Shown: positions 1-64,000, counted from the first letter of the stretch. The stretch is 64,000 bases of DNA from Rebecca billardiae RCC1528 (GCA_965240325.2 OZ251223.1:2914001-2978000); one strand, 5' to 3'. Notes: generated by a model from the letters alone, not told the origin. Translations and numbers: made by a program.

Positions 1-156
1 CTTCAAGCCATGTCTCCTCTGGGCTGGCTTGTCGGCGCGACCACCGCCGTGCGCACGATCAGCTACCTCGTCTTGGGCGGCTGGTACGCCTTTGGCGTGC
101 ATCACCTGGCATACCAGCTGGATGAGGCCGAGCGTTTCGGCCGGCAGCAGCATTGA
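1..156 (+). CDS. 3' end of a probable membrane protein (partial, begins before the window)
   Basis: Frame 1 reads LQAMSPLGWLVGATTAVRTISYLVLGGWYAFGVHHLAYQLDEAERFGRQQH and stops at TGA 154-156. The segments are hydrophobic, third positions are GC-rich, and an AT-richer spacer follows. Confidence 0.55.
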   Translation, partial: LQAMSPLGWLVGATTAVRTISYLVLGGWYAFGVHHLAYQLDEAERFGRQQH

Positions 157-291
157 TGATTATGAATCATTGACTCAGAAGTCAGCATCATCACTGTGGC
201 CTGCGGTGCAGGGCGGAGCGCGCAGCGTGGAGCCCGCGCCGGGGGCCCTCACTACGTTGTCAACCATTAGCTAGACGCGATGATAGCGCTC

Positions 292-293
<2 letters not shown>

Positions 294-363
<70 letters not shown>
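294..363. repeat. (TA)n microsatellite
   Basis: Uninterrupted AT dinucleotide run. Confidence 0.98.
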
Positions 364-368
<5 letters not shown>

Positions 369-968
369 AATTATTTTCTGACGAGTACTACTTACATCGC
401 GTCAAATAATATATATATATTATTTATTTATTTGGCGCACGGTCTGATCCGATCCGACTACCGTACTGTCATGACTTCACTTGGACGCGACGCCGGACGG
501 GGGCGGCGCGGACGATTCTGTCTAGATGAGCAGACTCGCGGTCCGTCTCGGATTTACGAGTTGATGCCGGAATTGGACCCCGGGCGGCGCGGCGGGGCCG
601 GGTGAATTTATAATAATATTATTATTATTATCGCGATTTTTCGAGCAGGGGCGGCAGCCCGGCGCGGCGCAGTCTGAGTCAGTGACTAGTGAGTCACGTA
701 CTTTGTTAGTAGTTAGCGTTCAGTCAGCAGCATCAGCACGGCTATTCAGCAGCCGCTGTCTGCTCGATCACCTATTTTTCTATTTACAGTTACACAGACG
801 ACTACTCAGAGTAATCAGATCCGTGACTCCGGTTGGCTCTAGCCTTATAATAAGGCTTATATAATAGCGGCTTATATTGTCGTCGACGTCTGTCTTGAGA
901 TTTACTCATTCATCACGAATTGTACAGTACCGCCCGCCTAGCCTCTATTCATTCACAGTGCGGCTCTA

Positions 969-1578
969 TGGAGCGCTCGTTGGAACTTGACGCCGGTTTG
1001 GCGCCCGCGCGGCGAGGGCGACGACGGGCGTACACGGGGCCCGCGGCGGCGGGAAGCGCGCGGGCGCGGCCGAGAACGGCACGGTCCGGACGCCTCTAGC
1101 CAGCCGCGGACGCGCACCGCGCCTCCTCCTCGCACGCTGCTAACTTGATCCGGGTTGAACGGTGGTTTTGCTGCCAACCAGCTCAAGATCCACGGCTGGT
1201 CAAGGTTCGGCTTGCGACCTCGCCGCTGGTGCTTGCAAGAAGGTACACGAGTTGGTCGAACTCCCACGCACCCGCTCTGCGCTCGTCGACGCCCTCTGAA
1301 GGTGACTCGGGGTGCATGCGGGGCAGTGGAATGCAGTGGTTCGGCGTTGCCTCTCAGTCGTCCAGCGCGTAGGCCATGTAGCGCGGGTGTGGTGCGCGCA
1401 TGGCCCGGTACAGTAATTCGGTCGCGGCATGTCTGTCTGGGCTGCCCAAGGCCTGCCGCACCGCAAAGCGAGCGCTCAGGAGCGTGTGCCGACCGTGCCA
1501 GCCCCGCCGAGATGGGGCACTTCGCTGGGAAATGCGGTGTCATCAAGTTCCACCCCCGCTCAAGTTCCAACGAGCGCT

Positions 1579-1581
<3 letters not shown>
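969..1581. mobile_element. MITE / non-autonomous TIR DNA transposon with TA target site
   Basis: Perfect 22-bp terminal inverted repeats, TGGAGCGCTCGTTGGAACTTGA (969-990) and TCAAGTTCCAACGAGCGCTCCA (1560-1581). TA flanks both ends (967-968, 1582-1583). No credible internal ORF. Confidence 0.8.

Positions 1582-1673
<92 letters not shown>
1581..1673. repeat. (TA)n microsatellite abutting the MITE
   Basis: Uninterrupted TA run. Confidence 0.98.
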
Positions 1674-1675
<2 letters not shown>

Positions 1676-2168
1676 TAGTCATCTATACCGTAAGTAAGTA
1701 GCTACCGGCCCGGACACCTGCCGGCATCACAGAAAAAGCCACAGGCCGGGCCAAATTTGACACCCGCCGCCCTCTATTGGCTCTAATATTTCAGACGACG
1801 ACCGCGGACGTGAACGAATAGCTAAGCTCGGGGCGCGGTAATAAATGTCAGTAAGCGTCTTAAGATGCGATGGCAGCTTGCAGCTCGATTCAGTCAGTCC
1901 GGCATTGGAATAGATAGGGTCCGCGCGGTCGATAATCGATATAGGCGCGCGACCGGCTGATCAGTGATCAGCCCGCGTTGGGGTGCGCACCGGCCACGGG
2001 TCGCATGCAAGGAAAGCACGGGCATCGCGCGCTGGTGACGGCCACACGTGGCCCTGCGTCGTGACTCGGCGCCGCGCCCATGCCGCCGCCGCCGCCGATC
2101 GGCAGCTTCAAGTGGGCTGCGAGCAGGCCGCACGCCGCCGCAGCTTCTGGGGCAAGACCGCGTCTCGC

Positions 2169-4296
2169 TCAGTGCATCTCGCCGGCTTCAGCGGCGCCCG
2201 CATCGGTGCCGGGTGTGGTGGGCGTGCTCGCGCCGGCCTTCTTGCGCCCAGGCAGCCGGGGCATGCGCGGGCGGCGGTTCTTCTTCTTGTCGGCGGACGC
2301 CGGCTCCTGGTCGTCGGGCACGACGACGGGCGACGGGCGGCCGAAGCCGTCCTCGTCCTCAGCGCCGGGCGCGCCATCGTCCGACTCCTCGTCCTCGCGC
2401 TGCTCCTGCCGATGCCTCCACAGCGAGCGCGCGCCCCACGCGAGGATGACCAGCCAGCCGATCAGCAGCAGCGTGAACGGCAGCGCGTCGTCGGGCTCCG
2501 GCCCCTCGACTTCGGACAGGTCGGGGCCGTGGCCGCCGGAGTTGCGCATGCCCTGCCCGCCGTGCGTCGGCACAAACTCCGGGTCGTCCTCGCCCGCCTC
2601 CTCGGGCTTGGGCCGGTGCTGGGCGTAGCTGTTGAGCACGGCGATGATGGAGACGAAGGCGCACCAGCCCGCGAGCGCGAAGCCCACCGCGCGCGAGATG
2701 CTCAGCATCGGCTTGTTCCCCGAGCCGCGCCACATGGAGAACATCGAGAGGCCGACGCACACGACGCACACGAGCGCGCGCATCCAGTACGCGTACCCCG
2801 AGAGGAAGCGGTACGTGCACACGACGAGGGTCTTGCCCAGCGCGACGGCGAGGAGGTAGTGCCGCGACCAGCGCACCTCCGCCTCCTCCTCGGCCACCTC
2901 GCCGCCCTCGGCGGGCGCGCTCGAGCTGAGCGCGCCCGGGCTGACGAGCGCGCCCTCGTCCGCGCCGCCCTCCTTGGGCGGCGGCGCCTTGGGCGGCACT
3001 TTCATCGCCGCGGGGTGGTGCGCCGCGGCGAAGGGGAGGATGATGACGTACGTGATGAGCGCGACGATGAGCATGCCCTCGTGCGACTGCGTGTAGCAGC
3101 GCACCGAGTCGGCGCACGAGCTCAGGATCGCGCCGTGCTTCACGCCCGTGCCCAGCTCGTACCAGCACAGGTCGTCGATCCAGTACGAGGCGGTCTGGTC
3201 GTCGCGCGACTGCCACGAGACGCAGTCCATCGCGCCGAGGAGGGCGGAGAGGATGGGGAGGAAGGCGGCGGTGCACACGAAGTGGCGGATGCCCTTCGCG
3301 ACCCACGCCACGTCCTTGCTCCACGGCAGCGCCATCTGCCACACCACCGTGAGCAGCGGCGCGGCCGCGAAGACGATGCCGAGCACCGTCGTGGAGAAGA
3401 AGTCGGCGTGCGGGTCGTTCACGGGCAGCTGCGCCGCGCGGCGCGGGGGCGCGCGGGGGAAGTAGAGGGGGCGTGCGCCGCGTGAGCGCGCGCGCGCGCG
3501 CGCGCGCGCGGTTCGAGGCGCGCGAGAGGGCGCCGGGTCGTGCGCCGCGCGCGCCGCGCACCTCGAACGAGGCGAGCGCAAAGCAGCCGCGCATGAACGT
3601 GGACAGGGGGCCGTCGCCCCAGCCGGGCGAGCGCCGGTCCGAGGTGAGGCGGCACAGCTGCATCCACTCGACGAAGATGGCGAGGCCGGCGAGCACGGTG
3701 GAGACGAGCGCGGGGCTCGGCCTGCGAGACGCCATGGCGCTCATCGCCGACTCGGGCTTGGCCTTGCCCTTCCTCCCGCGCGCTCCGGCCGGGGCCGGTG
3801 GCTCGGGCTCCTCGAGCTTCTGCTTCATGCACGGGAGCTTGTCGTCGGAGGGCACCCGCGTGCGCATGTAGCCATACGCAAGCGCGAGCACGCCGCCCAC
3901 GATGAGCCAGCTGAACGTGAACTTCCACCAAGACGATGCCCACTGCACCTCTGTCGCACAGCCCCACTCGAGGCACTCGCCGCGCGACACCGAGCGCGCG
4001 TCCTTGCCCGCGCGGTGCATGCACATGCACCGGTCCGGGCAGATGCCGCACGCGGCATCCTTCGTGGGCGGCGGGAATGGAGGCGGCGGGGCGGGCGGCT
4101 CCGACGGCGGCGTTGGCGGGGGTGGGGCCGGCGGGCTCGGGCTCGGCGGCGGCGGTGCAGGCTGAATCGGTGGCGTGCCCGACGCAGGGGGCGTCACCTG
4201 GAGCCTGCGGGTGCCGTGCTCCGCGTCAGGCTGTGTGGTCTTCGCGGAGGCCAGCGCCAGCGCGCACGCCACGAGCACGCCACGCGTCGCGCGCAT
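2169..4296 (-). CDS. Multi-pass membrane protein with signal peptide, Pro-rich stalk and Cys-rich extracellular segment; function unknown
   Basis: Exons 4296-3562 and 3428-2169. The GTGCGC...CAG intron at 3429-3561 joins ASFE|LPVND in frame. The protein has an MRATRGVLVACALALASA signal peptide, a poly-Pro run, CGICPDRCMC, and roughly 8-9 hydrophobic helices. Confidence 0.8.
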
Positions 4297-5005
4297 CGTT
4301 GCCAACCCTCGGGCGCTTGCCACCACGCGGGAGCTTGCCTGCTGCACCTGCAGCCTCCGCTCGCTTTGCGGCGGCGTTCGGCTTTTTTCGAGCTTCGGCC
4401 GCTCACACGCGCCGCGGTGAGCAGTTGCAGCTGGCAGTTGAGACTTGAGATCGGCGCGCGGCGCGCTGCGCACCGGGCCTTTATCTACCGTTTGAATTTC
4501 GATTATCTCCATATGTGGGTAATCCCAGATTGGAATCTTGTTGGCGGCGCTACGAGTTTCATTCGTCAGCCACTCACTAGTCACTGCACGGACTCAAACA
4601 CTACCAGTACTCAGTGCACCGTGAAGCCTGGCGGTGCCACAATGCAGTGGAATGAATATGCGGAAGTTCCAGGCGATCTAAGTAATCGTTGGCTGATCTA
4701 CTACGTATCTAGTAGCTGTGCGAGGCCGGAACGGTCACGGTAATCATACTAAGCGCCGCGGCGTCCACCGGCCCGTTCGGACGGTCCGCTCACTCCGCAG
4801 GCGCGGTGCCAGGCGGCGGGACCGCCCAACTGGCAACTCCTCACTCGACGACTCGACACGGCACCGGTGACGGTCACTGCGGCGAGAGACGTCACTCCCC
4901 GCGCCAAACCCAGCCCACAGCCTCACACGACTCCACGGCAGCCCGCAGGCGGAATGCTGCGGCGCGCCCAGCCCCGCCGTTGCCGCTCACGCCTGCTCGT
5001 GCAGC

Positions 5006-6603
5006 TCACTTGAACCACGTGACGGCGTGCTTGCGCGTGCCGTCAAAGACGTTGCGGCCGTGCATCACCATGTAGTTGTCGAGGAGCACAACGTCGCCCT
5101 GCTGCATCTTAATGAACTTCGTGTTCGCCATCGTCACCTCATCGAGGTGGTCGAGCTCGGCGTCGCTCAGCTCGGAGCCGTCGCCTGCGTGCACGGCAGG
5201 GCGCGGGGGAGGGGCGCCGTGCTGAGCGCAGGCTGCGCCGCGCGCGCCTGCCTCTCGCGAGGCGCGTGCGCCGCGGGCGACACCCAGCCGCGGCGGCGTG
5301 GTGCGCGCGCGCGATGCACGCGCGCGCACCGTAGTACATGTCCGACTTGTTGATCTGCGACGCGCCGCTCTCGAAGCGCTCGGCGCCGTACAGCTTCTCG
5401 CGTCGCTTGCGCAGCTTGGACGAGTGCGAGTGCACGTTGCAGAACCAGGTCGGCTCGCCCGACTCCGGGTGCCGCACGGCGGGCGGCTGCACGGGTGCGC
5501 GCGCCTGCAGCATGCGCACGCCGTCGTAACCCCCCTCGCCCCAGACGAGCTCGACGTCAAAGTCCACCTGCGCCGCGAGGGCGGCGCGCGAGGGCGGCAG
5601 GAGGGAGGCGTGAGCAGCTGCGCGCCCCGCCGGCGCGCGGCGGAGCCTCGCGCCTTGGGCGCGCGCGCGCAGCATGCGCACCTTGGCGTTGAGCGCGGCA
5701 GCGACGACGCCCTTAATGATGCCCATGACCGGGTTGCGCAGCGGCTCGGGGAAGCTGTCCACCCAGCCGAAGAAGGGCAGCTCCATCACCGAGTAGCGGA
5801 TCGAGTTGTCGTACAGCCGCCGCAGCAGCTCGGGCTCGAGGTCCGCGAGCAGGGAGCGGCCATCCGCCAGCAGGAACTCGCCGCCCTCCTCGGCGGGCTT
5901 GAAGCAGACGAAGGCGGCGCGGCGGGGCGCGCGCTTGCCCACGAACTCGTTGTGCATGCCTGCGACACCGGGCGGACGCGGCCGCGCGCGCGCGTGGGTC
6001 ACTCGGGCGACGTGCGTGGGGCCGCGCCGCCGTGCGCGTCGCGCCAGGGCGCAGCGGCGCACCGATGAAGAAGTTCTTGCGGCTCTCCTTGTTGACCGCC
6101 TCGTACACGGCGCTCTTCTTATCAACCATCGGCCGGGCGGACACCGAGTGCAACGGATCGAGGCACGGCTCGAGGCCCAGCGCCTCGTACATGCTCTGGA
6201 AGCCCTCCGGCGTCTTTGTGAGGTCAAAGCCGCGCAGGACCACAGCGCCGTGCTCAACCATCTGCGAGCGGATCTCGCTCGCGTGCTCGCGGAAGTAGGC
6301 GAGCTGTGCGTCGGCATCCCCGGCGGTCGACACCTCCGATGCGCTCACCTCGAGCGGGAACGGCGCGCGCTGCTTCTCGCGGAGCTGCTGCTGCGCTGCG
6401 ACGATGTCCATGCGCTCGCCCCACATCGTCTCTGGGCACTGCGCCATCTCGACGTCCTCCGAGGTGGTGGCAGCCGGGGCGGCAGGGGCCACCGTGGCCA
6501 TCCGCACGGCCGAAGCCGACACCGCCGGCGAGCGCCATGTCGCCCCCACGCGCCCGCCGGCCGTGGCCGCGGCGATCGTCGCGATGCACACCGCAGCAAA
6601 CAT
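5006..6603 (-). CDS. TauD/TfdA (clavaminate synthase-like) Fe(II)/2-oxoglutarate dioxygenase, probably plastid-targeted
   Basis: Exons 6603-6063, 5959-5682, 5567-5330 and 5184-5006, with three GTGCGC...CAG introns. Splicing restores IGMHNE (HxE iron ligands). GDVVLLDNYMVMHGR supplies the third His and the Arg, and HGAVVLRGF is present. The leader is signal peptide plus transit-like. Confidence 0.92.
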
Positions 6604-7109
6604 CGTGCGGTCACGTCCTGTCGTCCTCCAGACGCGCGCGCTCCCTATTGGCCGGCTAATGACCCAATCAATTTGCTGGTATTTGTCCCCGGCTGCGCCG
6701 TGCGCGTCGAAGCTACTGGGTCATAAATCCGATCGCCTCGTTCCGCAGTACATGCTGCTACCTTACTGCCTACTGATCAGTCTAGTCATCTGTCTAGTGA
6801 GCCCGGACATAAAGTCCGACTTCAACTGGGCAAGCCTGTTATGACGGTGACTCGGCGCCGGCGTACCGTGACCAGCGATACCCCGCAGGAAGCGCGCGCA
6901 CGAGCCGCGGGTGCGAATCTGCCGCCTGCACTCGGCAGGTGCCGTCTGCAACGTGCGATGTGCTGCCAGCGCGGCAGGCAGCAATGACAAATCACGCGAT
7001 GATAATGCGGCCCGTGCCGCCGGCCGGCGTCGTGAGCGGCCTCAGGCCAACAGTGCCCTCGGCGACCATGCTGAAGCTGCTCAGCGGGCTGTCGCTGGGT
7101 GGGCCACCA

Positions 7110-7540
7110 TCACTCAGCCTTGTCGTCGCCGGCATTCGCCCCGTCGTTCGCAATGTCGATGGGCTCAAAGTCATCCGTGCCTGCGCACGCAGTGTACGGG
7201 CGTGGTCGGGGCGGGCCGGGTGCGTGAGAACCCGCCCTGTGGCCACTGCGCACGCGCCTCACGCGCAGCAGGGGCACGCACTGCGCTCACCTGGGACCTT
7301 GTACACCAGCGCGAGCTCCTGCTCCGGCTCAATCTTGAGCTTCTCCAGCGTGTCCTTGTCGGACATGACCTGCGGCGTCGACTCCATCTCCGAGTAGATG
7401 AATAGCCGCATCTCGGAGGCGGGCACCTTCATGATGCCCTCGATCTTGCCCTTCACGGCCTCGACGCTGTCTGAGGGCTCCACGTACATGAAGGTCGTCT
7501 GGTTCTTGCGCTTGATGCGCACGTACATCTGCTGTGACAT
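7110..7540 (-). CDS. Ubiquitin-fold protein, elongin-B-like
   Basis: Exons 7540-7291 and 7180-7110 (intron GTGAG...CAG at 7181-7290). MYVRIKRKNQTTFMYVEPSDSVEAVKGKIEGI...LALVYKVPGTDDFEPIDI resembles the elongin B pattern. Confidence 0.8.
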
Positions 7541-8040
7541 GGTCGCCTCCGCACCGCGGCTCCACGGGGCGGCACCCAACTAGCCCGCCACCCGCACCCA
7601 GCGCCCTGGCGATGTCCCTCGGGCGTGGCACGACGTTCCTGGGTGGGCGCACGATAGACGCGGCATGGGATGGCGCGTGAGATTCGCAGCCCAAAGCACG
7701 GACGCGACTGACCGGGCTGGGCCGAGGGAGCCTGGCACCGTTCGCGCTGGCAGGCGCAGGCACCATCGTACCTGCAGGCGAGCGAAGCACGCGCGATGGT
7801 GGACGCTGCGGCAGAGCAGCAGATGGGAAACAGTCATCACGGTCACGGCTGCTTTTCGCCGCGCCAAGCAGTCGCCAACCCACGGACGGCGGCTTGGCAC
7901 TGGTCCCAGTCACTAGTCAGGCCCACCACCGCGCGGGCGAGGGGCATGGCCACAGGGGCCGCTGCCGCTGCTCAGACACCAACTACGCACTGCGGGTGCC
8001 TGGCAAGCACGGTCTGCCCGGTTGCCTGTGTCTGTGACTT

Positions 8041-10446
8041 TCAAAACCCGAGCGAGCGTTGCTTGTGGCCGGCCTTTGCCGAATCGAGGAGCGGCGTGAG
8101 ACTGCGCGGAGCGGCGCCGCCCGTGAGTCCTCCGAGCTCGCCTCCCGGCCTGGCACCGGCCCCAGCGCCCGCACCTGCGGAGAGCCCCGCTGGCAGCAAG
8201 AGCGTCTCAACGCTCGGCCGCCCACCGCCACACAGCGCGGGCAGGCTGCGCCTGGAGGGCCGCGGCAGAACGGCGCCGGCCGAGCGCTGCGCCGGCGGGC
8301 TGAGCTCGGCCACCGATCGGCCGAGCTCCTGCCCGCGCGGTCTGGCCAAAGCGCCAGCAACGGCCGAGTGCGCCGCGCCGCCCGTCGCATCGGCGCTGTC
8401 GCTCTGCACCAGCTGCGCGAGACGGCGGGGCTGCGGCGAGCGCGAGGCGGCACGCGCGGCGGGCGGCGGCGAGGACGGCGGCGTCCCTGCGCCAAGCCGC
8501 GAGCGCGTCGCGGCCGCGCCCGGAGGCGACGCCGCAGGCGGCGCCATTCCGCCGCCCCACGAGAGCGCGAGCGCTTGTAGCGCAGAGCCACCACCCGGGC
8601 TGGCCTGCGCCGCGCCGCACGCGCCAGACGCCGCGCTCGGGGATGCCGCTTCCGCGCTGGCCGTCGCACCCGGGTCGGAGCGGCCGCGGCGCGCACCCAA
8701 GGGCCCCCCCTCGGTGCTGCGACGGCGGTTGGGTTCACGGGCTTGCAAGGCGGCGAGCGGCTCGGAGGGCAGGCCTGGGAGGGACCTGCGTCCGGCAGGG
8801 CTCTTCACGCGCGCGCTCTGCTCGTCGCGCATCCCCAGCGCCACCTGCAGCATGGTCGAGCCGGCGCCATCGGCGTGGCTGTCCTGGGTGGCAGCGGCCG
8901 TGCTGCGGCTCAGCGCGTGGCCGTTGCCGCCGCCCACCCGGCCGCCGCATCCGCCGCGCCCACCCAGGCTGGAGCGCATCGCGTGCGCCAGCAAGTCGAG
9001 CTTGAACTCGACCTCCGTGGCGCGCAAGTCGATCAGCCGGGAGTGCAGCGCGGAGGTGAGCTCGCGCCCGGCGACGATCAGCGTGACCATCGCCGCCTCC
9101 ACCTCGCGGCGCGCACCCGTCGCCGCCTCCTCCGAGTGCGACGCGGCGGTGCGCGCGCTCTCCGCGATGGCCTTCGACAGGGCCAGGCCGGTCTCGTCGA
9201 GCTCGCGCGCGCGCGCGTCGGCGACGACGTTCTCGGCGCGCTCGGCGCGCTCGTTCGCCTCCATCACCTCGTCGCGCGCCGCCACCGCCGTCTCAATCGC
9301 CGCCTCCGCGCGCGCGAGCAGCAGGCAGTCCAGGAGCGCGTCCAGCCCGTGGCTGAACGCGCGGCTGCCCGCCTCGCCCATCGCTGCGGCCGAGCGCAGC
9401 GCCGCGCGCAGCGCCTCGGCGTGGCGCGCGAAGCCGAGCACCGCGGGCGACTCTTCAGTAGAGGACCGCCGCCGCCGCCGCTCCTCGCTCGTCCCGCCGC
9501 CCGCCTCGGCCGCGCCGGGCTCGCGGTGCGGCTGCGCCTTGAGACAGAGCGGGCCCGCGGTGAGCAGCGCGCGCGCCGTCACGGCGCGGAGCTCGTCGAG
9601 CGTGGAGGGCTCGGCCTCGACGCGGGCGGTCTCGGCGGGCTCGGGCTCGGTAGGCGCCGCGCTGCTCGCCTCGGCCAGCCGCTCGAACGCCGTGGACGAG
9701 CGCCTTCTCGTGCTCGAGCGCCGACGCGCGCGGCCCGCAGCCGGCGCGTCCTCCGCCGCCTCCACGCTCACGCCCGCCTCGGCGAGGGCGTCGGACTCCG
9801 TGCGCACGTGCTCGGCGTCGCACAGCTGGCGGGGCGCGTCGAGGAGCAGCCTGCTCAGCGGCTCGTCCTCCACGCGCGCGCCGCACAGCTGCGCCAGCGG
9901 CAGCAGCTGCGGTCGGAACACCGTGACACGCCGGAAGAGGCGCGAGAGCCAGCCGACCACCCTGCGCGCGTCCGTGGGGTCGTCCACGTACGAGCGCGCG
10001 AGGGCGAAGATGCCCACGCAGAACATGGCGGCGCTGACACCATCGTCCGCGGCATGCCCAGCTGCCGCCACGTCCGCCGCCCAGTTGCGCGCGCCGAGCG
10101 CGCGCGCCGCCGCTTGGCCGGCATCGCGCTCGCACAGCTCGAGCGCGAGCGCGATGCGCATGTAGATGGCGACGTACGCGCTCTCGTCCATGCGCGCCCC
10201 GTCGGGGAGTCCCAGGACGACCCAGAAGCGCATGGTCGCGGCCCCGACCTCGGGCACGTTGAGCAGCGCACGCATGTCGTCCACGAGCGTCGGCGCGGCC
10301 GGCCGGCCAGTCAGAACGTGCGCCGCGACCTGGCTGCGTGTCGGTGCGGACTCCGCCGCGCTGAGCATGGCCTGCAGGCGCACGCGCATGAGCGTGACGT
10401 CAGGCAGCACGAGGCTCGCCATCGCATTGTCTTGAGACGGATCCAT
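8041..10446 (-). CDS. Hypothetical protein: N-terminal helical (EF-hand-like) domain, coiled coil, long low-complexity tail
   Basis: The first true ATG is at 10446 (MDPSQDN); the ORF-track start at 10476 is GTG. The N-terminal region looks globular (YVAIYMRIALAL...FCVGIFALARSYVD...WLSRLFRRVT) and the middle is heptad-rich. Confidence 0.7.
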   Translation of the reverse strand: MDPSQDNAMASLVLPDVTLMRVRLQAMLSAAESAPTRSQVAAHVLTGRPAAPTLVDDMRALLNVPEVGAATMRFWVVLGLPDGARMDESAYVAIYMRIALALELCERDAGQAAARALGARNWAADVAAAGHAADDGVSAAMFCVGIFALARSYVDDPTDARRVVGWLSRLFRRVTVFRPQLLPLAQLCGARVEDEPLSRLLLDAPRQLCDAEHVRTESDALAEAGVSVEAAEDAPAAGRARRRSSTRRRSSTAFERLAEASSAAPTEPEPAETARVEAEPSTLDELRAVTARALLTAGPLCLKAQPHREPGAAEAGGGTSEERRRRRSSTEESPAVLGFARHAEALRAALRSAAAMGEAGSRAFSHGLDALLDCLLLARAEAAIETAVAARDEVMEANERAERAENVVADARARELDETGLALSKAIAESARTAASHSEEAATGARREVEAAMVTLIVAGRELTSALHSRLIDLRATEVEFKLDLLAHAMRSSLGGRGGCGGRVGGGNGHALSRSTAAATQDSHADGAGSTMLQVALGMRDEQSARVKSPAGRRSLPGLPSEPLAALQAREPNRRRSTEGGPLGARRGRSDPGATASAEAASPSAASGACGAAQASPGGGSALQALALSWGGGMAPPAASPPGAAATRSRLGAGTPPSSPPPAARAASRSPQPRRLAQLVQSDSADATGGAAHSAVAGALARPRGQELGRSVAELSPPAQRSAGAVLPRPSRRSLPALCGGGRPSVETLLLPAGLSAGAGAGAGARPGGELGGLTGGAAPRSLTPLLDSAKAGHKQRSLGF

Positions 10447-10686
10447 CGCTCGGAAGCGTGGATGGACGGGCGCCACCCGGCCGCGGCCCGGCCGCCCCCG
10501 TCGTGCGTCCCAGCTCGCGAGGTGATGATGAGCGCCTGATGATGGCCTATTTTCATATTTCGGTTGTAGAATTATGGGGGGTATGAAAATGTAGCGCCTA
10601 GCGCGCGCGCGCGGCGGGCCGTTCGCCCAAAGATATTCTGAATTCGCCGTGCCGCCGTTGAGCGAGAGCGGGTCCGAGACTACGAC

Positions 10687-11541
10687 ATGCCCAGCGGCTG
10701 GTCGCTCTGGCCGCTACTCGTGGTCGCTCAACCATCGACATTGTCTGCGGCTGCGCCCGCGAGCGCGCTCACGCCTTCGGAGGTACCCTTGGAGCGCACG
10801 CCCGCTGTGCGGCCTGCCGCGAGAGTACTACTCGGAAATGCATCGCAAGCCTCGTTCGAGTACGAAAAGCTCTACGAGACCATTGATAAGAAGGCCAACT
10901 ACCATAATCCCAACTTCGCACTGGAGACGTCACTGGTCCCATTCGCGTCCCGGTGGATGCGACTTCGTGGAGCCAAATTGCCGGCTCCGCGCCGTGTCAT
11001 CTCCCTCGGCTGCTCAACTGGTCTCGGCGTGTACACGCTCGCGAAGGTGGGACTGGACGCATACGGCGTCGACGTGTCATCAATCTCAGTTGCCACTGCA
11101 CACGAGCTGAAGCGCGATACCATGTGCAAATATCCTCCTTGCATTCAACAGGCCAGTTTGGTGTCGCTCCCCTTTCCAAGCGGCTACTTCGTTGCCGGCC
11201 TCTCTGCGGACGTGCTCGAGCACATCAAGCCGAGTGACGTGCCGTTGGTGGCAGCAGAGATTTCTCGAGTGGTCCAGAACGCGCTCTTCCTTCGCATCGC
11301 CTCTATTCCGGAGGTCAATAAGGTTTACGTGGATGGGCAGCTGCAGCGCCTGCACCTCACCACTGAGGGCGTGAAATGGTGGTACAAAACGTTTGCTGTG
11401 CATGGATGGCGGAAGATGTCCTCGTCGTTGTGGGTCGGCATGCGCGAGAGCTTCCCAGCCTCAAACGAGGCTACTGCATACCTCGCCCTGCAACGTAAGA
11501 GTAAGACGTCCCCACGACGACGATCTCCCACGGGCCAGTGA
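10687..11541 (+). CDS. Class I SAM-dependent methyltransferase with signal peptide
   Basis: Motif I VISLGCSTG, AYGVDVS, SLPFPSGYF and ADVLEHI are present. The N-terminus is hydrophobic. Confidence 0.88.
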   Translation: MPSGWSLWPLLVVAQPSTLSAAAPASALTPSEVPLERTPAVRPAARVLLGNASQASFEYEKLYETIDKKANYHNPNFALETSLVPFASRWMRLRGAKLPAPRRVISLGCSTGLGVYTLAKVGLDAYGVDVSSISVATAHELKRDTMCKYPPCIQQASLVSLPFPSGYFVAGLSADVLEHIKPSDVPLVAAEISRVVQNALFLRIASIPEVNKVYVDGQLQRLHLTTEGVKWWYKTFAVHGWRKMSSSLWVGMRESFPASNEATAYLALQRKSKTSPRRRSPTGQ

Positions 11542-12077
11542 CCAGTTCTGCGGTCATCCGAACGCGGTGAGGACTAACTAATAACTCGCTGCTAATACTG
11601 CTGCATGAGCAGGGCGATAATTCGACGGGCCGATAATACTCGCTGATGATACTATCTGCAATGACCGCCAATGAATCCAATGATACGCCGATGAGCGGAT
11701 GACAGTTGATGATTAACACTCTTAGCATCACTCATCAATCAGTGATGTAGTGTCACTGACACTGTCGTCTGAGCTACTGGCGTGACTCGTCGTTCGTCGT
11801 AATCACGGAGCAGCAGTCTGGAGTGGCTCCGGCCGCAAGCTGGTCGTCGCTCATCATGTGCGGCGCGCGCGCTGCCCTGCACCAGCAGACGCGGTGCCCG
11901 GGGGCCGTGGCTGCCCTGCACCAGCGGACGCGGTTAAACCGCGGCGCGGCGGCGGGCCCCATCATGCAAGCCGATTGTCGAGGGCGAGGGCGCGTCGGAG
12001 TGTGGGCGAGCCGCGCACCGACGCCGCTGACGTCAGACGTCGGCGTCTGGGCAAGCGCAGGCTCCTCAGCTCAGAGC

Positions 12078-13710
12078 TCACACGGCCATCTTCATCGGCA
12101 GCTTGGCGTGGTGCTTGTAGTTGTGCAGCGTGAGGTGCTCCATGCGGATTGCGTCGATGTCCGTCACGCCGTCCGCGCCATCGATGGTGAGCGTGGGGAA
12201 CGGCATGGGCTCGCGCATCAGCTGCTGCTTGAGCGCGTCGACGTGGTTGCAGTAGACTGCGCGCACCGCGCGGCGCGCACGGCGCGGTGCAACCGTCACG
12301 CGGGGCGGGCGCGCGCACCGAGCGAGACTGTTGCGCGCAGCGCGCGCAGTGCGCGCGCTCTCGCACACCGTGTGCGTCGCCGATGGTGTGCACGAGCTCG
12401 CCCGGCTTGAGCCCGGTGACGTGCGCGACGATGCGCGTGAGCAGCGCGTACGACGCGATGTTGAACGGCACGCCGAGCCCCAGGTCCGCCGAACGCTGGT
12501 ACATCTGGCAGCTGAGCTCCCCGTGCGCGTTCACGTAGAACTGGAAGAGCACGTGGCACGGCGGCAGCGCCATCTTGGGCAGGTCGGGCGGGTTCCACGC
12601 GCACACGAGGATGCGCCGGTCGTGCGGCCGCGTGCGCAGCAGCTCGATGGCGCGCGCGAGCTGGTCCACGCCCTGCCCCGCGTACGGCGCGTGCCGGTCG
12701 GCGTACTCCGCGCCGAAGTGGCGCCACTGGAACCCGTACACGGGGCCGAGGTCGCCCGCCTCGCGCTGCGCCAGCCCGATCGAGTCGAGGTACTCGCGCG
12801 AGCTGTTGCCGTCCCAGATGCGCACGCCCTTCGCGCGGAGGGTGTCGGCGCTCGTGTCGCCCGAGACGAACCAGAGGAGCTCCTCCGCCACGCCGCGCCA
12901 GAACACCGACTTGGTCGTGAGCAGCGGGAAGCTGTGCCGCAGGTCGAAGCGCATCTGCGCGCCGAACACGCTGAGCGTGCCAGTGCCCGTGCGGTCGCCA
13001 CGCACCGTGCCGCGCGCGAGCACGTCCGCGACGAGGTCGAGGTACTGGTACTCGCCGTGCGCGCGGCGGGCGGGCGGCGGGCGCGGCGGGAGTGCGACGG
13101 CGTCGGCGCGCACGTACACCGCGAACTCGAAGCGCGTGCCGCCGTGCTCGTGCGTGCCCGCGCCGCCCGCCACCGGCTCGCGCACGAGGCCGTCGAGCGC
13201 GCCTGCCGGCAGCAGCGCGTCGAAGGCGGGCGCGGGCTCGCCCTCCGGGAGGTCGACGAGGGTGATGTGCGCGCGCTCGAGCCGGGGCGACGCCAGCGCC
13301 TCCGCGTACACCGCCGCGCCGCCGATCACATAGATGGTCTCGACCTCGGCGCAGTGCTCGGGGCCGGAGAGCAGCGCGAGCGCGCTCTCGAGCGAGCTGG
13401 CGACGAACACGCCGTCGGGCAGGTCGTGCGCCGCGCGCACCTCGGCCTCGGGCGAGCGCGAGAGCACGATGTTCACGCGGTCCGCGAGCGGCCGGAACTT
13501 GGACGGGATCGACGCCCACGTCTTCCGCCCCATCACGACCGCGTTGCGCTTGAGCGGGTCGCGCGTCGAGGTCGTGAGCTGCTTGAAGTAGCGCATGTCG
13601 AGCGGGAGGCGCCAGGGGAGGCGGCCCTCGACGCCGATTCCGAGGGTCTTGCGGCACGCCGCCACCACCACGTCAAAGCTGCGCCGATCGGTGGGCGTCG
13701 TCGGGCACAT
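12078..13710 (-). CDS. DHFR-TS: Bifunctional dihydrofolate reductase-thymidylate synthase
   Basis: DHFR motifs: [31 protein letters not shown] motifs: [42 protein letters not shown]. The intron at 12257-12368 restores GDAH|VYCNH, and the protein ends in MKMAV. ATG at 13710. Confidence 0.98.
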
Positions 13711-13898
13711 GGCTGCGCAAGAGAGAGAGGAGTGTGCCACGAGAGAGAGACCGTTGGCCGCCCCGAATACACAGTAAATACGCGATTCAGTGGTTCAAAG
13801 TCCGGGTGCCTCCGGACAAAGGCTGAGCAAGCAACGACCGTGCCGGCGTGGTCGTTACCACTACCAGCACGCCCGGCCGCCCCGGCGGCTAATAAGGG

Positions 13899-16800
13899 CT
13901 ATGGCGCGAGTGACGGCTTGCGGCTGGGCAGGCTGAGCGTCGATTCGGACGACGCGCGGCGCGAGGCGGGCGGCTTGAGGCTGAGGAGGCGCCGCGCAAA
14001 CTTGCCGTCGTACAGTGCGCCGCTCGCCTCGTCGTTGTCGGCCGGGTCGCCGTACACCATGCCGCTCGCCTCGAACGCGCGCGCGCCCGCGTCGTACGCG
14101 TCGTTGTACAGCGCGAGCAGCTCGGCGTCGGTGGCGGGCGCGGCGCGGTCGACGGCCGAGACGCGGTTCGCCAGATGCTTGTAGAACGCGACCGCGAACG
14201 TGTCGGCCGCCTCCATGCGCACGAGCGTCTCCCAGCAGATCACGAGCAGCCCAGGCATCTCGGCGGCGAGCAGGTCGGCGAGCACGTGCGTGTGGCACGC
14301 GTTGAGGAAGACGGCCATCAGCCGGCCGCCCGCGTCCGGCCTGTGCAGCGCGAGGATCTCGAGCAGCGCCTCCGGGTTCTGCACCTCGTTGCGCGCCCCG
14401 TCCTCGCGCTCGAAGACGAGCATGTTCGTCTTGGCCGAGCAGTGGCCCGAGAAGTGGATCACGCGCGGCCGGAAGCCCGTGTGCACGTCGAGCGTGGCGA
14501 GGAGGTCGTCCGGGTACCGCGCGGCGCCGGCGACCTGCACGAGCCGGTCGAGCGTGGGGAACCCCGCCTTGTCCTCGGAGAACATGAGCACGCGCATCTC
14601 GCGCAGCATCGAGTTGGCCGAGGCGGCGAGCGCGGCAAGCCGCCGGTTGCGCGCGGCCGAGCGCGTCGGCGCGAGCTGCGGCTGCGGGAACGCCACGAGC
14701 GCGAGTACCTCGATCTGGCGCATCTGCGCGGTGCTCTTGCCCAGCTTGAAGATGCGCCGCGCGCGCACCGCGTCGAGCGCCGCGCGCTGCTCGGGCGTGA
14801 GCTTGAGCAGCAGGCCGAGCACCTCAGCGAACGGCTCGTCGTGCGGCAGCGTGCGCGCGCACCGGCGCGCGAGCTCGGCGTCGTGGGCGTCGGCGCTCTC
14901 GCTCGGCAGCGGCGTCCACTCCTCCTCGGCGAAGAGCTCGTACAGGCACGCGCCGAGCGCGTACCGGTCGAGCAGCGGCAGCTCCGCCGCGCGGAACGCG
15001 TGGTGCCGCCGCGCGGCCTCCTCGGGCGCCGCGTACCGCTCGGTGTACGGCACGACCACGCGCTCGCCCTCGCGCAGCTCGGGGAGGTACGCGCCGCTGT
15101 CGATGTCGACGAGCTTCCACCGGTCGTCCTCGGCGAACCACATGAAGTGCGCGGGCCTGCGCGCGCGGCCAGGGAGGGAGCGGAGAGCGCCCACTGAGGC
15201 TGTGCCTGCGCTCGCGCGTGGCGGCGGCGCGCGCGCACGCGCGCGCGCCCGCGAGGCGCGGCGCGGCGCGGCGCACTTGATGTCCAGGTGCACAAAGCCG
15301 GCGCGGTGCAGCTCGCTCACCAGCGTGAGCAGGCTGTACGCCACGTTCGCCTTCTTCACGCGCCGCGCCTCCGCCTCGTCGTCCGAGCGCGGCGCGGCCC
15401 ACGTGCGCACGAGCGCGCCGAGCGAGTGCATGCCGCGCTCGAGGACCAGCCCGCCGCGGGCGGGCGAGGGCGGGGAGGCGCGCGGCTCGACGACGCCGCG
15501 CAGCGCGGGGAGCAGCGGCAGCCCCAGCTCCTCCGCCCGCCCCAGCAGCCGCTGCTCGCGCCGCAGCTCCTCCGGGTCGTCGTAGAACTTGATGAGCACG
15601 CCCACGCCGTGGCAGTCGGTCGCTCGCACGACCGCGTGCGTCGAGCCGCGCATCGCCGCGGAGTGGACGTGGAAGAAGAGCTTGGGCACGCCGTGCCACG
15701 TGGCGTGCACCACCGTGAGCTCCGACGCGGGCGGCAGCCCCGGCGGCTGCAGCAGCGCGCGGTCCGAGTAGTTGTCCATCCGCCCCTCGAAGAGCGCGCA
15801 CACCGCGGATGCGAGCGCGCCGCCCAGGCACGGGTGCGTGGGCTGCGCGCGCAGCTGCGCCTCGCACGCGCCGTGCCAGTACGCGCCGAGGGTGTGGTAC
15901 GCGTAGAGCTCGTGCCGGTGCGCCGCGACGAGCAGCCGGCGGACCAGCAGCGCGCACCCCTCCGCGCTCATCGCGCGCTCCGCCGGCCCGTCGAGCAGCC
16001 GGTCCTCCTCGTCCGCGGGCGCGCGCGGCGCGGCGCTCGCGGAGCGCGAGGACACGCGCGAGATGCGGCGCGGCGCGGGCGCGGCGCCGCCGAGCGAGGC
16101 GCGCGGCGGCGGGTCGCTGCGCGCGAAGCACGCGCACACCGCGCCGCTCGCCACGCACTCCCACCGGTGCACGCGGCAGATCTGCGCGCACCACGCGTCG
16201 CACCCCGCCGCGCCGCCGCCGCGCGCCACGCGCTCGAGCAGCGCGGCCGCGAGCAGCAGCTCGCAGCAGCGCGCGGCGTGCGGCTTGCGCGCCTCGGCGA
16301 GGAGGAGGAGCGTGTCGTGCGCGCGGTCGATCGGCGTGCAGCCGAAGCAGTCCAGCTCGCGCAGCTCCCCCTCCAGCGTGCCCGCGCGCGACGCGCCGAG
16401 CAGCAGCTGCACGAGCAGCGCCTCGTCCGCGTGCAGCGCCGCGCAGTGCAGCGCCGAGCAGCCAAACGCGTCCCGGCGCGCGCAGAGGGCGGGCGCGACG
16501 CGCGCGCCGTGCAGCTCGAGCACGGCGCTGAGCGCGTGCGCCTTGCCCCACGTCACGGCCTCGAGCGCGCTCGCCACGTGCGCGTCCTCCACCGCCGCCG
16601 CCGCCGAGCCCTCCGCCGCCGCCGAGCCCTCCGCCGCCGCCGCTGCTCCCTCTGCGCGCGCCGCTCGCGCTGTCGCCAGCTCGGCTGTGGCCAGCCGCTC
16701 GCCGAGCGAGGGCGAGATGGCCGCGGCGAAGGCGAGGAGCTGCGGCTCGCTCGGCATCGAGCGCCACGCGCCCTGCTTCGTCGTCGAGTACGAGCCCGCG

Positions 16801-18284
16801 CAGCTCGCGCGCAGCGCCGCCGCCTCGACCGACGCGCCCGACACGAGCCCGCTCACAAAGCCAGCCACGACCGCGTCGGCCGCGCCGATCACTTCGCCCT
16901 TCTGCGCGCCGTGGCCCTGGTCGACGCGCAGCACGGGCAGGAGGAAGGCGCGCGGCGCGCTGCCCGCCGGCTGGCCCGCGCGCGTGACCACCACGTGAGC
17001 GCCCAGCCTGTCCGCCGTGAGCACCACCGTCTCCGTCACCGCGCCGTCGCCGCCACCGCCGCCGTCAGCGCGGCGCGCGCCCACGAGGCCGCCCGGCGCG
17101 CTGCTGCCTCCGCCCGCCGCCTGCACGCCGTGTGCAGGCTGGTGCGCGCCACCCGCGGGCCCTCCGCCCGCGCATGCGCCGGCGACCTCGAGGAGCTGCG
17201 CGGCGGCGCGCACGGCCTCCGCCAGATCGCGCGGCTTGGACACCGTCGCAAGGGGGTCGTCGAGCTCGGCGGCTGGCGCGATCGGCGGCGCGGCGGCGTG
17301 CGCGGCCGGCTCGGCGCCCGCTTCGGAGACCTCCACCTGAGGCGGCTGCGGTGGGGGCGGCGGCGGCGCGCACTCGCGGCCGTCGTGCAGCGAGTGGCCG
17401 AGCTGTGCCAGCAGCACCGCCGCCTCCATGTCCGTCACGAGCACCACGCTCACCACGCTCAGCAGCTCGCGCAGGTCGGCGTCGACCGGCGCGTCCTTGG
17501 GCGAGGTGCACGGTGACGCCTTCAGCACCAGCCGCACGCCGCGCTCGGCGCCGATGCTCGCGGCGTGCAGGATCTTCTGCGTGCGCTTGGGGGCGAGCTC
17601 GAGCGTGAGCACCAGCGTCGAGCAGTCCTCGAGCACGTGGTGCAGCGCGTCCAGCTGCCGCTCCGTCACGTCCTCGTTGGCGCCCAGGTGGGACACCGTC
17701 ACCTTGGTCGACTCTGCGGGCGCGACCGTGATGAACGCCTTGCCCGAGAGCTTGTCGGCGCGCTGGTGCACGTGTGTCGTGTCCACGCCGTACGCCTGCA
17801 GGTCCTCGATCAGCCGATCCCCGTATGCGTCGTCCCCGACGCAGCCGAAGAGGTACGTGCGGATGCCCAGCCGGCGCAGCCCAACGGCCTCGTTGGCGCC
17901 CTTGCCTCCCGGCAGGTCGCGCGCCTGCTCGCCCTTCACGTGGTCGTCGCCCTTCGGGAGGACGTGCGTGGTGATGAACTGGTCAATATTGATCGAGCCG
18001 AAGACCGCGACCGCTTGCTTGTCCTCCGCGGCGGGAACGAGCGCCGACGCCAGCAAGCGTCGCGATGCCTCACGCCGCTCTGGGAGCGCGCCCGGCCCGC
18101 GCGACGGCCTCGGCGGTCTGAGCTCTCGACGCGGGGGCAAAGGCTGCTCGTGATGACCCACACGTGAGAAATGCCGCGACTTGCCGCGCCGCCGCTCGTA
18201 CCACCGCCCGAGCACGAACGCGGCGACGCCGACAGCGATCGCCCGTACCACCGCCCCCACCGCCGCGGTCGCCCGGTCCGCCAT
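13899..18284 (-). CDS. Multidomain protein: TM anchor, PfkB/ribokinase, ankyrin-like repeats, protein-kinase-like domain, CHAT peptidase domain
   Basis: PfkB: VFGSINID, PGGKGANEA, GCVGDDAYG, IGAADAVVAG. Ankyrin-like: RDAFGCSALHCAA, LDCFGCTPIDRA. Kinase: VLIKFY, HLDIK|PAHF (after removing intron 15157-15276), KLVDID, YAAPE. CHAT: VIHFSGH...VFLNACHT. Confidence 0.85.
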   Translation of the reverse strand: MADRATAAVGAVVRAIAVGVAAFVLGRWYERRRGKSRHFSRVGHHEQPLPPRRELRPPRPSRGPGALPERREASRRLLASALVPAAEDKQAVAVFGSINIDQFITTHVLPKGDDHVKGEQARDLPGGKGANEAVGLRRLGIRTYLFGCVGDDAYGDRLIEDLQAYGVDTTHVHQRADKLSGKAFITVAPAESTKVTVSHLGANEDVTERQLDALHHVLEDCSTLVLTLELAPKRTQKILHAASIGAERGVRLVLKASPCTSPKDAPVDADLRELLSVVSVVLVTDMEAAVLLAQLGHSLHDGRECAPPPPPPQPPQVEVSEAGAEPAAHAAAPPIAPAAELDDPLATVSKPRDLAEAVRAAAQLLEVAGACAGGGPAGGAHQPAHGVQAAGGGSSAPGGLVGARRADGGGGGDGAVTETVVLTADRLGAHVVVTRAGQPAGSAPRAFLLPVLRVDQGHGAQKGEVIGAADAVVAGFVSGLVSGASVEAAALRASCAGSYSTTKQGAWRSMPSEPQLLAFAAAISPSLGERLATAELATARAARAEGAAAAAEGSAAAEGSAAAAVEDAHVASALEAVTWGKAHALSAVLELHGARVAPALCARRDAFGCSALHCAALHADEALLVQLLLGASRAGTLEGELRELDCFGCTPIDRAHDTLLLLAEARKPHAARCCELLLAAALLERVARGGGAAGCDAWCAQICRVHRWECVASGAVCACFARSDPPPRASLGGAAPAPRRISRVSSRSASAAPRAPADEEDRLLDGPAERAMSAEGCALLVRRLLVAAHRHELYAYHTLGAYWHGACEAQLRAQPTHPCLGGALASAVCALFEGRMDNYSDRALLQPPGLPPASELTVVHATWHGVPKLFFHVHSAAMRGSTHAVVRATDCHGVGVLIKFYDDPEELRREQRLLGRAEELGLPLLPALRGVVEPRASPPSPARGGLVLERGMHSLGALVRTWAAPRSDDEAEARRVKKANVAYSLLTLVSELHRAGFVHLDIKCAAPRRASRARARARAPPPRASAGTASVGALRSLPGRARRPAHFMWFAEDDRWKLVDIDSGAYLPELREGERVVVPYTERYAAPEEAARRHHAFRAAELPLLDRYALGACLYELFAEEEWTPLPSESADAHDAELARRCARTLPHDEPFAEVLGLLLKLTPEQRAALDAVRARRIFKLGKSTAQMRQIEVLALVAFPQPQLAPTRSAARNRRLAALAASANSMLREMRVLMFSEDKAGFPTLDRLVQVAGAARYPDDLLATLDVHTGFRPRVIHFSGHCSAKTNMLVFEREDGARNEVQNPEALLEILALHRPDAGGRLMAVFLNACHTHVLADLLAAEMPGLLVICWETLVRMEAADTFAVAFYKHLANRVSAVDRAAPATDAELLALYNDAYDAGARAFEASGMVYGDPADNDEASGALYDGKFARRLLSLKPPASRRASSESTLSLPSRKPSLAP

Positions 18285-19245
18285 CGCGCTAAGAGTCCAA
18301 GGTCAACGTCTCAAACGAGAGACGCACATGTACAGTTTACTATGTTTTAAAGTGCACACTTGGTTAAGGCGTGATTGACGCCATCCAACACTGCACAAAG
18401 ACACCGCCACAAAACACACTACTGTCGTACTACAGTTTATTTGTTTTAACGTGCGTAAAGCTTAGCGCCGTCGGAAGATTCGTTCAGCCGTCAGCCGTCC
18501 GCCTGCGAGGCCTGGATGAGGGCTGCGGCCGCCTCGCGGCGCGCCAGCGCCCACGGTCGTCCTCGCCGGCTCGCCCCACCGTCGTCCACAAAAGTACTCT
18601 ATACTACTAAGCTACATACACACACACTGACACAGTGTCGTCAGTTATCACATTATAATGTCAGACGTAATACTGTACTATTGAGTACTGCATACAGTCT
18701 GCGCGTATGTACAGCATTATTCGGTAACTAGCTACTATTACACAGATCTATCTAAGAGCAGCTGATCGATGACGTGGATGACGGAGTCATGAATGGTGCG
18801 CCAGCAGGCGGGGCTTCATCGTCACAGTGCAACTCACAAGCATCGGCACTCTGAGTGAATCGTATAATAGTGTTGACCGCATCAGTGATGCTCATGCAGA
18901 TTGCAGTGCCGGCGCACTCACCCTGATGAGTCCGATCAGGCCAGGTGAATCCGAGCCATCAGGATTCAGTAGGGCATTATTTACTACGCACACTCACAGT
19001 GATATGATGATTCAGGCGGCCGCCAGCCCTCCCGCCCTCCAGCCACACATATACTGACACTTTCACTCGTCACTTGCTTTTAACTTAGCCCACGACCGGC
19101 TTCAGCTACTCGGCCACTTCCGAGTTACGTGAGTAGTAGTCGTGACTATTGAGAGTCGGTATTACCGTCGCGTCGTCATCGCGTCGTCAGTGTCATCGTC
19201 GTCGTCACTGGTCCGACGACGATGACTGGCATCAGGCTGTCAGCC

Positions 19246-20238
19246 TCAGGCAGTGGCGGTAGCCGCGCGAATGACGTTGCGCTGCAGGTAATCTTGAGCT
19301 ATCTCGTCCTCGATCGGGAAGACGCCCGCAGCCCAGCCTGCGGCGGGGGCCTGGGCGTCCCACACCTCTGCATGCGCCTTGCCAACGACGCCCACCGATT
19401 GAAACGACACGCGCATCTTGCCTCCGATCTTCTCGTACCACGAGTCACCACCGCGGCCGCCGCCGAGTTCCTCGTACGCGTCCGTCACCGCGCGCATGCG
19501 CTCGAGCGCGGCGGCGCCGCCCTCGGGATCATTGACGAAGCGGTCGGGGTGCAGCTGCATGACGAGCTTGCGGTGCGCCTTCTTCACCTCGGCCCCGCTC
19601 GCGCCTGCCCCCACGCCGAGCACATCCGCCGCCTCCCGCCGCCGCTGAGCGCGCTCGCCGAGCGCGTCGATCACGTGGCTCTCAAACTCGGCGAGCGGCT
19701 CAAAGCCGAGCTCGACGCGGTCACGCGGCACCTTGCGCAGCGGGGCGACGAGCTGGCAGCCGGCCTCGAACACCTCGCGGCGGCGCGCGCCGAGGGCGCC
19801 GGGCACGAGCGCCGCCGGGTCGACCACGCGCTCCGTGCGCATCGCGAGCACGCAGACCGGCACCCAGTCGCCGAGCGCATCAAGCGCGTCAGACCGCATC
19901 ACGACTGCCCACCGCGTGACGGGAGTGCGCTCCTCGCCGAGGTCGTCGTGGGCGTCGAGAGCCTCGTACACTTTGGTCGACTGCTTGAGCAGCTCGGACG
20001 CGGTGGGCCCTGCGGGAGCCGCCGCCTGCCGCCCGAAGCCCTTGGCAGCCGCCTTGCCCTTCTTCTTAGCGGCTGCCATGCGCACGCCCGTGCTGCGATA
20101 CGAGTCGACATGCCGGGTAAAGACGCCAGCACCCGCCGACCAGGCATCGCATGCGTCCATAAGCGAGCTTACTAGCAGGATGGCAATCGCCACCGGGCGC
20201 CTCGGCGTGCGCGCATTGCAGGCTGCGCACGGCGCCAT
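19246..20238 (-). CDS. J-domain (DnaJ) protein, probably plastid-targeted
   Basis: VLGV...EVKKAHRKLVMQLHPDR...AVTDAYEEL is a J domain with the HPD motif. The leader is signal plus transit-like, followed by KKKGK..KGFG. Confidence 0.88.
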   Translation of the reverse strand: MAPCAACNARTPRRPVAIAILLVSSLMDACDAWSAGAGVFTRHVDSYRSTGVRMAAAKKKGKAAAKGFGRQAAAPAGPTASELLKQSTKVYEALDAHDDLGEERTPVTRWAVVMRSDALDALGDWVPVCVLAMRTERVVDPAALVPGALGARRREVFEAGCQLVAPLRKVPRDRVELGFEPLAEFESHVIDALGERAQRRREAADVLGVGAGASGAEVKKAHRKLVMQLHPDRFVNDPEGGAAALERMRAVTDAYEELGGGRGGDSWYEKIGGKMRVSFQSVGVVGKAHAEVWDAQAPAAGWAAGVFPIEDEIAQDYLQRNVIRAATATA

Positions 20239-20533
20239 CGCGGCTTGGACGATGCACGTGCACGTCGTTTGATGCTGACGAAATCGCGGCAGCGGGATTC
20301 CTCACTCTCAGCAGCGCGCTGAGAGCTGGGCTGGACAGCCGCTCCGGCTGGTACGCACCCAGCCGCCTTGGCTCCCGGACTCCTGGCCTCCTCCGGCCGC
20401 CAAGGCGCTGAGAGCAAGCGCACGCCTCTCTCAGGCGGCGTCTCTATCAGCTCGTTGGTCGAAGAAGACGAAGATGCTGCATGTGTCAACCTGCAGCCTG
20501 CAGGCTGCAGCCGTTACTCCTGGCATGTCACAG

Positions 20534-20537
<4 letters not shown>

Positions 20538-20583
<46 letters not shown>
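20538..20583. repeat. (TA)n microsatellite
   Basis: TA run. Confidence 0.97.
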
Positions 20584-20585
<2 letters not shown>

Positions 20586-21209
20586 GGGGTATTGGTACAA
20601 TATCTGATTATTGTCTAAGAGGACGACCCGGACGCCAGGCGCCAGCGCCGCTCAAAATTTTAGCCTCAAAATGGCTCATCAGCTGACCGCTCCATCCGTC
20701 CATTGCCCTCCGTTATCCGTACCGACCCGGTACCGGACCGCATGGCCTCCTCATGACGAGCTGCTCCCGTCGGACAAACACTCAAAGAGTCCGTCCGGCT
20801 TTTTCTGTTACCGGCCAAAGATCTCCAATCGCCATCATCGGCTTCTCGGGCTCTGCAGCCGTGGCGCGGGCATCCAGCCATGTCGCGTCCTGCGTCGCCG
20901 GCGGCTGCGGCTCGCACGCGGGTGGCGCGTCGCGTGCACCGCGACCAACATCTTTCGGCAACCCGCCCACCCAGGGCCCGTTGGTCTGGTGCTTGGGCGG
21001 CGGGCCTTCGAGTCATGCCCGCCGTCCGACCGACCGGTCTTGCGGCGCTGCACTTAGGGCTCATGTGACCCCCTGCGTCCCAACACGATTGCCGGTAGCG
21101 TTTCAGGTTAGGTCCCCAGCAGTGCTGCTCCCGGGCGGTCAGGTGGAGGTTCAGTCGACCAGTCCGCAGGCGCTCAGCCTTCCGTCAGCGGACGTCCGCG
21201 CGGGATCAC

Positions 21210-22120
21210 TCACGCACCGCATCTCGTCGACGGCGAGCGGCATGCCCACCGCATCTGCTGCCGCTCGCCAAGGCATGTGTCGCCGCTCGCCAAGGCATGA
21301 GGACACATGCCTTGGCGAGCGGCAGCAGATGCGGTTGCATGTGCCCTGGCGGGCGGGGGGGTCGGCGGACCGTGCCAGTGCTGTCGCAATGTTTCCTCTG
21401 CGGGTTCGCGTGTTTCCACAGCATTCGCTCGTGGCCGTGGGTGACGGACAGTCGGACCCGTGACACCTGTGAAGTTCTCCCACATGCGGTACGCGTCCGT
21501 GCGCATCAGCGAGGCCCACACCCACGAGGGAATGTGCAGCACGCGGGGCGGGGCGGGTAGCCCGTTGCTCCGCGCGAGCGCGGGTACGCGCTGTATGTGC
21601 CGCATCTCGACCGCGATGGCGTAATCGAGCGCCTCGCCGCCGACGAAGCCGCCAGAGTAGATCGCAGTGTGCATGTCCTCCTGCCGCCAGCCGAGAGCGG
21701 TCGTCGCGAGGACGTTTTCCGATGTCCGCTCCGGGCATGACGGGCTCGGCGCAGGTCGCGTTGACATCGTACACGGCCGCCACGCTGAGCACGAGCGCGT
21801 TGACCTTCACGCGGTCGGCGCTCTTCGCCTCTTTGACAGGTCTTGCGCCCGCGTGTTTGGCGGCACGAGGAGCTGTTGGTTGTGCGCGCGCGCGCGCACA
21901 GCGACAGCGTGTGCCACTCGCGATCGAGAGTGGGCACGAGCTGCTCACGCAGGCACACGAATCGCAGCGCATCCGTCACCGGCGTGACGACGTCCGCCTC
22001 GTCCCGCAGCGCCTGCGCCATGGACGAGGATGGCGCGTCGATGTTGCATGCTCGACGATTCATCTCTCTGCGGATGGCATCACGGGCTTGTCTGTGTCGC
22101 GCTGCGGCGAGGGTCGCCAA
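21210..22120 (-). pseudogene. Degenerate coding remnant split over three frames, possibly transposon-derived
   Basis: Protein-like segments lie in ORFs 21506-22120, 21151-21972 and 21210-21767 and do not join with clean GT-AG introns. A perfect hairpin interrupts the 3' part. Confidence 0.35.
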
Positions 22121-22934
22121 CTTGCGAAGACGCGGTTGCTGCCACGGCGACAGACCCGGGAGGTGCGTCCGCTGCGCGTCGTACGCCGTTGGCGCTGCGC
22201 TTCCGTCGCATTGGTCACCGTCGACGCCATGCAGACCGGACGTGGGCTTCGGCTGAGGGACCGCGACAGACAGTCCGGTGCGCGGATTCCGGCGATCGAC
22301 CGAGTTCAGAAGGCCGCGCCAAAATAATCTTGCGTCGCGTGCGATGGCGCTTCCCGCCCGCGAGACACCTCGTGATGAGGGCCTTTCCGCACCGAGCCCG
22401 ACGCGCGGCGGTGGATCGCGCGAGGCGGTTGTCGTGCGCAGCGCTTGATGCTATGGCCCGTGCGAGCGCTCGACGTGCAAGTCGGGCGAGGACCGCCCCA
22501 GGTCGCACGATCGTGTCGACGCGCCGAGCGTACCTCATAAACGCGTCGACTTTGGCCCTCGTTCGACCTGCACGCGAGACGACGAGGGCAGCAATCGCGA
22601 ATCGGGCGAAAACACGTCGCGGGCATCCTCGCGCGATGTCCGCGCCGGCGTTGGATTTGGCGCGCGCGGCCCACGCGCTCCGCGCCATGGGCGAGATTGT
22701 TTTCGGCCGAGCGTCCCCAGTGGGAGCTGCGAGGGCGCCCGGTAGTGAGCGAGGCGATTTTCTTTTCTTGGCGAGGCGATTTTCTTTATTCCTTTTCTTT
22801 TTCTTTTCTTTTCCCCGGGCACTACAAGGGGCGGACCTACGGCCCGCCATAGTCTACGGTACCTATGTACAGGCCCAGCGGAGTCGCGATTACTCCGACG
22901 GCCGAAGACAGCGAGCTCAGTAGTATCACCCACC

Positions 22935-25065
22935 TCATGCCTTCTCGATTCGGTCGAGTTCGATGAAGAGCTCCTGCAAGCATTTGGTGAGTGTGTGCAC
23001 TTGCGCCTGCACGGTGATCGGCGCCTCCTTCGCGTTCTGGCTCGCCAGGTCGCGCGCGGCCATCTGCAGTTCGAGCGAAATGGCGTGCACACGCTCAGCG
23101 CCGATGTACCCGGCCGAGCCCTTGCACTGATGCACGGTGCGGTGCAGCTTGTCGAAGTCGGCCGCGGCCAGGGCCTGCTCGATCTGCTCGGGCACGGTGC
23201 GGCTCGTGTTGACAAACATCGCGGTCGCCTTTGCCATGAGGCTCTTATTGCCTGCGCCGCACGGCGCGCAGCGGGGCGGGAGGCGGTGAGTCCGAGGCGC
23301 CGCGCTCGACGCTCGCGCTCGGCGCGCGGGCGCGCGCACGCCGCGCGCCGCACCTCCAAAGATGGCCTGCATCTGCTCGTGGTTGACAATGGCCTTGGCG
23401 CTCATGCTCGAGTAGAGCGTGGCTGCCGCCTCGTCCACCTCGCTCGACGCGGCGGGCGCGGCGGGCGGCTCGGGTGGCGCGGCGGTGGTGAGCGCCTCGG
23501 ACGCGTTGCTCGCCGCCGACACGCCGTTCTCCGTCGGCGCGTCCGGCGCTGCGCTCTCGGCGGGCGGCGGCGGCGCCGCGGCGGCGGCGGGCTCGGGCGG
23601 GCTGGGTCCGCCCGCCTCGCCCTCCGACTCGTCGTCCTCGTTGATGTACGCGGAGAGCTTGGCGCGCAGCTCGGCGAGGGTGTACGGCTTGGGGAGGTAG
23701 TCGTCCATCCCGCACTCGAAGCACTTCTCCTGGTCGGCGCTCGAGGCGAACGCGGTGATGGCGATGATCGGGATGCGCGCCCAGCCGCGCTCCGACTCGA
23801 GCTGCCGGATGGCGGCGGTCGCCTGCCAGCCATCCATCACGGGCATGTCGCAGTCCATCAGGATCAGCTTGGGCGCGGAGGCGCCCCCCGCCTCGCGCAT
23901 CTCCGTCTGCTTGTCCAGCCCCACCTTGCCGTTGTGCGCCGTCGAGACCTGGTGCGCGGCGCGGGTCGCGCCGGCCGTGCGCGCGGCGCGGTCAGCGGCG
24001 CGGCGGCGCGGCGGCGCGGCGGCGCGGCGGCGGCCGCACTCGACGGCGCGCGCGCGCGCGCGCGCACCCTGTGCCCGATCATCTCGAGCATGTTCTTGGC
24101 GACGTCGATGTTGTAGTCGGAGTCGTCGACGGCGAGGATGTGCGCCGACGTCCGCGGCTCGGCCGAGTGCGAGCCCTGCGAGAAGGCGCCCGACGTGGAC
24201 GCGACGCGCTTGCCCGAGAGCGGCGGCAGCGAGGGCAGGTTCGTCGAGGACGCGCCGCCGCCCACGCTCTTGGTCACGGTGTGCCGCTCGAAGACGCCGG
24301 CGGATAGGAGGTCGCTCACGGGCTCGTTGGCGGCGGCGACGCGCGAGAGCACCGAGAACGCGATCGTCGTCCCCTTCCCCGGCTCCGACTGGATCTCGAT
24401 CTGGCCGCCCATCAGCACGACGAGCGCCTTGCAGATGCTCATGCCCAGCCCAGAGCCGACCGTCGACGTCCCGGGGTTGGACGTCTTGTGCAGCGGGGTG
24501 AAGCGCTCGAAGACGAGCTCGAGCTGCTCGGCGGACATGCCCACGCCCGTGTCAGCCACGACGAAGTGCAGCGCCACCGCCGAGCCCGGCGCGGGCGCGA
24601 AGCCCGGCTCGGCCGCCGGCTGGCGCGCGGGCACGCTCACCGTGCCGTCGGCGGGCGCGGGCGCGGCCGCCATGTGGCACTGCAGCCGGATCGTGCCCTT
24701 CTCGGAGAACTTGACCGAGTTGAAGAGCAGGTTGATGAGGATGCGCGCGAGGCGGTGAGAGTCGCCCTTCACGCGCACCTCCTTCGCGTGCGCCGCGATC
24801 TCCGGCACGAGCGCGAGCTGCTTCTTTGACGCGTCGGTCGCGATGATGGCGAGCGCCATCTCGCACGCGTCATGCGGCAGGAAGACGTCCTCGACGAGGT
24901 CGAGCTGGCCCGCCTCGATCTTGGCGATGTCGTGGCAGTCGGAGATGAGGTTGAGGAGGAGCTTCGACGCGGACATCGCCTGCCGCACGTACCGCCGCGC
25001 CTTGCGCCCGCCCTCCGACTTGAGCGTCTCGTCGAGCAGCGCGAGCTCGAGCATGCCGATCATGC

Positions 25066-25096
<31 letters not shown>

Positions 25097-26852
25097 CGAC
25101 GCGAGGAAGTCGGACTTGGCCTGGTCGGCCTTCTCGACGGCCATCGCCTTGAGGTGCTCCTGCTCGTGCCGCGCCTCGTCCGTGCGGTCCTTGCCGATGC
25201 ACACCACGCCCGTCACCGAGCGCACGTCGTGCACGATCGGCGTCATCACGATCTGCAGCAGAACGACGTCGGTCGCGGCGCCGCCCGGCGCGACCAGCTC
25301 GAGCTCGAGCGTCATGTCCGAGCCGCCGGCGCCGCCCGCCTCGTCGGCGCCGGCGGCGTGCGCGGCCGCGCTGGCCGCCGCCATCGAGCTGCCGTCGAAC
25401 GACATCCGCGTGTTCACCGCCGAGCCCGCCGCCTTGAGCGCCTTGTCGATCTCGGCGCGGTCGACCGGCTTGTCGAGCACCTTGAGCAGCGCGCGGATCA
25501 GCGCGCGCCGCTGCTTCTCCGGCCCGACCGACGCCGCGCCCGTCTTGGACTCCTTGGCCGGCGCGAACTTGAAGATGTCGACGATCGACATGCCGATCGC
25601 CGCGTCCGACGCCACGCCCGTCACCGTCGCCATGCGCCGGTTCCACAGCGTGACGACCAGCCGCTGCGTGTTGTCTACTGCAAAGATGGGCGCGTTGGCG
25701 CTCTCGATCAGGTTGCGGTAGTTGATGATGCTCGCCTCGAGCGTGCGCTGCGTCTCGCGCATCTCGGAGGAGAGCGTCATGAGCACGCGCGCCTTGTTCT
25801 CGTGCGCGATCCGCGTCGCGCGCGACACGAGCTCGTGCTGCACCATGTCCGCGAGCATCTGCAGCTTCTGCTTCTCGGACTCGGGGAAGGCGGCGCGCGG
25901 CTTGTTGTCAATCACGCAAAAGGAGCCGATCTTGTGGTTGGAGTCCGGGTGGAAGATGGGCGCGCCGGCGTAGAAGGCGATGTGCGGCGGGCCCGTCACC
26001 AGCGGGTTGTTCATGAAGCGCATGTCCGCCGGCGCGTTGAGCACGGCGAACACGCCCGGCATCTCGCGCAGCGTCGTGTATGAGCAGAAGGCCACGTCAC
26101 GGCCCGTGCCCGGCTCGTCGAGGCCGACGCTCGACTTGAACCACTGCTCCTCCTCGTCGACGAACGAGATGAGGCAGATGGGCACGCCCGTGAGCTGCGC
26201 GCCCAGCTTCGTCAGCCGATCGAATGCCTCCTCGCGCTCCTGAGACGCGCGAGGAGGGGGGGGGGCGAGCGGGAGCAAAGGTGAGCGCTTGCGCGCGCGC
26301 GCGCGCACCGCGCGTGTGCAGCGCGTGGTGCCGCGGCGAGCGACGATGGGTGGCACAGGAGCGGGGAGCAGGGGGCGTGTGCCCTTGCCCATCACTAGCC
26401 TCCACCACGGCCAGCCAAGCCCGCATGGGAACGCAGCACATGCGCGCGCGCGCGCGCGCGAGGCGAGCAACTGGTAGAGTGACCAAAAATCATCAAGCTG
26501 CGAGCTGCCGCGCGCGCACCGTGAGCAAGATGCCGAGCTTGCGCAGAGCCTCGACGCGCTCTGAGTCGTCCGAGCTCGCAGTCCACTTCCCCGCGAGCCA
26601 GCCCGCCTGGTGCGGATCCGAGCCCAGGATGCCAGGCAGCACATTCTTGGCCTTCGGGTTGCCGCAGTACATGTGGAGCAGCTCGGTGTTCGTCGCGCCC
26701 TCCGGCCGAACGAGGTCAGCGCGCGCCGAGGCCGAGTCGGTCGCATCGGGAGTGGGGGCTGCAGCCGCAACGGAAGGTTTGCCCCCCGGACCCTTCGCCA
26801 TGTCCTCGTTCACAGGCGGCACGGTTTGACCAGACGACGCCCCACAGCCCAT
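22935..26852 (-). CDS. Hybrid histidine kinase GAF-PAS-HisKA-HATPase-REC-HPt with N-terminal MGC acylation motif
   Basis: Exons 26852-26520, 26239-24068, 23948-23354 and 23251-22935. GAF: LGILLT|EREEAFDRLT...QWFKS...FYAGAPI. PAS: LIESANAPIFAVD. H-box: FLASMSHEMRTPLNG. N box: NLLFNSVKFS. G boxes: DTGVGM, GSGLGMSI. Receiver: LILMDCDMPVMDG. HPt: VHQCKGSAGYIGA. Confidence 0.95.
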
Positions 26853-28263
26853 GGCCTCCCGGGGGGCGTGAGTGGCTGCCTCGCGCAACTTCCCTAACTG
26901 CGCCAGATCCGGTGAGCCGCTCGTCCGGAGATCTAGAGCTATCGGTGCGGCCGCCCGCGCGCTCGCAACGAACAAGTTGAAAGCGCACCCAACCCGGGAG
27001 ATAGAGGAGGAGATAATGACGTTTATTCTCCCGTCGTTCGATCGAAGCGTTTTCTTTGTATGAAAGCATCTTGTCCACCAGGGTCCAGGACGGAATTGGT
27101 GGACCCCCTGGGAATATGACGTCCGTCGTCCGCTACCGAGTTGACGAAATCCGATGTTGCACACGATCGCGATCTTGAGCGTCTTATGCAGTTTGCGATT
27201 CTTCCCATCACCAACCCCCAAAACAAAAAATGCTGATGCTCAAAATTCGTTCAACGATGGGCGATGGCCGACACAAATTTCCGGGCTGGGCGAGAGCTTT
27301 CTAGTACTCGGTTGTAGATGGCGCGGGCCAACGCCTGTGTTGCCCTTTGCCGTTTTCCCGGAGTTGTACATGGGGCGAGAGACCCACAAGCAAGACGGCC
27401 CTTGCCACGAGGCCATTTGGAGTGCGGCGGCGGCAATGCCCACGCCCATGCACCGACGACCGAACGACGTCTGAATCATGCCTCATGGCGGCGCGGCAAT
27501 GGGATCTTAGCCGGGCTGTCCCATCACCGCCCAGGGCGCGCGGGTACGTTGCCGCTGCCGCACTCGTTGTACATTTGATCGGGCCTGATCGGGCCGAAGG
27601 CTGATCGCATCGGATGCAATCAGGGCAGCGTGTCTGAGCGCCGTCTGCCACCCGTCACTCACAATTCCGCGTAGTCTGTCCATGACCGGGGCACATGCGG
27701 GCCGGCAGGTTTTTTTGAATATTTTTGACTGAATGAAAGACTCGATGATACTGATGATGGTCGGATGATGTTCAAAATCAGCAATTGTTCATTAATCATC
27801 GTCACTGTCAGCTGTCAACACACTCAACACTCACACTGTCCGTGCCCGTGGCACCGACTACCGAGGCTGTCCGAGACCGAGGGCGAGGACCACAGGTGAT
27901 CGGTCAGCCTCAGCTCGTAAGTTCCTCCGAAGGCTCGGCCCGGGGGCTGACACTGCCAGGCTGCGCTCACTCATTGCCAGGCTCCAGGCTGGCCGCCAGC
28001 AGCTGCGATGGCAACCGGCACGAGAGGCATCGCCAGGCATGAGCACAGGGCAGGCACTGACCGCGTGTTATCCGACGGCCCGGACGGGGCGTGCTGTTTA
28101 GGCATGAGGTGAGCCGACAGAGCGCGCAGCCCATCGGGATGGTGGGTGGCTCGAATCGAGTCCATCTCGTCGGCGTACCAGGCGACACTTGAGAGATCCC
28201 AGGGCGCAAGATCGAGAGGCCAATGATGCACAGAGTGCTTGAGTGGCCGTAACGAAGGATGCC

Positions 28264-28668
28264 TCATCGATGGCGCCGTGCGGTCTCGCTGGAAGCCTCA
28301 CGGAAGGCCTGAGTGAGTTCGTCGGCCATCGTGCCGTAAAGCTCCTCGAGGGCCTCCACGCGCCGTCTCACGTCAATGCGAAGGCCTTCCAGATGCTCAA
28401 TCTCAGCGCTGAGCTTGGTATCGAGCTCAAAGCATTGGGCGAGCTGCGCAGTGCGCTGCTTTTCGAGCTCACTCAAGCACTGCCGCAGCTCCGCCTCCCG
28501 GCTAGACTGCGCATGATGGCCTGCGTCTGCGCGCTCCCATTGCGCCTCGAAATTCTTGACGGCCTCCATGGAGGCCGTGCAGCCGTGGCGCGACCGAGCT
28601 CGCGCGCACGACACCGTCGTCGCCTCGTCGAACTTCCAACACCCGCTCGGGCTGGGCTGGGAGTCCAA
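28264..28668 (-). other. Possible coiled-coil coding fragment within a poorly coding region
   Basis: Heptad-like sequence ELRQCLSELEKQRT...LEELYGTMADEL. No clear start or full gene model. Confidence 0.3.
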
Positions 28669-29963
28669 CCGTCGTCGCGGGCCGGGTTGGAGTCCGGATC
28701 ACAATGGATCACAATTCGGAAGAAGGCACCATTCCACCAAGGGTGGCGCACCGCTCGAAGGCGGCGGCGCGCGTCGATGCTCGTCAACCTTGCCGTGGAG
28801 CTCCCGACCCACGGACGGCACGTCGATCCTTTTGAATGTGGCACGATGACTTGCGAGAATCATCGTCGAGGCGAAATTTCATGTACCTGCTCAGTTGGAG
28901 TCCACCCAGAGATGCTCGTGGCCCACGACTCGCTGCGCGACAAGCACATCCTTGCCACCACGGGCCCGCGCGGCCACATTCGCCATGCAGCACCGGCACT
29001 CGAAACGGGCATCAGGCCGCGTGTCATCGGCAATGATTATGGCGGACCATATGCTGACGACATCATTGGTTGGAACCTCTACGACCACAGGTAGTGCATT
29101 GAATGCCAGTGACGTGCCCTCGACTTCCGCATCGAGCTCGGGTGGACTCACGACACGGAGCGGCATGACCTCGGAGGCTGTCGAGTGTCGGCCCAGGCGG
29201 GTGCGCGGCTCGTCCAATGGTCTCACTGTCCGGTGCCGCGGCACTGCTCAATGTGCAGAATGCTGGTATATGACTCTGACGACGTGCTGAGTCTAACCGC
29301 GGTGCCCGCGCCCGACCTGAGGTGTCCCGTGTCGGATCTCCGCCTGGTAACCCGGGAATCGCATCAAGGACCGGACGGCCCGTGGCCCGTCGACCCTGGC
29401 ACTGCTCGAGTCGTCTGCGGTGATGGACCCGTGCCGTGCCCGTGCCGTGGGCCCTACCCGTGAGGCCCGAGGCGTGAGGCGCCGCGCGGGCGGATTATCC
29501 TGCAGTGTGCTCGGTGCTGCCTCACGGTGTGCATCGTGATGTCGTGACATTCACATTACAGTGAGTTACAAGCCCGATTTACACTATTAGAGTATTAGCG
29601 GACCGCGACCGTCGATTGCCGCAGGCCCGGCGCCGTAAGCCGGCCGCCGGTGGACCGCAGGTGGGGCGTTGGTGACTCCCAGTAGAGTTGAATTTCAATA
29701 ATAATTAAATACAATCGTCGTAATAAATCGATATACTAGTGTGGCGTTAAAGGGAATCGGCTATAACTGAGTGTCTATGAGCGACGCCAAGAATCCGGCT
29801 CGCATGGCATTCCTGCGTTGTCCCGCCGGCCGCCGCCCGCGGCCGCGCGCACCGCGCCGCACGCAGGAGTCCTGGTGCGCTGCCAATCTGGCCCACGGCG
29901 GCCGGCGCACCTGCACTCCGTGCAGGACTCGGTTCACGGTTGGTTCGGCCTTCACTTTGACTT

Positions 29964-29965
<2 letters not shown>

Positions 29966-30018
<53 letters not shown>

Positions 30019-30200
30019 CATACATACATACATACATACATACATACATACATACATACATACATACATACATACATACATACATACATACATACATACA
30101 TACATACATACATACATACATACATACATACATACATACATACATACATACATACATACATACATTATGTATGTATGTATGTATGTATGTATGTATGTAT
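29966..30200. repeat. Compound microsatellite (TA)n-(TACA)n-(ATGT)n
   Basis: TA run, then a TACA run to 30165, then an inverted ATGT run from 30167. Confidence 0.97.
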
Positions 30201-30715
30201 CCGGAGTATTTTGACAGGATGAGGAATCATAATAATTCATCGATGTGACGATGTCGATGATGAAAAGTGACAGATGAATGATGACGAGCACATTATTCCG
30301 AGATGATGACGATGCCGCAATAATCTGGATCATGATGCCGATCTGCGTCGGATCTGGTCCGCCGGAGATGCACGATGCAGGCATGCAGCCTAGGTGGCGA
30401 CTGGCGTGCCACGGTCACTGAGTCGCGCACTACGCGCGGCAGTGGCCTGCCGCGGGCGGCCGTCGGGCGGGCAGCCGCCACTTCACAGCCATCCCGGCTC
30501 CTCCGCGACCATGCGCGGCCCGCTTGTCACGTCGCGTTGCGCACCGCGACGCCGAAGGCATCCGTCAGTCAGACTCCTGAGTCCTGACCGCAGCCACGCA
30601 GCTCGCGGGGAGCAAGGCGCACGCGGCATGCCGAGTGCGAAGGGTGAAGCAAGCCAGGGGCACCGGCGCCGTCGGTCGCCTACGCTCGAGGCTCCGCCCC
30701 GCCCTCGCAGGCCCA

Positions 30716-31981
30716 TCACAGGTTGATGCTCATCGACGGCGGTTTGCCCAGCGCCCTGCGCTCGGCGTCGATGAAGACGGAGACAGCCGAGCGGCCGTTC
30801 TTCACAAACACGGTGGAGCGCGCGGCGATGAGCTGCTCGAGGGCGAGCACGAAGCCCTCGGACGAGAACTGCGCGCCGGCGGGCCCGGATGGGGGCTCGT
30901 AGCGCACGAGCGGCGCGGCGCCGAGCTCTTGGCGCAGCAGCTCGATCTCGGACTCGTCCTTGCAGTTGGTCGCGAGGAAGACGGCGCACGTGTCGCACTT
31001 GGCCATGCGCAGGGCGTCCTTTGCCTTGGCGACCACCTCGTCGACAGGCTTTACGAGGTTGTACGCGACGTAGTCGCCATGGCGCCAGTGCACGGCCACG
31101 AACGCCCCGTCGGCGTCCCTGGGCGAAAGCGGGGCGATGCGCTCGGCGACGAAGCGCTCCGCCTCGGCGACGAGGTGCTGCGCGAACGGCAGCCTGGAGT
31201 GCAGCACCTGCTGCACGTCGAACGAGTACGCGTGCGAGTGCAGCTGGTGGCCCGCGCCGAGCAGCGCGACCACCGGGCGGCCCTGCCACAGGTCGGTCTC
31301 GACGACGTCGCCGTACTTGCGCGCCTGCTGGCCAGCCTGGTCCCACGCGCGCGCGAGCATCGCGTAGCCGCATCTCAGCTCGCCCACGCGCACGCGGCTC
31401 GGCGGCAGGCCCCAGAGCTCGCCCGAGCCCACGGCCGAGAGGTTGTGCGCGATGCCCTCCTCCACCTTGCACGGGTACGGCACGAGGACAGACGGGTCCG
31501 CGTCCGGATCGTCGCGGCCCTCCGAGTTGTGCTGGGCGGGGAGCCCCTTCGAGAGCACCGCCAGGTCGATGTCGAGCACCTTGCCGTCGGCGAGGTACTC
31601 GTGCAGCTCCATGAAGCGCACGCCGAGCGACTCGATTGCTGACAGGTCGTACATGTCGGAGACGGGCATGAAGAGCGGCCGGACGCCCTCCTCCTGGCGC
31701 TTGAAGACGTTCGTGTACACCTGCGCCTGGCCCGTGTAGTACGTGAACGGCGGGAGGACGAGGGTCCGGTTGGTCGCGAGCGCCATGAACACGTTGGTCG
31801 GCAGCGCCTTCCGCTGCTGGCTGAAGTAGATGTGGCACTCGCCAGGGTCGCACGGCCATGCGATGAGGAAGCGCTCGCTCGAAGCGTCGGCCGACGGATC
31901 ATCGCACTGCTCCGCCTCGGCGGCCGCGCACGCCGCCAGCGCGGCGGCAACGGCGACCACGAGCGCGCGCGTGAGACGCAT
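30716..31981 (-). CDS. GDP-fucose protein O-fucosyltransferase family (POFUT-like) glycosyltransferase
   Basis: Signal peptide, then ALATNRTLVLPPF, FVAVHWRHGDY, VFLATN and LEQLIAARSTVFV. Confidence 0.87.
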   Translation of the reverse strand: MRLTRALVVAVAAALAACAAAEAEQCDDPSADASSERFLIAWPCDPGECHIYFSQQRKALPTNVFMALATNRTLVLPPFTYYTGQAQVYTNVFKRQEEGVRPLFMPVSDMYDLSAIESLGVRFMELHEYLADGKVLDIDLAVLSKGLPAQHNSEGRDDPDADPSVLVPYPCKVEEGIAHNLSAVGSGELWGLPPSRVRVGELRCGYAMLARAWDQAGQQARKYGDVVETDLWQGRPVVALLGAGHQLHSHAYSFDVQQVLHSRLPFAQHLVAEAERFVAERIAPLSPRDADGAFVAVHWRHGDYVAYNLVKPVDEVVAKAKDALRMAKCDTCAVFLATNCKDESEIELLRQELGAAPLVRYEPPSGPAGAQFSSEGFVLALEQLIAARSTVFVKNGRSAVSVFIDAERRALGKPPSMSINL

Positions 31982-32131
31982 GTTGCTGCTTGGGTCTGGA
32001 CCCTGGACCGCGCAGCCACAGCAGATGCCGCGGTCCGGCAGGTCTGCACCCTTCGGTGTCCAGGTCCATCAGCGTCCGGAAGGCCGCTGCCCGCCGTGAT
32101 TTCGACTTTCGAGCGCAAAAGCCTAGCCAGC

Positions 32132-33382
32132 ATGGCGGCCAACAACTCGGTCAAGCGTTCGCTGGTCATTGGCAACTCCGTCAAGCGTGCGCTGGTCATT
32201 GGCAATGGCGTGGGCGGGCTCTCATCGGCCGCGATGCTCGCGCGCGCAGGCTGGGCGGTGACAGTGCGCACATCGAGCGCCACCGACGCGCACGACGATG
32301 CCATCGGCATATGGTCCAACGCGCTGGCCGCGCTCGACGCGCAGCTGAGCGGCGCAGGCGCAGAGCTCAGCGCGCGCGGCGTGTACGTGCAGCGCGTGTC
32401 TGGCTATCACGACGGAGCGGGCCGTCGGCTGTGTGGCCCGATGCGCCCACTCGGCGACAGCCCGTCGGGCTCTCGGCCGGCGCTGCTCTTCGTCCGCCGC
32501 TCGGCGCTGCTCGAAGTGCTCCACGACGCCTGCAGCCGTGAGAGCGTGAAATTTCGAGCTGAGGCCGAGGACGAGGCTGCGGCGGAAGCAGATCTCGTCG
32601 TCGGTGCGGACGGCGCGCACTCGGGCGCGCGCGCGCGCTATTTTCCCACCGCGCCCGCCCTGCGCGAGTGGGGATTCCACGTGTTCCGTGGCATCGCGAC
32701 GGGCGGGAGCTCACTGCTGCCGCACGGCGGTGCCTCGTTCCAGGCGTGGGCGGCGGGGGCGCGCCGCTTCGCCGCGGTGCCTGCGCCCAGGGGTTCGGCG
32801 GCCTGGTTCGCGACGGCGCGCGGCACGCCGCCGGGCGCTTGCGTGCACAACGTGGCCGAACGCCGCCGCGTCGTCGCGGAGCTCACCTCCAGCTTCGAGC
32901 CGTGCGCGCGTGCGCTGCTGGACGCCACCCCAGATGCGGAGCTGGCTGCACCCGAAGCAGCCCTGGCGCACCCAGCCGGCGCTGGGGCAAGGCTGTCTGC
33001 GTGCGGCCGCGTGGTGCTCGTGGGCGACGCAGCGCACACGCTCGACCCCATCCTTGCGCAGGGCGCCGGTGTCGCCATCGAGGACGCCGCGCAGCTCGCG
33101 AGCAGCACGCAGCGCTGGTTGCCGAGCGATGGGCGCCCGGCGCTGGCACGTGCCCTGCAGGAGTACGCGGCCATCCGAGAGGCGCGCGTGCGTGCGCTCG
33201 CGGCCATCTCGTGCGTGCCCGATGCGCTCGGGCAGATGGAGTCCACGACGCTCCGTGACACCGCCATGCGCATGATCCCGTCGCCGCTCTCCGCCTTGGG
33301 CTTCGAGATCGCCATGGCCTTCTCGCTGGCCCCGTCGCCGATGAGTGGGCGATGGAGGTACCAGCCGCCGCATCAACTCTGA
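32132..33382 (+). CDS. FAD-dependent monooxygenase (salicylate hydroxylase/zeaxanthin epoxidase-like family)
   Basis: VIGNGVGG dinucleotide-binding motif, ADLVVGADGAHS, and VVLVGDAAHTLDPILAQGAGVAIEDA. ATG at 32132. Confidence 0.92.
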   Translation: MAANNSVKRSLVIGNSVKRALVIGNGVGGLSSAAMLARAGWAVTVRTSSATDAHDDAIGIWSNALAALDAQLSGAGAELSARGVYVQRVSGYHDGAGRRLCGPMRPLGDSPSGSRPALLFVRRSALLEVLHDACSRESVKFRAEAEDEAAAEADLVVGADGAHSGARARYFPTAPALREWGFHVFRGIATGGSSLLPHGGASFQAWAAGARRFAAVPAPRGSAAWFATARGTPPGACVHNVAERRRVVAELTSSFEPCARALLDATPDAELAAPEAALAHPAGAGARLSACGRVVLVGDAAHTLDPILAQGAGVAIEDAAQLASSTQRWLPSDGRPALARALQEYAAIREARVRALAAISCVPDALGQMESTTLRDTAMRMIPSPLSALGFEIAMAFSLAPSPMSGRWRYQPPHQL

Positions 33383-34886
33383 CCACTGTCCGCGCGAGCG
33401 ACGATCCGGTCTGACTGACGCAGCGACGCAGCTAGCCCGCCACGGCGCGGACTCATTCATCGCACTATCTTTATTTATATCTTAGATCAATAGATGAGAA
33501 CGGCTGGCACCAACAGTACTGACTCCGCGCCGGCCACGGGCCCGGCCAAGGCCCGCCTCCTGCTATAACCCGGGGCCACTCGTCTGTCGCGGACTGACTA
33601 CCAGTGTGTCTAGCTGTGACTGCGTCCGTGGCCGTGCCGTGGCGGGACTCGGGCGGGGTGTGTGGCCCAACTAGACAGATCAGTCAGGCGGCCGACTGAT
33701 GGCCCGCGGTGCAGGGCGGAGCGCGCAGCGTGGAGCCCGCACCAGCGGGCCGGAACCACGTTTCAAAAAGATCTTTGATCAAGAAAAAGGGACGCGGGGG
33801 CCGATTTTTAGGGCTGGCGGAGACCGAGTTTCGAATTTTGAGACCCTCTCTACAGATGCATCACGGAGAAAAAAACCGCGTCCACGACATTCCCCTAATC
33901 AATCGTGGACGGCCGGGCGTGAGAGTTCACTTCTGTGTGAAGTAGGACGGTTACAAGTCCAATACAAGCGTCAGCTTCTCCTAAATTCCCCTTTATAACG
34001 GGCTCCGGGTGATCAGACTGGCGGCCGAAGCCTCCAGCCCTACCCTGGCCAGCCCCCAACCAACCACCACTTCTTTGAGGCTATTTTTGCACGTCCTTAC
34101 GGGATCAGTGAAGTAACCAACCGATATATATTGGCTTCGTCGGGGTCGTATTCACTACTGGAGTATATTGGGTAATTGTGGGTACTCTCGTTCAGTCTAT
34201 CATATCAGTACATTGGCTCGCTAACGGTGTTGGGGGCATAAGGTCATTTTGGGTAATTGTGGGTATTATCATACCCAGTTGGGGGCCAGGGGGCGCGCGG
34301 CACGCGCTCGCTCCAAAACGGGGCGAGCCCTCGTCGCCCTCGATCGACCGCCATCGGTGTGGACGACCGCGCGGAGCGCGCGCCGCGCGCGCGCCGCCCG
34401 CGCGGCCGCGGGCGCCTCCCGCGCGGGTGGCGCACGCCCGCCCGCGCGCCCGCCCGCGCGCGCGGCCGCGTTTGCGGGCGCGCGCGGATTTTCGAAGGCT
34501 TCTGTCTGTCGGGCGTTGCGTCCGACTCGTGCGCCATGTCGTGCCATGTCGTGGCGTGCGCATGTGCGCACTCTCGGTGGGGTGGTGCGCGGGCGGCGGC
34601 GCTCTCCTGAATTCTACCCCGCGCCCGTTTCGCTGTGCGTGCGCGCTGCGTCGCGCAGGCACGCGAGAGTACCTGCGGCTCCCGCGCGGCCGACGTGGAC
34701 GGTTGCCCCGGCGCGCCGCTCCAGCACGCGCTCGCGTGTCTGCGTGGACTGGGTTATAGCGCGCGTGCCGCGCCTTCTTTTCTCGGTGCAGGCGCGCTGG
34801 CTGCAGGCCTTGGCCATCGACTACGCGGCGCGCACCCTAGCACTCCCTAGCAGCCAGCCGCGACGAGTCCGAGTCTGCGCGCGCAG

Positions 34887-58623: not shown

Positions 58624-59663
58624 AGGAGCACCGCAGGCACTTGCTGTCTTGCGTATACGTAGACATCGCGAGGCCCACTCATCGCGGCAACATGCATCCT
58701 GCCGTCATCGGCGGAGCTGACCACTGACCACTCTCGTCTGTGAATTGTAAGTAAGAATCTTGCCATGCTGAGCAACGGTGAATGAACGGTGTTTCCGAAG
58801 GCCGAACTCCCCGCCGCCCGCGGCCGGACCGAGCGTCCCGCGGGAGCGTAGCTTCACTAACTCGTAGACTAAGTGCAGACGTAGACGTAGTAGTAGTAGT
58901 AGTAGTATTATTAGATTTAGTGCGCACGCATCAGAGCCAGGCCACGGATTGGCCAGAACTCGGTAAAGACCAATAAAGTGTAAGGGCTGACAGCAGCGCC
59001 ACCGTGCGCGCCGGGGGCCTCCGAGTGGCCCGACGCCCGCCGCGGTGCCCAGTCTCCGAGGTAGTTACGAGCTCGTACAAAATAATTAAGTAAGCGATAG
59101 CCAGCATCAGTACTACCGTCGTCCGTCGATCGTTAGTTCGCGGACTCACTGTAATGTGAGTAGTGACAATGTGAGTCTAGCAGCGGCAGACGACTCGTCG
59201 TAACGAGCGGCCGAATAGGCTAGCAGTAGTGAGGACCCGTAGTGAGTGACTGTGAGTCAGTCACTCAGTGAGTGAGATCGATCGATCCCTGTCGAGAACG
59301 GAGAAGGCATATCAAGCCGTGCCAAGCGGTGAAGCGGGCCGCAAGCGGTCGGTATCGGATAATGACCGATCATGGATGTAACGCGGCCGAGCCCGTCGGC
59401 CCCGTCAGCACGGTCCGCGCCACATGATAGTTACTAGCTATACTACCGACGCTACGGGCGCTAGGTCTCATCAGCAATCCTGACGTACGGGACTTGACGT
59501 TCTCGTTGCATGCGATTTTTAAGAAATCGAATACTATAAGATTTGCGTCTGAGTCCAGGACCAGGACGACGCGGACGTCCGAGGGCGAGGGACGTAGCTC
59601 AGAGTTATGAGAGTAATAGGCGATGCCCTTTATATAGTAGGCAGACTATTATTATTAAAAAGT

Positions 59664-59668
<5 letters not shown>

Positions 59669-59722
<54 letters not shown>
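59669..59722. repeat. (TA)n microsatellite
   Basis: TA run. Confidence 0.96.
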
Positions 59723-59724
<2 letters not shown>

Positions 59725-59954
59725 TTGCGGTCGTAGATTCGTGGTAGTAGTCAATTAAGTCATGTCACAATCGGATGAGATGATGCGCGCAGCCACATCA
59801 GGCTCCGGCTCCGCCCCCCCCCCCCCCCCCCCCCAGCTCCGTTACGTCTTGGCCCCGAGCCGAAGTCAACCAAGGTCCAAGCGGACCATGCAGCAGAGTC
59901 CCTTCCGACCGGCGACCCCCGATTGATGACTTCATGCAACGAGAAATGTCGCAT

Positions 59955-60146
59955 CCGACCACCTCCCAATAGGTGCAGACTCTATTTTACTATGTAATTA
60001 CCCGTCCCTTACTCAGATTTCAGCACAGTCCGGGAGACGGGGAGCGTTCCGGACACCTGTATACATATATATGCGAAATAATATTTATATTACCTGGACT
60101 GGGTATTTAGTTATAGAAAATAGAGTCTGAACCTATTGGAGGTCGG
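59955..60146. mobile_element. Small MITE-like element
   Basis: Inverted repeats CCAATAGGTGCAGACTCTATTTT (59966-59988) and AAAATAGAGTCTGAACCTATTGG (60117-60139) match at 22 of 23 positions and extend imperfectly outward. The interior is AT-rich. Confidence 0.6.
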
Positions 60147-60377
60147 GCTGATGATCTGCATCTGGCCGTAATGTCGTCCAAGGGACCGCCTGGGGTGGTC
60201 TAGGAGCTAGTGTAGATCATCAGAGGCAGCGATCCCGCCGATTGCAGTGTCAAGATGTAACGCTCCAGTGACCGGACTGGGGGGGAGTGGACCGAAGCCG
60301 GACGAGCCATCAGCCCGCCTCGCGCAAGCGAAGCACAGCGCTGGCGTTCACGCGCAGGCGCCTTTTACTGATCCTGA

Positions 60378-61406
60378 TCACTTGGAGTCCGCCTTCTCCG
60401 CGTCAGCCTCCTCGGGTGAGCCCGACGCCTCAGGGGGGCGCGTGGCGCTCGTGCTGCCACTGGCCGGCCGCTCCTCCACTCCCCTGCGAGCTCGAGATTC
60501 GATGCTCTCCTCGAACGTGCGCTCAAGGGCCGTCTTCTCCGAGGAGCGCACGCCACGCTCAACGCCCGAGCCGAAATCGATGGCGCGGAGTGCGAAGCGA
60601 AGTGCTTTTTCCACCCCGCTCTTCTCGGCGCCGTCGTCAGCGCCGCCTGCGCGCGCCTGCTCAGCGCCATCCGCGCCAATCGTGTAGAAATACGCGTAGC
60701 AGAGGCCGACAGCAGCGGCATCGAGGGTCCAGATGGCGCCGGTGTTCTTGGTGGCAACGGGCGCGAGGAGGGAGACAAAGAGCACCGCGAGGAACGCCCA
60801 GTTGAGCGCGCTCTTCTCCTGCGGCACCAGTGGCTTGATGGAGCGCAGCGACGGGATTGTGAACAGCCACCACGACCAGAAGCCGACCACGCGGACGGAC
60901 ACGTCGAGATGGCCGGCGAGCGGAAGGGCGTCGAACGAGACGAGCGCAGACACCAGGATGGCGAGGTAGGACTGCACGCGGAAGACGGAGCGCAGCCAGC
61001 CCTTCATCACCGTGCGCTTCTCGTAGTAGGCAGTCTCCTCCTTCTGCTCGATGGTCTCGCGGATGGCGGCCGCCTCGGGCGAGCCTTCAGGCAGCTGCTC
61101 GAGCTCGGAGCGCAGCTTGATCAAGTCTCGCTCGAGATTCACCAGCTTCATCGGGTTGAGAAGGCCATCGAGACCCGTGCCCGTGAGCGCAACAACCTCT
61201 GCCTCCAGGCGGTTCACCAGCGCTGCATCCGCCTCAGCGTCGAATTCCTCGTCACCCCCAGTTGAGGACGCCCGCACGAGGCGCGCCCGAGCGAGCACGC
61301 GGGATGGGCGAAGCGCGACTGCCGGCAGTAGGCGACTCGACGGCGGCGCGAGGCGCAATGCGCCCGACGCGCCGCCTAGCACGAGGGCAGCGAGGAGCGC
61401 GCGCAT
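60378..61406 (-). CDS. RPH1 (Resistance to Phytophthora 1)-like plastid membrane protein
   Basis: VFRVQ...GFWSWWLFTIPSLRS...EKSALNWAFL...AIWTLD resembles the plant RPH1 pattern WxFTIPSLR...EKEALN as I recall it. The leader is signal plus transit-like. Confidence 0.75.
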   Translation of the reverse strand: MRALLAALVLGGASGALRLAPPSSRLLPAVALRPSRVLARARLVRASSTGGDEEFDAEADAALVNRLEAEVVALTGTGLDGLLNPMKLVNLERDLIKLRSELEQLPEGSPEAAAIRETIEQKEETAYYEKRTVMKGWLRSVFRVQSYLAILVSALVSFDALPLAGHLDVSVRVVGFWSWWLFTIPSLRSIKPLVPQEKSALNWAFLAVLFVSLLAPVATKNTGAIWTLDAAAVGLCYAYFYTIGADGAEQARAGGADDGAEKSGVEKALRFALRAIDFGSGVERGVRSSEKTALERTFEESIESRARRGVEERPASGSTSATRPPEASGSPEEADAEKADSK

Positions 61407-61708
61407 CCGTGCAGATGACGCAGCGGCGTTTATTATTTATTCCGCTGCGTATGAAGGTGTGATGGAGGGTAGCTGGGAGCTCAGATCAGATCAGCTGCGA
61501 GCGCAGCGAGCAGCATAAAGGTGGGTGGCGACGACGAAAAATGATGAATAATGATAAAATGTTTATTGGCGCTTGTTGACGACTCGTCATGCGTGCGCGC
61601 ACGCCGTCTTACTTATTTCATCAGTTGGAAGTGCTGTCCACACAGGTCCGTGTCTGACGAGGTCACTGCTATATATTGTGTAGTAGTGCAGAAATCTCTG
61701 ATATATTG

Positions 61709-61940
61709 CGAGAGTATGCCGTCAGCGCTGACATCAGGAGGTGTGTGTTATCAGTGTACACATTCACATATTCAGACGCGCCGTCAGCGTCCGCGTACGC
61801 GGTTTTATCGCGCGGGAACCGCTGCACTGACGGGTCTGACGCCGGGCACTGCTACTGTGGAGTATGAAATCTTAATGCGAGAGTATATCGTCAGCGCTGA
61901 CATCAGCATATTGAGGTGTGCGTACACATATTCAGACGTG
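61709..61940. repeat. Imperfect direct repeat pair (~65-70 bp)
   Basis: GCGAGAGTAT..CGTCAGCGCTGACATCAG..TACACAT..ATTCAGACG occurs near 61709 and near 61878. Confidence 0.7.
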
Positions 61941-62649
61941 GCGCACTCGCATCAGTGATCAGACGTCATCAGCGCCCAGCGGCCAGCATCCGATCAGGTT
62001 GACCCTGTCGTCTCAGTCGTACTGCATGCCGGTCTCAAGCGCAAGGATCGCTCCCGTCTGTGCCTCGGCCGCCCACGGCGCGTACAGTTTGGTGCGCAGG
62101 CAGTCGACCTCCTCCGGTGCGAAGGTGCGCTGGCTGTGGCGGTCGCCCAGGCACATCATGCCCGCGTGGATGAGACGCCTGCGATGGCGTGCGGCACGCT
62201 GCCGGGGTGGCTCGAGCTGCCCGCTGGCTCGGCAGCTGCTGTGTCAGCAGTCACGGAAGAGGTCGCGTCAGCGTGCGGGCAGCTGCCTGCCGCGCTAGGC
62301 GCGACATCGTGCTGCTCGTGCGTGTCGAGACTCGCGTACACCTCCGTGGCGATCGCGGCGCCGCCATCGTCGCCAGCTGACTAGTTTCGTCGTAACGCAA
62401 CGAGCTTCGCGCACATTCATCGTCGTTATTCTCAAATTCCCGCCACATTTACTGCGCGCATCACGACGAAACCCAACCCCGCGTCGTCGGATCCACCGCG
62501 TGCCACCAATAATTTGGTGAACGAGGCGCGGCACTGCGCCCACGCATGCGTGCGTGCTGCTCGGCCCGGATGATGCTTGCTGTGCGTGCCCATGCGACGG
62601 ACCTGTGTGCCATGCACCGCGCTGGCATTGTTGCCACGTCCCACCGCAC

Positions 62650-62965
62650 CGTCGCCGCTCGTGTTGCCACTGCTGGTGCTGCCTCTTCTGTCTCTGCCTC
62701 TTCTGTCTTCGTGCCACCGCTCGACCCCTGCCATGCACGTGCGAGGCTGTTGCCCGTGTGAGAGAGGTGCTCGCCCGTGTGTTTGGGGCAGTTTCTGCTG
62801 TGCTTGCGAACCTGCTGGTCAGAACGCTCGTGTTGCCATTGCTCGTGCTGCCTCTTCTGTCTTCGTGTGCCGCTCGACCGCTGCCGAGCACATGCGACGC
62901 TGTGGCTCGTGTGAGAGAGGTGCTCACCTGTGTGTTTGGGGCAGTCTCTGCTGTGCTTGCCAACC
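62650..62965. repeat. Tandem duplication of a ~160-170 bp unit
   Basis: The minus-strand translation repeats ASTAETAPNT(Q/R)(V/A)STSLTRATASHV and HEDRRGSTS(N/S)GNTS. Confidence 0.75.
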
Positions 62966-63281
62966 TTTTTTTGCTTGCCAACCTGCTGCTCAGAACAGAT
63001 CCGACGATGACGATTGCCTGTGCCGCCGTGTTAGCAAACTCCCAGGCCAGCCCACGACTGGCAGGCCTTGGGTCGGCTCTTCCTCCGCTGCGGGCACATC
63101 TCTTTCTCCATGGATACCGGACTTTTTAAGTCCGGGCTCTATGGGGAGCTGAGCAATCTGCCAAGCGGAGCAAGAGCTGATATAAAAAACAGAATGCGTC
63201 CGCAAAGGTTCTCGAAGCGGCTCAGTTCTTCAGCTCCGGAACGCCCGGATTCCCCAGCGGGATCTCGGATTCTCGCGGGCG

Positions 63282-64000
63282 ATGGCCGCGACGATCATTT
63301 GCGCCGTGGCGCTCCAGCTCCTCGGAGCCGTCCATGCCACGGGGAGCGGCGGCTTTGATGCGCTCAAGTCACTTGTCATCTCTCGAGGAGGCCGTGTGCA
63401 CGAGGCTCTCGCACTGCAGTGCCCAGCGCCATGTGGTGCAGACAGAGGAATTTGCTGCACGCGCGCGCTCTCCATGGCCGACGTGTCTGCTGAGCCGCTC
63501 ATTGTCGTGCCCGAGACGCTGGAGATGAACGGAAGGCGAGCTTTGGCATACCTGACTGCGCGTGTCTCGCCAACCACGCTCGCGCGCGCCCCACTCGACA
63601 CACTCGACGACGGCGCACTCCTTGTGCTGTGGCTGGCTGCCCGTCGCCGCGCAGAGGTGCAGGACGAGTGGACGCCGTACGTTGCGATGCTGCCTCGCAA
63701 GCCGACCTGCGCGTGGCTGATGTCTGACGATGAAGCTGACCAAGCCCTGGCACGTGCCCCAGCAGGGGTGCTCCCGCCTCCGGATGAGGTGCGTGCTGAG
63801 CTCGAGCATGCGCGGTCATACGTGACGCGCGTGAGCCAAGGCCTCGCACGCGACTACGGCGCAGAGCTCGGGTTTGAAGCAGACGACGTGCGCTGGGCCA
63901 TGGCGATTGTCTCGTCACGAGCGATGGGCGGCTCGGCCTCGCCGCGCCTCGTGCCATTGCTCGACCTGCTCAACCATCACGACGACGCGAGTGGGTTTGT
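63282..64000 (+). CDS. SET-domain (Rubisco LSMT-like) lysine methyltransferase, partial (runs off the window)
   Basis: Open frame from ATG 63282: MAATIICAVALQLLGAVHA...RGICCTRAL...WTPYVAMLP...RWAMAIVSSRAM...LVPLLDLLNH. It is absent from the ORF track because there is no stop in the window. Confidence 0.88.
   Translation, partial: MAATIICAVALQLLGAVHATGSGGFDALKSLVISRGGRVHEALALQCPAPCGADRGICCTRALSMADVSAEPLIVVPETLEMNGRRALAYLTARVSPTTLARAPLDTLDDGALLVLWLAARRRAEVQDEWTPYVAMLPRKPTCAWLMSDDEADQALARAPAGVLPPPDEVRAELEHARSYVTRVSQGLARDYGAELGFEADDVRWAMAIVSSRAMGGSASPRLVPLLDLLNHHDDASGF

Follow-up and report, generated by a model that had tools for sequence, protein, structure and literature searches.

A single gene of Rebecca billardiae joins a ribokinase-like domain to ankyrin-like repeats, an atypical kinase fold and a CHAT caspase-like protease domain

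Results

The window, the whole 64,000-nucleotide stretch of DNA analysed here (Rebecca billardiae RCC1528, GCA_965240325.2 OZ251223.1:2914001-2978000), carries on its minus strand an open frame that runs uninterrupted from an ATG start through 1461 codons (Table 1). GC3 is ~0.95-1.00 along nearly all of these codons, and no other long frame over the stretch has coding-type composition. The upstream flank is AT-richer and non-coding, with G+C down to 0.41; DHFR-TS is the next gene, ~190 nt past the stop, and across this 190-nt spacer G+C dips only to ~0.65. Because the frame is uninterrupted, its GC3 is high, its flanks are lower in G+C and its domain order is collinear with that of relatives, we conclude that one gene encodes, from the N-terminus on, a hydrophobic anchor, a PfkB domain of ribokinase type, a pair of ankyrin-like repeats, an atypical kinase and a caspase-like CHAT domain of clan CD with an intact His/Cys dyad. 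Could adjacent genes, or exons from separate ones, merely look fused in a GC-rich frame? At 75% G+C, DNA often contains long open frames, and others over this stretch reach 742 codons. However, all domains share one frame of uniform, coding-type GC3 with no intergenic-type G+C dip inside it, and their order recurs in at least five other proteins, a Prymnesium parvum gene model included, so that an artefact of this kind is very improbable.

Table 1. Features of the fusion gene, in positions of the window
Feature	Position	Strand	Evidence or remark
Whole ORF	13899..18284	(-)	1461 codons + TAG
N-terminal hydrophobic segment, aa 7-26	18207..18266	(-)	Kyte-Doolittle 19-residue maximum 2.29
PfkB / ribokinase-like domain, aa 88-520	16725..18023	(-)	Pfam, NCBIfam and PDB matches; motifs
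PfkB motif GSINID	17982-17999	(-)	
PfkB motif GGKGAN, aa 126-131	17892-17909	(-)	
PfkB E229 in LTLELA	17592-17609	(-)	
TDME replacing NXXE	17421-17438	(-)	
GAAD, catalytic Asp D470	16872-16892	(-)	
Two ankyrin-like helix-hairpin repeats, aa 604-690	16215..16475	(-)	Alignment to P0002 Ank repeat; model
Protein-kinase fold, aa ~856-1180	14745..15719	(-)	AlphaFold2 model, fold matches, motifs
Predicted 120-nt in-frame GT-AG intron, aa 1004-1043 of ORF	15157..15276	(-)	Relatives' gap, GC3/GC2, pLDDT
CHAT-type caspase-like protease domain, aa 1186-1416	14037..14729	(-)	8tl0 match, model, His/Cys
H1281, end of HFSGH	14442-14444	(-)	
C1330, end of LNAC	14295-14297	(-)	
Ser/Pro/Arg-rich C-terminal tail, aa 1417-1461	13902..14036	(-)	No assigned fold

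An earlier note, made from the DNA alone, had described this stretch as a ribokinase-ankyrin-protein kinase-CHAT fusion. The open frame is unbroken, but 40 of its codons (aa 1004-1043) most probably represent an in-frame intron that splits the kinase catalytic loop. In alignments, the paralogue described below and the metagenomic relative P0002 show a gap of exactly 40 residues at this place; along the segment GC3 decreases and GC2 increases; and in the AlphaFold2 model pLDDT drops to 35-57 across the residues it encodes, with model residues 467-482 below 50.

At the N-terminus, the transmembrane helix that had been proposed coincides with the segment where the Kyte-Doolittle plot of the protein is highest; a cluster of Arg and Lys follows it, and the paralogue is arranged alike. 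By the positive-inside rule, this segment is probably a signal-anchor, with most of the protein on the cytosolic side. Among the family members compared, this genome's two copies alone have the anchor; in P0008, a PH domain replaces it.

The PfkB domain scores 124.7 bits against PF00294 (gathering cut-off 25.8, E 6.3e-36), in two stretches with an insertion between them, and its best NCBIfam and PDB matches are ribokinases. All the ribose-contact residues and the catalytic base are kept: N99, D101, G126, G127, K128, N131, E229 and D470, which correspond to N14, D16, G41, G42, K43, N46, E143 and D255 of E. coli RbsK. Seven of these eight are invariant in the E. coli enzyme and six family members, the exception being the position of K43. 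The motifs for phosphoryl transfer and Mg deviate. The Gly before the catalytic Asp is replaced by Ala, giving a family-wide GAAD as against AAGD in E. coli ribokinase and GAGD in the stand-alone enzyme of this alga, and in this copy the Asn of NXXE has become Thr (TDME). The earlier note's claim of both PfkB signatures was therefore loose, although the domain itself, GGKGAN and D470 are present. Two low-complexity insertions (~aa 300-345 and ~aa 370-415) lie in the ATP-side half of the domain, and the phosphate-loop sequence is also altered. Elsewhere in the genome (L007:421-1461), a canonical stand-alone ribokinase with PNETE and GAGD scores 272.5 bits against the ribokinase equivalog TIGR02152; the fusion PfkB domain scores 137.5 bits, far under the curated cut-off of 299.65.

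What is this domain for? Since the ribose contacts and the Asp are kept, the GAAD and TDME motifs deviate and a stand-alone ribokinase is encoded elsewhere, a sensor role is more likely than a metabolic one. Because the catalytic Asp and Lys are intact, real sugar-kinase activity may nonetheless persist. The domain might then be a working, membrane-tethered ribokinase or nucleoside kinase whose metabolic activity the ankyrin, kinase and protease parts regulate or localise; its clear likeness to ribokinases and the complete set of ribose contacts, with D470 and K128, would fit. We regard this as unlikely, given the deviant motifs, the changed phosphate loop, the large insertions that break the ATP-side half, the low equivalog score and the canonical enzyme available elsewhere, and given that relatives join the kinase-CHAT core to non-metabolic modules. 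When the PfkB domain was modelled as a homodimer, the score was 0.58 against 0.01 for the best control, with an interface formed by the lid strands, at least 86% contact agreement between runs and a partner pLDDT of at least 73; among proteins of solved structure, 21 of 30 same-chain pairs and none of 23 single chains attained a mark of 0.58. The predicted pair speaks of likeness rather than of binding, and may echo ribokinase dimers whose structures are already solved.

For the kinase, ankyrin and CHAT regions, the HMM scores of this copy lie below the Pfam thresholds; the domains are confirmed by the structure models, by the match to 8tl0, a CHAT protein in the PDB, and by relatives of collinear order whose scores exceed the thresholds. 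The two ankyrin-like repeats lie where they had been proposed: Pfam Ank (PF00023) gives 14.5 bits against a cut-off of 21.1 (E 0.048), the stretch of P0002 aligned to them is a Pfam-significant Ank repeat (41.8 bits), and the model consists of helix hairpins at pLDDT ~77-89. A second ankyrin block of the relatives is absent from this copy.

The kinase-like domain was likewise correctly placed. PF00069 gives 15.1 bits with the whole protein and 20.8 bits with the piece (cut-off 31.7), as against 73.1 for the paralogue and 87.4 for P0002, and AlphaFold2 produces a confident bilobal kinase fold (pLDDT 77-97). A Foldseek search of the PDB with this model returned at least 500 matches at E<=0.001, of which the best 50 are all kinase-fold chains; at the top stand CDK2, PRPF4B and ROP18 (~E 4e-9, TM (target) 0.56-0.69). 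The beta3 Lys K899, the catalytic-loop D1001 (HLDIK/PAHF), D1060 and APE (1086-1088) are kept. The Gly-rich loop is degenerate, DID stands for DFG and His takes the place of the catalytic-loop Asn, a substitution within the HxDxKPxHF loop that is common to the whole family; on these deviations, the domain may be a pseudokinase.

The C-terminal domain bears out the proposed CHAT domain and its two intact motifs. Pfam CHAT (PF12770) gives 22.9 bits (E 6.9e-5), just under the cut-off of 24 that the family members P0012 (27.2), P0029 (25.5) and P0135 (47.9) pass. The match to 8tl0 has E 1.8e-5 with the single sequence, 3.2e-9 with the profile and 6e-8 by fold (probability 1.0). The model (pLDDT 84.6, pTM 0.83) has the caspase-haemoglobinase fold, and its fold matches after 8tl0, an activated SAVED-CHAT filament, are caspases 9, 6, 8, 7 and 3, legumain and a C11 protease. 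The dyad H1281/C1330 (H101 and C150 of the domain) is invariant in 42 aligned family sequences and aligns with a His and a Cys of 8tl0 that are presumed to be its catalytic pair. Upstream of the CHAT domain, kinase and PfkB stand in place of a SAVED sensor; Pfam, NCBIfam and PADLOC scans found no SAVED or other defence-system domain in the fusion protein.

The combination had seemed unfamiliar, and we found no characterised protein or published description that has it; it is, however, not unique to this locus. A paralogue lies 340 kb away on the same contig (G000:C3 ~3270295-3275736), and it and P0002 are collinear with the fusion protein at 27-42% identity. By domain scans, the same order is found in P0008 and P0078, metagenomic like P0002, and in P0166, an annotated gene model of Prymnesium parvum (KAL1507247.1). 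All five share the PfkB-ankyrin-kinase-CHAT-like order, the HxDxKPxHF loop and GAAD. Elsewhere in the family, the kinase-CHAT core is preceded by SAM-PARP or RRM modules; an LRR module precedes CHAT alone, with no kinase detected by the scans. The kinase-CHAT pair is thus the conserved core of a large haptophyte/pelagophyte family with varied N-terminal modules, of which marine algae hold several hundred representative sequences.

Within this setting, the present gene is the second copy, and a fast-evolving one, of a kind of gene that is also represented by the paralogue and in P. parvum and marine metagenomes. It is much more divergent than the paralogue and the other relatives, from which it differs in the missing ankyrin block, TDME and the predicted intron in the catalytic loop. 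Its terminal branch in the CHAT tree (1.72; median 0.53) is the second longest, after that of P0038 (1.95), every domain scores lower than in the paralogue, and no close orthologue was found among representatives of 15 billion proteins. The long branch, the sub-threshold kinase, Ank and CHAT scores and the lost ankyrin block mean that this copy could be losing function: the paralogue would be the functional gene and this copy, without the NXXE Asn, a duplicate on its way to becoming a pseudogene or a scaffold without catalysis. Yet the 1461-codon frame is intact, where we roughly estimate one stop per ~73 codons in random sequence of the same G+C; GC3 stays near 1.0, as is typical of coding DNA, with its one drop in the predicted intron; the catalytic His and Cys, the kinase Lys and Asp and the PfkB Asp are all retained; and the CHAT and kinase models are confident. 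Decay is on balance quite unlikely.

Discussion

Based on these observations, we propose a model in which the PfkB domain acts as a sensor and dimerisation switches on kinase-CHAT protease signalling. As a whole, a multidomain fusion gene working in this way is our best explanation, with a probability of about 45%. The protein would be held at the membrane with its domains in the cytosol, and the PfkB domain would chiefly bind ribose, or a ligand that contains it, as a receptor and not as the ribokinase of the cell. Two PfkB domains might pair lid-to-lid as ribokinases do, and a ligand bound under the lid could stabilise or reshape the dimer, which would draw two kinase-CHAT units together. 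The kinase domain could then act as a switch through nucleotide-dependent dimerisation or autophosphorylation, as in RNase L and IRE1, and the induced proximity would activate the caspase-like protease to cut itself or downstream targets, with stress, defence or cell-death signalling as the possible outcome. The earlier note had already suggested that a domain binding a sugar or nucleoside may gate both a kinase and a caspase-like protease. The evidence agrees with this idea: conserved ribose contacts, deviant phosphoryl-transfer motifs, a separate ribokinase, an invariant protease dyad and a predicted lid-to-lid dimer are all consistent with such gating.

What are the implications of such a protein? 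To our knowledge, the ways in which protists control their many caspase-like proteases are largely unknown. Work on bacterial immunity has recently demonstrated caspase-like proteases that small molecules containing ribose switch on, and the fusion protein may similarly couple a small-molecule signal to protein cutting. A ribose-binding-type module and a kinase tied directly to a caspase-like protease offer a concrete, testable entry point to this control in protists, and the kinase-CHAT proteins, with a fixed His for the catalytic-loop Asn and exchangeable N-terminal modules, form a defined, undescribed group. Haptophyte blooms end in virus-linked cell death. We speculate, while holding it improbable, that the kinase-CHAT proteins make up a signalling or immune system of eukaryotes, as yet undescribed, in which the sensor can be exchanged (PfkB, SAM-PARP, RRM, LRR). 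In its PfkB members, a ribokinase domain past efficient catalysis would now receive a messenger that contains ribose (a nucleoside, ADP-ribose or a molecule of the cyclic ADP-ribose type, for instance) and would fire the protease through dimerisation. Eukaryotes would then have, in a single protein, an equivalent of the bacterial SAVED-CHAT and type IV Thoeris systems, possibly used when viruses induce cell death in bloom-forming algae.

How does the fusion protein compare with known systems? Its PfkB domain shares the fold, the lid, the ribose contacts and the catalytic Asp with E. coli RbsK (1rkd/1gqt) and with the stand-alone ribokinase of the alga. It differs from them in GAAD for AAGD/GAGD, TDME for NETE, the altered phosphate loop and the two long insertions and, unlike them, is embedded in a putative signalling protein of 1461 residues. 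In RNase L and IRE1, ligand-driven dimerisation of the kinase domain renders the effector active. These proteins combine a sensor, a kinase or pseudokinase and a C-terminal effector enzyme, and the ankyrin-like repeats and kinase fold before an effector in our protein recall their layout. An embedding search placed the whole protein nearest to Ank+Pkinase clusters, RNase L-like and IRE-like ones included, with a score of 0.82 that is to be read as a lead only. Their effector, however, is a KEN-domain RNase instead of a caspase-like protease, the putative sensor here is PfkB, and the likeness is that of a generic kinase fold only. The SAVED-CHAT protein of Haliangium ochraceum (8tl0), from a type III-B CRISPR/CBASS hybrid in which ligand-induced oligomerisation activates the protease (bioRxiv 10.1101/2023.06.23.546230), matches the C-terminal domain best, both in sequence, at ~20% identity, and in fold. 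It too unites a small-molecule sensor domain, putative in our case, and a CHAT protease in one chain, but it is bacterial, its SAVED sensor binds cA3 and it has neither PfkB, ankyrin repeats, kinase nor membrane anchor. In type IV Thoeris, N7-cADPR activates a caspase-like protease (bioRxiv 10.1101/2024.10.24.620036), so that here too a ribose-containing nucleotide signal triggers a protease of the caspase family; this is a two-gene bacterial system, and the parallel with the fusion protein is purely conceptual. The nucleotide-activated caspase-like proteases of these two bacterial systems provide a precedent for the mechanism that we propose.

One reading frame and its borders

Based on composition, homology and predicted structure, five features can be placed in a single ATG-started frame of 1461 codons (see table). 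Nearly throughout this ORF, G+C at third codon positions (GC3) is 0.95-1.00 and at second positions (GC2) about 0.3-0.6, which together constitute a strong coding signal. Upstream of the ATG, G+C falls to 0.41-0.62, and a second dip is found 3' of the TAG stop, about 190 nt ahead of the ATG of a bifunctional DHFR-thymidylate synthase (DHFR-TS) ORF; the borders of the gene are therefore clear. The G+C profile of the ORF displayed no intergenic-type dip within the frame. That a long frame in GC-rich DNA merely simulates a fusion is very unlikely, because the coding signal is uniform and the collinear architecture recurs in relatives. The analysis bears out the one-frame, five-feature layout that the earlier note had read from the sequence. 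The genome of the alga is of haptophyte type and 72 Mb in size.

One stretch of the frame we read as a predicted in-frame GT-AG intron that by chance lacks stop codons. The ORF has an Arg/Ala/Pro-rich run of 40 residues between HLDIK and PAHF of the kinase catalytic loop, exactly where the paralogue, an in-genome copy with the same layout, and P0002, a relative from the database search, have a 40-residue gap (loops HLDLKPAHF and HMDLKPEHF, respectively). Over this stretch GC3 drops to 0.70-0.75, GC2 rises to 0.85-1.0 and AlphaFold2 pLDDT declines to 35-57, with residues 467-482 below 50. The gap, the GT-AG ends, the compositional shift and the low pLDDT together argue for the intron. Searches and structure predictions were run on the translation of the uninterrupted ORF, whole or in pieces, with the predicted intron left in. 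Additional short in-frame introns are possible elsewhere: GC3 dips and a copy-specific insertion mark candidate sites. The second PfkB insertion is probably a loop rather than an intron, as relatives likewise carry a low-complexity insertion there. It is comparison with relatives that points to a single transcript.

Features of the fusion gene, its neighbours and related loci. Positions are those of the window unless given as residues (aa) of the ORF translation or as genome coordinates (G000; C, contig; C3 is OZ251223.1).
Feature	Location	Strand	Remark
Fusion ORF	13899-18284	-
Hydrophobic segment	aa 7-26
PfkB domain	aa ~88-520
Ankyrin-like repeats	aa 604-690		two
Kinase domain	aa ~856-1180
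HxDxKPxHF loop	15135-15290
Predicted intron	15157-15276	-	120 nt, in frame; GT at 15276, AG at 15157
CHAT domain	aa 1186-1416
Candidate intron sites	aa 31-90, 371-400, 531-550		GC3 dips
Candidate intron site	aa 300-345		copy-specific insertion
DHFR-TS ORF	11962-13740	-	Pfam TS E 1.7e-91, DHFR E 2.5e-25; likely ATG ~13709
DnaJ-domain ORF	19246-20238	-	E 2.2e-9
Class I methyltransferase-domain ORF	10687-11541	+	E 5e-11
CHAT-STAND gene	45106-50724
Paralogue	G000:C3 about 3270295-3275736
Stand-alone ribokinase (L007:421-1461)	G000:C1:1108120-1109160		346 residues
CHAT-like loci without PfkB domain	G000:C23:711012-711650, C36:351850-352886, C10:3431087-3431611, C7:3608519-3609070		one lies in an 1804-codon open frame

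The DHFR-TS ORF lies on the same strand as the fusion gene and at very compact spacing from its stop. A functional tie of the DnaJ and methyltransferase ORFs to the fusion gene is not evident. The other CHAT gene of the window, a CHAT-STAND gene, has no pairwise similarity to the fusion gene, which rules out that the two are recent duplicates.

The N-terminal segment and the PfkB domain

The transmembrane helix noted earlier at the N-terminus holds up as a hydrophobic segment, which has the 19-residue hydropathy maximum of the protein (2.29) and is followed by a cluster of Arg and Lys; the paralogue has an equivalent arrangement. By the positive-inside rule, the segment would be a signal-anchor, leaving the remainder of the protein in the cytosol. 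At its start P0008, another relative, has a PH domain (residues 13-125) instead of a membrane helix, and P0166 (Prymnesium parvum KAL1507247.1) is without a helix and has a Cys-rich start, MASCCCW, within residues 1-12, which may serve as an acylation site. Members of the family may differ in how they associate with membranes.

The PfkB domain, with its GAAD catalytic Asp, is confirmed at 124.7 bits by the Pfam PfkB model, and ribokinases are its top NCBIfam and PDB matches. In an alignment of this copy with E. coli RbsK and five family members, no variation is seen at the ribose contacts (N14, D16, G41, G42, N46, E143) or at the catalytic base, D255, and K43 is retained in this copy (RbsK numbering; we take the residue roles to be those established from the 1RKD structure). 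The phosphate side is altered: the phosphate loop is replaced, two low-complexity insertions break up this half of the domain, TDME stands for NXXE in this copy alone, and the family has GAAD, as against AAGD in E. coli and GAGD in the alga's own stand-alone ribokinase. The score with the ribokinase equivalog model is 137.5 for a cut-off of 299.65. The stand-alone enzyme has PNETE and GAGD motifs and reaches 272.5 bits with TIGR02152; since the genome holds this canonical ribokinase, the fused domain is unlikely to be the housekeeping enzyme. A hydrophobic N-terminal presequence suggests that the stand-alone protein is targeted to the secretory pathway or plastid. Although the ribose pocket and its catalytic base are intact, we consider a membrane-tethered, working sugar kinase with regulatory appendages unlikely, given the deviant phosphate motifs.

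Prediction of a PfkB homodimer gave a score of 0.58, compared with 0.01 for the best control; in calibration, 21 of 30 one-chain-pair structures reached 0.58 and none of 23 single-chain structures did. Contact agreement between runs was at least 86%, and partner pLDDT at least 73. Residues 18-39 and 95-117 of the domain, the lid strands, form the interface, making the model a ribokinase-type lid-to-lid dimer, a result that may be recall of solved ribokinase dimers and thus shows likeness, not binding.

The ankyrin, kinase and CHAT domains

The two ankyrin-like repeats seen earlier score just E 0.048 with Pfam Ank, and stand on their alignment with a repeat of P0002 scoring 41.8 bits and on helix hairpins in the model (pLDDT about 77-89). 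Relatives have a second ankyrin block right before the kinase, which Pfam scans and comparison with them did not detect in this copy.

Profile support for the kinase and CHAT domains is divided: in this copy both score below their Pfam cut-offs (kinase, 15-21 bits for 31.7; CHAT, 22.9 for 24), but collinear kinases pass, with 73.1 bits in the paralogue and 87.4 in P0002. Structure prediction argues for both domains. The AlphaFold2 kinase model, built with 19 relatives, is a confident bilobal kinase (pLDDT 77-97) that matches at least 500 PDB chains at E<=0.001, including CDK2, PRPF4B and ROP18; all 50 matches listed have the kinase fold, and the kinase part dominated the fold search of the ankyrin-kinase model. 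Searched against the PDB with phmmer, the kinase piece returned chance Hsp70 matches only. A catalytic-loop Asn is near-universal in kinases. All kinases of the kinase-CHAT core share instead an HxDxKPxHF loop, with His at the usual Asn position (this copy and P0001, P0002, P0006, P0008, P0012-P0014, P0016, P0019, P0020, P0023, P0068, P0076, P0166 and P0167). Their glycine-rich loop is degenerate too. By their motifs, these CHAT-joined kinases look like a distinct, undescribed subfamily.

The CHAT domain, as the earlier note held, has intact His and Cys motifs: the dyad residues H1281 (FSGH) and C1330 (LNxC) are two of only five invariant columns in a 42-sequence alignment. Against 8tl0, a SAVED-CHAT protein of Haliangium ochraceum and the only solved 'CHAT domain-containing protein', the CHAT piece scored E 1.8e-5 and a two-sequence profile E 3.2e-9. 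The model (42 relatives; pLDDT 84.6, pTM 0.83) is caspase-like; its top fold match is the activated SAVED-CHAT filament (E 6e-8), followed by caspases 9, 6, 8, 7 and 3, legumain and C11 protease. With PADLOC the CHAT piece was unmatched and kinase-type matches were weak.

A family with exchangeable N-terminal modules

Word-based searches with the whole protein and the kinase/CHAT region returned no relatives, low-complexity words having probably filled the candidate list. These blanks are uninformative, since an exhaustive search with a profile of kinase C-lobe and CHAT, built from the fusion gene and paralogue, turned up 4764 representative proteins with E<=0.001; of these, 214 had E<=1e-10 and 13 had E<=1e-30. 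A PfkB-ankyrin-kinase-CHAT-like order is seen again in P0002 (1351 aa, JGI metagenome), the P0008 cluster (2277 aa, ENA, the PH domain being extra), P0078 (1839 aa, ENA; Ank undetected by Pfam) and P0166 (1771 aa, named just 'protein kinase domain-containing'). Other members place different domains before the kinase-CHAT core: in P0019 this is an RRM, and in the P0068 cluster, whose 22 members come from ENA metagenomes, it is SAM with a PARP catalytic domain. In P0029, a protein of the pelagophyte Chrysophaeum, CHAT comes after LRR/beta-helix repeats, with no kinase detected. An MMETSP transcript holds kinase and CHAT within one ORF, its shorter cluster-mate being the one annotated complete. 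Where a source is named, it is a haptophyte (Emiliania, Prymnesium, Pavlovales) or a pelagophyte; the closest named relative is from Pavlovales sp. CCMP2436.

In the alga's own genome, searches with single pieces matched the fusion gene only, and family profiles recovered the paralogue, which shares the contig at a distance of 340 kb. About six loci have a CHAT-like domain, and only these two genes have PfkB as well. In a maximum-likelihood CHAT tree, P0001 and P0002 form a firm group with the paralogue. This copy stands alone on a long branch (1.72 versus a median of 0.53), with a best identity of 37% to any other sequence in the set. By sequence comparison, the locus is a second, divergent copy of the layout. 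That it is a decaying duplicate appears distinctly unlikely, when this long branch and the sub-threshold scores are set beside the intact frame and the preserved dyad and PfkB catalytic Asp.

A proposed mechanism

What might such a protein do? What has been shown is the architecture, with its conserved dyad, its kinase fold, its preserved ribose pocket and its altered phosphate motifs; the mechanism we infer would have the PfkB domain as a ligand receptor. Given the predicted lid-to-lid dimer, a ligand bound under the lid could control the pairing of the downstream kinase-CHAT units. The kinase domain might autophosphorylate; alternatively, it might be a nucleotide-dependent dimerisation switch, a role established for kinase-fold domains in RNase L and IRE1. 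The embedding-search neighbours of the protein are no more than a lead to this parallel. Induced proximity is a common activation route of caspase-type proteases. The metabolite gating of kinase and protease suggested in the earlier note is plausible and partly supported.

Every domain of the protein belongs to a known family, and homologous sequences are present in public databases as hypothetical proteins. The earlier note did not recognise the combination from any characterised protein, and our literature search likewise turned up no publication on the PfkB-ankyrin-kinase-CHAT layout, nor on a haptophyte/pelagophyte kinase-CHAT family with the HxDxKPxHF loop. The swapping of putative sensors (SAM-PARP, RRM, LRR) is, by analogy, reminiscent of immune receptors. 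Ligand-sensor-CHAT fusions are already known in bacteria: in SAVED-CHAT, the closest solved relative, ligand-induced filament formation activates the protease (bioRxiv 10.1101/2023.06.23.546230), and a cyclic ADP-ribose isomer activates a bacterial caspase-like protease (bioRxiv 10.1101/2024.10.24.620036).
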